A stretch of DNA of 64,000 nt, taken from the IMG/VR virus record IMGVR_UViG_3300021167_000382, positions 146,130 to 210,129 of that record; one strand, given 5' to 3'. Every line of letters begins with the position of its first letter. Position 1 is the stretch's first letter. A program made the position numbers and the translations under genes. Shown in pieces: positions 1 through 64,000 of this stretch. This DNA is from a virus (taxonomy: Duplodnaviria; Caudoviricetes). Under the pieces are notes generated by a model that was not told the origin of the DNA, made no database searches, and saw only the letters and a program-made list of their open reading frames with translations.

Positions 1-97
1 AGGCATCTGCATGCCTTCATCCTCCATTCCTGTTATGAGAACGTTGGTGCGAAGAATCTGAGGTTTAAAAAAAGAAGCAAGGTGTCTATAGAACGCC

Positions 98-1534
98 TTA
101 ACGTGATTTAAGATCATTATCGATTTCTCCCTTAACACCGGCATAGTCAATATCCGGAATGTGTTTGAATGCTTCGACTGCAATAGAGAGTCGAACTGTA
201 GTACGGTAAGCTTGTGTATTGTACTTACCCACACGAGTGGTCATGCCATGGACAAAAAGAATCGTCCCATTGACACTGATGGCTTTTCCTTGACTCAGGT
301 AGGTGTATCGACACGGCATACCTGGATAGATCAATTCTTCATCTGCGTTTTCCCACACGAGATCAAGCTGACCAAGAGAATTTTGAAGAACCTTACTCTT
401 CTGTATATAAGGGTTACTGCTAGGACCACCTTGAACTACAGGCGCATAGTCTAAGCCATCCTTACGGTTCTTCACGACGAGTTCATGATTCAGCTGAGCG
501 CGACTGCCTACTGGACCATCTTTCGACATCAGGACTGGTTTCTTCATGAATGAACGGGCATCCGGCATTCTGAAACCATTCCCACCATTCATCATACCAA
601 GCTCTGCAGAGTCAGTATACTTTCGCTGAGCAGTCACTGCCACTTTAAGGATATCACCGTCAAGGGTGTATGAGCGATCCAGCTGAGGAAGTTTCTCCTG
701 AGGCACCGCATAGAACACTACCCGAGGTTCTTTCCCGTCAAATCTTTCCGTGTCGTAAGTCGGATAAACAAAGAGTGTTCGTTTCCCTCTGTAATTCTGA
801 AAGAAGGTACCGATGCCTCGATTATAGATCCCTAGTTCATTTTGAAGAAAAGTGGGAAGATTAACAACACGTGTCCCCGTTGGTACGGTGATATGAGGTA
901 TAGTGGTAGCGTTGTCTGGATCAACGATATTAATCGCATCGATACACGGCTTTCCATCCACCAGAACTTGATTCGCTTCATGACCGATGATTGCATTGAG
1001 GAAAGTAGCGAGCGTTTGATTCTTATAAACACCATCTGTGGTCTTGATACGGAAAGGTTCTAAACTTCGATGACAGAGTTCAATCTGTACTTCCACTAAG
1101 TCGATGGTGTTGAGATCTTGAATGTGATACATCTCGATATCACTCGCACCGACTGGTGGATTGTTCTTCGGGTTAAAGATTGCCTTGTACCGCGTGATAG
1201 CGATCTCTTTATTTGGCTTACGTCTTGAACCAGATTCATTGATCGGTGTACGTTTCAGAGTGAACTCTAAGTTATCCCGGAATGGGTGTAGTCGGTTGAC
1301 GTAGTCACCCATGGGCATTTTGAAAGTGATGACACGAGTATCGCCGATGTTTGTTAAGTAATCTCGTTCGGTTAGAATGGGGTTGATGTCCCAAATTCCC
1401 ATGTCTTCTTTTTCAGTGTGAAGAATACCTTTATAGTCAAAAAGACTTGTTCCGGTACTCTTACCGATGATATTCTTAACCTCAAGCCAAACCGTAGAGC
1501 TATCGTAGGTTGGTTTCTTACTCTTGTTTGCCAT
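98..1534 (-). CDS. Hypothetical protein, probable phiKZ-like virion structural protein
   Basis: 478-aa ORF with GGAGG RBS; overlaps the upstream ORF in an operon; function inferred from context only. Confidence 0.45.
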   Translation of the reverse strand: MANKSKKPTYDSSTVWLEVKNIIGKSTGTSLFDYKGILHTEKEDMGIWDINPILTERDYLTNIGDTRVITFKMPMGDYVNRLHPFRDNLEFTLKRTPINESGSRRKPNKEIAITRYKAIFNPKNNPPVGASDIEMYHIQDLNTIDLVEVQIELCHRSLEPFRIKTTDGVYKNQTLATFLNAIIGHEANQVLVDGKPCIDAINIVDPDNATTIPHITVPTGTRVVNLPTFLQNELGIYNRGIGTFFQNYRGKRTLFVYPTYDTERFDGKEPRVVFYAVPQEKLPQLDRSYTLDGDILKVAVTAQRKYTDSAELGMMNGGNGFRMPDARSFMKKPVLMSKDGPVGSRAQLNHELVVKNRKDGLDYAPVVQGGPSSNPYIQKSKVLQNSLGQLDLVWENADEELIYPGMPCRYTYLSQGKAISVNGTILFVHGMTTRVGKYNTQAYRTTVRLSIAVEAFKHIPDIDYAGVKGEIDNDLKSR

Positions 1535-2195
1535 GGATACCTCCTAAGGTACCAGCGCGTTCCATCTGCTCAATAAAGAGCTTGCTAAGATCTTCGCGTT
1601 CTCTAACAGGTGCTTGACGATGGTCAGTGACTGTTTTCTTAGCCACCTGCTCACCTGACGCTGTAACGCTAACCGTTTCAATTTTCGAATAACCCTTGTT
1701 GAGGATATTGAAGAAGTTGATAGTCTGTATACCAGCAAAGGCATGGCTATGAACTGCCGCACGCTCTTGCTCAGTAAAGATAGACTTCGCTTTGTCATAG
1801 ACGATACTAGCAAACTTATCCAGGTCCACCAAGTCTTCTAGAAGTTCTTTATTACTTCCATTGATAGTGAACCGAATGAACTCACCTGTCTTAACGAGGT
1901 GACGTTGAATGATCTCGTAGATCTCGGCACAGTCTTGATAGTTAGCAACTTTAACCGTGACACCCTTCCGCCACATCTCAAACATAGCGTCAATCGAGAG
2001 CTCGCTGTCGATCTCATAGCTTTCAATCGTGGCATCGATGGAAGGCACGCCTGAAACCCGTACGCCATAGCGTCGAAGATTTTCCGGGCTACGGGATTGG
2101 AAGTGACGATACCGGACCGCATAGTAGCGTTCAAAGAGGTCTCGGTGATCGTAGTGGAGTTTTTGATTCATCTCAATAGTATCCAGCAACCGCAT
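1518..2195 (-). CDS. Hypothetical jumbo phage protein
   Basis: 225-aa ORF overlapping both neighbours. Confidence 0.6.
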   Translation of the reverse strand: MRLLDTIEMNQKLHYDHRDLFERYYAVRYRHFQSRSPENLRRYGVRVSGVPSIDATIESYEIDSELSIDAMFEMWRKGVTVKVANYQDCAEIYEIIQRHLVKTGEFIRFTINGSNKELLEDLVDLDKFASIVYDKAKSIFTEQERAAVHSHAFAGIQTINFFNILNKGYSKIETVSVTASGEQVAKKTVTDHRQAPVREREDLSKLFIEQMERAGTLGGIHGKQE

Positions 2196-3534
2196 CCTTC
2201 AACAGCACAAGAAGAATCGGAGTGTAGTAGAACTTCTCAACACGACCCCAGGACTTCCAGCTATTGACCAGCATGGCTAGATGACCAAGATGCGGTGTTT
2301 CAGCCTTCAAGTAACTGGTAGTCAGAATTTCCAAAAGGGACATACTCCCTGCATCTTGCCCATAGAAGCTTTCAGACAAGACATAGAACCCATTCTTGTT
2401 AGCTTCGTAGATCAGAGGAATGGTTTTCCCAGCATATTCAATCGAAGGGATTGGATCAGCCAGAGGTACACCAATGAACGGTCCAATCATTCCAGCCAGA
2501 TTAGCGCTAGCAGATAGTCGATTATAGACCAGATTAGCGGCATCGAGATCAGGATAAACATACTGATCCACATTCCAACAATTCGTGGTGGTTAAGAAAC
2601 TATTCTGAGCGAAGAACGAACGAAAGACCTTGGATACTTTCGGCAATGCGACCGAGAGCATATCGATATTACGCTGAAGAATCACCGTCCAAATAGACGA
2701 CAATGTCAAATAAGGATCACGGTCATGTGAGACACGGTGGATGTAAGTGGCTTCAGGCGCAATTTCAGGATCAACAATGGCGTGTACAAAACCAGCAGCA
2801 CGGCTATCGTACAAGTAGTCGTCATCAGGAACGATCAAGAGACGGTCAAGATGTGAAGTAAACAACGTCAAATAAGTCTTGGTTAAGGTAGCGTATTTCC
2901 CACGAAGTTCATTGACATCGCCATGTTCTTCTGTGGTGAGTAATGAAACTTGACCCGCCTGGAGACGTTCTTTGTGGAAATGAAACTCCTTTACTACGCG
3001 GTGTTCAAGTGCCTCATAGCGCGGTTTAGCAGTGTCACTGTCCACATAGCCGATCAGGATATAGTCAATCTCATAAACACTGCCGTTGTTATAGGTCTTA
3101 CGTGTTGAAGTTGTGACCATGAAGAGACCAAGTCCACGAACACCGACATCTGTCACAAAGTAGTCGTAGGCATTCGGAATCATACCGATAGCGACTGCAG
3201 AGCCCTTGACATCGTTACGGCCCGTTGTTTCATCATAGGACTGCGATAGTTCTGACTGAACACGAAGCTCGATGTTGTTCAGTTTCCGATACTGTTGTAG
3301 GGCTGCGGATTGCCCGAGGTCAATTTCACGAATATCGTCATGACGATCACCAAGCTGACTGTAGTAAGTGACCGTCCAAGGCATACCTTCCATGTAGAGG
3401 ACAAGTGATTCTGGCGGGTTAATGGCCGAATCAGCCGCTGCAGTCTTGTAAATATTCTTCTCTTTCAGCATCTCTCCGACAGGCAAAGGAGATTTGTCTA
3501 CAACAACTTCAGGTTTCTTTTTAGCGATAGGCAC
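2173..3534 (-). CDS. Hypothetical protein, probable virion structural protein
   Basis: 453-aa ORF, GTG start with AGGAG RBS; function inferred from context. Confidence 0.5.
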   Translation of the reverse strand: MPIAKKKPEVVVDKSPLPVGEMLKEKNIYKTAAADSAINPPESLVLYMEGMPWTVTYYSQLGDRHDDIREIDLGQSAALQQYRKLNNIELRVQSELSQSYDETTGRNDVKGSAVAIGMIPNAYDYFVTDVGVRGLGLFMVTTSTRKTYNNGSVYEIDYILIGYVDSDTAKPRYEALEHRVVKEFHFHKERLQAGQVSLLTTEEHGDVNELRGKYATLTKTYLTLFTSHLDRLLIVPDDDYLYDSRAAGFVHAIVDPEIAPEATYIHRVSHDRDPYLTLSSIWTVILQRNIDMLSVALPKVSKVFRSFFAQNSFLTTTNCWNVDQYVYPDLDAANLVYNRLSASANLAGMIGPFIGVPLADPIPSIEYAGKTIPLIYEANKNGFYVLSESFYGQDAGSMSLLEILTTSYLKAETPHLGHLAMLVNSWKSWGRVEKFYYTPILLVLLKDAVAGYY

Positions 3535-3589
3535 AGCGATCTCCTAAATTAAATTCATTACCAAGGGATTTCAAGGCTAAATCAAAAAA

Positions 3590-3615
3590 GAAGAGGAGGG
3601 AGATCCCTCCTCTTC
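3590..3615 (-). terminator. Intrinsic terminator
   Basis: gaagaggaggga-ga-tccctcctcttc hairpin with an adjacent A-run on + (U-tract on -), directly after the 3616..4230 stop. Confidence 0.75.
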
Positions 3616-4230
3616 TCACCATTTATGGTAAATAGACACTTTATCCAGGATCAACTCTTTAACTACTTTCTTGACCTTGACAATCCCTTTCTCAGGGTAG
3701 ACCATCAAATGCGGCACGGCAGCAGCGTACTTCATCTTAATGTCATTAAAATTAGGCCGAGAGGGAAGTGCCAGATAAGCCTCGAGTGTTTTTCCTTGAT
3801 TCTTCAAAATAGCTTTCTTTAAAGCGCTAGGTTGATTACCAAGATAACCCAACTTAATAAGTTCTTTCTTCTCAAATGCGCGCCACTGATCACCCGTTAG
3901 ATCATCTAACTTAGGATCGTAGAAATGAACCATCATCTCTACAGATTCGGCGACTTTATACCAAGCCGGCAGAATGTCATCTACTTCAACTTCATGTCTA
4001 TAGACATGCGTACCTGGTTTCCAGAACGGGTGGTTACCTTTAAACACCGCCGCTACAGCGTTAAGCGGTAACGGTTCCATGAAGAAAGATATGTGACGAT
4101 AGTAAGGAAGATAGTCCAAGTCCATCTTCTTTCCGTTGTCAATTTCTACTTCTTCAGCGGTGACTTCGCCTCGTTCAAGACGAGTTGCGAGGTTTTCATA
4201 CTTACTTGCTGCATAGTGATAGAGTTTCAT
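3616..4230 (-). CDS. Hypothetical protein with C-terminal IYxKW motif
   Basis: 204-aa ORF ending SIYHKW. Confidence 0.7.
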   Translation of the reverse strand: MKLYHYAASKYENLATRLERGEVTAEEVEIDNGKKMDLDYLPYYRHISFFMEPLPLNAVAAVFKGNHPFWKPGTHVYRHEVEVDDILPAWYKVAESVEMMVHFYDPKLDDLTGDQWRAFEKKELIKLGYLGNQPSALKKAILKNQGKTLEAYLALPSRPNFNDIKMKYAAAVPHLMVYPEKGIVKVKKVVKELILDKVSIYHKW

Positions 4231-4606
4231 TCAGAGCTCCTTTATTCACTTTATCTCGACTCTGTTACAAAAGAAAAAAGAAAGGTTGACCAGAGTGCCG
4301 GGGTTTCCCCTCAGCACTCTAGCTAGACGATTCGCCGTCAGTCGTCAGACCGCCTCATCGAGGCATTGGTATTCGCGGTGATTACGATCAACTGTAATCA
4401 CCGGCTCTATCTCTTCACAGATCAAAGACTTGCTGCACAGTCTACTGTGAATACTTCGAGAAGGAACCAGGCTCTTGAACCCTGTATTAGTATGCAGACT
4501 TTAGTATGGTACTTGGAGACTACTAGGTACTTCAGGTGATGCTATACTACTTGGGTTTTATATCCGTTACACGCCACGGGATCGGGCGACCGGTCTTTGC
4601 CGATTG

Positions 4607-4960
4607 TCAGGTCAACGAAGTACCCCGTTCCTTCAAGAATCGAAGGATCGCTACACCGGTGTATTTATCACCGGAAGTAGTTTGAAAGTAGATAGCATTG
4701 AAATGCATCTCTTTACTTTCAAAGGCTTTACGAAACTCAGCTACTGTCTCGTAATCGTAGAATGCAATGTCCCATTCAGAACCATAGCTCCGAATAGTAA
4801 ATTGCATCCCAGGCGATTCCAGGCACCAGGTCCCCTTGATAGGAGTCTTGCGCCAAGAATTACCAAACCGCTTGACAAGATCGTCAACGGCGCCGCCTTG
4901 ACCGATGCCACCGATTAATTCCGGTTTGACATCAGGTAAAACAAAATCTACTAACTCCAT
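4607..4960 (-). CDS. Hypothetical protein
   Basis: 117-aa ORF with strong AAGGAGG RBS, flanked by long non-coding stretches. Confidence 0.7.
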   Translation of the reverse strand: MELVDFVLPDVKPELIGGIGQGGAVDDLVKRFGNSWRKTPIKGTWCLESPGMQFTIRSYGSEWDIAFYDYETVAEFRKAFESKEMHFNAIYFQTTSGDKYTGVAILRFLKERGTSLT

Positions 4961-5110
4961 ACGACCTCCTTAAAGGAAAGAGCGAGAGTGCCCAAAGTAT
5001 GAATAGGGTATATACCAACCCGTGGTGGTTTCCGATGGCGCTAGTCGGATTGCTATTTACGAAGAGGCGAGTCTTCAACCTAGACTATAGAGTCACCTAG
5101 GAAACTTACT

Positions 5111-5208
5111 ACATGTAGGAAGTTCAGCGGATGTAAAGCTGGCCTTTTCACGATGCTCCCTCGGGATAACATCTATGAAACGGTGCCTCATCATAACTTC
5201 CTACATGT
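5111..5208 (-). ncRNA. Putative structured RNA with box C/D-type kink-turn
   Basis: 13-bp terminal stem (5111-5123 with 5196-5208) enclosing AUGAUGA (5194-5188) and CUGA (5127-5124); begins right at the promoter motif. Confidence 0.45.
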
Positions 5209-5227
5209 TAAATATACATGAGTGAAA
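5209..5227 (-). promoter_or_regulatory. Conserved phage promoter motif (minus-strand consensus approx. TTTCACTCATGTATATYTA)
   Basis: Same motif recurs upstream of minus-strand units near 11914, 16891, 20454, 27279, 32178, 38454, 41679, 43718, 47561, 54545 and 57716. Confidence 0.7.
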
Positions 5228-5320
5228 TACTTTAAGTACAGGAAAGAAAAAATGAGATCAGGGGAGAAATCCCCTGATCTCACCATTTGTGATAGATGGA
5301 TGCTAGATTTGAAATCTGAA

Positions 5321-6013
5321 CTATGTAGCACCGGCGTTAGTTTTCGATTTCTGAATATCGTGAAGTTGTTTCTTAAAATCATCAATATACTTCATGACAT
5401 CGGATAATTTCCAATACCGAACACCATTCTCGCTCTTACAATGTATAACCTTGTTCATTCGAAGAATGACCTTACCTAGTATCTCGAAATCATCAGTGAA
5501 AATCCCAGAATCAACGAGGCAGTTATGAAGACCCTTAATGTCAACTACAGCATCTTCCTCTAATTGAAAAGGAGGTGGTATTGGTTGCGCATTTTCTATT
5601 TTGATAGCGTCAATGGAAATCAACCTTATCTCGACCAGTCGAATGGCGTCGTTGTCACCTTTCTCCATCGCAGCAGTGCTCCGAGGACGAAACGCGATTA
5701 AGTTATTTTGAAACAAGTTATAGAGGCTATTCCCTGCAGGGCCAGCGACTGGTTTTATCGTTGCCATAACAAGACCCGTGGTTTCTTCGATGTAGACATC
5801 GGTAACCTTGTGAGTGATATCTTCCCCATTAAGAATGAGTACATCATCCTTCGAAAGATTCTCATAAGTATCTACCACCGTACCGTAGAGCCGACCTTTA
5901 CATTCATCGATAGCCTTGACCATCGCTGCACGCGTGTAAATTCGTTTATTTGAGTCAGGTGTTCCTACTCGGCAAATTTCAACTTTGAATTCTGTTTGTT
6001 CTGAAGCGGTCAT
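5321..6013 (-). CDS. Prohead protease-like protein (T4 gp21-like N-terminal region, divergent)
   Basis: Pattern NKRIYT..M.KAI...LYG...ITHKVT..VMATIKPV.GP.G...FRPRS resembles gp21-type proteases. Confidence 0.4.
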   Translation of the reverse strand: MTASEQTEFKVEICRVGTPDSNKRIYTRAAMVKAIDECKGRLYGTVVDTYENLSKDDVLILNGEDITHKVTDVYIEETTGLVMATIKPVAGPAGNSLYNLFQNNLIAFRPRSTAAMEKGDNDAIRLVEIRLISIDAIKIENAQPIPPPFQLEEDAVVDIKGLHNCLVDSGIFTDDFEILGKVILRMNKVIHCKSENGVRYWKLSDVMKYIDDFKKQLHDIQKSKTNAGAT

Positions 6014-6029
6014 TGTTGACTCCTAATAC

Positions 6030-7610
6030 TTAAAAACGTTTAAAACCAATATAGCCTGTTGGATTTGATTTAGGAACGAGTGGATCGAGCATTACATCCT
6101 TACGCTCCTTACACCAGTCTCGGAACATCTCGATCTTGTTCTGATGGTATTCCACATGCTTCGGTATTGAACTACAGTACAAGTAATAGAACCGAATATC
6201 TCGTCCAGCGATTTCCCGCAACCGTCCAAGTACCTGAAGATTACTCTTGATACTATTCAGATTGATGGTCTGGATTGAAACGGTTAATCCACCGATATCA
6301 TGCGCAGTACCGCCACTCAACACAGTGGTTACTCGGATATCGCTATCCATCAAGTTCTCGATGGGATCACTTTCCAAATAAGTCCTTGTGTCAAGATCAG
6401 GCAAGGCTTTCCGAAGTACCTTGCAGACCTCTCGAGCCATCGCATGCGATGAAACAAACACCGCACACTTATCACCAGCCTGCATTGTCTTAACAAACGA
6501 CCCCTTCACCATACGAACGATCATATCGACATACTGACTTTTCATGACATGGCTTGAGAGTATACTCTTCTCAAAAGCGATATGGGAGTAGTTATTCGAT
6601 CCGTACTCCTGTGTTCTGATTCTGGAGTTTGCAAAGTCTTGAATCTGATATTGACACGAGTACACCGTGATGTAGCGCTTCATCTTAATCTTCTCGAAGC
6701 GTTTGTGTCTCGGATACATCATGCGCTGGATGCGAAGTTCAGTTTCGTCTTCGGAGGTTAACGTGGCAGATAGAGAGATGGTCTTTGGAATATGAAGGAA
6801 ACAGAACATGCGATAAACTGCATGAAGATGCTGGTGACTCTCATCGAAGATGTTTGTTCCGATGCGCGCCTTCTCCATCAACTCCCAAGGTTTCATCCCA
6901 TACATGTCGTAGGTTGGGTTAAATGGGTCTTCAATATAGCCCTTATACCACTTACTAATGGTATTAATCGAGATAATTGTAACCTTTGGTAATTTTTCAG
7001 GTGTCTCTTGATTCTCCAACACTAGCTGACAATAGTCAACTAGACTGTTCTTCCCTTCAATACGATAGATGTCTTTTTGATTGATTTCATAAGCACCAAG
7101 AACATCTTTATTCCATTTTTCAACATACCCAGCTAACACACTAATTGCTAATCGTTTTCCTATTCGTGAAGCAGTGGTTAGTGCGCATATGGTCTTTCCG
7201 CTACCCATTGGCATGGATAAAAGGGGTGCATGTGAGCCTTCTGAAGACATGTCTATGATGAATTCAGCGGCCTCTTCCTGTTCAGCACGAAGTACGAATT
7301 TTGGCTGGATTGGATATGATTCTTCACATGGCTCATAAAGTGGCATGTGGTAGACATCCAGATAAATACCAGCAGCCTGACACGACTGAAGCATTCGGTT
7401 AAGTTGGCCGATATGGAAACGGAATTCATCATTCAGTTTAGTATAGAAGCCAAAAGTCTTCACTGGCTTCCAAACACGTTTCCTTCGTTGTTCATCAAAG
7501 ACCATGCCGAACACAGTGTAATCTGCAGCCAGCGTGTACAGAATCTTTCTAAGTTCTATTTCTGGGTTCTGTACTGTAAAGAAATGTGAGTAGACAATAA
7601 CATGATTCAC
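6030..7610 (-). CDS. SF2 helicase (phiKZ gp75-like)
   Basis: Walker A MPMGSGKT, DESH box, SAT motif III, QVLGRLR motif VI; follows the beta'-C gene. Confidence 0.9.
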   Translation of the reverse strand: MNHVIVYSHFFTVQNPEIELRKILYTLAADYTVFGMVFDEQRRKRVWKPVKTFGFYTKLNDEFRFHIGQLNRMLQSCQAAGIYLDVYHMPLYEPCEESYPIQPKFVLRAEQEEAAEFIIDMSSEGSHAPLLSMPMGSGKTICALTTASRIGKRLAISVLAGYVEKWNKDVLGAYEINQKDIYRIEGKNSLVDYCQLVLENQETPEKLPKVTIISINTISKWYKGYIEDPFNPTYDMYGMKPWELMEKARIGTNIFDESHQHLHAVYRMFCFLHIPKTISLSATLTSEDETELRIQRMMYPRHKRFEKIKMKRYITVYSCQYQIQDFANSRIRTQEYGSNNYSHIAFEKSILSSHVMKSQYVDMIVRMVKGSFVKTMQAGDKCAVFVSSHAMAREVCKVLRKALPDLDTRTYLESDPIENLMDSDIRVTTVLSGGTAHDIGGLTVSIQTINLNSIKSNLQVLGRLREIAGRDIRFYYLYCSSIPKHVEYHQNKIEMFRDWCKERKDVMLDPLVPKSNPTGYIGFKRF

Positions 7611-7660
7611 TTTGCATCCCTCAATAAAAAAGAGAGCGTGGGTGAACCACGCTCTCTTAC

Positions 7661-9697
7661 CTAGCGATATTTTGCTTCAACTACTTCCTGCGGACACAGG
7701 AATACATCCATCGGGTTGTCCGGCCGAGTACCTTGGTAGAAGTACGTCGGCTCGAAGATCGCGGACTCATGTGCTTGGAATGCCATCGCGGGACCCAAAC
7801 TACGGTGAATCGTCAGTGTATCGCCAATACCAAGAACAGGGGTACTCGACCCACGTGACAGGGCATAGCTATTATCCGACTCCGTCATGAGGCTATAGAT
7901 CAGAATTTCCATCGGGAGAATGTTGATACGAAGCTTCTGATTAACCACATCGAACAATTCCTGCAGCAGCACCCGATAGGCATTCGCTTGAATTCGTTTC
8001 TTGTGATCCTTCTGACTGGACTGAATCATGCGCTTCACTTCATCCGCAAGATCCACAAAACTTTCCTCTTTACCTTGCAGCTCAAGGATCGGTTTGTTAT
8101 AAGTCCAGTCTGTCATGTCGAACATGAAGTTGTTATCTTCATCGACACTCCAGCCTCGTTTCGCCAAGTACCCTAGTAACTCATGTGTGAGCATGGGTTT
8201 GTTTTGCTTGACGCGAACATCTAGCGGAATCTCTTCCCGCATCTCGGCGCCATTGATCGTCTTCACGATCGTGAGGCGAATAGTGGAGATTTGACTGATC
8301 CGAGGGAGGGAGAGTTGCATGTAGCTATTATCCCCATTCTCGGTATCGATCTCCAATAGCCCAGGCGCTTCGTCGCTAAGAATAGACATGAACAACTTCG
8401 TGCCACGTTCAGGCTTGTTCAGGTAAAACCCTTCTCCCTTCGTACCTGTGTTCATGTAGCGTTGCTCAAACTCACCGATTAGAATCCGAAGAATAACCGA
8501 TGACATGTTCACGTGTTTGATAGAAAGTATGTTCTGTGTAAAGTCTTTCGACAGTGTCACAGAACCCAAGTGACCGACGTTAGCGAAGCGAGAGATATTT
8601 TGCGAGAGTTTACCAGCGCAGATATGACAGACTGAATGCGCATCGGGATGCTTACAGTCTAGCGATGTACGGAACCAGATGGTCTTTCCGACCAAGTGGT
8701 CTTCATTCCCTTCAATGATTCGATAGTCATCATCCTTATTTTGTTTGTAGTACTTACCGACCAGCATCGGCAAATCGCTCGGGTAGATCTCAGTCCCAGA
8801 CGAGTCGTAGCGCTTACCTTGAACTTTCCAAGGCATCAGGTCCGTTGACCCGCAGTCTTCATACACGATTCGTTCTAACACCACCGCATTCAACTGGAAC
8901 TTACGGGCACGGTACTCGGAATCCTTCAATGCCGAGTCACTGTAGAAGTGAGACTTCGCAGCAGTACGGCTGTCCGTTACCAAGTCATAGAACTTATTCA
9001 GTCCGTCAACATAGTTACCCCAGACCGCATGTTTGAAGATGGTGCCATCGACTTCAGTTGGGAACCCTCGGAAAGCTACACACTGCATGACTTGATTGAT
9101 CTTGACCATCTTACTGCGAACCGCTTTAGCTAGTCCATTATCGTCAAAGACCGGATTGGTCTCGATTTCTTTCAGGATAGCTTCATAGGCGTAGAGAATC
9201 TTTTCAGGATTCTCCATTGCCTCTTTCTTCAATTCAACGGTTCGTGGATGGTGCGCGATCTGAACAAAGTCCAAGATATCGATCGAGATGACACAGTCTT
9301 CTGTTTCGATAGCCAAGAAACCCATGACATCCGAGATCGTCTTATAGATCAATTCAAGCAGAGGTTCTTTGGCTTCAGGTAGCAGCATGTCGTAGGCTTC
9401 AACGACCGACTTCAAGATTTCTGTCCCAAGCTTCAAGTGCGTGTTAGTGGTAAGATCCTCCTTTCCGCACTTGAGTGTCTTATTGACATGGTGTTTCGGT
9501 TGAATAACCGTATTAGGATACTGACGAAAGATCTCCCAGAACCAGTGGCTGTATTTGGTTTCGGCCTTAGTACAATTCGGAAGGGATTCGGTATTATCGA
9601 ACACCACCGTGTGAAAGATCTCACCAGGGATCAGAAAGTCAAGTTGAGTAGGCGATAGCGCCAGAAGATCGCGTGCACGGAATATAGGTTGTTGCAT
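7661..9697 (-). CDS. Non-virion RNA polymerase beta' C-terminal subunit (phiKZ gp74-like)
   Basis: EDCGS...RTSLDC...VCHICAG zinc site, GHLGSVTLSKDFTQNILSIKH trigger-loop region; synteny. Confidence 0.85.
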   Translation of the reverse strand: MQQPIFRARDLLALSPTQLDFLIPGEIFHTVVFDNTESLPNCTKAETKYSHWFWEIFRQYPNTVIQPKHHVNKTLKCGKEDLTTNTHLKLGTEILKSVVEAYDMLLPEAKEPLLELIYKTISDVMGFLAIETEDCVISIDILDFVQIAHHPRTVELKKEAMENPEKILYAYEAILKEIETNPVFDDNGLAKAVRSKMVKINQVMQCVAFRGFPTEVDGTIFKHAVWGNYVDGLNKFYDLVTDSRTAAKSHFYSDSALKDSEYRARKFQLNAVVLERIVYEDCGSTDLMPWKVQGKRYDSSGTEIYPSDLPMLVGKYYKQNKDDDYRIIEGNEDHLVGKTIWFRTSLDCKHPDAHSVCHICAGKLSQNISRFANVGHLGSVTLSKDFTQNILSIKHVNMSSVILRILIGEFEQRYMNTGTKGEGFYLNKPERGTKLFMSILSDEAPGLLEIDTENGDNSYMQLSLPRISQISTIRLTIVKTINGAEMREEIPLDVRVKQNKPMLTHELLGYLAKRGWSVDEDNNFMFDMTDWTYNKPILELQGKEESFVDLADEVKRMIQSSQKDHKKRIQANAYRVLLQELFDVVNQKLRINILPMEILIYSLMTESDNSYALSRGSSTPVLGIGDTLTIHRSLGPAMAFQAHESAIFEPTYFYQGTRPDNPMDVFLCPQEVVEAKYR

Positions 9698-9699
9698 GA

Positions 9700-11868
9700 C
9701 TACTTCTGTTCCTTTCTATAGACGTGACGAATACCGAGGCAGTAGTTGAACTGATTCACGATCTGCAACGGACGAGTGTTGTTGAATTTGATTTTATCCC
9801 GATCAACGAGACAAGGGATACTGGATGGATTCTCCGCTCTCAGGATCTGTCGTGGCATTTCCCTTTGCGTTGCGATGTTACCGTTCCGATCCATGAGTTC
9901 AGCGATGAAGAGTTGACCGCCATAGTTACAGTACAGACGACCTTCCGTTTCACCGATCACCCGGGGTGCAGTGCGCCGCCACGGACGTGTGTGTTTATCC
10001 GGACGATTCATGGCAGTGACAATGCCGAGATTACTATGCTTACCAATGTCAGAGGCAAGCCAGCTATCAGCGATCTTATCCAAGAGCATAATGGAGATCG
10101 GTGCAATACGAATATTGTTCCGAGTCGTGACGGGTTTTCCGCTATGGCCAACGTAAGTCACCGGACCATATGTCATCTTAAAACGAGACGCTACCGTTTT
10201 GGCTAGATCAGGGTCAATCTCCTTGAAGTATTCGAACTCCATCTGCTTCACCATCTCACTATAGGAACCAGTTTTGTTTCCGATTGGGAAATAGTTACGT
10301 AGCATGTTGTTGAAGATATCCAGCAACCAAACCCAGCGCTCATCGACAGTCAAGCGCTCAGTAAATTCTTCAAAGCTATAGATCGACGTCAGCTTGTAAT
10401 AATCCAACATCAGTGCAATAGCGTCATCGATCTTCTCCGCAGGTAATGTCTGGAGTTCTTCCAGCGTTAGTTTACCATTGAAGTTACGAGGAAGTCCAAT
10501 CGCTTCCAACATCTGCTTTCGGACATCACGCGCAGCCGCATTGAAGAATGGGCCATGAAGACGCCCAAGGTTCATGCGGCCAGGTACTGAATCAGGACCA
10601 GTAATGATATCTGCTCGATTCCCATCAGCATCGACTGGCATGTTTTCAGGTTCTTCAATTCTACAAATAACACCCTTTCCTCCGTTAGAACAGGATAATT
10701 TGAACCCTCGGTCAGGCGTGATTTCATACTCTACCACAAACTCGACGCGCCATACATCCAGCGGTTTCTTCTTATGAATCAGCGTCAAGTCGGATTGACC
10801 TTGGCGCGGCTTACCAGCGATCGCCATCGCTTGCACGATAAGATTATGAAGCGGCCGTGTCAGTCGAACGTTGCCACCTTGTCCAAGTTTCCAGCTTTCA
10901 CTAACCTTGGTTTCATAGAAGTTGAGAATCTCCCGGTAGTAATGAAGATACCCTGCTTTGTACTTTTCCAACTGGTGCGTCATCGCTGCAGGTAGACGAC
11001 GTGTGGAGTTTGTAGACTCGATCACGCTAACATCTACTACACGACCTACGCCAGTACGAGCAAAGACAGGTGTGTCGAAGTGGTAATCGATACGTTGAGC
11101 ATCACGAACGCTAGTTAGAGCCGGTGCCAAGACCGGGTCATAACGACGCAATACTGCTAGCAGTCCCGACTCTTTAACATAGTCACCAATGTCTGGAAAT
11201 GGTTTATAGTGATGATCGTCGCCATAGATGTTCAGTGGAAACTCAGATGAACCAAATTCAAAGGTTCGTTTCTCGTAAATCCGAAACTTGAAGAACGGAA
11301 GTGCATCACGAGAAACCACGTAGCCGTCCAGTCCTACATTCGGATGAGACATATAGGCAAGATTCAACATCTTACCATACGTGTAATGGCTATCCCCCTT
11401 CACCGCGGGACTATCTGCAAAGATCGTTCCCTTAGGGATATCTGCACCCGCATTGATCTTGTCAGCTGCAGACTTGATGTCATACTTGAAACCGAAGACC
11501 GGGTCATGGCTACAATAATAAGGAATCGTGAAGCAACCGAATTCACCTGTGGCATGGCTCTGGTAAATGACCAGTGTTTCAGGATTAAAATCCACAGACT
11601 CTTCAGTAACACCACGGGAATACTTCATGATCTTAGCAACGATCGTGCCATCCTCCGGCATTTTAATGCTGAAGGTATACTTCCCCATCTCTTCTTCAAC
11701 CCCAGTTACCGTCTGATTGGGTTCAGAACCATCAATCACAGGACGCTGAGAGAAATGCGAACCAAACATCACGCAGCGCGCAGGTGCATTGTTCATTGCA
11801 TGTGCGTTCATCGATTGAATGGAAAGAATCTCAGGAGTAATTTCAGATACGAAAGCTTGGTCTGACAT
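9700..11868 (-). CDS. Non-virion RNA polymerase beta C-terminal subunit (phiKZ gp71-73-like)
   Basis: GFKLSCSNGGKGVI, MPVDADGNRADII, SVPGRMNLG and RVIGETE motifs of RpoB. Confidence 0.92.
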   Translation of the reverse strand: MSDQAFVSEITPEILSIQSMNAHAMNNAPARCVMFGSHFSQRPVIDGSEPNQTVTGVEEEMGKYTFSIKMPEDGTIVAKIMKYSRGVTEESVDFNPETLVIYQSHATGEFGCFTIPYYCSHDPVFGFKYDIKSAADKINAGADIPKGTIFADSPAVKGDSHYTYGKMLNLAYMSHPNVGLDGYVVSRDALPFFKFRIYEKRTFEFGSSEFPLNIYGDDHHYKPFPDIGDYVKESGLLAVLRRYDPVLAPALTSVRDAQRIDYHFDTPVFARTGVGRVVDVSVIESTNSTRRLPAAMTHQLEKYKAGYLHYYREILNFYETKVSESWKLGQGGNVRLTRPLHNLIVQAMAIAGKPRQGQSDLTLIHKKKPLDVWRVEFVVEYEITPDRGFKLSCSNGGKGVICRIEEPENMPVDADGNRADIITGPDSVPGRMNLGRLHGPFFNAAARDVRKQMLEAIGLPRNFNGKLTLEELQTLPAEKIDDAIALMLDYYKLTSIYSFEEFTERLTVDERWVWLLDIFNNMLRNYFPIGNKTGSYSEMVKQMEFEYFKEIDPDLAKTVASRFKMTYGPVTYVGHSGKPVTTRNNIRIAPISIMLLDKIADSWLASDIGKHSNLGIVTAMNRPDKHTRPWRRTAPRVIGETEGRLYCNYGGQLFIAELMDRNGNIATQREMPRQILRAENPSSIPCLVDRDKIKFNNTRPLQIVNQFNYCLGIRHVYRKEQK

Positions 11869-11955
11869 ATAACAACCTCTTTTGTTTTAGGTTTATGAAT
11901 TCCTACTGCCAAGTAAGATATATGTGATCGAATTGACCCTTGAAGGAGTTTTGTT

Positions 11956-12288
11956 GTGAGTTTACTTGAAGACATTAATACGCCGGATGATATTGTAAAA
12001 GATCCGGATTACTACGAAGTTCTGGAGAGTCACCTTAGTTTCATGAAGACTCACCGCAGCACAAAGACCATTTCGATTGGATTGGATCAAGCTGCTATTT
12101 ATAAAGGAGATTTCTACGGACTACTGAATTCGCTACATGTGGATAAAAAATATCATTATCCTATTATGCGAGTCAACGGTCTTCTTTCTTCATCTGACTA
12201 TGACGGTATTTTGTCAGAGATCATTCAGCCAAGCGAAGAAGTGATCAATGACATTACAACGATTTATCTTTCGGTAGAAGTAAAGTAA
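11956..12288 (+). CDS. Hypothetical protein, possible LysM-like baseplate protein
   Basis: 110-aa ORF with GGAG RBS; GDFYGLL...IMRVNGL pattern. Confidence 0.5.
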   Translation: MSLLEDINTPDDIVKDPDYYEVLESHLSFMKTHRSTKTISIGLDQAAIYKGDFYGLLNSLHVDKKYHYPIMRVNGLLSSSDYDGILSEIIQPSEEVINDITTIYLSVEVK

Positions 12289-12296
12289 AAAAGAAG

Positions 12297-12328
12297 ACAC
12301 AGGTGAGGGCAACTGCCCTCACCTGTGT
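12297..12328. terminator. Terminator hairpin between convergent genes
   Basis: acacaggtgagggca-ac-tgccctcacctgtgt, 15-bp stem. Confidence 0.75.
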
Positions 12329-12336
12329 TATGTTAG

Positions 12337-13761
12337 TTAAACGCCTTGGATACCAGGCATGATAGGCCGCCCGTAGGCATCGTACTGCATTTGCTGATTC
12401 ATCATTGGCTGCATCATGGTCTGCTGCATACCTACCGGTCTGCCCCATGGATCAACTGGCATACCCATATTAGGATACATACCAGGCATCATGTTCGGTG
12501 CCATACCGACCATGGCTGCCATAGACGGCGAGTTCATCATTGCCGCTTGCTGCGCCATCTGGTACATCTGCTGCTGTTGCTGCGTTATAGGTGAACTAAA
12601 TGCTTGAGGCATGGCTGTCATCGGACTAGATTGAACCAAGCTATCGAAGCTAACCTTCCCATCGGCATTATGCTTAACAGGCACAGGAGCCTGCATCTGG
12701 CCAGGTCCGTAGCCAGGATACTGAGGCTGTAGCGGTTGAACCGCGTCGCCGTAGATGGGTGTAGTTTGGGTAGATTGGACCGGATGCCGGCGTTCAACGA
12801 ATTGCTGTTCCTGCACAGGTGCTGGTACAGGTGCCGGGTTCAATGCAGTGGCAGTCACCATCGGTACACTTTGCTTCACAGGTGCAGGTTTGGTATCAGG
12901 TTCTCCTTCATTGCCGCGTTGGGAAGGGATCATCATAATCTCCTTCTTATAGCTGTCCAAGTTATCAAACTCATCGACCCATTCCAGGTTAAAGTCGATC
13001 ACGTTTTCGTTGTTGATGAACTTTCCATAGAGCGACCAGAGTTCATTCAGACGACCAGCGATATTAATCGATGTCCGTAGTAGACAATCCAGCCATGGAC
13101 AATCCGTGCTATCGCTGTAACTGTTATAGGCTTCGCCATCCGCCTGACCAGGGAAAATGAAGTCCAGAAGCTGAACCACTTTCTTCCAATCTTTCTCCTT
13201 GAACTTCTGGAAGCCAGCTGGAACATCTGTTGAAGCTGGAAACGAGACCACGCCGACACGCGCATGGCGTTCACCTTGGAAAGTGCCGCTCTTCTTGGTG
13301 TAGATATTCACAAAGAGCGCATCCGGCGTTTCAGCGAAGGCAGCAGTGGATGCAGCCATGAACTTTCCACGAAAGACTTCATCGACTTCGCCTACTGACT
13401 TGATCAGTTCCCGCTGCTGCGGATTCATCTTGGCATGAAGCGCTGGCGTACTAAGGATCTCCATCAAACCGTCCAACATAGACAAGGTCGAAAGATTCAG
13501 ACGGACATTCACCACACGACGCAGTTTGCGAACCACATCGGACTCGCCTCGATTGATGAACTCCTGTAGCGGGTGGAAAATGATTTCCTTAGTGGAGTCA
13601 AAGTTCTTCAACGAAGCGTCATACGGGAATTTCAACAACTTCCCATCGATATCTGCCGGAAACTCTCGGCCATTCAGTGAAACAAACATATTACCGTCAT
13701 CGGCAACGGTGAAGCCTGCGAAATCCAGGATGTTCTTATAGAGAGTGTGAAGCTTGTTCAA
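12337..13761 (-). CDS. Conserved nvRNAP-block protein (phiKZ gp70 position) with Q/M/P-rich tail
   Basis: 474-aa ORF; synteny; low-complexity C-terminus. Confidence 0.6.
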   Translation of the reverse strand: MNKLHTLYKNILDFAGFTVADDGNMFVSLNGREFPADIDGKLLKFPYDASLKNFDSTKEIIFHPLQEFINRGESDVVRKLRRVVNVRLNLSTLSMLDGLMEILSTPALHAKMNPQQRELIKSVGEVDEVFRGKFMAASTAAFAETPDALFVNIYTKKSGTFQGERHARVGVVSFPASTDVPAGFQKFKEKDWKKVVQLLDFIFPGQADGEAYNSYSDSTDCPWLDCLLRTSINIAGRLNELWSLYGKFINNENVIDFNLEWVDEFDNLDSYKKEIMMIPSQRGNEGEPDTKPAPVKQSVPMVTATALNPAPVPAPVQEQQFVERRHPVQSTQTTPIYGDAVQPLQPQYPGYGPGQMQAPVPVKHNADGKVSFDSLVQSSPMTAMPQAFSSPITQQQQQMYQMAQQAAMMNSPSMAAMVGMAPNMMPGMYPNMGMPVDPWGRPVGMQQTMMQPMMNQQMQYDAYGRPIMPGIQGV

Positions 13762-13772
13762 GATCCTGCTCC

Positions 13773-15242
13773 TTAAACGGTTTGAATAAAGTTGCTCATC
13801 ACGGGCTTATTGATCCCGACATAGTTCAGGATTTCTTCGACACCGGTGATTAAGCTGTTATAATTAGTCCGATCGACAGTCATCGTAGACTGAAGCAAAC
13901 TATCTGCAAAGCTGGGATACGCGAACGGAATACCAGGTCGTCCATCGATAGAGACCGTTACATGCGTCTCGTTGTAAATATCCGCACTCACTGTGATAGC
14001 GACAGGGATCAGATTGTTAGCTGTCAGATCAGGCATCACTTCAGTCGCAAAACGTGAGGTGAAGAGCGTGTAAGCGGAGACCGGATCAGACGTACTGAAG
14101 GAGATCCCAGGTGCGGTCATCTCAACGCTGATCTGGTTACCGATAGTGATGTTTGTTGCGAAGAAATGCGCTGTAACCAAACCGGACGCCTGCATCAGTG
14201 ATGCGGTTGAATTGGCAACCATGTAGGCAATCTGAGTTTGCTTATCCGCAGCACCCCAGTCAGACGTCATACCTACCGAGTGAACCATCGCATTACTTTC
14301 CAGAGGACTGTAGTAGACTCGCTGCTGCATGGTCGGATCGATCCGTGCCAGCTCTTCCAACGTGAACCAAGCGGACGCAGAGATACCGTTATTTTGAAGT
14401 TGTGACAATGCGGCGATGAATGCATTATCCATAGGGCTCTTTTCATGGAGCTTCTGAATAGCGCGATCGTAGACATTTTCATTACCTTGTCCAAAGTCAA
14501 CTAGTGTTTCCGCTTCCCGCCAGGTATTGATCAGTCCGGACATCATAGTGCACGGAATGGCGTTGTTACGATTATTGCTGAAGGTCTTATCAACCAAACC
14601 AATACGCGTATCAGTCAACGGCATCGATGTATCGCTAATGCCTTGACTGAGATAGCTGGACTGCACCCCGATGAACAAATCTTCAGGACGAATACCATAC
14701 AGCTGCGAGGCATTGTTAGCGCCGTACATACCGTTCAGTACCTGCCTGGATTCCAAAACGCGATCAATGTAACCACCGACGGGATTCGTCGGATCAGTCA
14801 TCCGCGATACCCGAGTATAGCTGTTAATAAAGAAGACGAGCTTCGGATTGATGTTGTTGCCATGACTCACGTCGAAGTATTCCGAATACCCCTGAAGATA
14901 ACAGAGTTCTTCAGCAAAACCAGTTTGAATCGACACTGTCATGGTGAAACGGAAGCGGCGTTCATTCCAGCCGTTTACGATACCGGTAGGTTGGTCAGGC
15001 GTGGCTGAAACGGTGATCAGTCCATCAGACATACCAGAAACCAGATCATTATCGATGCGACCAACTGAGTTACGATGAATAGTTCCTTCAATCCGACGTG
15101 ATAGCGATTCAAGCGCATCATGACGAATGATGGCTTCGTAAGGACGGTGGAACTGCTGATTAAATGTTCCCGTTTCCTGCAACCGAAGTTCAACAATATT
15201 GATCTTGGTGCTACGAGAGTACATGTTATTAAACAAAGTCAT
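13773..15242 (-). CDS. Probable phage-nucleus import factor PicA/Imp1 (phiKZ gp69-like)
   Basis: Position directly downstream of the gp68-like subunit; ETGTFNQQFHRPY and IVNGWNERRFRF segments resemble this family. Confidence 0.6.
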   Translation of the reverse strand: MTLFNNMYSRSTKINIVELRLQETGTFNQQFHRPYEAIIRHDALESLSRRIEGTIHRNSVGRIDNDLVSGMSDGLITVSATPDQPTGIVNGWNERRFRFTMTVSIQTGFAEELCYLQGYSEYFDVSHGNNINPKLVFFINSYTRVSRMTDPTNPVGGYIDRVLESRQVLNGMYGANNASQLYGIRPEDLFIGVQSSYLSQGISDTSMPLTDTRIGLVDKTFSNNRNNAIPCTMMSGLINTWREAETLVDFGQGNENVYDRAIQKLHEKSPMDNAFIAALSQLQNNGISASAWFTLEELARIDPTMQQRVYYSPLESNAMVHSVGMTSDWGAADKQTQIAYMVANSTASLMQASGLVTAHFFATNITIGNQISVEMTAPGISFSTSDPVSAYTLFTSRFATEVMPDLTANNLIPVAITVSADIYNETHVTVSIDGRPGIPFAYPSFADSLLQSTMTVDRTNYNSLITGVEEILNYVGINKPVMSNFIQTV

Positions 15243-15280
15243 TCCCCTTGAATAAGTGTGAACCTAAAAATACAGAAACC

Positions 15281-16846
15281 TTAAACCGCTTGGATCTGGT
15301 TTGATGAGATACTGCGTTGTGCGTGCCGTTCTTCGATTGAAATGATCAACCGAGCAAGGATATTCTTGATATCCGAAAACACCGTAATCTTGCGGCGGAT
15401 TTCCCCAAAGACTTGCTGTAGACGATCTTCGGAAGCCGTTGCTCGATAGGCGTGGAAAGTGAGATAGTCAACCATGTGGTCGATAGACAGTACGACAGGG
15501 TGTGGTTGAATGATCTCATCACCTTTCCGAATAGTTGACCATTCATACGGGTAATAGACTTTCAACTGGTCAATCAAACTCTGATCGATCTGTTCCCTGC
15601 TCGAGATATTACCGACTGTTACTTCTTCCACATCGACGATCGCGTGTGCTGTAATGATCAAAGCGAGATAGTGATATCCCCATTTCCATAGCACCGCTTC
15701 CAATGCACCGAGTAAGTTGATGATATGCTGCTGTGAGACATAGTGCAGCGCATGAGGGGTGATCTGATCTTTAATCATTTCACCGGCTAGAACAGTCTGT
15801 GCATCCGTGATCAGCGTACCTTTCAAGGATTGAGCCGTCTGTATCGAAAACTGTATCTCTTCTTCCGTCAGCGTTGGCTCAAGACGCTGCGCGATACCGA
15901 CCACATCACTCAGTGCATACTCGAGCTCAGCGATCTCACCCAAACTAAGTTCCGTTCGTTTCCGATAGGTCTCCAGAATGGAATGCTTCCCTGAGTCAGC
16001 ACCGCCAGCGTCATCACGAAGATTCTCTTTCTTGAGCATCACGTCCGATTCAGGCTGGTTGAAGGTCTTCTGCGCCATGAACTTGAAGATCGTGGCCACC
16101 AGCTGAGTCTTATTGTCGATGCCACGCAGGTCACCCAGACAAAGCCGTTTCACACAGACGAGCGACAGAAAGAGAAAACCCATGTCCTCGCTAGAGAAAC
16201 TATCCAGGATCTTTCCATAGTCGATGTCGTCTGAGTTGACAGCCGCGTCAATATAGACACGAAGGCGATTCATCGCGACACATTCCAGGATACCCGTACC
16301 GTTCAGGAGCTGCATCGCAATAAACTCTTTACGATTCATCTCACTGTTCTTCCGGATGGATTCGATATACTGACCCCAGATCGGTAACACTGTACGAAGA
16401 AACATTGACAGCGTTAACAAAGGAAAGTAGTCCATCCGTGTGTAAGTCTTTTCCTTAGTGAACATATTCTCGCTTGGATCAGGCGGAAGTTCCTTAACTG
16501 AATCCGGTACGCAGATCGTTGGATTGGAAGCCAGCCAGAATTCCAAATTATCCAACGGATGAAGCTGAAGGAGACGACGAATGCAGTTGTTCAGAATGGT
16601 GTAAACAACTTTGGTATCGTCAATGATATCGAAAGCTGCATCAGCATCCTTATAGACTTCGAAGATTTCGTCTTGACGCTGCATCGGGAGTCCGGCCCAA
16701 TACGCATTGATCTGCTCGAAGACATCGAAGCCACTGCCACAGAGTGACTTACGGGTGAAGACATTGGCAAGGAAGATAAGCTTGTGGCCTGCGTGTTCCA
16801 CGACTACTTCCAGCTTTTGCTTCAAATCATTGGGATATATTTTCAA
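15281..16846 (-). CDS. nvRNAP promoter-specificity (sigma-like) subunit (phiKZ gp68-like)
   Basis: 521 aa; FEQINAYW and EKTYTRMDY..L..LS..LR..LPIWGQYI segments; synteny. Confidence 0.7.
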   Translation of the reverse strand: MKIYPNDLKQKLEVVVEHAGHKLIFLANVFTRKSLCGSGFDVFEQINAYWAGLPMQRQDEIFEVYKDADAAFDIIDDTKVVYTILNNCIRRLLQLHPLDNLEFWLASNPTICVPDSVKELPPDPSENMFTKEKTYTRMDYFPLLTLSMFLRTVLPIWGQYIESIRKNSEMNRKEFIAMQLLNGTGILECVAMNRLRVYIDAAVNSDDIDYGKILDSFSSEDMGFLFLSLVCVKRLCLGDLRGIDNKTQLVATIFKFMAQKTFNQPESDVMLKKENLRDDAGGADSGKHSILETYRKRTELSLGEIAELEYALSDVVGIAQRLEPTLTEEEIQFSIQTAQSLKGTLITDAQTVLAGEMIKDQITPHALHYVSQQHIINLLGALEAVLWKWGYHYLALIITAHAIVDVEEVTVGNISSREQIDQSLIDQLKVYYPYEWSTIRKGDEIIQPHPVVLSIDHMVDYLTFHAYRATASEDRLQQVFGEIRRKITVFSDIKNILARLIISIEERHAQRSISSNQIQAV

Positions 16847-16958
16847 GACTTTCTCCTTATTTTAGAAATGCTAGGCGATCCTAGGTCAAGTAAGATATAT
16901 ATGACCAAACAACACTCAGACACAGGCCGAGGGAGCCTGTGTCTGAGTCATGTATTCG

Positions 16959-17639
16959 TTAAAACGAGATATCCGTGCTGACGTCGAACCCCGGTGCACC
17001 TGGGGCATCGATTCCTTTCCCACCCTTACGCTTGCTGGGGTCAGGTTGCCAAGCCGGTTTAAGACGTGCTGTCCAGCGATCCATCGCACGACGCACACTT
17101 TCAATCAATGCCAGCGCATTACGCTTAGACATGTCTTCCTGAGAAACCTGGGACCCATCGCCATGTTTGAACACGTGCCAGATCGAAGGAAGGATCTTGA
17201 ATGCAATATTCAAAGCATCCTTCTGCTGGATACCAAGCCAAACGATGCCTTCTTCCGTCTTGCCGAAAACAAGGGAGTTCTTCGGGACCTTGTTCACGGT
17301 GTCACGATTAGTCTTGCGATCCATCTGAACAGTCGGGTCCGGTTGAAGATTTACGATCTCACGTTTCTGAGGACCGTTCGCTAGCACGACTTCCTTGAAT
17401 TCATTCAGGAACTGTTCAAAGATAACAGGCGCCATCCCTGCAACCAGTACCGCAGGACCACTTTCTGCATTGGTGAAAACGGTGATACGCGGTGCACCGT
17501 TACGTTCACCAAACGTGAGACGACTACGGAAGCCAGGCCGATTCGGGGTATCGACCCACAATGTGTATTGTTCGAGGTCGTGGAGCTTTGCCTCTTGTTG
17601 AGGACGGCTGAATACTTCAGCGATATTCGGGTCAGTCAC
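16959..17639 (-). CDS. Probable ChmC-like single-stranded nucleic-acid-binding protein (phiKZ gp67 position)
   Basis: 226 aa directly upstream of the gp68-like gene; flexible Gly-rich tail ending DISF. Confidence 0.55.
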   Translation of the reverse strand: MTDPNIAEVFSRPQQEAKLHDLEQYTLWVDTPNRPGFRSRLTFGERNGAPRITVFTNAESGPAVLVAGMAPVIFEQFLNEFKEVVLANGPQKREIVNLQPDPTVQMDRKTNRDTVNKVPKNSLVFGKTEEGIVWLGIQQKDALNIAFKILPSIWHVFKHGDGSQVSQEDMSKRNALALIESVRRAMDRWTARLKPAWQPDPSKRKGGKGIDAPGAPGFDVSTDISF

Positions 17640-17950
17640 GATTTACTCCTTAAAGGGTGGTTTTGTTGTTTCATTTGCTTGACACTCTATTGAAAGGGAA
17701 GAAGTTTTTCTTCTGTGGGTAAATTTAATTATATTCTTCTGATGAGGTGAACTAGGGAAGATTCTCTGATACCTAAATACATATATTTATATATATGTAT
17801 ATATAGTAGATAAAATCCTGTGATGTGTGGCGTGATGTTTTGATTATTCAGGATAAAAAGGAACAGGAGTTTATCTTTTGTTAGTAGTACCGTATTAACC
17901 AAGACACCATGACACAGACAGAGGCAGATGCCTCTGTCTGTGTTTGATCG

Positions 17951-18829
17951 TTAGTTGTAGCTACGAAGCATGGCGGCGACAGCGGGGTCAAGGATCGATA
18001 TCTGAAGATCCAAGTTGATTTTCTCCATTCCCGTAAGCGGCGTCCAGTTCTTTCGTTTAGAAACCTCATAGACTTGGTTCCGTACGTTCATTGGACCAGG
18101 TTTGATTTCAGTCTTATCACCAAACACGAAGAGAAGCTTTCGGCAGAAAGGAAGATGGCTGAGATCGTGTTCACCGAGTGGATGGTACTTGGATGACCAG
18201 GCATACCGAGGTTTCAGTACGCCAGTGTTTGATTCCAGTAGATCAATCTGCTTGAACTTCCCATAGTGGATCAGGTCATACGGGTGATGTGTTATCACTA
18301 GAGCACGTTCATAACTCGCAGCCTCCAGTGAGTCTTTAAACTTCAGGATTGAATCCGTGAAGGTGTCGAGTGCATTCAGACACTTGACTTCTTGTGCATG
18401 AAAGAACTTTTGATTGTCTGTATTCGCTTCACGTAATTTCACGCCTACCAAACGACCACTACTGACCATAGAACGTAGGTCACTATGATCTGCACGATAG
18501 AATTTCGCTACACAGCCCTGACCTTCAGAGTCGAAGAGACCTTGAATAACGCCGATCTCCTCGATCAGAGTAGCGATCAGGTCATTCACACTGGCCGTGT
18601 TGAAGAGATTCTTGTCCAACGCACCAACCATATTACGGTAGAGTGTCTGAAGGTTGATATAGCAGGTATCGTAATCTGCCGGATTAACTTTATTCGGAAC
18701 CTTTCGATCGGGGTCAAAAGGCTTCTGCATCGGTTCGAATATAGATTCTAGGGCAAGCGATGTCCCGATGGATAGCGGAAAAGCACTGACCATCCGTTCT
18801 GCAAGAGAAATACCACTAAGAAAGTCCAC
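17951..18829 (-). CDS. Conserved jumbo-phage core protein (possible PIN/5'-nuclease-like fold)
   Basis: FPLSIGTSLALES, INLQTLYRN, ITHHPYDL, LLESNTG and LLFVFGD segments; synteny. Confidence 0.55.
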   Translation of the reverse strand: MDFLSGISLAERMVSAFPLSIGTSLALESIFEPMQKPFDPDRKVPNKVNPADYDTCYINLQTLYRNMVGALDKNLFNTASVNDLIATLIEEIGVIQGLFDSEGQGCVAKFYRADHSDLRSMVSSGRLVGVKLREANTDNQKFFHAQEVKCLNALDTFTDSILKFKDSLEAASYERALVITHHPYDLIHYGKFKQIDLLESNTGVLKPRYAWSSKYHPLGEHDLSHLPFCRKLLFVFGDKTEIKPGPMNVRNQVYEVSKRKNWTPLTGMEKINLDLQISILDPAVAAMLRSYN

Positions 18830-18844
18830 TTAAGACTCCTTCAC

Positions 18845-19105
18845 TTAAATACGAGGAACAAGACCAACAAGCTTAAGCAAGTGATCGTACCATTCCCCTG
18901 TATGGAGATTAATCCAGGAAGCCAGGTCATCCCAACTACTAGGACGAGGGTGACTTTGTGCACAGTCACAGGAAGAATCGTAATAGATTTCTCCACGACT
19001 AACGATATAGCCAACTGGCGCATCACAGACTCCACACCGATGGTGAGGTATCCAGGTGATGTCCTTAGCTAGAACGGATAGCTTAACTTCTTCCGCTGTT
19101 ACCAT
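18845..19105 (-). CDS. Small Cys-rich hypothetical protein
   Basis: 86 aa with CxxC and CxC. Confidence 0.55.
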   Translation of the reverse strand: MVTAEEVKLSVLAKDITWIPHHRCGVCDAPVGYIVSRGEIYYDSSCDCAQSHPRPSSWDDLASWINLHTGEWYDHLLKLVGLVPRI

Positions 19106-19123
19106 ACTACCACCTACTGTTAA

Positions 19124-20404
19124 TTAGTCATCGTAGCTTCGTAGACTGAGTTCCGCGTTGATGGATTCCTTCAGCGAACCAGGAAAGTCAGATTCACTAG
19201 TTGACATGGTGTCCCTAGCAACAAGAAGCTGAGGTATCGATAGTTCGGATAGTGTTAGCCACTTTCCGGATACATTTCCATCCTTCATGTGTTTGAAATG
19301 AAACTCCCAGTGCCCGTTCTCATGGCGGAAATAGAAGTCATGATCAAAATACGGTACCGAGTCAGTACCAGTGGATGGTGGTTGTTGTGTAGCCGGAATG
19401 ACACAGACCTCAGCTGCCTCTAGGAAAAACGGATCTTGTTTCGACATCAGTCGTTTATCACAATTGATCTTTGTTAGTTTCCGCATAGCGTGGTCAAGTA
19501 CACGTTGGATATCGATGTCCTTGGCTTGAACCATGTAACTGACAGCTGCAAAGAGATCGCCAATTTCAACTTCAAGATTATCAATCTCGATGGCGTATTC
19601 ATTGACCTCACCGAAACGATCGATCTTACACAAGCTCTTAATCACCTCAGAGCACTCTTCAGTGAGTAATGTGCGACGTTCTTCTTTTGCTTTTTCGATG
19701 CAGAAAGGAATTCTAGGCATGAACGTGGTAAATTCCCCAGGCTTCCAGTTATACTGTTGTAAATAGTGACCCTGGTTTCGGCTTTCCTGAACAACTATTA
19801 ATGCCCTATGTGTAATTTCAACATCTGCTGATCCTGACCTAAAAGGTTCCAATGCGGCTAGAACTTGAGTTAGAATATCCTCAGGAATCTCTGTTAAAAT
19901 AGCCCAATCGCTACTATTCAAGCGATAGAGCCATCCTGGCGTTGAAAAGTCAATTTCTACTCGACCTTCTTGAAGATAGATCGTGATCCCATTTTCGATC
20001 GTTTCGATGGTTCCGGGTTTCTTTTGTTGTTTCATGATTTCTCCCTTTTCAAAGTTATGAATCTCACCTGAGTTATGAATAGATAATTTTTCTATCTCCG
20101 TCCAATCACCGGTTGAAGATAAATGAAATCGTTTCCAAAGAATTCGTTTCAGTTCCTTATCGAATTCCAACAGAATGTGTTTGTCAGTATCGAGCTTATC
20201 GGACTGAATATTTTCAGCGATTGCCAGGGAAAAACTTTGAATGGAAAATGAGTCAAAAGTTTCGACAGGTATAAACCCATCGCCTTCTATAAGCTGAACA
20301 CCCCATCCAGTTACACCGTTGTAGATAGTAACATAGCTATGTTCGCTGAGATATAGCTTGGTCGCCAGCTTAGCGTTTTCCGTATTTTCAATAGCATCAG
20401 GCAT
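19124..20404 (-). CDS. Protein with MazG-like NTP pyrophosphohydrolase domain
   Basis: EECSEVIKSLCK...LEVEIGDL motif. Confidence 0.65.
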   Translation of the reverse strand: MPDAIENTENAKLATKLYLSEHSYVTIYNGVTGWGVQLIEGDGFIPVETFDSFSIQSFSLAIAENIQSDKLDTDKHILLEFDKELKRILWKRFHLSSTGDWTEIEKLSIHNSGEIHNFEKGEIMKQQKKPGTIETIENGITIYLQEGRVEIDFSTPGWLYRLNSSDWAILTEIPEDILTQVLAALEPFRSGSADVEITHRALIVVQESRNQGHYLQQYNWKPGEFTTFMPRIPFCIEKAKEERRTLLTEECSEVIKSLCKIDRFGEVNEYAIEIDNLEVEIGDLFAAVSYMVQAKDIDIQRVLDHAMRKLTKINCDKRLMSKQDPFFLEAAEVCVIPATQQPPSTGTDSVPYFDHDFYFRHENGHWEFHFKHMKDGNVSGKWLTLSELSIPQLLVARDTMSTSESDFPGSLKESINAELSLRSYDD

Positions 20405-20471
20405 AATGACTACTCCTTAGATAGGTTTAACATATAAATACTGCTAGCTCAATTAAAATATACATGACCAT

Positions 20472-20509
20472 AGTGAGTCTAGAGAGGGACGTCCCTCTCT
20501 AGACTCACT
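20472..20509. repeat. 38-bp perfect palindrome / terminator
   Basis: agtgagtctagagagggac|gtccctctctagactcact; near-copy of the core at ~21033-21063. Confidence 0.8.
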
Positions 20510-20523
20510 GGAGATAGAGCTAT

Positions 20524-21027
20524 TTAGCCAATCCACTTTTTATAAATACTTTCATTTGCTATTTTCAGAGGAACAGCTTGACAGGCGTCTTCAATATAAA
20601 CTCCGAGATGCGCGCCGTTTTTAACAAGCCCAGAGAGTTCTTTTACTTTGAACCATCCTGACCTATCGAACTTCTTAGGCTCCAAAACCTTAATCATCTC
20701 GCCGCTGTATGGGTAGGTATAGAAGAGCATGTTCGCATTGAAAGTGGGATCGTATTTTTCAAAGACTAATGCTAACTTATCTTTATCCAAATCCAACCCA
20801 ATCTCTTCCTTGGTTTCACGAATAAGACATTCCTCAGCAGTTTCTCCGTGATCCAAAACGCCACCCGGCGTAATCCAACGACGATTCGGTGTTCCTTGGC
20901 CAGATGCATTCTTTCCATTTCTAAGCATCATGAAAAACTTGTCTTTGTTGATTAAGAGCAGACGCGTAACTGTAAGAGGTGTTTTCATCATCAATGTCTT
21001 CAAATTGGTTAAGTGATCTTCATACAT
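20524..21027 (-). CDS. Nudix hydrolase
   Basis: GGVLDHGETAEECLIRETKEEIG Nudix box. Confidence 0.92.
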   Translation of the reverse strand: MYEDHLTNLKTLMMKTPLTVTRLLLINKDKFFMMLRNGKNASGQGTPNRRWITPGGVLDHGETAEECLIRETKEEIGLDLDKDKLALVFEKYDPTFNANMLFYTYPYSGEMIKVLEPKKFDRSGWFKVKELSGLVKNGAHLGVYIEDACQAVPLKIANESIYKKWIG

Positions 21028-21062
21028 ATAACAAGCCTAGAGAGGGACATCCCTCTCTAGGC

Positions 21063-22202
21063 TCATGCGTGGAGTTCTTCAAGAAGTTGGAAAAGTTGCT
21101 TTCCTTCTTCAGGTTTTAATTCATGACGAAGACTGACTTCACTGAAAATAGCTTCAGTCAGCGTTTGACGATTCAGAGAGACTGGTGTGTAATCCACCTC
21201 TTTACTGATCTCTTCTTTCGCTGCTTCTTCCTTCACAATTTTCTTACTAAACTGGAAGAAAGGATACTTTAAACGAATCTCGTCGAAGGCTTGAAAAACG
21301 TCATGCGTCGCCGTGGCAGCGATACGGACATAACTTCCATGCGGAAGGTCGCCGATCTCTTTATCGAGCTTCCTGAGTACCTTCTCGAGCGTCCCAGTAA
21401 CCTCTACAGTGATATATTGCTTCGCTTGTTTGTTCTCAAGGAAAATAGGCAACCATTGATGCGGTCGCTGTTCCTTAAAATACCAAGCACCTTTAGGCAT
21501 AGGTTCACCATGGGCAATACGGTCAAAAGATCCTTGAGCAAAGATCCGTTCATATTGAGACCGGGTATGGATATGACCGATGACAATAAAGTACTCGACC
21601 AGGTTCAGGTAAAGTTCTTCGTCATGAACCTTTGCATTCATCGGGATCGTACCGAGCTGATACTTGAACATACCATGCATCACACCGATCCCAACCTTAG
21701 ACAACTGATGCTGCTTAAGGAGATCCAGAATATCCTGATAGCACCCTTCAGCAGTGGGACGGCATTCGTCCGGTACGTACAATACAGTTGTTTCCAATAC
21801 CGCAAGATACTCGATGCTAAGATCCTTAACATACTTAAAGTCAAGACCAGGACAGATTACTTCCGTGTAAGCCGCAATCGTTATCCCTTGTAGGCGGTCA
21901 TGCTTCGGTGTTCCTTCCAAGACCCGTACTGTAATCTTCTTTCGTTCACACCAATGCGTAAACTTATACCAGAACTGGAAGAAACCTGGAAGATGCTCCG
22001 ATGAAAGCTGAAGCGTATCATCCCAGAGATCCCCCGCAATGAAGATCACTTTCAAATCGTTGAAGTTATCCTTCAGATTGAAATTCCCGAAGAAGTCTTC
22101 TAGATTTTTAAGGATGAACCCTGCAGGGGTATTTCGATTACCAAGATGAACGTCGGATAAGGACAGAATACCGCGATTATTCATCGAAGCTGAAGTCATC
22201 AT
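21063..22202 (-). CDS. SbcD/Mre11-like metallophosphoesterase nuclease
   Basis: SDVHLG, AGDLWD, GTPKHD, MHG and GHIH motifs. Confidence 0.88.
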   Translation of the reverse strand: MMTSASMNNRGILSLSDVHLGNRNTPAGFILKNLEDFFGNFNLKDNFNDLKVIFIAGDLWDDTLQLSSEHLPGFFQFWYKFTHWCERKKITVRVLEGTPKHDRLQGITIAAYTEVICPGLDFKYVKDLSIEYLAVLETTVLYVPDECRPTAEGCYQDILDLLKQHQLSKVGIGVMHGMFKYQLGTIPMNAKVHDEELYLNLVEYFIVIGHIHTRSQYERIFAQGSFDRIAHGEPMPKGAWYFKEQRPHQWLPIFLENKQAKQYITVEVTGTLEKVLRKLDKEIGDLPHGSYVRIAATATHDVFQAFDEIRLKYPFFQFSKKIVKEEAAKEEISKEVDYTPVSLNRQTLTEAIFSEVSLRHELKPEEGKQLFQLLEELHA

Positions 22203-22764
22203 CGATACGCTTATTCGATTCTTGTACAGACGATGTACCTTCAGGTTTTTGGATCAGCTTGTAGAAGCTGAAGACTTCTTCCCAAGGGTTATGCGGTGTT
22301 TCACTGGGTTTAATCAGTGCATCCAGTCGTTTCGTAGCGGCAGCACTGAATTCACCTACGGCCGCTCTTGGATTAACCGAGGCATTGTCGATAAGCGAGC
22401 CAAAGATATGGCGATAGGACTCCACCCCAAACTTCTGCTCTTCCGTATTCAAACGACTACTATCGTAGAGCGGTGGCACAGTGAAGAGCTTGTTACCCTG
22501 AACGTCGACGATATCTGCGGGTTCCATAGGAGATCCGACCACGCCCGCCCAATGCGCAGTGAACTCGCCTGTCCGTTTTTCCAAGTCTGGATCAAGCCCT
22601 GCGAATACAGGAAGAAAGATTTCACGGAAGACATTCTCCGGAATCCGCTTCACGGGTTCCTTGATTTGCTCCATCATGCCTGAAATGAAGTCAGCGGCTT
22701 CAGCTTTATCAAACTGATCCATCTGCTCCATCATTCGGTCAATACGGTCTTTTTTCTCAATCAT
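22177..22764 (-). CDS. Conserved hypothetical protein
   Basis: 195-aa ORF overlapping the SbcD-like gene. Confidence 0.65.
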   Translation of the reverse strand: MIEKKDRIDRMMEQMDQFDKAEAADFISGMMEQIKEPVKRIPENVFREIFLPVFAGLDPDLEKRTGEFTAHWAGVVGSPMEPADIVDVQGNKLFTVPPLYDSSRLNTEEQKFGVESYRHIFGSLIDNASVNPRAAVGEFSAAATKRLDALIKPSETPHNPWEEVFSFYKLIQKPEGTSSVQESNKRIDDDFSFDE

Positions 22765-22772
22765 TTTAATAC

Positions 22773-23180
22773 CTAACCTTTGAGGATGTTAACGATTTCG
22801 ACGATCTTCAGGTTGTTATACCGAAGTAGTCGATTAAGATTGAACATTTCCCCAGTATTATCAGAGAAAGCCAGAAAGAAGCTCAAGGAGTTCGTATTAA
22901 CTGATCCTTCATCTTGGATCGCAAGAACTTCAACCTGAACATCGTTAAACTGTTGAGTAAAATAACTTTTCAACAATTCCTGAATCTGCAATGCAAGCTG
23001 AGATGCGTCGTCAGCGTACCGTTGAACCAACCAAGGAAAGGATTTCACCTTATCAGGCCAGGTCGAAGTCTGGCTATACTCTGATAGAAAGAAGTCACTG
23101 AGCATCTGGTCAGCGACATGGATAGATGATTTTGTCCAACCATCTATGGATAATGACGGATGTAAATATTTAGAAGGCAT
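22773..23180 (-). CDS. Conserved hypothetical protein
   Basis: 135-aa ORF with GAGG RBS. Confidence 0.65.
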   Translation of the reverse strand: MPSKYLHPSLSIDGWTKSSIHVADQMLSDFFLSEYSQTSTWPDKVKSFPWLVQRYADDASQLALQIQELLKSYFTQQFNDVQVEVLAIQDEGSVNTNSLSFFLAFSDNTGEMFNLNRLLRYNNLKIVEIVNILKG

Positions 23181-23272
23181 AGCTACCTCAGAAGTTCTTG
23201 TGTCACACTATTCGCACCATTGAACAAAAAGAAAAAAGAAGAGGGCAAGGTGCCCTCTTCTTAGTTGCGTGA

Positions 23273-23950
23273 TTACTCACCCATTAGGGAAACGATCAAA
23301 GCCATTCTGTATTGCTCAACACCAGTCAAGCGATACAGACTTGCTTTGTTATCCGGACGCTCCATCACTAGGAAGTCACTGGTTGCAGGGTCACGATAAA
23401 GAATGCATGACGTGAAGTCATCGGTTGCCGAGTAATATGTTATTTCAATGTTTCGAGATGCATCGTCTGTGAATTCCAACGCAATCACGCGACGGTAGCC
23501 GTCCTTGAAAGGATGGAACTTTTGCATGAACTGAACTTCCATCAGTGGTTCATGATTGATGTATGTCGGATCAACCTCAGTCATAGCACGAACGATGTGG
23601 TCGTGATGCAGGCAGCTTCGTTCTTCCTGGATTGCGATTTCCAGATGAAAAGCTTCATCGACCGGGGAAGTATTTGCGGCCTGAATAACCGCCACAGCTG
23701 CATTAAAGCCGTACCAGAGGTCGATATTCGGTACCTCATCCTTAAACTTATAAAGACAGACTTGAATCGAGGTAGGGAGCTTCATTCCAAGACTATTCAG
23801 TATGGTGGCAGCTCGGATAATAGTTTCATTGCAGATAGCCCAAGCGCTACGGTCGTGTTCAAATAGAACTTGAGTGAAATTAGACTCGGAGAGAGACATG
23901 AGTGAACGTACGGTCAGAAGTACGTGCTGTCCGGTTTTATGGTCTGACAT
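23273..23950 (-). CDS. Hypothetical protein
   Basis: 225-aa ORF with AGGAG RBS. Confidence 0.65.
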   Translation of the reverse strand: MSDHKTGQHVLLTVRSLMSLSESNFTQVLFEHDRSAWAICNETIIRAATILNSLGMKLPTSIQVCLYKFKDEVPNIDLWYGFNAAVAVIQAANTSPVDEAFHLEIAIQEERSCLHHDHIVRAMTEVDPTYINHEPLMEVQFMQKFHPFKDGYRRVIALEFTDDASRNIEITYYSATDDFTSCILYRDPATSDFLVMERPDNKASLYRLTGVEQYRMALIVSLMGE

Positions 23951-24098
23951 TGTGAAAACTCCTTGAGTTAATAAACTTGTGAACGATCTTTCGAGATTAA
24001 TTCCCAGTAGGTTTAATAATCGGCTGTTTAAGTCTCGGTAGGTCCTTCTTTAGAGGTGTAAAAAGGGAAGGAGGCGTGCGCCTCCTTCCCTCTATTGA

Positions 24099-24740
24099 TT
24101 AACCGCCGATATTTCCATTGAAAATATCAGTAGGATCGATCTTCGCCGCTAGTGCTGAATCGATAATATCCCAAACGCTCAGGATCGTGAACTTCTCCTC
24201 ATCATTCAAGAGTCGATCGCCGGCATGGAGATCTTCCAAGTAGTGCGAGATAACGAGTCGATCTTCACCTGTCGCTGGGTCAGCTTCAGTTCGAATTACA
24301 TGTTCCATGACACGCCGGTAGTCGTAGTGGTCTTCACCCACGGCATCAGGTTGGAAATCCGTGTAGGTATCGCTATAACCATCACAGAGCTGCCGATGGT
24401 AGAGTTCACGAAGCGATGGCTGCGCCATGATGTAACGCTGCATGATGGGTTTCGCTGATTGCACCTGATCGATCGTATTCAGTGACACGATTGCGTTCGG
24501 GTGTAGCAGCGATTTTACTGTACGAGCGATCTTTCGAGCAGAACGTTCGATAGTGCCATCATTATAGACCGCATGAAGCTCAGTCGCACGATTCAAGAAA
24601 CCCCGTCCAACATCCGTCAAGATGCCAGTTGCTGCTTGGAGTTGATTAGAGATCCATTCCCGAGCATGTGGAGCAATCTCAGGAAAGGACATCATCGTCA
24701 TAGCGCCAGGGTGGGATGGTGGTAAGACGTTGACTTGCAC
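24099..24740 (-). CDS. Conserved jumbo-phage core protein downstream of beta'-N (phiKZ gp59 position)
   Basis: MQRYIMAQP..RELYH.Q.CDGYSDTY..VGEDHYDYRRVM segment; synteny. Confidence 0.6.
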   Translation of the reverse strand: MQVNVLPPSHPGAMTMMSFPEIAPHAREWISNQLQAATGILTDVGRGFLNRATELHAVYNDGTIERSARKIARTVKSLLHPNAIVSLNTIDQVQSAKPIMQRYIMAQPSLRELYHRQLCDGYSDTYTDFQPDAVGEDHYDYRRVMEHVIRTEADPATGEDRLVISHYLEDLHAGDRLLNDEEKFTILSVWDIIDSALAAKIDPTDIFNGNIGG

Positions 24741-24746
24741 AGGGGA

Positions 24747-27246
24747 TTAACCTCCTTGATGGGTGGCTTGAGCTGCATCCCGACGACTACGCCGCAACCA
24801 TTCAGAGGTTGAAGCGATCACACTGTCCGTCATCGAGGCATTTTTCGAGAGTTCCAATGGTTTATCGAGCAACAGCAAGTTGAAATGAGGGCGGAATGGG
24901 TAATACAGATCTTCCATGAAATGGTCCATGGCTGGCATGAAATTAACTTCGTCTACTAGTTACGTGGACTATATCTTAGCAAGCATAGCTCGCTCCCCCC
25001 GTTTCGGAACAGTGTCTCTCGACAGTAATCCCTACTCTACTCGGTTCGTCTCCCGACGCCTTTCGATAGTCTCTGAACGTTCACCAGTTAAGGCGCTTCG
25101 CTGCTGATTGTACCTGACTCTCGATTTTCAAGCATATCGCGCTCACCGTTTCCAGTCACGCTGTAGCTCAAGAGCTTCATGGGTAGTTTCCAGCAATTAG
25201 AGGGGTTTAACGACGGCAACGTTATTTCTTTCTACCGTCATAGTCCTTATTGTCCAACTAAGTCGCCTATTAGTCTTAGTTCGGTGTGCGTCGACACCCG
25301 CACGACATCTCTGCCGTGAACAGATCATATCTTCACCTTCACCCGTGGTGGTAAGGTGCTTCCTTTTTCTTCCCCTCAGTGGCTTAGGGGTTCTACTCTA
25401 CTCGGTTCGTCTCCCGACGCCTTTCAATGATCGTTGAACGTTCACCCTCCCGGGTGCTTCGCTGCGGGTTATCTAAACTCAACTTCTTTTACCATACCCA
25501 GTTAGTTAAGCTGGCCGCGCACCACTTTCGTTTATGCGTTTGGTGTGTTGAGTAATAAAGACTTTCCCGTCAATTAAGGAAGATTCACTCTGATTTTTTC
25601 AAACCAGGTGGCCTGAGGTATCCCCAGCATTCATGGAAGTTGCGATAAGATCCGAAATTGAGACTGTAGTGTCAAGAGGGTTAGTCTTGAACTTGGTAAT
25701 TCGCACTGTCTCAGCCGAACCTTGCATCAGAGATGGCTTTTGTCCATTCAGTTCGCTAGACTGAACCGGTACGCTAGGTACCTGCTATAGCTTTCACTAT
25801 AGAACAGACTATATCTTAACCTTCACCCTTGGTGGTCAGGTTCTCCCGTTCACCGCGCTTGCGGTACCTAGTCGTTGAGCACACACCTTACCCTCTCGGG
25901 CTATAGGCGCTTCGCTGCGGATTTCCCAATACACGTCTCTTTTACCATACCTGAGTGATTAGTTCAGCCGCATAGTCTCTTTCGAGCGTATGCTTGGTGT
26001 ACGTGTCTCTAAGGGGGTCCCCGTCAGTTAGAGAGATTTTACAGTAGTATTTCTACTACAGGCAACCGAGTTGATTGCGTTGGATGGTACTGATGATCGC
26101 ACCATGACGACTACCCTTGATCAGATCCTGCATCATGGCATCCAGCTTCGGATGATATTTCCCAACATGATCCATGAGGAAGTTGGTTGCTTCACCATGG
26201 GTCATACCGCCATGAGGATGATCTCGTCGGAGTAGAACGGCCATATGGTGCTGCCACCAGACTGTAACCCCAACACCCCAAGGCACATGGATCTCGTCAT
26301 ACTCATGAATCCCGTCATGCGAGGTGATCACCGCTCGGAAGCTATAGTTACCTCGTGTCCCATACACATGCTTCCGATACGTCCCAGTCTTGGGGCGAAG
26401 GTTGGTAGCGATGTAGTTTTCGTAGTAATCACACAACATCAGCAGAATCTTAGCAGTCCGATTCTCAATAACAGTCGGGGTCTTGTCATGATAGTCGGTG
26501 TCAATGCTCAGCATCGTGTTCATGATGTTGTGCATGTCCAGTACGTGGGATTCTACGAAACGACCCAGGTCATTGGCTTCCACCACCAACAGCGCACGAT
26601 TGATCAGTGGTAGATAGTTGCAGAAGATGAGATGCCGGTGCGTCTGGACAAAGTATTCCAGTGGGTCAGTGTCTGGCGGCACACCGACCATATCCCGAGT
26701 TGTCTTGTGCAGATGGCTCTTGGTCACGAACTCCCCAGACCGGATGAGGTAGGAGAAGATCTCGTCAAACTGCCGAATGAAGTTATTCAAACCACGTGGG
26801 AGGCCGTCCGAGATCATCTTCGTTAAGATCGCTGGCCGTGCTTGCGGCACATAGCTTCGATCAATCAGCCAGCGGATGATGTTGCAACCCTTCTTACTGA
26901 AACGATGTTGAAGCATGATCAGTACATGCGGAACGATCAACGCATCAACACCCATCGGCTTACGGAACCAGAGCATGGACTTGATATCATCTTTGATGGA
27001 TTGTTCCACAGGGGTCTTACAGGATTCACACAGCATACCCACATACTGCTCGCCACGGAGTTCACCGCAGCGACACTTCGGCATCATGGTGACCATATCC
27101 GCGGTATGTGTCTCCTTGATCAGCCAGTTAAAATATTCACGATCCCTTTCTGTTCTATTTGGAAGATCGTTGATGATGATGACTTCGTTCGGCGGAAGCG
27201 TTTCGAAATCCCTATTGTAGTTGACAAGTTCTTGAAAAACCGGCAC
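24747..27246 (-). CDS. nvRNAP beta' N-terminal subunit (phiKZ gp55-56.1-like), four exons: 27246-26074, 25736-25626, 25245-25234, 24953-24747 (~500 aa)
   Basis: N-terminal zinc finger, RKHVYGTR and RAVIT; joined exons read IQRN|PSLMQGS...MNA|DYDG|DEVNF, restoring the RN-P-L and NADYDGD motifs in frame. Confidence 0.9.
24954..25233 (-). ncRNA. Group I intron 3 (280 nt, no ORF; apparent terminal A)
   Basis: P1 GACGGU/GCCGUC with U.G pair; AAUUGCUGGAAA, AAUCAGCAG, UUCAGAGACUA, AAGAUAUAGUCC. Confidence 0.85.
25246..25625 (-). ncRNA. Group I intron 2 (380 nt, no ORF)
   Basis: Starts after GCU, ends in G before GAC; AAUUGACGGGAAA, ACCCGCAGCGAAG, GUUCAACGAUCA / AAGAUAUGAUCU (covarying P7). Confidence 0.85.
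25737..26073 (-). ncRNA. Group I intron 1 (337 nt, no ORF)
   Basis: 5' splice site after U with P1 GCAAU/GUUGC; P, Q (AUCCGCAGCGAAG), R (CUCAACGACUA) and S (AAGAUAUAGUCU) elements; terminal G. Confidence 0.88.
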
Positions 27247-27278
27247 AGACAGCCTCCTATTGTTAAGGTTACCTCAAG

Positions 27279-27296
27279 TAGTATATACATGGTCAA
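27279..27296 (-). promoter_or_regulatory. Phage promoter motif upstream of nvRNAP beta'-N
   Basis: + strand tagtatatacatggtcaa matches the recurring motif. Confidence 0.65.
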
Positions 27297-27342
27297 GATA
27301 CAACTAGAAGCGGGTGGGGTCCACCCGCTTCTATAACCATCG

Positions 27343-27954
27343 TTACTTCTTAAGATACGCAGTGACGTCGAAAGCTTCGGTGGTCAGATTGCCCGAGTTA
27401 GTCATGAGTTGGTCGAAGGAGACCTTATTTCCAGTCGGTTTGGTTGGTTTACTCACTACCGTGGTCTCGGCCACTGTGGCAAGTTCATCGAAAGAGATCA
27501 TTGAAGATTTCTTAGGAGTCACTGCTGTTGCAGGCTTGGCCATGTAAGACGGTGAAGCTGGTTTAACCTCAGCATGTTTGGCTGTTTCTTTTTCAGCAGC
27601 AGCACTTGAGGAATCTGATTTCATGGCAGCAGCCAAGCCCGCAGCCAAAGACGACTTGGCACGGGACAAGCGACGGCCGAGTTCCGCTTCCTTCGTGATC
27701 TTTTCAACAGACTTCTTAGCCTGCTTAGTTTCAGCGATTGTCGCGATCGATTTACCGACTTCAGCGATCGATTTTTCTGGAGACATCTTCTTAGCCGCGA
27801 TCTTATCAACGGCAACATTGACAGCCTTTTTCACGGCTTCGATCTTTTGGGCTTTCTTGATGGTCTTATCCACCACAGGAACGGCTTTCTTGATATCAGC
27901 CGATTCAGATTTCTTCACAGCGACTTGCTTTGTAGGTTTCTTGGCGGTGGCCAT
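27343..27954 (-). CDS. Lys/Ala-rich basic protein (histone H1-like composition)
   Basis: Likely start MATAKK with GGAG RBS within track ORF 27343..28020; very K/A/S-rich. Confidence 0.6.
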   Translation of the reverse strand: MATAKKPTKQVAVKKSESADIKKAVPVVDKTIKKAQKIEAVKKAVNVAVDKIAAKKMSPEKSIAEVGKSIATIAETKQAKKSVEKITKEAELGRRLSRAKSSLAAGLAAAMKSDSSSAAAEKETAKHAEVKPASPSYMAKPATAVTPKKSSMISFDELATVAETTVVSKPTKPTGNKVSFDQLMTNSGNLTTEAFDVTAYLKK

Positions 27955-27955
27955 A

Positions 27956-29008
27956 TTAGGACTCCTTCTCGATTTGAAAATCTTCAACAGTGAAATTAAC
28001 AACCGACTTCTTCGGAACAAAATCCGGAATCGGCAAGATGGCGAGGGCGTTATCTGAAACCAGAGTAGTCAGTAGTTCTTTGGTTTCGGCGTTGGACTTG
28101 TGGTAGGTCAGGTCCGAGATGATTTCCAGAGAAACCGGAATAAGGTTGCATTCAGCCGCTACCTTGCTCAGCAAGAAACTGAACATCGGCAATACCTGAT
28201 AATACACCGTCTGAACTTCACACGGCGTTAACTTAACCTGCAGGGTTAGTTCAGTAGTACCAGGAGAAACCCAGAAATGAAGCGAGTCTAGGAACCCATA
28301 AGCCGCCGCACGATCGAGAATGGGTTGCTCTTTATCGCAGAAATCAGGCAATGGTGATGTGGCGGGATGTGATAGTGAAACGCGTATGCTAGCCCCACCT
28401 TTCTTCAGAGAAACCAGTACACGGTTCAGCTGATCCACCGCAGAGCAGTAAATGATCTTGGTGTAGGTTTCGACACTATCCGAAAACTGCTGGCGGTCTT
28501 CCGGTGACATATGTTCCCAAACATCTGCACAGTTCTTCACCATGTTTTCAGGAATACTGGAGAATGCAGTGCTTGCGACAGCAAAAGGATGAATGCCTTC
28601 ATTGATAGCTGGATAATGCCGCAGGAGATGACCCGCGTAACGACCAATCGAACGCTTACAGCTGTCGTACAGATCTTTGAATACGAAAGCTGCGTATTCA
28701 TTAGCGATGACTTCATACGAAATCAATGCATCGACATGGTCCTTTGCAGTTTTCTCATCCACTGCAAATTTCTGAAGGTAGTCACTACCCATGCCTTCAG
28801 GAAGGACTGTGTCACCAGTTATCATGAAACACATGTCCATGATCTGACCATCGACCTGTGCTTTCGCAGTATCGTTGTTGATACAGATGACAGAGTCCGG
28901 TTGAATCTGGAACCGGATTGTTTCCGCTGTATCCGAGAAGAACACGGTGTTCTCATCAGCATCAGTCATTGCTTCAAGCGTTGCTTTCAAATCTTCTTTT
29001 GTAGTCAT
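27956..29008 (-). CDS. Degenerate thymidylate synthase-fold protein
   Basis: Collinear with ThyA (DQL..V...LK, SLSHP, LHFWV, FLL..VA..CNL.P..L.....D, LPIPDF...VNFTVEDFQIE) but lacks PPCH and RSxD. Confidence 0.55.
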   Translation of the reverse strand: MTTKEDLKATLEAMTDADENTVFFSDTAETIRFQIQPDSVICINNDTAKAQVDGQIMDMCFMITGDTVLPEGMGSDYLQKFAVDEKTAKDHVDALISYEVIANEYAAFVFKDLYDSCKRSIGRYAGHLLRHYPAINEGIHPFAVASTAFSSIPENMVKNCADVWEHMSPEDRQQFSDSVETYTKIIYCSAVDQLNRVLVSLKKGGASIRVSLSHPATSPLPDFCDKEQPILDRAAAYGFLDSLHFWVSPGTTELTLQVKLTPCEVQTVYYQVLPMFSFLLSKVAAECNLIPVSLEIISDLTYHKSNAETKELLTTLVSDNALAILPIPDFVPKKSVVNFTVEDFQIEKES

Positions 29009-29016
29009 AGTGACTT

Positions 29017-29676
29017 TCAGGCAGTGAGGTGGTCGTTAATTCCGTAAAGGATCGTCGCAGCGTTCATTTTCGGATCGGCAGTTGAATCGATGCGGATAAC
29101 TTCGGTATGAGGCGTACCGCAGAGTTTACGATGTGTCTGGAGCTCCTGGAACCCGTACAATGCAGTTTGGTAGTTATTGAAAACCCGCATATGGTAAACA
29201 TCGCCCAGGCGCTCGATACTGTCGAGTGGCACGCCGCGTTTCTTGAGGTTTTCCTGTGCAGCTTCAAAAGAGATATCCAGGAAGACTAGAAAATTAATAT
29301 GCGGGAAGTCACCGATGATACCGTTGAGATTCCGACATTCAGTCACCAACATGTCCGTCATGGACTGGTAGACTGTCCGACTAAGTTCTGTCCGTTCAAG
29401 AATAACCCAACAACCGTCTTCCAATGCCTGACGACATTGCCGTGCAGCTTCCATAGCACAGAGACCGATTAAAAGAAGCCGTTCACGCTCAGTCCAATGC
29501 GAGTTCTGGAGAAGCAGTTCTCGAGCAGGACAATGAGCAAGCATCGCCACACGGCGATTACGAATACCTTCATTATCCAGGCGATCCTGGAGAGCGCCGG
29601 CGAGCGTGGTCTTTCCGCAGCCATCGACACCCTCCAATGCAATGATACCTGGCGTATGTTCTTTCAATATTTTCAT
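29017..29676 (-). CDS. tmk: Thymidylate kinase
   Basis: IALEGVDGCGKTT P-loop, VILER...S..VYQ, D.IE. Confidence 0.85.
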   Translation of the reverse strand: MKILKEHTPGIIALEGVDGCGKTTLAGALQDRLDNEGIRNRRVAMLAHCPARELLLQNSHWTERERLLLIGLCAMEAARQCRQALEDGCWVILERTELSRTVYQSMTDMLVTECRNLNGIIGDFPHINFLVFLDISFEAAQENLKKRGVPLDSIERLGDVYHMRVFNNYQTALYGFQELQTHRKLCGTPHTEVIRIDSTADPKMNAATILYGINDHLTA

Positions 29677-29681
29677 GCCAC

Positions 29682-32136
<2,455 letters not shown>

Positions 32137-32248
32137 TTCTTATTCCTTATTTAAAAACTTTAGATTCCTGGTACACGTAGTATATACATGGCTGAAAACA
32201 AAAAGTAAACAGAGACAGGAGGGGCGATTGCCCCTCCTGTCTTCTATT

Positions 32249-32668
32249 TCAAAGGTAGTATTTCTGAGCGATATCGCGGTTATGTGAAATCACAATAACA
32301 ACATTAATCAATGCGTTTTTAAGTTCGCTCGTATAATGCATCAGTGGGATGTGCGGAGAATCAACCGCGAGTGTCAGGACTTCAATGATGCGTGTTACAT
32401 TTGAACAGATCAAGTCAAACTTGGGTGGTGTGAGTTTGATGTTCAGCATCGTTGAATAATAGTGAAACCGACTCACTTCCCGAATACAGACACCAACGCA
32501 GCGTCTGAAAAGACACGAGACCATTTCAGGACTATGAAGACTACAGCGGTCGATGATGTAGACTAATCGACGATTGAGATCGGCATCCTTGTCCTTGAAA
32601 CCTTCTTCTTCCAGTTCCTTAATGAAAATCAGAATACTTTCATTAAGTTCTTCTTCTACGGTTGACAT
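32249..32668 (-). CDS. Hypothetical protein
   Basis: 139-aa ORF. Confidence 0.55.
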   Translation of the reverse strand: MSTVEEELNESILIFIKELEEEGFKDKDADLNRRLVYIIDRCSLHSPEMVSCLFRRCVGVCIREVSRFHYYSTMLNIKLTPPKFDLICSNVTRIIEVLTLAVDSPHIPLMHYTSELKNALINVVIVISHNRDIAQKYYL

Positions 32669-32680
32669 GACGTAAAACCT

Positions 32681-33973
32681 TTATTCGAACGTTTGATCTT
32701 GAAGATAGCGACCCAAGTCACTCGGTTGGACAGTAAAACCTGCTGCATTACGATGGCCACCGCCATTGAACAGTTCACAGATCACGTTGACCGGCGGACC
32801 GTCGTCCGTGCCACGAACAGTAAGTCGAGCACGACCGTCCCGAGTAGAGAGAAATACCACGATCGCTGTGTTAATCTTTTCTTTGAAATGGTCCAAGATA
32901 ACAGAAGCGAGTTGAGACCGTCCATCGCTATGAAACGCGTAAGCGATCTTATACTCATGCTCCTTATACTTCCAAGTCATAAAGAAAACGGATTCCTTTA
33001 CGATGTTAGCTTGAATCAATTCACGACTCTTTGTCACAGCTTCACCCATTTGGAGAAGCTTAGTCAGAAACCCGATAGATTCGGTTGCATTACCAGCGAA
33101 AGAGAAAAGCTGACGAAGGATTTCAGTGTGTCTGACTTCGACATCAAACCAACATGAGAGATCCTTTGCCTCTTTTGAAAGCTGTTTATGTAGCACGCCA
33201 TCGCCATTTTTATACTGCCAGGTGTCATGGAAATGAGTCAGGTAGGCGATACGTTCGGTCACATAGAGTTCTTTAGGACGACATGACGCCGAACGAGCGG
33301 TTGCTACCATACGCCAAGTCAACTCAGCCGTCGAGTACACGTCGGTGATGAAGATGGTATCGTTGTCAATACGAATCTCAACGTCATCCTTCTCTTGGAT
33401 GAGATGATGGTCCACCCAAACCACATGGCTGAACTTATTTTTTAAAATACCATAAAGCTCGGCGTTGAAACTATGATCGAGAATAAATACTGCATAGTCA
33501 TCGTCGTAAGACGAAACAGTTTCTTCAGCATTCTTAAAGAACGCTGATCCAGATCCAATCTCCACCAGTGATACATCTTCAGAGATTCCTGAAACCTTGA
33601 GATAGTCTTCAAGAATCAATGCGGCAACAACACCGTCTTGATCGCTGTCATGAATGATCAGAATACGAGCACCTGCGACATAGTTCTTGGTCAACTCTAG
33701 GAGCGCTTCACCTGCACAGCAGTCGTGTGACGTGTACTTCGCTCCAAGATAGTTACTGAGTCCTGCGCCAATATCGCCATTTTCTACTAATGGAACCGCA
33801 ACGCCTCTGAGTAGTTCATGATATTGCAACAACTTTGTGATTTTGATATTTTCCATAGCTCTATTTCCAACGATTGAAGGCAAAGTGAATAACTGAATTT
33901 TGAAAATGAGGATGGAGATCTTCCATATGGAATTCTTCTTGTTCGGTAGTCTGAATAATCTGAACCATGACAT
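32681..33973 (-). CDS. DHH/DHHA1 phosphoesterase (true start probably at 33856, MENIK)
   Basis: HDSDQDG, LDH, VDHH and GGGHRNAAG motifs. Confidence 0.85.
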   Translation of the reverse strand: MSWFRLFRLPNKKNSIWKISILIFKIQLFTLPSIVGNRAMENIKITKLLQYHELLRGVAVPLVENGDIGAGLSNYLGAKYTSHDCCAGEALLELTKNYVAGARILIIHDSDQDGVVAALILEDYLKVSGISEDVSLVEIGSGSAFFKNAEETVSSYDDDYAVFILDHSFNAELYGILKNKFSHVVWVDHHLIQEKDDVEIRIDNDTIFITDVYSTAELTWRMVATARSASCRPKELYVTERIAYLTHFHDTWQYKNGDGVLHKQLSKEAKDLSCWFDVEVRHTEILRQLFSFAGNATESIGFLTKLLQMGEAVTKSRELIQANIVKESVFFMTWKYKEHEYKIAYAFHSDGRSQLASVILDHFKEKINTAIVVFLSTRDGRARLTVRGTDDGPPVNVICELFNGGGHRNAAGFTVQPSDLGRYLQDQTFE

Positions 33974-34271
33974 CGACTACTGCCTCTGGTCGTAGTTTCA
34001 ACTGATGTCGTCGGATGATGGTTAAAACGATTGCATTCTGAAGGGATGCTTCTTGATCAGAGGTTCCATCCGGTAATCCTAAAGCTTGATCTCTCAACCA
34101 GGTTCTACAAAAAGGCTTCATCGGTGGTATAGGGGTACAGTCAATACTAGGCTGCATCCGGAATACCATCTCGCCATCATAAACCATGAGCTGAGCCGTA
34201 CCGTAATCTATAGAAGCAACAACATAAGCGGTTGTCCGATAGAAGTTTTGTTGTAACTTAATGATATTCAT
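33861..34271 (-). CDS. Hypothetical protein
   Basis: 136-aa ORF. Confidence 0.55.
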   Translation of the reverse strand: MNIIKLQQNFYRTTAYVVASIDYGTAQLMVYDGEMVFRMQPSIDCTPIPPMKPFCRTWLRDQALGLPDGTSDQEASLQNAIVLTIIRRHQLKLRPEAVVDVMVQIIQTTEQEEFHMEDLHPHFQNSVIHFAFNRWK

Positions 34272-34317
34272 GGCCAGTTATCCGATTTAAGGGTAGGGAC
34301 TACCCTACCCTTGATCA

Positions 34318-34896
34318 TCAGTAGTGTCTAACTACTTTACCTTCATAACGAAGGATCATTCGTAGGAAGCCTTCCTTCGTATAGACCACAGCTACATCAC
34401 CTGTATTCGGAAATTCGATATCCCAGAAATCCAGAGGTTCAGTGCCGAAGAACGTCGAGGGAATCTTTTCAAAGGGACCTTTGAGCGGACAGACGCCAGC
34501 TCCATCTTTCTTGATGAAGTAGTTTAGCGGTTCGGATAGACCAATCGCTGCGACAGTTTCATGTACCTGACAACGCTTCAGGTATATATTGAAGGCGTTC
34601 AGGAACATCGCGTCCTGTTTCGTTGACACACGCTGCAGTCCCTCATAGCGTGAATCCGTATCCTGCGATACCCAAGGAAAACCTGACTTAGCCAGCAGTG
34701 AGTAAGCTTCTGTGATATAGATCTCAGGAGGTACAGTGAACACGAAATCCGCACCATATACCAATGCTTGACCGTAGGTAGCTAGAAAGCTACTGATTGC
34801 TGGTACATCGTCATTCTTAAACACAGGAATACGCTGTGTCGCAGCCAATTCAGCAAAGGCATCGCATACTTCAGTATAGCTAAGATAATCCGACAT
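34318..34896 (-). CDS. Hypothetical protein
   Basis: 192-aa ORF with GGAG RBS. Confidence 0.6.
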   Translation of the reverse strand: MSDYLSYTEVCDAFAELAATQRIPVFKNDDVPAISSFLATYGQALVYGADFVFTVPPEIYITEAYSLLAKSGFPWVSQDTDSRYEGLQRVSTKQDAMFLNAFNIYLKRCQVHETVAAIGLSEPLNYFIKKDGAGVCPLKGPFEKIPSTFFGTEPLDFWDIEFPNTGDVAVVYTKEGFLRMILRYEGKVVRHY

Positions 34897-35001
34897 GTTA
34901 ACTCCAAAAGTGAACTTGATTCATTCCATCTAACTTAAATAGAAAAACATACACAGGAGGGTCGCCCCTCCTGTGTATGGGTAGCGATTAGGCTATGGGT
35001 A

Positions 35002-35247
35002 TTACGGTGCAGGGGTTTCCTGAACCGGTGCCGGCGAAGCAACCCACGCCTGGCGTGCGGCTTCATCGGTGACTTGCATTTCACCCAGGGTGTAGATCAT
35101 GCCTTCTTGCGGTTCAGTCGGGTACGGGTCAGCGATGACCGGGACCCATTGACCATACGGCAAGCCGGAAGCGATGGATGCATTTTCCTGGCAGCAGAGT
35201 TCGGTCAGGGAGATGACTTGCTTGGAAACTTTATTGCAGTAAAACAT
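35002..35247 (-). CDS. Small tail-fibre-associated-like protein
   Basis: 81 aa, AGGAG RBS, coupled to 35263..35664. Confidence 0.45.
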   Translation of the reverse strand: MFYCNKVSKQVISLTELCCQENASIASGLPYGQWVPVIADPYPTEPQEGMIYTLGEMQVTDEAARQAWVASPAPVQETPAP

Positions 35248-35262
35248 CAGGGATCTCCTTGA

Positions 35263-35664
35263 TTACTTCGAGTCGCTGGAAACGACGCCCATTTCGAAAC
35301 GGACGCCGCCATCGCGGGTGTAGCCAGCCAGGACGCAACGGCCCGAGGTCGGCAGGGTGGGAGGCGTGCCCTTGTCCCACTTGAAGGAAGCCGGCCAGGT
35401 CACGTTAGTTGCAGCAGTCAGAACGATTTCCAGTAGGAACTCATCGATGACGCCGGAAGCCAGCGGGTTGATGACAGAGACAGAGACAGCGGCGCCGCTC
35501 AGATTCAGAACGTGAACGTCGCTCTTGGAAAGATCGACGACGCCTGCGGCGACGGTAGCGATCTCGTTACCGTTGCTTTTTCCCCAGACACTATTGTTGG
35601 CGATAAAACGCTGACCGTTGAGGCGAATAGTTGCGCCGTCTACCGGATTGTTCGGAAAGTCCAT
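35263..35664 (-). CDS. Tail-fibre/virion accessory-like protein
   Basis: DFPNNPVDG N-terminus and VTWPASFKW..GTPPTL..G..VL...TRDGG C-terminal pattern typical of phage fibre proteins. Confidence 0.55.
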   Translation of the reverse strand: MDFPNNPVDGATIRLNGQRFIANNSVWGKSNGNEIATVAAGVVDLSKSDVHVLNLSGAAVSVSVINPLASGVIDEFLLEIVLTAATNVTWPASFKWDKGTPPTLPTSGRCVLAGYTRDGGVRFEMGVVSSDSK

Positions 35665-35725
35665 TGGAACTCCTCTAGTTAACAGTAAAGAAAAACCTAT
35701 ACTCCACCTTATTTCAGACTTTTAC

Positions 35726-36166
35726 TCAGAACTGAGTTTTTAGTAGTAAGCGATCCTTTAAAACGCTAGTAATATCCTTCATCACGTCGCTGTTTGTTGT
35801 TTCGGCCGTCAGCCGAATTTTGACTGAAATACCGTGTCTCTGGTCAACTAGTTCAATGTCTTCATAGAGCGCGGTCCTATCTTCAGTTAGGAAGAAACAA
35901 CGAAGTTTCTTAGGGATCTCTAAAAAACGTTTCTTCAACTGCATCAGTTTATACCGAACATAATAACCTGATGAAATTGACTCTGGTAGATTTTCCTTCT
36001 TGAGCATGAGAACTTCTTCATCGCTGATACATCCGAAGTCTTCAGGTGACATATCCATTAACTTGATTGGATTTGAATCTTCATCATAAATGACGATACC
36101 TGTCTTTTCAGGATTCACTGAAAAAGAGACAGGCCAACCAAAACCTTGGGTGGTGGTGTTAGTCAT
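35726..36166 (-). CDS. Hypothetical protein
   Basis: 146-aa ORF with AGGAG RBS. Confidence 0.6.
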   Translation of the reverse strand: MTNTTTQGFGWPVSFSVNPEKTGIVIYDEDSNPIKLMDMSPEDFGCISDEEVLMLKKENLPESISSGYYVRYKLMQLKKRFLEIPKKLRCFFLTEDRTALYEDIELVDQRHGISVKIRLTAETTNSDVMKDITSVLKDRLLLKTQF

Positions 36167-36325
36167 GGCGAACTCCTAGTTTATTGAGGGATCTTATTCT
36201 TGAGGGTTCCGTAATTCGAGCTTTTTCTTCACGATATCGAAAATCTCAGAAATGAAACTTATATTTGCAGTGTTAAAAAGAATGCGAATTCTGACATCTA
36301 GTCCTGTTATTTTATCCTTCAGGAA

Positions 36326-36919
36326 TCACACTACTGGGAGTTGCACACCTGTTTGTCCTTGGTATTTACCACCACGGTCAGCATAGGACACATCACAAGG
36401 CTCACCCTCAAAGAAGATGAACTGTGCGATGCCTTCATTGACATAAACACGAATTGGGGACGGCGTTCCATTTGCTGCTTCGATGACCACATACCCTTCA
36501 AACCCTGCTTCGATTGGCGTACAGTTGATCAGTAGACCGGAGCGAGCGTAAGTTGATTTCCCAACCACAATCACTTGGATATTTCGAGGAATACAGAAGT
36601 ACTCTTCCGTTCGACCCAGTAAGTAACCATTTGGCGGAAGAATTACATAAGAACTACCGTCTTCATCTTCGAGGAGTTCCAGGTCAAGTAGAAGCTTTTT
36701 CTCATCGAAACGCTTTGGATCAACAATCCCGCCAAGCATGTTGTGAAAGATCTTCACATCGCTTGCAAGTTTAACATCATAGCCATAGGAGGAAAGTCCA
36801 TGGCTGATGACTTTAGCTGCCTCCGTCTTGCGAATAAGCCTGTTGCTGAACGGAGCAATCATCGGCTTGAGTAAAGCCTCATCACTCAGCAGCGTAATCT
36901 GGGTATCATTGAGGACCAT
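36326..36919 (-). CDS. dcd: dCTP deaminase
   Basis: ISHGLSSYGYD, GKSTYARSG, TPIEAGFEG, SYADRGGKYQGQ. Confidence 0.95.
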   Translation of the reverse strand: MVLNDTQITLLSDEALLKPMIAPFSNRLIRKTEAAKVISHGLSSYGYDVKLASDVKIFHNMLGGIVDPKRFDEKKLLLDLELLEDEDGSSYVILPPNGYLLGRTEEYFCIPRNIQVIVVGKSTYARSGLLINCTPIEAGFEGYVVIEAANGTPSPIRVYVNEGIAQFIFFEGEPCDVSYADRGGKYQGQTGVQLPVV

Positions 36920-37259
36920 TTAGTTTCTCCTAATTATGCATAGTAAGTTGATCTACAGAATGAAGCCCGGAAACAAAAAAAGAAAGAGAGGGACATTGTC
37001 CCTCTCCATCTCTAGCGAACTATCAGTCAGTCGCTTCAATATCCATCATGACTTCCAGTCGATCAAGGATGTCGTCGATGAAGATCTTGCGGCCAATAGG
37101 AAGTTCTTTCAAGAGTCGATCGTATTCCGTTCGAATCTTGGTATCCTGACAACCAACGATCGCTTCTCTGATATAACCGATACGGCGAACGCGAAGGATG
37201 TTTTCGACTTCATAGGTCAGGCAACGGAGATCAGGCGTACTGAGTTTACTGACATCAAT

Positions 37260-38129
37260 TCAAAGACGTTCTTCGGTAATCAATGCTGCAGTTGGCTGAA
37301 TCATGGGACTATCTTCTTCCTTTATTAACGGAGCCGTATTGACATTACGTCCTGAATATTGATTAAAAGACGTGAACGAATTCTTCGGAGATTCTTGGGT
37401 ACTGACACCTGTGATCTTTTCTACTAGGTCATCTTGCATATCCAGAAACTCTTCGATCATCGTGACCAGTGTCTCAACGCCTGCATCCGTAAAACCTCGT
37501 TGAATGAGCGTTTGTTTAAAATAACTAGGAACACACCGAGGTTTCGTCTGCATTTGCGCCATCGATATAGCGACACCGTTCCGTTTTGGTATGGCGATCA
37601 CCACACTACGGCCGCTTGTGAGGGAGTCCATCGCATAAGCTGTAACTTGCTGTTGATATATAGGCGACCAGCAACAGAGCCCATCGTCAGTATTGGTGAG
37701 TTTCCCCATAAGGACGGTTTTCCAATCCTTTATAACCTGCAGGGTCATCACTGAAACGAGCGGGTCACAGACAAGACTATATCTAAACGGAATCGAACCT
37801 CTCCAGAGAAACGACTTTGCCAGATTAAAAGGTTCTTTTTCCTTGAAACCAAATAGCAAGCTGGAGACCTTTTTAGACTGGAATAAATCAGGTCTATTAG
37901 GAACACCGAAATCAACAGCAGCTTGGTTTTGTTGAGAACCTGGCATTCTAAATTCCGGAGTAATAGCTTTCTTCACAAGGTTTTCAAAGTAACCGGATAT
38001 CGCTGGTGATTTATCGATAAATGCGATTATCAACGCGATGATGACTTCGACGCTGAATTCCGCTGGCCATTTCTTAGGGAATTTAAAATCGCCATACTTG
38101 ACAGATAAATCAGCAGGCGTAAGCATCAC
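37260..38129 (-). CDS. Hypothetical protein
   Basis: 289-aa ORF. Confidence 0.6.
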   Translation of the reverse strand: MMLTPADLSVKYGDFKFPKKWPAEFSVEVIIALIIAFIDKSPAISGYFENLVKKAITPEFRMPGSQQNQAAVDFGVPNRPDLFQSKKVSSLLFGFKEKEPFNLAKSFLWRGSIPFRYSLVCDPLVSVMTLQVIKDWKTVLMGKLTNTDDGLCCWSPIYQQQVTAYAMDSLTSGRSVVIAIPKRNGVAISMAQMQTKPRCVPSYFKQTLIQRGFTDAGVETLVTMIEEFLDMQDDLVEKITGVSTQESPKNSFTSFNQYSGRNVNTAPLIKEEDSPMIQPTAALITEERL

Positions 38130-38407
38130 TTTATGAACCCGGCTACCAGAAGGTACGTGTATGTGAAATCATACTTAAGCATTTCAGAATCATGAGCGTA
38201 ATGGATAAAGGCGCACAGTTCTTCCTGTCCTTCGAAATCAAACCGAAGTTGACTGACCTCATCAATGAAAACACGACCCACTCGAAGATTACCTTCTTCT
38301 GTTTCCAAGTTAATCATTATGTAACGAGAGTTACCATAGCGAACCAGACTGCATTTAAAGTCGTTCTTAATAGTAGGAACAACGAATTCAATTTTTCGTA
38401 ACGTCAT
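38126..38407 (-). CDS. Hypothetical protein
   Basis: 93-aa ORF after the promoter motif at 38454. Confidence 0.6.
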   Translation of the reverse strand: MTLRKIEFVVPTIKNDFKCSLVRYGNSRYIMINLETEEGNLRVGRVFIDEVSQLRFDFEGQEELCAFIHYAHDSEMLKYDFTYTYLLVAGFIK

Positions 38408-38552
38408 TTTGAATCTCCTAGGTGAAATAGAAGCATAGGCTTCAGGGACACTTTAAATATACATGAGTGAAAATGTTTACATGAATCTTGAAGATAAATA
38501 AAAAATAAACGGCATAGACGAGGGAGGCATCGGCCTCCCTCGTCTAGTGTTA

Positions 38553-39131
38553 TTACGGGACCAGCTTACTTTCCTGCTCAGTAAGTACAGGTTTGGGTTC
38601 TGGGTGAAGCGCGGCATAAAGCTTGAGGAAGAAATCCTCATGCTTCTTCACGAAGTTAACCAGCACCTTACTGACATTGATTCGACAGCCCGGTGGCAAA
38701 CGGTAGTTCAGATTGATGGCGTACGGAGCATCAGTCTTGATAGCATTAGCGATCGAGGCCATGTTATGAAGCACATGCAGTGAAATAACCGGTGCGAAAG
38801 TCTTTTCAGAAAGCGCAGTCGCTTGCTGAAGCATTGCCATGACTTCTTCTTTCGTGACTTCTTCATGGACACCTGATACCGTAGCGGCAGCCATCAGCCA
38901 AGGCAGATAGCTGTTCTCGATGTAGGTGGCGTATTTTTCTTGACGATCGCCCGTGCCGATGAAGACAGAGGCTTTCGGGGCAAGAATAGAGCGAGCAGTG
39001 ATTACCAGATTAACCGGCTTGACACTTTCCAACACTGCGTTTTTAGCAACAACAGCCAAACCGCTCAGTTCAGTTTCTTTCGATTCCATGTTTTTCTTTC
39101 TTAAGTTAATGAATCCAGGGAGTCGGCTCAT
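38553..39131 (-). CDS. Hypothetical protein
   Basis: 192-aa ORF (start may be the internal MESKE). Confidence 0.55.
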   Translation of the reverse strand: MSRLPGFINLRKKNMESKETELSGLAVVAKNAVLESVKPVNLVITARSILAPKASVFIGTGDRQEKYATYIENSYLPWLMAAATVSGVHEEVTKEEVMAMLQQATALSEKTFAPVISLHVLHNMASIANAIKTDAPYAINLNYRLPPGCRINVSKVLVNFVKKHEDFFLKLYAALHPEPKPVLTEQESKLVP

Positions 39132-39594
39132 ACAGAATGAAGTCGTAACTGTCAGACTGATAATACGCCGAGAGTTTTGAGAGCTTACTATGAATCAAAC
39201 GTTCTCTGAGTGTGTCATCGACTGGCACTCTCATGAACTGTCGTGGTGCGGTACCTTGGATAATGAACATCAAAGGCATCATTTTAGCTAATTGGCTTAC
39301 TTGATCCAATTTACTCATGGCTGTTAAGACAGTCCTTGACAAGTCAACAGCCGTTTCTTCAGGGATAGGACTTTCTAATCTACGAGGTCCGAGATAAATA
39401 ACGATCTCAGGAAAACCTTGATTAACCAGTCCGATGGTGTGGAACATGAGACTATCCACCGATGTCAAATAGCCATCGACCGGTGATAATTCAATATTCA
39501 AACCAATTTCTTCTCCACCCTTGGTCTTCCAGTCAAATAGTTCCTTGACAGTTGAGAAGAATGGAGAAGGATCTTGTTTTACACGGGACATCAT
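39106..39594 (-). CDS. Hypothetical protein
   Basis: 162-aa ORF; HTIGL...GFPEIVI pattern. Confidence 0.55.
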   Translation of the reverse strand: MMSRVKQDPSPFFSTVKELFDWKTKGGEEIGLNIELSPVDGYLTSVDSLMFHTIGLVNQGFPEIVIYLGPRRLESPIPEETAVDLSRTVLTAMSKLDQVSQLAKMMPLMFIIQGTAPRQFMRVPVDDTLRERLIHSKLSKLSAYYQSDSYDFILYEPTPWIH

Positions 39595-41117
39595 GCAGCC
39601 GTTTTATTCGATCGAATAACCACATGCTGAATACCGTAGAACTTACAGCGTTCGATCATGTGTTTGCTACCATGAGACTCACCATCCCAGAGTATTAGAC
39701 CAAAAGTAGCATACTGTGCCATTTCTTCATTTCGAATGAATCCGGCAGCTTTCCCATTCTTATCCCAATCAGCAGGGAACTTCATACAGGGAAGGTTTTC
39801 TTCAGCCGCAATAGTGATACAGGATGCATCTGGACCACGTTTTGCAACGCCAGACACGAACTCGATAACCTTGATCTTAAGATCACGATAACAAGCACGA
39901 ACCAAATCGTCGTCGTTGATCGTTCGGCTACCAGCGATTAAGAGCTTATGCGCTTTTCCATTCAGGAAATCACGCACGTCCTCAATGTATTCGTGTATCC
40001 AGGAAAAAGCTTCCGGGTAAGTGATTCGGTATTCCTTCTCATCACCCCAGATGTAGTAATGTGTCAACGGAATACTGGAGTTTTTCAACAGACTGCACAG
40101 ACGTTCATTCTGCTCAATCTTACAAAGAATCGCTTTCTTGATTTCCGCATTGAAGCCCTTCATCTCAGGCTTCTTATTTCCTTGCTTCTCAAGTGCATCT
40201 CGAAGAACACTACCTTCCTTCTTGGCTTGAAAGCCATAGAGGCTTCGTAAGTTGTCATGCTGCTTACCCAATGATAACCAATACCAGAATGCTTCCACCG
40301 ATGAGAAGTAGCCGTATTCGGGATGCTTGAAAGGCGTATGGCCGAAGTTACTCAACAGGCGACCCAGCTCCGTCTTACCCTTAGAGTAGACGTTGATATG
40401 CGTGATGCCGTCTTCTGCTGGATCGAAATCGATCTTCTGATGGTTATGATCATTCTTGAAGTGATGATAGGCAAGTTCATATTCAAGATTGTTCTTACGG
40501 AACTCCGAAACGAACTCCGCGATGATGACCAGTTTACTGGCTTCATACGGTGTCATCGGCGTGATGTTCAATTCAGTCTGGTTTTCGATGATACCCCGGA
40601 AAGCGTTTTCAACAGCAGGATCACGGGCCATGATCTGTCGGGCTAGGTAGTTACGATACAGCTCTACTGCCTTAGCATCGTCATTGAGCGATTTGTGTTC
40701 AGGATGCTCGAGTGCGAGCAAGCATTGTACATTAGTAGACATCATCGTCCCTTTCTTCTGGACATTGCCATAAACCCAATCAAAGAGTTCTAGCGACTGA
40801 GAGACTCCGCCTTCTCGATGGAAGAACTCCCATATTTCTTTTACGGTATCGCCATGGCAAGCAGCAGGCTTACAATAGCACATGATCAAATCATCCTCTT
40901 TCAACGATTCAATCGCTGAGAGAATACGCTGGTCTCTTTCTATGATCCGAGCAATGAAATAGGCTCTGAATCGTTCTATGGATTGTTCTCTATTACAAGA
41001 ATCAGTAATAGGGAAAGGATTCTGAAGTGGCGAAGGGCGGCCGATGTAAACTGCGCGAGTACGTTCTTCAGGGGAAGCTTTATATTTGTTAATTACTTCC
41101 ACGGAACACTCCTTCAA
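39591..41117 (-). CDS. Multidomain protein: DUF4326-like + NADAR-like + SLOG (YspA/DUF2493-like)
   Basis: VYIGRPS..QNPF...C.CKP.ACHGD; HINVYSKGKTELGRLLSNF.HTPF...F.SVEAFWYWL; LLIAGSR...SGVAKRGPD...PADWDKNGKAAGFIRN.EMA...WDGESHGSKHMI. Confidence 0.75.
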   Translation of the reverse strand: MKECSVEVINKYKASPEERTRAVYIGRPSPLQNPFPITDSCNREQSIERFRAYFIARIIERDQRILSAIESLKEDDLIMCYCKPAACHGDTVKEIWEFFHREGGVSQSLELFDWVYGNVQKKGTMMSTNVQCLLALEHPEHKSLNDDAKAVELYRNYLARQIMARDPAVENAFRGIIENQTELNITPMTPYEASKLVIIAEFVSEFRKNNLEYELAYHHFKNDHNHQKIDFDPAEDGITHINVYSKGKTELGRLLSNFGHTPFKHPEYGYFSSVEAFWYWLSLGKQHDNLRSLYGFQAKKEGSVLRDALEKQGNKKPEMKGFNAEIKKAILCKIEQNERLCSLLKNSSIPLTHYYIWGDEKEYRITYPEAFSWIHEYIEDVRDFLNGKAHKLLIAGSRTINDDDLVRACYRDLKIKVIEFVSGVAKRGPDASCITIAAEENLPCMKFPADWDKNGKAAGFIRNEEMAQYATFGLILWDGESHGSKHMIERCKFYGIQHVVIRSNKTAA

Positions 41118-41194
41118 TTTGACTTAAAGATTTCATGCACTCAATACTTCACCACTGAAGAAAAAAGAGAGACCGAAGTCTCTCTAGTTACTGA

Positions 41195-41605
41195 TTAGTC
41201 ATCGTTGTCAGGTGGGAACTCGGCATCGTAGTCGGCTTGATCCTTGCGCCGACGTTCGACATGCTTCTCTTTCACCCAACACGCTTTACAGATGTCAAGT
41301 GGTTCATCGCCAGAAGGGGCATAAAAATCGTACCATTTCCACTTCAAAGCATCTTTCGCTTCGACCTCTTTCCCGCAGTCATGACAGGTGACAAGTTCTT
41401 CACCTTCACGTTCTTCTGCTTCAGCATTACATGCCTCGCAGCAAACGTAAGACGCTACTGTACCGAAAGTATCCATCTCTTTACGGTTATAAGCAGCACA
41501 TGAAGGATCTGCTTCGACATGTGGACAGCAGCTGTCGTCAGCGGCATGCTCTTTCTTATATGCTACCGATTTTCTTTCGATATAATCCACTGTAAACCAG
41601 TTCAT
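41195..41605 (-). CDS. Zinc-finger-like Cys-rich protein
   Basis: Multiple CxxC pairs. Confidence 0.6.
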   Translation of the reverse strand: MNWFTVDYIERKSVAYKKEHAADDSCCPHVEADPSCAAYNRKEMDTFGTVASYVCCEACNAEAEEREGEELVTCHDCGKEVEAKDALKWKWYDFYAPSGDEPLDICKACWVKEKHVERRRKDQADYDAEFPPDNDD

Positions 41606-41753
41606 GGTAAATCTCCTAATGCGCTATGAAGAAGACCCGTCGTAGCTCAGGTTAAAGATAATGCGACTAACTACACTTTAAATATACATGAATAAAAAAG
41701 AATAGAAACACATAGGACAGAGACGGGAACTCCCCGTCTCTGTCCTAGTTAAA

Positions 41754-42092
41754 TTATTTCTTCGTTGATTCAGCTGCTGCCAGTTCGTTATTCGTCTTGA
41801 CCTTGGTTTTCAATTCCGTCATTGTAGACAGAATCGTATTCCAAAAGCTTGATCCGCCGGACACTGCAAGGCCGGTGATAAGCACCGTAGCCCATAAAGG
41901 CATCGATACCGATGGGATGGTCAAGGGTGCGCTGTATGCCAGCCCAGCGCCGAATAGACCAGAGAGGACCTGATACACGGAAGGATTCACTTCCAGCTTG
42001 CTTAGCCAAGCTTTCTTGAAGATATCGGTCAGTCGCTCTGCCGCCACACTCAACAGTGCGAAGTACGTGATGATTTCGGTGAATTTATCCAA
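41754..42092 (-). CDS. Small membrane protein, holin-like
   Basis: Two to three hydrophobic segments, ITGLAVSGGSSFW motif, charged C-terminus. Confidence 0.55.
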   Translation of the reverse strand: MDKFTEIITYFALLSVAAERLTDIFKKAWLSKLEVNPSVYQVLSGLFGAGLAYSAPLTIPSVSMPLWATVLITGLAVSGGSSFWNTILSTMTELKTKVKTNNELAAAESTKK

Positions 42093-42103
42093 ACTATGAC
42101 TCC

Positions 42104-42625
42104 TTATGGAATTTTGAACTCGAAAGTATGGTAGACTTCGTCCATAAGATCGTTCTGTAAGGACATGATCACATGATCATCGTCACTCAACCAATGAGGT
42201 TTTATTCCACGTTGTCTGATACGGTCTTGAAAAACTACCGCTGTGGGGGACGGAATCATCTCAACAACGATTTGACTGTATTGGCGAGTTAACCGAACGA
42301 AGCTTCCGGTGTAGTCACCCCATTCCTCTGCTTCTTTACAAGCTGCGACAAATTCATCATGGACCGCTGGCGACTTCCCAATAAATACCTTAGCAACAGG
42401 GATAAGTAACGTCCCGCCACAGCAATCGAAGTCTCGCACCAACGCGTTACATGAAGACTTCAGTGATTCACGGAGAATCTCATACGCCACTCGGTCATCC
42501 CTTATGTAAGCAGGAATATCGAAATAGTAGTTCAATGGATATGCTTCTTTCTTATGCTGACTCCGGCGCCAGTAAATCACGGTCAGCAGAATGAAAAAGA
42601 TCACGATAAGAAACCAGTTATTCAT
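42104..42625 (-). CDS. Hypothetical membrane-anchored protein
   Basis: N-terminal TM segment. Confidence 0.6.
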   Translation of the reverse strand: MNNWFLIVIFFILLTVIYWRRSQHKKEAYPLNYYFDIPAYIRDDRVAYEILRESLKSSCNALVRDFDCCGGTLLIPVAKVFIGKSPAVHDEFVAACKEAEEWGDYTGSFVRLTRQYSQIVVEMIPSPTAVVFQDRIRQRGIKPHWLSDDDHVIMSLQNDLMDEVYHTFEFKIP

Positions 42626-42637
42626 AATGTTACTCCT

Positions 42638-43039
42638 TTAGATGACGCTCTTCTTACTGCGTCGCAGTCCGCCTCGTTCATTGAGTCGACTTAGATTAAC
42701 TAAGATCTCCTCTCGAGAAGGTGACCAGTGTCCTAACCAAGATGCATCGATACCAATCGTAAGACTGTCATCATCCGGAAAGTTCACCGCTCGCCCTCGA
42801 ATAAGACACTCTCTAACCAGTGACCGATAGCGTGACCTTAACCAACCAAGTTTGTTGAAGAAGAACTTCACGTGTCCTTTGCCAAGCACATACTGACTTG
42901 GAATCTCAATGTCCTTAGGCGTCAAGCCTCTTGATTGCACTTGACGCACGAGGTTGAAGATACGAGGGAGTTCACGATACTCAGCACCCAGATGTTTATC
43001 TAGCAAGTAGACGGGATCGATCAGGTTAATCCTTGTCAA
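42638..43039 (-). CDS. denV: Pyrimidine-dimer DNA glycosylase / endonuclease V
   Basis: MTRINL....L.DKHL.AEYRELPRIF...Y.LG.GHVKFF.NKL signature. Confidence 0.93.
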   Translation of the reverse strand: MTRINLIDPVYLLDKHLGAEYRELPRIFNLVRQVQSRGLTPKDIEIPSQYVLGKGHVKFFFNKLGWLRSRYRSLVRECLIRGRAVNFPDDDSLTIGIDASWLGHWSPSREEILVNLSRLNERGGLRRSKKSVI

Positions 43040-43058
43040 GGTAAGCTCCCTCTAATAA

Positions 43059-52872: not shown

Positions 52873-53748
52873 TTATGAAGGGTGCGTTTCGTCATTACCT
52901 TCATGTAACGGGCGTGTTGGTTCAACATGTTGAATCTCCTCAAGGTAGTCCGTAATACCAATGGACTCCTCTATAACGGTTAGGATGGACTTAAATCGTC
53001 CGTAATTTTTGATCACCCATTCGCAGGACTGGTGTTTTTCCATATCCATGGCTTGAGTGTAAGTCATCAAGAAGAGCAATGCTCCTCGGTTAAAAGGGAT
53101 ACCCGCTTTTTCCCAATCACGGATATACTGATAGCACTTATCCCCATGTGCAGCGATGTCCCCCAGTTCAAGTATGCAGGTCGGTTCAATGAACTTGACC
53201 ATCTTGGAAAAGATCGGAAGAACCATATCCAGATACCGATAGTGGCGAAGATGGAAAGCGGCGCTACCTGCTTCCAAGAATGCATCCCGGAGAAGTGCAT
53301 TCGTTTTCCGGTATCCGCCACCTTCCATAACAGCGATGTGGTGAACTCCACTTTCTCGATATCGAACAACCTCCTGACCGTTCAGCACATAAAGTGCGTT
53401 CTCAGTACGAATACCTCGGACAGAAATATCCTTCGCAGAGAAGCCGAAGATAGCACCGCCTTTCTCCAACTCGAAAGCATAGCCTGCCTTCGTCGACTTG
53501 AAGAAATCAACAATCGTCTTCACATTCTTAGGAAGATCACCGACTTCCAAGAAAACACAGTTCTTCAAACTCGGCCAGTGAAAGAGATCCGTGTAATCAA
53601 AGACCTCGAGATGATCCACTTCCACAGAGTGTCCTTCGTAATTAATAGTGGGCATGTTAACTCCTAAATTGAGATATCGTAAGACCGCAGCTCTTTGATA
53701 GCTGCGGTGTATAGAAATGATTGATGTTCCAGGGTTAGTCGGCCACAA
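52873..53748 (-). CDS. Hypothetical protein (true start probably at 53655, MPTIN)
   Basis: AGGAG RBS precedes the internal ATG. Confidence 0.6.
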   Translation of the reverse strand: MWPTNPGTSIISIHRSYQRAAVLRYLNLGVNMPTINYEGHSVEVDHLEVFDYTDLFHWPSLKNCVFLEVGDLPKNVKTIVDFFKSTKAGYAFELEKGGAIFGFSAKDISVRGIRTENALYVLNGQEVVRYRESGVHHIAVMEGGGYRKTNALLRDAFLEAGSAAFHLRHYRYLDMVLPIFSKMVKFIEPTCILELGDIAAHGDKCYQYIRDWEKAGIPFNRGALLFLMTYTQAMDMEKHQSCEWVIKNYGRFKSILTVIEESIGITDYLEEIQHVEPTRPLHEGNDETHPS

Positions 53749-53969
53749 GTGGTAAAGCCTAGTGTACCTGGAAGAAATACGCCGTCCTTATCACGAATAC
53801 GTGCATAGGAGATTTCTTTTTCTCCTATGCAGTACATCACGACAGTGAGACAGTCTGAATGGATGAAGTCACTGGCATTTGACGGAGTTTGAATCAAGCC
53901 ACCCTGGAGCCTGAGCTGTAACATCATCCGTTTCAGTTTTCGCATTGAGAGTTTTTCCAATTGAAACAA
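53664..53969 (-). CDS. Hypothetical protein
   Basis: 101-aa ORF with AGGAG RBS. Confidence 0.5.
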   Translation of the reverse strand: MFQLEKLSMRKLKRMMLQLRLQGGLIQTPSNASDFIHSDCLTVVMYCIGEKEISYARIRDKDGVFLPGTLGFTTCGRLTLEHQSFLYTAAIKELRSYDISI

Positions 53970-53980
53970 TGCTCCTTAAG

Positions 53981-54493
53981 CTACCACCAGCGTTTTGCAA
54001 TGAATTCAGCCACTGCTTCAACCGTTGGGAAAGGGGTTTCGAAAAAGTCAGTCTCTCGAGTATAGCGAACAACCCATCTGTTCTTCTCACGCCATACACG
54101 GCAGTATTTTAAATTCGCCACGAATCGGCCATTGACCAGGTCGAGCTTACTGCAGATCTCAGCAAGAATGGAAATATGAGACTTCAGAACTGCAGGATGG
54201 ACCTCTTCTTTAGAGGGCTGTTCATCCTGCTTCTGCGTTGAAGATTGCTCCGCCTTTTCCTTATGCTCGGTAATCCGCCGGTCAAACGCAGACTTCACCA
54301 CTTTCTTGAATTCTTCTGGAATATAAGCCGGCCAGCGATAGTTATTCAAGTACTCGAGCTCATTGCGATCCAGCTGGTAGATAGGTTGAAATGAACGGTC
54401 GCTGTTGCCGCTACGGATACACCATCCGAAAATCATATCCTTAGCGATCTGCAAGCAACCACGGTTATCGTTGACTTCATAAGTAGTAGCCAT
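53981..54493 (-). CDS. Hypothetical protein
   Basis: 170-aa ORF after the promoter motif at 54545. Confidence 0.65.
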   Translation of the reverse strand: MATTYEVNDNRGCLQIAKDMIFGWCIRSGNSDRSFQPIYQLDRNELEYLNNYRWPAYIPEEFKKVVKSAFDRRITEHKEKAEQSSTQKQDEQPSKEEVHPAVLKSHISILAEICSKLDLVNGRFVANLKYCRVWREKNRWVVRYTRETDFFETPFPTVEAVAEFIAKRWW

Positions 54494-54630
54494 CTTAAAT
54501 CTCCTGATAAGTAATAAAGGATACTGAATGTATCCAGGGACATGTTAGATGTACATGAGTGAAAGTTTTTACGTGCGTATAAAAGAAAAACAGACTACAC
54601 AGAGGAGGGCGTCTGCCCTCCTCTGTGTGA

Positions 54631-54879
54631 TCATCTAGCCATTCCTACTGCAAGCGCACTAACGAGCAATGCTCGAGCTCTCTTTCTTCGTTCATACTCA
54701 GCGAGTTGTTCAGCGTGAATGCGTTCCTGTTCTTCGACTGGAAGTGCTTCAAAAGTTTCCTGTTCCCTCAATTCACGTTCACGTTTCTGCTTTTCAGCCA
54801 TGATCCGTGCGAGTTCAACAGCTTCCTGTGCTTGTCTGACCCGGTCCATCTTAGACCCTCTTCGTTTCGCTTCACCCAT
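54631..54879 (-). CDS. Small MGEAKRR-type hypothetical protein
   Basis: 82 aa starting MGEAKRRG. Confidence 0.6.
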   Translation of the reverse strand: MGEAKRRGSKMDRVRQAQEAVELARIMAEKQKRERELREQETFEALPVEEQERIHAEQLAEYERRKRARALLVSALAVGMAR

Positions 54880-55361
54880 TATTTCCTTCTTTCCACAATG
54901 TAGAAATGACGAGAACCGATCACTATATTGTTCAACAGTGTTGGTTCTATCGTTAAACGATAAATACCGTTCATTAGTTTTTTGATCAAGGCCTTTGAGG
55001 TTGAACTAGGTAATACCTCAATAGTAAAGACCGCACGATTGTCCAGTATCTGCTTCACTGCCTTGACGATAGCAACCGCACGACCATTAAGAACGAGAAG
55101 GTGATCCCTGGTGGTCAGAGTGTGATTCGTGTTATTTAGAAAAGCCTCCGCGTTGACACGGATGTCGCGTACATTAATAGACTCTCCAAATACACTAGAG
55201 ATCACATCAATGAAAATAGGCTCTGTTGATCCAAGATCATCCTGATCAAGTTTCTTGAATGCGAAGTAAATGAACCCTGCAACGATGATCGATGCAACTA
55301 ACGTGATGAAGATTAAAAGGAGACTGGGGCTGTTGTAAATGTTATTCAGACCAGCGAGCAT
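54879..55361 (-). CDS. Hypothetical membrane-anchored protein
   Basis: N-terminal TM. Confidence 0.55.
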   Translation of the reverse strand: MLAGLNNIYNSPSLLLIFITLVASIIVAGFIYFAFKKLDQDDLGSTEPIFIDVISSVFGESINVRDIRVNAEAFLNNTNHTLTTRDHLLVLNGRAVAIVKAVKQILDNRAVFTIEVLPSSTSKALIKKLMNGIYRLTIEPTLLNNIVIGSRHFYIVERRK

Positions 55362-55401
55362 GATGTGCCTTTAGAAATGATAGATCCAAAGGATTCTGAT
55401 G

Positions 55402-55914
55402 TTAGGGTTTAAAATCAAATTCCTCGAAATTAAACAGTTCATTAGGTTTACAGACTCTAACGCCAGTATAGCATTCCCGATAATTGCCAGTGGTCTCATA
55501 GATAACGCCATTTTTCATGAGGAAGCTGTGGAGGTGCCAGTCTGAACTTACTGAATCGTCCGACCCACAGAACCCTAGCCAGTATTCAAAAGTAAGATCT
55601 TGCTGATAGTAATGCCAGCAGGCTGGATGACAGTTTCCAGGGTAAAGCTTCGGAAACTCTTCAACTTTGATGGATTGATCAAATACACGGATCTCCTTCT
55701 CACGTTCAGCTAGAAAGAAAACAACCGTATCCCAAATGTAATCAAGTCGGGTGACACCGTCTTCCCACTGAAGAAAAGGAATTCGGTTAAGAATAAGCAA
55801 GTAGGCTTTTAGAAGTTTACGGTTTCCAGCGGCTTGCTTAACTAGTTTTGCTTTTGCATTCTTTAAATGGGTAAAGTGTGTCCAGCTTCTGATGATCTCA
55901 TAAATTGCATTCAT
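55402..55914 (-). CDS. Hypothetical protein
   Basis: 170 aa; GNCH...W..HSF..YETT pattern. Confidence 0.55.
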   Translation of the reverse strand: MNAIYEIIRSWTHFTHLKNAKAKLVKQAAGNRKLLKAYLLILNRIPFLQWEDGVTRLDYIWDTVVFFLAEREKEIRVFDQSIKVEEFPKLYPGNCHPACWHYYQQDLTFEYWLGFCGSDDSVSSDWHLHSFLMKNGVIYETTGNYRECYTGVRVCKPNELFNFEEFDFKP

Positions 55915-55992
55915 AGCTACCCTTGTATTATTAGTTACCTAAAAGAAAATGAATACTAGGAGCAGGGATTCCCCTGCTCCTAGTGTCATCAA

Positions 55993-56421
55993 TTAGATCG
56001 TTAGTTCATCGATCAGTTCGGTCGGCAGCAGTGCTGTTTTACCTTCAGCCACATAGAGATGCTGAGCATAAGCTCGCAGGTCACTCATCAGTAACCGTGT
56101 CTCTTTCAAATGACTGCGAAGAATCCAAACGTCGATTTCATCAATATTACCAGAGTACTTACCAGTGATGATCACCCGGTATTTATCCTGGTGGTCATGA
56201 CGACCTAGATCATTCACCCAGTTCAACGCATCCATCAATATAAGCATGGTGTTACGCTGGCGAATAAAGGTTTCAGTCGTTGGATCAAAAGGACCGCAGT
56301 CTTCAATAAACTGACATGCTTGTTTATAGAGCATGAGCGCTTCGTCGTACGTTAGCTTACCTGTTCGTTTCTGAATGACTCTAAGTTGAAGCTCTGCTTG
56401 ATTTTTATCTGTAATAAACAC
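55993..56421 (-). CDS. Hypothetical protein
   Basis: 142-aa ORF. Confidence 0.55.
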   Translation of the reverse strand: MFITDKNQAELQLRVIQKRTGKLTYDEALMLYKQACQFIEDCGPFDPTTETFIRQRNTMLILMDALNWVNDLGRHDHQDKYRVIITGKYSGNIDEIDVWILRSHLKETRLLMSDLRAYAQHLYVAEGKTALLPTELIDELTI

Positions 56422-56904
56422 GACTTAGCCTCTTAAACACGTTGTCCGGCCTGGTGGCGGTAGAAGAAGAGACTAGAGGAATTCTAATCTCAGAAAAGGG
56501 ATATTGCTTTTATTGCTGAAAGAGAGCTAGGGATATCCCTAGCTCTCTTAATATTTCACCACCGTCTTCTCTGTTTCCGGAGAAGAGTAATCTATATCGC
56601 CCCAGTGGGAGGCGTATAGTGGTATTCTGATTTCCAATGCTTCCCGCAGCGGGTTCCCTAGTCGCGAGCCGATCGCGGAAATGGCGGCCTGAGGAGGCGG
56701 CCTACGGCGTGACTGGCGACAGATAGATCGGCGGGCATATCGAGAATAGCCGGCCGTAAGGGTAACGGGACAGAGCATAGGGGTTCTGTTTTAGGAAATA
56801 AGGACCATAACACTGACATCCAGACGAGGGGAATCGTCTATCAGGTTACAAATGACAACCGTACACCAACCCCGACGGTCGATGCTTAGGTTTCAAATCT
56901 TGTT

Positions 56905-57363
56905 TCATACCATTATTCTCAATGGAATAATATTTCTGATGGCTTGTGCACGATGCTCGCCGTCTTGTGTACCGTCCCGCACCATACCTGCAGCGATCAC
57001 GGGTTCATACCAATCAAAAGCCATCGCATCACCTTCGCAGTTATGCTTAGCGTAATCGCGATCCTTATAACAAGCAGTCACGTAAACCGTCTGATCACCG
57101 CAGTAGTGAACCTCAGTAAGTAACTCTACGCCTTCGATGGGTCGGATCGGTCCACGATGGACTTCGCAAACCATATCAATCTTGATGCCGACTTCCTCCA
57201 AGCATTCCTTGTAGGCGGCCTTAGCGATGGTCTCATCTTCTTCGATGCCACCACCTGGAAATACGTACTGGATACCTTCCGGTTTAACCCACTCTGCCAG
57301 AAGAACTTTCTTAGTGTCTCGATGATAGATGAGAACCTCGACACGATTACGGATCTTCTTCAT
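56905..57363 (-). CDS. Nudix hydrolase
   Basis: PGGGIEEDETIAKAAYKECLEEVG Nudix box. Confidence 0.9.
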   Translation of the reverse strand: MKKIRNRVEVLIYHRDTKKVLLAEWVKPEGIQYVFPGGGIEEDETIAKAAYKECLEEVGIKIDMVCEVHRGPIRPIEGVELLTEVHYCGDQTVYVTACYKDRDYAKHNCEGDAMAFDWYEPVIAAGMVRDGTQDGEHRAQAIRNIIPLRIMV

Positions 57364-57372
57364 GAAGGGCTC

Positions 57373-57570
57373 CTAGGGCTGACTAGTGCGTTGGAAAGTT
57401 CTGCGTTGACTGGGACGTGTAATGATACGATGCGCTACTTCAAAAGGAATGTTCTCACCGACACAAACTTCTACAGCGGCTTTATGATCACCGCGGTCAG
57501 CGATACGTGCTACGATGTCCAGGAGTTTACGAGTCAGATGGTCTTTACGACGTTTGTTGGGATGGGTCAT
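57373..57570 (-). CDS. Small basic hypothetical protein
   Basis: 65-aa ORF. Confidence 0.5.
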   Translation of the reverse strand: MTHPNKRRKDHLTRKLLDIVARIADRGDHKAAVEVCVGENIPFEVAHRIITRPSQRRTFQRTSQP

Positions 57571-57760
57571 AGTTTATATTTCAAATCAGAACGGGAAGCG
57601 GTCAACTTGAACTAAGTCACGGGTATTCGATATGCAGTTTACATCAACCTAACCGTATGGAGAGAGACAGACGTAACCAAGGGAGAGAAGTCACGCCATG
57701 CATAGGATATTCACTTAAGATATACAGGACCATGATCCTTTAAGTACAGGTTCCGGTTGC

Positions 57761-58729
57761 TTAACTCTTCATCTCAACTGAAATTGCTGGATGGTGTTTG
57801 TAATCCACTAACTGAAAATCATCAGCCGTCCATTTATTCAACCAAGATGGGTCAAAAACGCCTGTCTCAGAGAACTTCGGGATACGGTCACTGATTTTAA
57901 GCTGCGGTAGAGGATATGGCTCACGACAGAGCATTTCATTCGCCATGATGAGCTGGTTCTCATAGAGATGCGCATCGCCGATCATGTATGTTAATTTATA
58001 AGGCTCATAGCCTGTCAGATGTGCAAACAGATGAAGCAGGAAAGCAGATTCCACAATGTTGAAAGGTGCACCCAGGCCAATATCATTGCTGCGGATGTAC
58101 ATGTTCAAGCTCAGACGTTTCCGAGGAACATCAACACCAAACTGATAAAGAAGATGGCAAGGTGGAAGTGCCATTGCATCAAGCTCAGCAGGATTCCAAC
58201 CATGGAAAAGAATTCGGCGTGATGTCGGTGTTTCATGGATTGCTTTCAGCGCGTCCATCATCATGTCGATATTCTTGCTATAGAGGAAATAAGTTCCTGC
58301 ATCATCAACAACGTCGTCAAGAAATTCATAGCCTGATTTCTCAGCTTGCATCCAAGCTAATTTATCCTTAGCATTGATTTTCTTAAAAGCTTTCCAGTTA
58401 CGCCATTGCTCGCCATACACTGAACCAAGATCATCCGCACCAGCACGGTAAGGATTACCTAGCCAACTAGGTTCTTCATTGGCATTCTTGTCCCAGATCC
58501 CAACGCCAATGGAACGAAATTGTTCAGCAGATGTAAAGCCATGGGTGAAGCCATACATTTCCTTAATAGCTGTTTTCCAGTAGGTCTGTTTGACCGTTGG
58601 AATCGGGAAGCCATCCTTCATATAGAAAGTCATGGTGTGGCCGAAGATATTCAACGTTCGACCATTGCGCCCTTCACACCAGGAACCCTCTTCTAGAATG
58701 GTACTGATGAGGCTCTTATACTGCTGCAT
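57761..58729 (-). CDS. thyA: Thymidylate synthase
   Basis: DLGSVYGEQWR, SRR, WNP, MALPPCH, IRSNDIGLGAPFN, GDAHLYENQ. Confidence 0.96.
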   Translation of the reverse strand: MQQYKSLISTILEEGSWCEGRNGRTLNIFGHTMTFYMKDGFPIPTVKQTYWKTAIKEMYGFTHGFTSAEQFRSIGVGIWDKNANEEPSWLGNPYRAGADDLGSVYGEQWRNWKAFKKINAKDKLAWMQAEKSGYEFLDDVVDDAGTYFLYSKNIDMMMDALKAIHETPTSRRILFHGWNPAELDAMALPPCHLLYQFGVDVPRKRLSLNMYIRSNDIGLGAPFNIVESAFLLHLFAHLTGYEPYKLTYMIGDAHLYENQLIMANEMLCREPYPLPQLKISDRIPKFSETGVFDPSWLNKWTADDFQLVDYKHHPAISVEMKS

Positions 58730-58923
58730 AGCGTTCTTTCAGTTACCTTCTTGCTCATCGAAATCTTTTTCATCATCCTGGTTCGGGTCCGGATGGTCGT
58801 AGTCGCGATCACAATTCAGTAGGGTGTTCATGATATTCTCCAGGGTAGGTTGTTACAATTAATATAGCTCTGTGAAACTAAAACTTGTGATGTTTAAAAT
58901 TCATTGGTTAGTGAATAGGAGGA

Positions 58924-59109
58924 ATGGTGATGCCGTCTAAATCACAGAAACAACATGACTTCATGGTCATCGCTTGTAAAGATGCAGAGTTTGCTGAGAA
59001 GAACGGAATTCAACAAGAGGTAGCCTGTCATTTTATCGCAGAGGATAAAGATAAGGGACTTTGGCAGAAAAGTCCTAAATTGGATAAAAAGATATACTAT
59101 AAATGGTGA
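58924..59109 (+). CDS. Small protein (MPSKSQKQH family) ending IYYKW
   Basis: 61-aa ORF with AGGAGG RBS. Confidence 0.7.
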   Translation: MVMPSKSQKQHDFMVIACKDAEFAEKNGIQQEVACHFIAEDKDKGLWQKSPKLDKKIYYKW

Positions 59110-59179
59110 ATTTCATATAGATACATCGCATTGCGATGTATCTATATATAGTATGACCGTTTGTAAATAAGGACATAAT

Positions 59180-59932
59180 ATGAAATTTATTGATTTAGCG
59201 GGGTTAGTTTTTGGCAGACTACGAGTAATGAAAAGGGTTTATAGAGAAGATATATCTCCGAAAAAGGTTTACTGGGGATGTATCTGTAAATGTGGGAATA
59301 CTGTAACTGTGACCACCGGTGCACTTCGGTCAGGTTTAACTAGAAGTTGTGGTTGTTTAAAAAATGAAAATGCGTCTACTATTAATTTCAAGCATGGTGG
59401 CCGAGGTACTGAAGAATACCATGCTTGGTGTGATATGAAAACAAGATGCCTTAATCCTAATTTTAAAGATTATAAGTACTACGGTGGTCGTGGTATTAAA
59501 ATATGTGAAAAATGGATTGACTCATTTGAAAATTTCATTAACGATATGGGATTAAAACCTGGACACAACTATAGCCTTGATCGAAAAGACACAAATAAAG
59601 ATTATGAACCTGAAAATTGCAAATGGTCTACCTATAAAGAACAGTGTAGGAATAGAAGAAATAATTTACTCATCGACTTCAACGGTAAAACTATAACTCT
59701 GGCTGAATTATCTGAAAAGACAGGACTTGACTGGCATCTCTTGAGATATCGAATAATTGATAAATCTATGTCTGTTGAAGAGGCAGTCACTATGCGAATT
59801 GGGCCAGCTCTTTATAATTTCAAAGATAAAGAAAGAACACTTAGTGAAATTTCCAAAATAACAGGAATCAACTATCGAACACTTCTTTATAATGTTAGAA
59901 AATACGGGGACAAATATATTGAACAATTATAA
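59180..59932 (+). CDS. Free-standing HNH homing endonuclease
   Basis: DLAGLVFGRL, W.C.CKCG, SCGC, W..MK.RC, YGGRGI, SLDRKDTNKDYEPENCKW; AT-rich relative to flanks. Confidence 0.9.
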   Translation: MKFIDLAGLVFGRLRVMKRVYREDISPKKVYWGCICKCGNTVTVTTGALRSGLTRSCGCLKNENASTINFKHGGRGTEEYHAWCDMKTRCLNPNFKDYKYYGGRGIKICEKWIDSFENFINDMGLKPGHNYSLDRKDTNKDYEPENCKWSTYKEQCRNRRNNLLIDFNGKTITLAELSEKTGLDWHLLRYRIIDKSMSVEEAVTMRIGPALYNFKDKERTLSEISKITGINYRTLLYNVRKYGDKYIEQL

Positions 59933-60011
59933 ATTTGTCCAGGCTGATAAAGAGGAAGGTCTCTGGCAGAAAAAGAAGAAAGATGCTGCTATTTATAAGA
60001 AATGGAAATAA
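59931..60011 (+). pseudogene. Displaced 3' end of the 58924..59109 gene
   Basis: Reads KFVQADKEEGLWQKKKKDAAIYKKWK*, paralleling HFIAEDKDKGLWQKSPKLDKKIYYKW*. Confidence 0.75.
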
Positions 60012-60065
60012 CTGACTGACAGAGAGGCAGGCTGACGCCTGCCTCTCTGTTCAATTCACAGGCAA

Positions 60066-60659
60066 CTACTTTTCAACCTTCAATAGTAGTTCAAACAAAG
60101 TATTGATATTACTTGCTGCTTGGAAGATGGTCTTAGCGTCATGCTCGCCGTAGAAAGCGGTGAAGAAAATGATACCGAAGAACATCACGAACATCAATCC
60201 AAGCATCAGCTTCACCAACCACTGACGAAGTTTCTTTTGCTCTTCGGGTGTAGAGGTGGTGATGTAGTCTCGTTCAGCACGGACATCAACCGGATTGATA
60301 CGAACTTCACGTTTCGTATTCCCAGCATCACAGGTGGCATTGATATCGATTTCGCCTTGAAGAATGATTTCCTCAAGGCCTTCCTGTGCGTAAGCGATCT
60401 GCTTTTCCCAAAGCGCCTCGAGGCTCTTACGAAGAAAGGTACGGCGGTCGTCGATGTGAAGTCCGTTGAATACGGGTAGCGCGTTGTCTGGAAGGTTGCC
60501 GTTGTACTCTTCATCGGCCTGATTCTGCATAGTTTCCAGAATCTGGTTTAAGGAGAGTCTTGGACGTCTAGTTGCCCGACGATCCCGTGCTTTGGTCGTT
60601 GTTTTTTCCGCCATCATCTGCCTCATAAGGAATACAGTACCGCTTGAAGAAGTTGTCAA
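60066..60659 (-). CDS. Membrane protein
   Basis: C-terminal TM helix. Confidence 0.6.
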   Translation of the reverse strand: MTTSSSGTVFLMRQMMAEKTTTKARDRRATRRPRLSLNQILETMQNQADEEYNGNLPDNALPVFNGLHIDDRRTFLRKSLEALWEKQIAYAQEGLEEIILQGEIDINATCDAGNTKREVRINPVDVRAERDYITTSTPEEQKKLRQWLVKLMLGLMFVMFFGIIFFTAFYGEHDAKTIFQAASNINTLFELLLKVEK

Positions 60660-61254
60660 TCGCAGCGCGTTCTTCAGAATGTTTGGTCACCATGGACACC
60701 ACTTGCCCAATGTCGAGAGGGAGGCAGTCGAACTTAATCTCGAACTTCGCTACATCAACTTCCTCGTAGCTTTCCTTAAGCATCTTAATGATGTCTTGGA
60801 CTTCAATGTCGACCTTAGCCCATTTCGACTTGCTACCAGTCTTATCAATGAAGACATCCAATTCGAAATGAACAGGAGTAAGCTTGATTTCTGTACCTTG
60901 GTAATTCATCACCGCATTGGTGGTTACGAAGGTATGGCGAATTTTATGCTGACCATCAGCACGGTAGACATGACGCCATGCTTTAAAGAAGGCTTCATTG
61001 ATTTCCGTGTTAGACTCCATATCACCTAACATAGATGAAGGGTCGTTAGGTGTCTTGATGGTTTCGGTGTAGGTGGTTTCATTATTCGCAGTGGTTTTAC
61101 GAATACGAATCTTACCGCGTCGAACGCCGCCTTCCGCAGGAGGAAGCTTATATTCATACTGTTCATGAATCTCAACAGCAGAAGCTTCCGCATAGCCTTC
61201 AGGCCGACGTACTTCGACCATATAGCAGAGTTCAATTTCATTAGAAGACGACAT
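60568..61254 (-). CDS. CYTH-like domain protein
   Basis: EIE, RIRK, ETIK, KIRH, ELDVF and DIEV motif order. Confidence 0.65.
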   Translation of the reverse strand: MSSSNEIELCYMVEVRRPEGYAEASAVEIHEQYEYKLPPAEGGVRRGKIRIRKTTANNETTYTETIKTPNDPSSMLGDMESNTEINEAFFKAWRHVYRADGQHKIRHTFVTTNAVMNYQGTEIKLTPVHFELDVFIDKTGSKSKWAKVDIEVQDIIKMLKESYEEVDVAKFEIKFDCLPLDIGQVVSMVTKHSEERAAIDNFFKRYCIPYEADDGGKNNDQSTGSSGN

Positions 61255-61538
61255 CGCTTCTCCTTTTAAAGAATTTGTCAGATAGCCAAGGTTAGCTTTT
61301 CAGTATCATTGAATTGACAAATGCGTGATTTATAGTCCATGTATCATCAGGTTATCTATGCTACAGCACAGATAATGCAGTAACGTGGGCAAATGTTTCT
61401 TTGAGTGGCTATGACTTCACTCCTATTAAGAACGTTCTTCTTTCGTAATGCTACATGGAGCTGGGTTTCCCAGCTCCGTGTAGTTGCTCAGCAGAGATTA
61501 TGTGGTTGTTTAATTCAACAATAACAGAAGATTTAAAA

Positions 61539-61845
61539 ATGCGGAAAATGATAAGGTTAGCGGCTCGTAAGAAACTCGCATCACTCAGTGCTGTACTCTA
61601 TGCTTTTTCTGGTTATAGGGATGGCGGCTATAAGACTGATGATTTTTTTGTCCTATAGCAGATTTGGTAGGGAACCAGCTACTTGGTATACACCCTACGA
61701 CTCGATTGTAGTCAATGGAAAGATCACAGTAGTTGGTTCAGGTGACGGTTATGTAACTGAAATCTGGAATAGCGATGACGGTGTGACTTGGACACAAAGC
61801 TCTGCAGGTTCTGGGTTGAGTATTTCCTCTTCCATCTTAACTTAA
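61539..61845 (+). pseudogene. Frameshifted, truncated beta-propeller paralogue
   Basis: MRKMIRLAARKK... joins YDSIVVNGKIT...IWNSDDG only if one T is removed from the T7 run at 61643-61649. Confidence 0.65.
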
Positions 61846-61932
61846 AATTACTTAAGATATCATAGATACAAGGTGGCGAAAACGCCACCCTGTACCTTAT
61901 TTTAAAGAATCATCTGGGTATCTTCTTCGAAC

Positions 61933-62850
61933 TTGTCGGGAGTTAAAATGAAACATATGTCAAGAATTGGTCGAGTTAGACCTACTGCTAAACTTTCAAT
62001 GACGATGTATGGATTTAAGCAGTGGGGTGGCGGTTGGGTTAGGAAGAAAGACGATGAGTCATTCGCTTATGGAATAGGTTGCGGCTACAATGTCAACGAT
62101 GTAATTCATGTTGATGGGAAAATCACAACAGTTGGCTACAATGGTGAAGATACAGATATCTGGAATAGCACTGATGGTGGTTCTACATGGATCAAGGTTC
62201 CTAGTGTTGGCGTGATGGACCTTCGTAGTATTGCCTATGGTCTTGGATGCTATGTCGCTATTTCACAAGGTGGCAACATTCTCTATAGTACAGATGCGGT
62301 TGATTGGATTTACGCAGCTAATCCCTTCGGTGCCGCTTTGTCTGGTAGAGTAACCTCAGTTTGTTTTGGTAATAACAGATTCATTGCGATCGGACTTGAC
62401 GATAAATCCATGGTTAGCTATGATGGCTTGAATTGGCAAGTACTGACGCAGTACCAAGCGCTCGGTCGGATTAGCTATGTAAATGGTAGGTGGTTTGGGT
62501 CCGGAATTCCTGGTGGTTATAAGTTCTTTAGCTCTGACGGTAACTACTGGGTTAGTAATGGTAAGTGGGGGACGGGCGTCACTACTACAGATGTTGTTTA
62601 CCATAATGGGTACTATTTCATGGTTGCTACAAATGGTTGGGTGTACCGTGGCACTGATGGAATTAGCTGGGGAACTGTTGGTGGTAAGCTTAATGGTGGC
62701 GCGCTGATATCAAAACTTGTCAGTAAAAACGGTCGTCTTTTATATGGTAACTCCGCTGGTTATCTTTCTTATAGTGACGACAACGGCTTGACTTGGGTTC
62801 AGCAGTACTTCGGTGCAGGGCAGATTATGAGTGCCGTGTTGATTGTTTAA
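61933..62850 (+). CDS. Asp-box (BNR) beta-propeller virion/receptor-binding-like protein
   Basis: Repeated SxDGxxW motifs. Confidence 0.75.
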   Translation: MSGVKMKHMSRIGRVRPTAKLSMTMYGFKQWGGGWVRKKDDESFAYGIGCGYNVNDVIHVDGKITTVGYNGEDTDIWNSTDGGSTWIKVPSVGVMDLRSIAYGLGCYVAISQGGNILYSTDAVDWIYAANPFGAALSGRVTSVCFGNNRFIAIGLDDKSMVSYDGLNWQVLTQYQALGRISYVNGRWFGSGIPGGYKFFSSDGNYWVSNGKWGTGVTTTDVVYHNGYYFMVATNGWVYRGTDGISWGTVGGKLNGGALISKLVSKNGRLLYGNSAGYLSYSDDNGLTWVQQYFGAGQIMSAVLIV

Positions 62851-62901
62851 TTAGCTATATACAGCTTAAAGGAAAAGACATCTAAGATATACATCAAGGG
62901 T

Positions 62902-63141
62902 TTGAACATTGCATTCTTCGCCGGGAATGGTTATGTTGTCTTCAGTACTGATGGCGGACTGACTTGGAGTCCGCGTTATCTGAACTCGACACATAACTGG
63001 ACCGCTGGTTTAATGTTGTGATTATTTTTCAAATAACTGACTAAGGAATTTTCAATGAGGCGAGTTGCTCGATTGGCTTCTAGAACAAAATTATCAAACC
63101 TTCTTGCAAATGCAGGTGATGGTAGTTTAATACTGATTTAA
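62902..63141 (+). pseudogene. Remnants of further paralogues (C-terminal 62902-63021; N-terminal 63055-63141)
   Basis: VFSTDGGLTW...AGLML* and MRRVARLASRTKLS...LI*. Confidence 0.55.
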
Positions 63142-63245
63142 TTTGATTATCGTAAAGCTACGACTGGGTCTGATAGACCCAGTCGTAGTATTTTTCACCA
63201 GTGATCATGTGGTAATCTCTCTCTCTCTCTAATGGGGGTTTTAAA

Positions 63246-64000
63246 ATGCGTCGCATGACACGACTTGCTACACGTAGTAAACGAGGACCTGTGTTGGGTG
63301 CCCTCAGCACACTTCTCATTGGCTATCGGCTGAATGGCGGTGGTTGGGTTAAAATCACCGATTTCGGTGCTACTGTTGAAACTGGCGTTGGTTCTGGTTA
63401 TAATACCTATGATTCCATTTTTGTGAATGGTAAAATCACTACAATAGGCTACAATGGCAGCAACACTGACATCTGGAACAGTGAAGATGGTGTTCTGTAT
63501 ACTCGTGCTCAGAATGCAATCTATGTTGGTGGTAGTACACAGCCTTATGGGGGTTCAAATGAACTTAAATCTGTTGCTTATGGTAATGGAGTCTATGTTG
63601 CGTTAGCAAAATCGAATTACATACTTTACAGCTATGACGCTGTAGTTTGGCGACAGATCGCTAACCCACTGGCCGCAGGTGTTTCGACTCGAATTATGTC
63701 AGTTTGTTTTGGCAATGGTCGGTTTGTGGCAGTTGGTCAGGATGATAAAGTCATCACCAGCACAGACGGTATTAACTGGACAGCAGTTGCTATAGGTTAT
63801 CCGCTCGGTCATATCAGTTACTATGGTGGTAAGTGGCACGGTAGCGGTGGTAACCGTGACGCGGTTTCATATTTTCGATGGAAAAGCAATAACGGCATTA
63901 ACTGGTCCGATGACGGATTACTCCAAAATCCTTTCTATAACACGAATGTGGTTTACTCGAAAGGACAATATGTTCGTGTTGGTAGTAACGGCATGGTTCA
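63246..64000 (+). CDS. Asp-box beta-propeller paralogue (runs off the window)
   Basis: MRRMTRLATRSKR...GGGWVK...YDSIFVNGKITTIGYNG..TDIWNSEDG; clearly similar to 61933..62850; absent from the track because it has no stop in the window. Confidence 0.75.
   Translation, partial: MRRMTRLATRSKRGPVLGALSTLLIGYRLNGGGWVKITDFGATVETGVGSGYNTYDSIFVNGKITTIGYNGSNTDIWNSEDGVLYTRAQNAIYVGGSTQPYGGSNELKSVAYGNGVYVALAKSNYILYSYDAVVWRQIANPLAAGVSTRIMSVCFGNGRFVAVGQDDKVITSTDGINWTAVAIGYPLGHISYYGGKWHGSGGNRDAVSYFRWKSNNGINWSDDGLLQNPFYNTNVVYSKGQYVRVGSNGMV

Follow-up and report, generated by a model that had tools for sequence, protein, structure and literature searches.

The phage phiKZ gene gp55/gp56/gp56.1 (NC_004629; joined chain, PDB 7OGP) has a group I intron at its catalytic motif, at the site N|ADFDGD. 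The phiKZ intron is single, carries an HNH endonuclease, ends in G and leaves no micro-exon. Here we describe an orthologous gene with three introns, the second of which (intron 2) is inserted 3 nt downstream of the phiKZ site. A preliminary description of this DNA had taken it as established that group I introns occur in jumbo phage RNA polymerase genes, usually with homing endonucleases. Insertion at active-site codons is expected of homing introns (PMC12908238). Three introns in one gene are also known from Staphylococcus phage Twort orf142. As later papers summarize the work of Landthaler and Shub (1999), two similar IA2 introns lie around a short Twort exon of 23 nt, and exon skipping was seen (PMC10136302, PMC11878797). 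The orf142 gene is a tail tube gene, whereas the locus described here interrupts a polymerase active site and has an exon of only 12 nt. The DG|D site holds a single intron, its core similar to that of our intron 3, in Serratia phage 2050HW, Aeromonas phage D3 and Staphylococcus phage Madawaska. All of these end in G, two are unannotated as introns in their records, and the Madawaska intron has a short tail without P9, like intron 3. In the cultured phages 2050HW (L036:2013-2310) and D3 (L037), the interrupted gene is annotated as two separate genes. Finally, an A in place of the terminal G, as in intron 3, has been described for Diderma L2066 (PMC3679873) and for hexacoral ND5-717 (PMC6545197). 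Both of these introns join their exons correctly, and in vitro L2066 does so efficiently. Those are eukaryotic rRNA and mitochondrial introns, whereas intron 3 is a phage mRNA intron that is also without P2 and P9 and has a closely similar G-ending allele. An incomplete literature search turned up no description of a phage RNA polymerase intron that has a terminal A and is without P9.

The window analyzed here is the whole 64-kb stretch of DNA at the end of a 210,129-base virus record, which has direct terminal repeats at its ends. Among the gene products are homologues of the phiKZ proteins chimallin (E 9e-10), gp50 (DNA polymerase), and gp59, so the genome probably belongs to a nucleus-forming, chimallin-encoding jumbo phage. 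An ORF on the minus strand of the window (27246-26056) matches phiKZ gp55-56.1, the beta' chain of the non-virion RNA polymerase (nvRNAP), with PDB 7OGP chain A matched at E 6e-39. Homology, the DxDGD motif, and a position before gp59/SbcD-like genes identify the split gene as the predicted catalytic beta' half of a phiKZ-type nvRNAP. Strong hairpins at 27305-27333 and 24064-24091 flank a unit made up of the polymerase gene and a downstream 213-aa gp59-like gene.

All exons and introns of this gene lie on the minus strand. Exon 1 (26074..27246) ends in QRN, contains the PDB 7OGP match, and covers positions 1-380 of the PHROG 2987 profile. It is followed by intron 1 (25737..26073), which is 337 nt long and occupies the RN|P site, and by exon 2 (25626..25736), whose 111 nt run from PSL to MNA and cover profile positions 381-417. 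Intron 2 (25246..25625; 380 nt, NA|D site) and intron 3 (24954..25233; 280 nt, DG|D site) are separated by a micro-exon of 12 nt (25234..25245) that encodes DYDG, including the first two catalytic Asp residues. Exon 4 (24747..24953) starts with DEVNF, provides the third catalytic Asp, covers profile positions 422-476, and continues to the stop codon. Joined together, the four exons form a single open frame of 500 aa, and its alignment to P0008, a homologue whose gene is uninterrupted, is gap-free (58.7% over 491 aa). The spacing from RN to DxDGD is 39 residues in the joined product, as in six intron-free homologues, and on the PHROG 2987 profile exons 1, 2, and 4 leave exactly four positions, which are those of the micro-exon DYDG. 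The gap-free frame and the profile coverage bear out the earlier proposal that three group I introns split the beta' NADYDGD motif around a 12-nt exon. The junctions proposed with it, AAT|CCA, GCT|GAC, and GGT|GAC, fit the frame, the alignment, and the spacing, with the caveat that GGT|GAC needs intron 3 to end in A, which had been left unstated. Retention of any one intron truncates the encoded protein at 396, 436, or 435 aa, before the Asp triad is complete, and as predicted from this layout the catalytic triad needs all three introns to be excised. No ORF is present in any of the introns, as had been described; the longest stop-free run inside them is 50 codons in sense and 63 in antisense.

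All three introns match the group I model RF00028 of Rfam, intron 1 with 62.4 bits (E 4.5e-15), intron 2 with 51.8 bits (E 6.7e-12), and intron 3 with 44.8 bits (E 8.7e-10), the last of which is under the gathering score. In each intron the cognate P3 (7/7) and P7 (6/6) are completely paired, the guanosine-site G-C pair of P7 is present, and a U.G pair in P1 lies at the 5' splice site. The U.G pair is invariant across six intron 3 alleles, and the G-C pair is likewise invariant among intron 3 alleles. The P/Q/R/S core elements and the U at each 5' site, first read from the sequence alone, are thus recovered by the model search and the complete helices. We consider all three to be group I introns within the nvRNAP beta' gene, and they are presumably self-splicing. 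Introns 1 and 2 have a P9 hairpin and a terminal G. Intron 2 is IA2-like, with a 3-bp exon P1 and a td-like 3' end, and a 5-bp P9.0, identified by inspecting the sequence, appears to set this end. Intron 3 has neither a P9 hairpin nor a terminal G, and it is also without P2. The hallmark of subgroup IA2 is a pair of extra stems, P7.1 and P7.2, between P7 and P3; these stems are paired in the intron 3 alleles (helices 11-14), which would place intron 3 among the IA2-like introns as well. Across the six alleles of intron 3, 97.6% of cells are paired and 17 pairs show two-sided changes, with 0/500 shuffles as high, although these are related sequences, and the slide control is biased because the pairing scheme was derived from the window itself. 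The two-sided changes and the shuffles indicate that the ribozyme fold of intron 3 is under selection.

Nearly all group I introns need a terminal G. For intron 3, the in-frame junction requires A24954 as the last intron base (A24954|G24953). Several alternative ends were considered and rejected. Ending the intron at G24953 causes a frameshift and loses the third Asp, and ending it at G24956, three bases upstream, gives a stop codon. If the 5' site is moved to rescue either of these G ends, the motif becomes DYDGN or DYDVD or gains an Ile, and the U.G pair is lost, whereas frameshifting after splicing at G would put Tyr in place of the third Asp. Eight other assemblies, made from separate ENA and Logan samples, have the identical A|G junction (L003, L004, and L042-L047); of these, L042-L047 are near-clonal and had been selected for their identity to exon 4 of the window. 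Because separate assemblies carry this junction, the terminal A is very unlikely to be a mistake in the record. The A-ending tails found are of just two kinds, and that of L003 differs from the window's, with 18/242 core positions also differing. The same intron with a terminal G and an unchanged G-binding pair is found in L006, L007, and L041; the L006 allele differs from the window at just 8/242 core positions. By a hand count, the other introns whose ends could be mapped, more than 40 in number, are all G-terminal.

The pairings around the 3' junction distinguish A24954 from the neighboring G. When G24953 is taken as the first exon base, P10 opens with four contiguous pairs stacked on P1, and P9.0 is paired 2/2. 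With the exon starting one base later, P10 collapses and P9.0 falls to 0/2. Since the P10 and P9.0 registers fit at the A site and fail one base later, it is favored over the adjacent G, and we infer that splicing occurs at A24954. The G-ending alleles L006 and L007 share the window's P10 register. Against this inference, the P9.0 helix has just two pairs and no two-sided change, and the P7 G-C pair is unchanged, so there is no compensation in the pocket for the A. The intron tail after P7 consists of 12 nt with no fold. A P2 hairpin, missing in the window's intron 3, is present in L003, L004, L007, and L041. The A tail sits on several different intron bodies, which suggests that it has spread by recombination and has not been strongly purged. 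As published terminal-A exceptions exist, intron 3 may be counted as a variant group I intron. We also observed that the 3' strand of intron 3 P7 is partly complementary to the 3' junction (window 24951-24969), where a small competing hairpin is possible; a similar one can form in the G-ending alleles. A search of GTDB genomes with the A-end pattern gave no match, a 3'-end pattern search of viral contigs gave 10 loci, none of them a beta' exon 4, and a single-sequence search of viral contigs gave no matches. The P1 pattern search returned mostly chance matches, with two real ones.

The introns are distributed patchily among relatives. Most of the 89 homologues found stop at QRN, NA, or DG, which are the intron sites of the window, and every combination of introns occurs, including none. 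For example, L039 has an exon 1 that is 97.8% identical to the window's, introns 1 and 2 (intron 2 with 12 differences from the window's), and an uninterrupted DYDGDEV without intron 3. L004, again with an exon 1 that is 97.8% identical, combines introns 1 and 3 with a different intron, an HNH-bearing one, at IA|T. In L003 and L006, intron 1 carries an HNH ORF and is accompanied by intron 3 but not by intron 2, L007 has introns 2 and 3, and L001 has intron 2 only. HNH-like ORFs lie inside the intron-2-site introns of L001 and L041, and HNH or NUMOD ORFs occur in same-site or neighboring introns of relatives. The core of intron 1 is one base from that of L004, whose intron holds a 221-aa ORF (2378-3043) with a Cys-rich N-terminus and no Pfam match. 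This protein may be an atypical endonuclease, and the clean absence of its ORF from the window suggests a recent gain or loss. An HNH_3 profile search of the whole genome gave no match, and the genome has a fourth ORF-less group I intron (C1:61131-61439, L048; 83.4 bits) with a terminal G. The introns of this genome have presumably lost their endonuclease genes. Synonymous differences in exon 2 (25626-25690, compared with L039 and L004) cluster in its 3' half, with exon 1 and intron 1 nearly identical, and this cluster fits the co-conversion tracts of homing.

Short exons at this motif are not confined to the window. The 12-nt DxDG exon is found in six other loci (L007, L018, L030, L041, L098, and L136). 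L018 has four introns and exons of 15 and 12 nt, and L019 (5380-6700) and L033 have four introns with 12- and 9-nt exons (PNAD and FDG), an arrangement denser than that of the window. The DG|D-site introns of L018 (L018:6474-6745), L098, and L136 have a core type unlike that of intron 3, so this site has likely been invaded by more than one intron lineage. At L025:3900-4270 a 15-nt exon, DYDGD, precedes an intron placed one codon beyond, which adds a fifth insertion site to the motif. On this comparative evidence, the crowding of three introns is best explained as a homing hotspot, a pile-up of selfish elements of a known kind, and not a control switch.

Our preferred reading, to which we give a probability of roughly 0.8, is that three independent group I ribozymes derived from homing splice independently of one another, and that intron 3 ligates at A24954. 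Endonuclease-driven homing would have placed the three ribozymes in neighboring conserved codons, with the endonuclease genes lost after invasion, and the 12-nt exon would be the mere distance between two independent insertion sites. Each intron would excise itself by two transesterifications, presumably in any order and with no regulatory role. In intron 3, guanosine attack would cut after the U.G pair, using the 8-bp P1 and the normal G-C site in P7. Ligation at A24954|G24953 would be positioned by the P1-stacked P10 and the 2-bp P9.0, with the A seated where a terminal G would ordinarily lie in the pocket, and this second step is possibly slower. The nvRNAP is presumably essential in phiKZ-like phages, so enough correctly spliced product must form. 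A more specific version, which we consider possible but doubtful, is that intron 3 is a protein-free ribozyme without P2, P9, or terminal G, in which P10 and the 2-bp P9.0 alone pick the splice site and reject the adjacent G. Its second step would then set the supply of nvRNAP, since this ligation makes the last catalytic Asp codon.

The preliminary description had proposed something different, that ordered splicing gates the production of active nvRNAP. Under this explanation, the introns flanking the 12-nt exon would be spliced in order or in a coupled way, forming a maintained gate through which polymerase production is timed or tuned, with skipping of the exon as the off state. The dependence of the active site on removal of all three introns fits such a gate, as do the 33-nt block common to introns 2 and 3, whose chimeric cores retain P3 7/7, and the precedents for exon skipping in Twort and SIOphi (PMC10136302, PMC11878797). 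A slow terminal-A step could also be rate-limiting. However, P1 of intron 3, with its U.G pair, has a probability of 0.99 both with intron 2 present and with it removed. The micro-exon is indeed shared with this helix, although the intron 3 guide can pair with 8/12 of its bases, the last 8 nt, rather than with half (6) as first described. On the micro-exon, intron 2 forms no P10 in register, and the best off-register pairing that its 5' end makes there is no better than chance (40% of shuffles). Because P1 is unaffected and intron 2 has no usable P10, introns 2 and 3 likely do not compete for the micro-exon. The relatives, with their every combination of introns, also argue against a gate: guide sequences are the same whether the neighboring intron is present or absent, and the introns keep essentially unchanged ends where a neighbor is absent (L039 without intron 3, L006 without intron 2). 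Neither a helix that depends on removal of the other intron nor a conserved arrangement, as regulated ordered splicing would have, was found, and we regard the gate as quite improbable. Skipping of the micro-exon would be in frame and destroy the active site, as had been predicted, giving a 496-aa product with NADEV and without two catalytic Asp residues. Such skipping is possible but disfavored, because pairing of the intron 3 guide is complete (8/8) at its own site but 4/8 at that of intron 2, and a chimeric intron 2/3 core has 2/6 P7 pairs broken. The cores flanking the window's micro-exon differ in P3 and P7, as opposed to the similar pair described for Twort, and in model tandem introns skipping is suppressed when the splice sites have become different from each other (PMC10136302). 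A chimeric intron 1/3 core fits better than the 2/3 core (P3 7/7, P7 5/6), and given this, joint skipping of exons 2 and 3 may be equally worth seeking. In our reading, any skipped product would be an error rather than a form of control.

Two other explanations concern the terminal A itself. It could be an assembly error in which GG collapsed to G, with the intron truly ending in G. Two G-ending alleles have a 13-nt tail compared with 12 nt here, and a one-base loss would mimic this difference, but the same junction in eight other assemblies from separate samples, including the divergent L003, largely refutes an error, and L041 is a G-ending allele with a 12-nt tail. We find this explanation scarcely credible. 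Alternatively, intron 3 could splice poorly or ambiguously, with much of the RNA joined, frameshifted, at the neighboring G or a host or phage protein needed, so that the phage lives on the A-joined fraction. A G does lie one base downstream, the pocket is an unchanged G site, and the intron is without P2 and P9 and scores below the Rfam cut-off; in corals, the yield of ligated exons from the A-ending ND5 intron is more than tenfold below that from the COI intron (PMC6545197). Conversely, the P10 and P9.0 registers both point to A, the presence of the A tail on several intron bodies indicates that it is not being purged, and Diderma L2066 is efficient with A (PMC3679873). Poor splicing is therefore unlikely in our view, and independent splicing with ligation at A24954 remains the preferred reading.

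Gene callers give this polymerase as a truncated 396-aa protein without an active site, and most of the retrieved homologues are likewise truncated, so micro-exons at the DxDGD motif are missed across jumbo phages. Three introns with a skippable short exon were already known from Twort, introns at this motif from phiKZ, and a terminal A from Diderma and coral. The value of the locus lies in its natural pair of A- and G-ending alleles, separated by few core differences and with only one junction giving a working enzyme, rather than in a gating switch. This pair offers a clean test of the terminal G against P10 and P9.0 in the choice of a 3' splice site. Rather than a new regulatory system, the stacking of these introns is an example of how closely selfish introns can be packed within a conserved motif.
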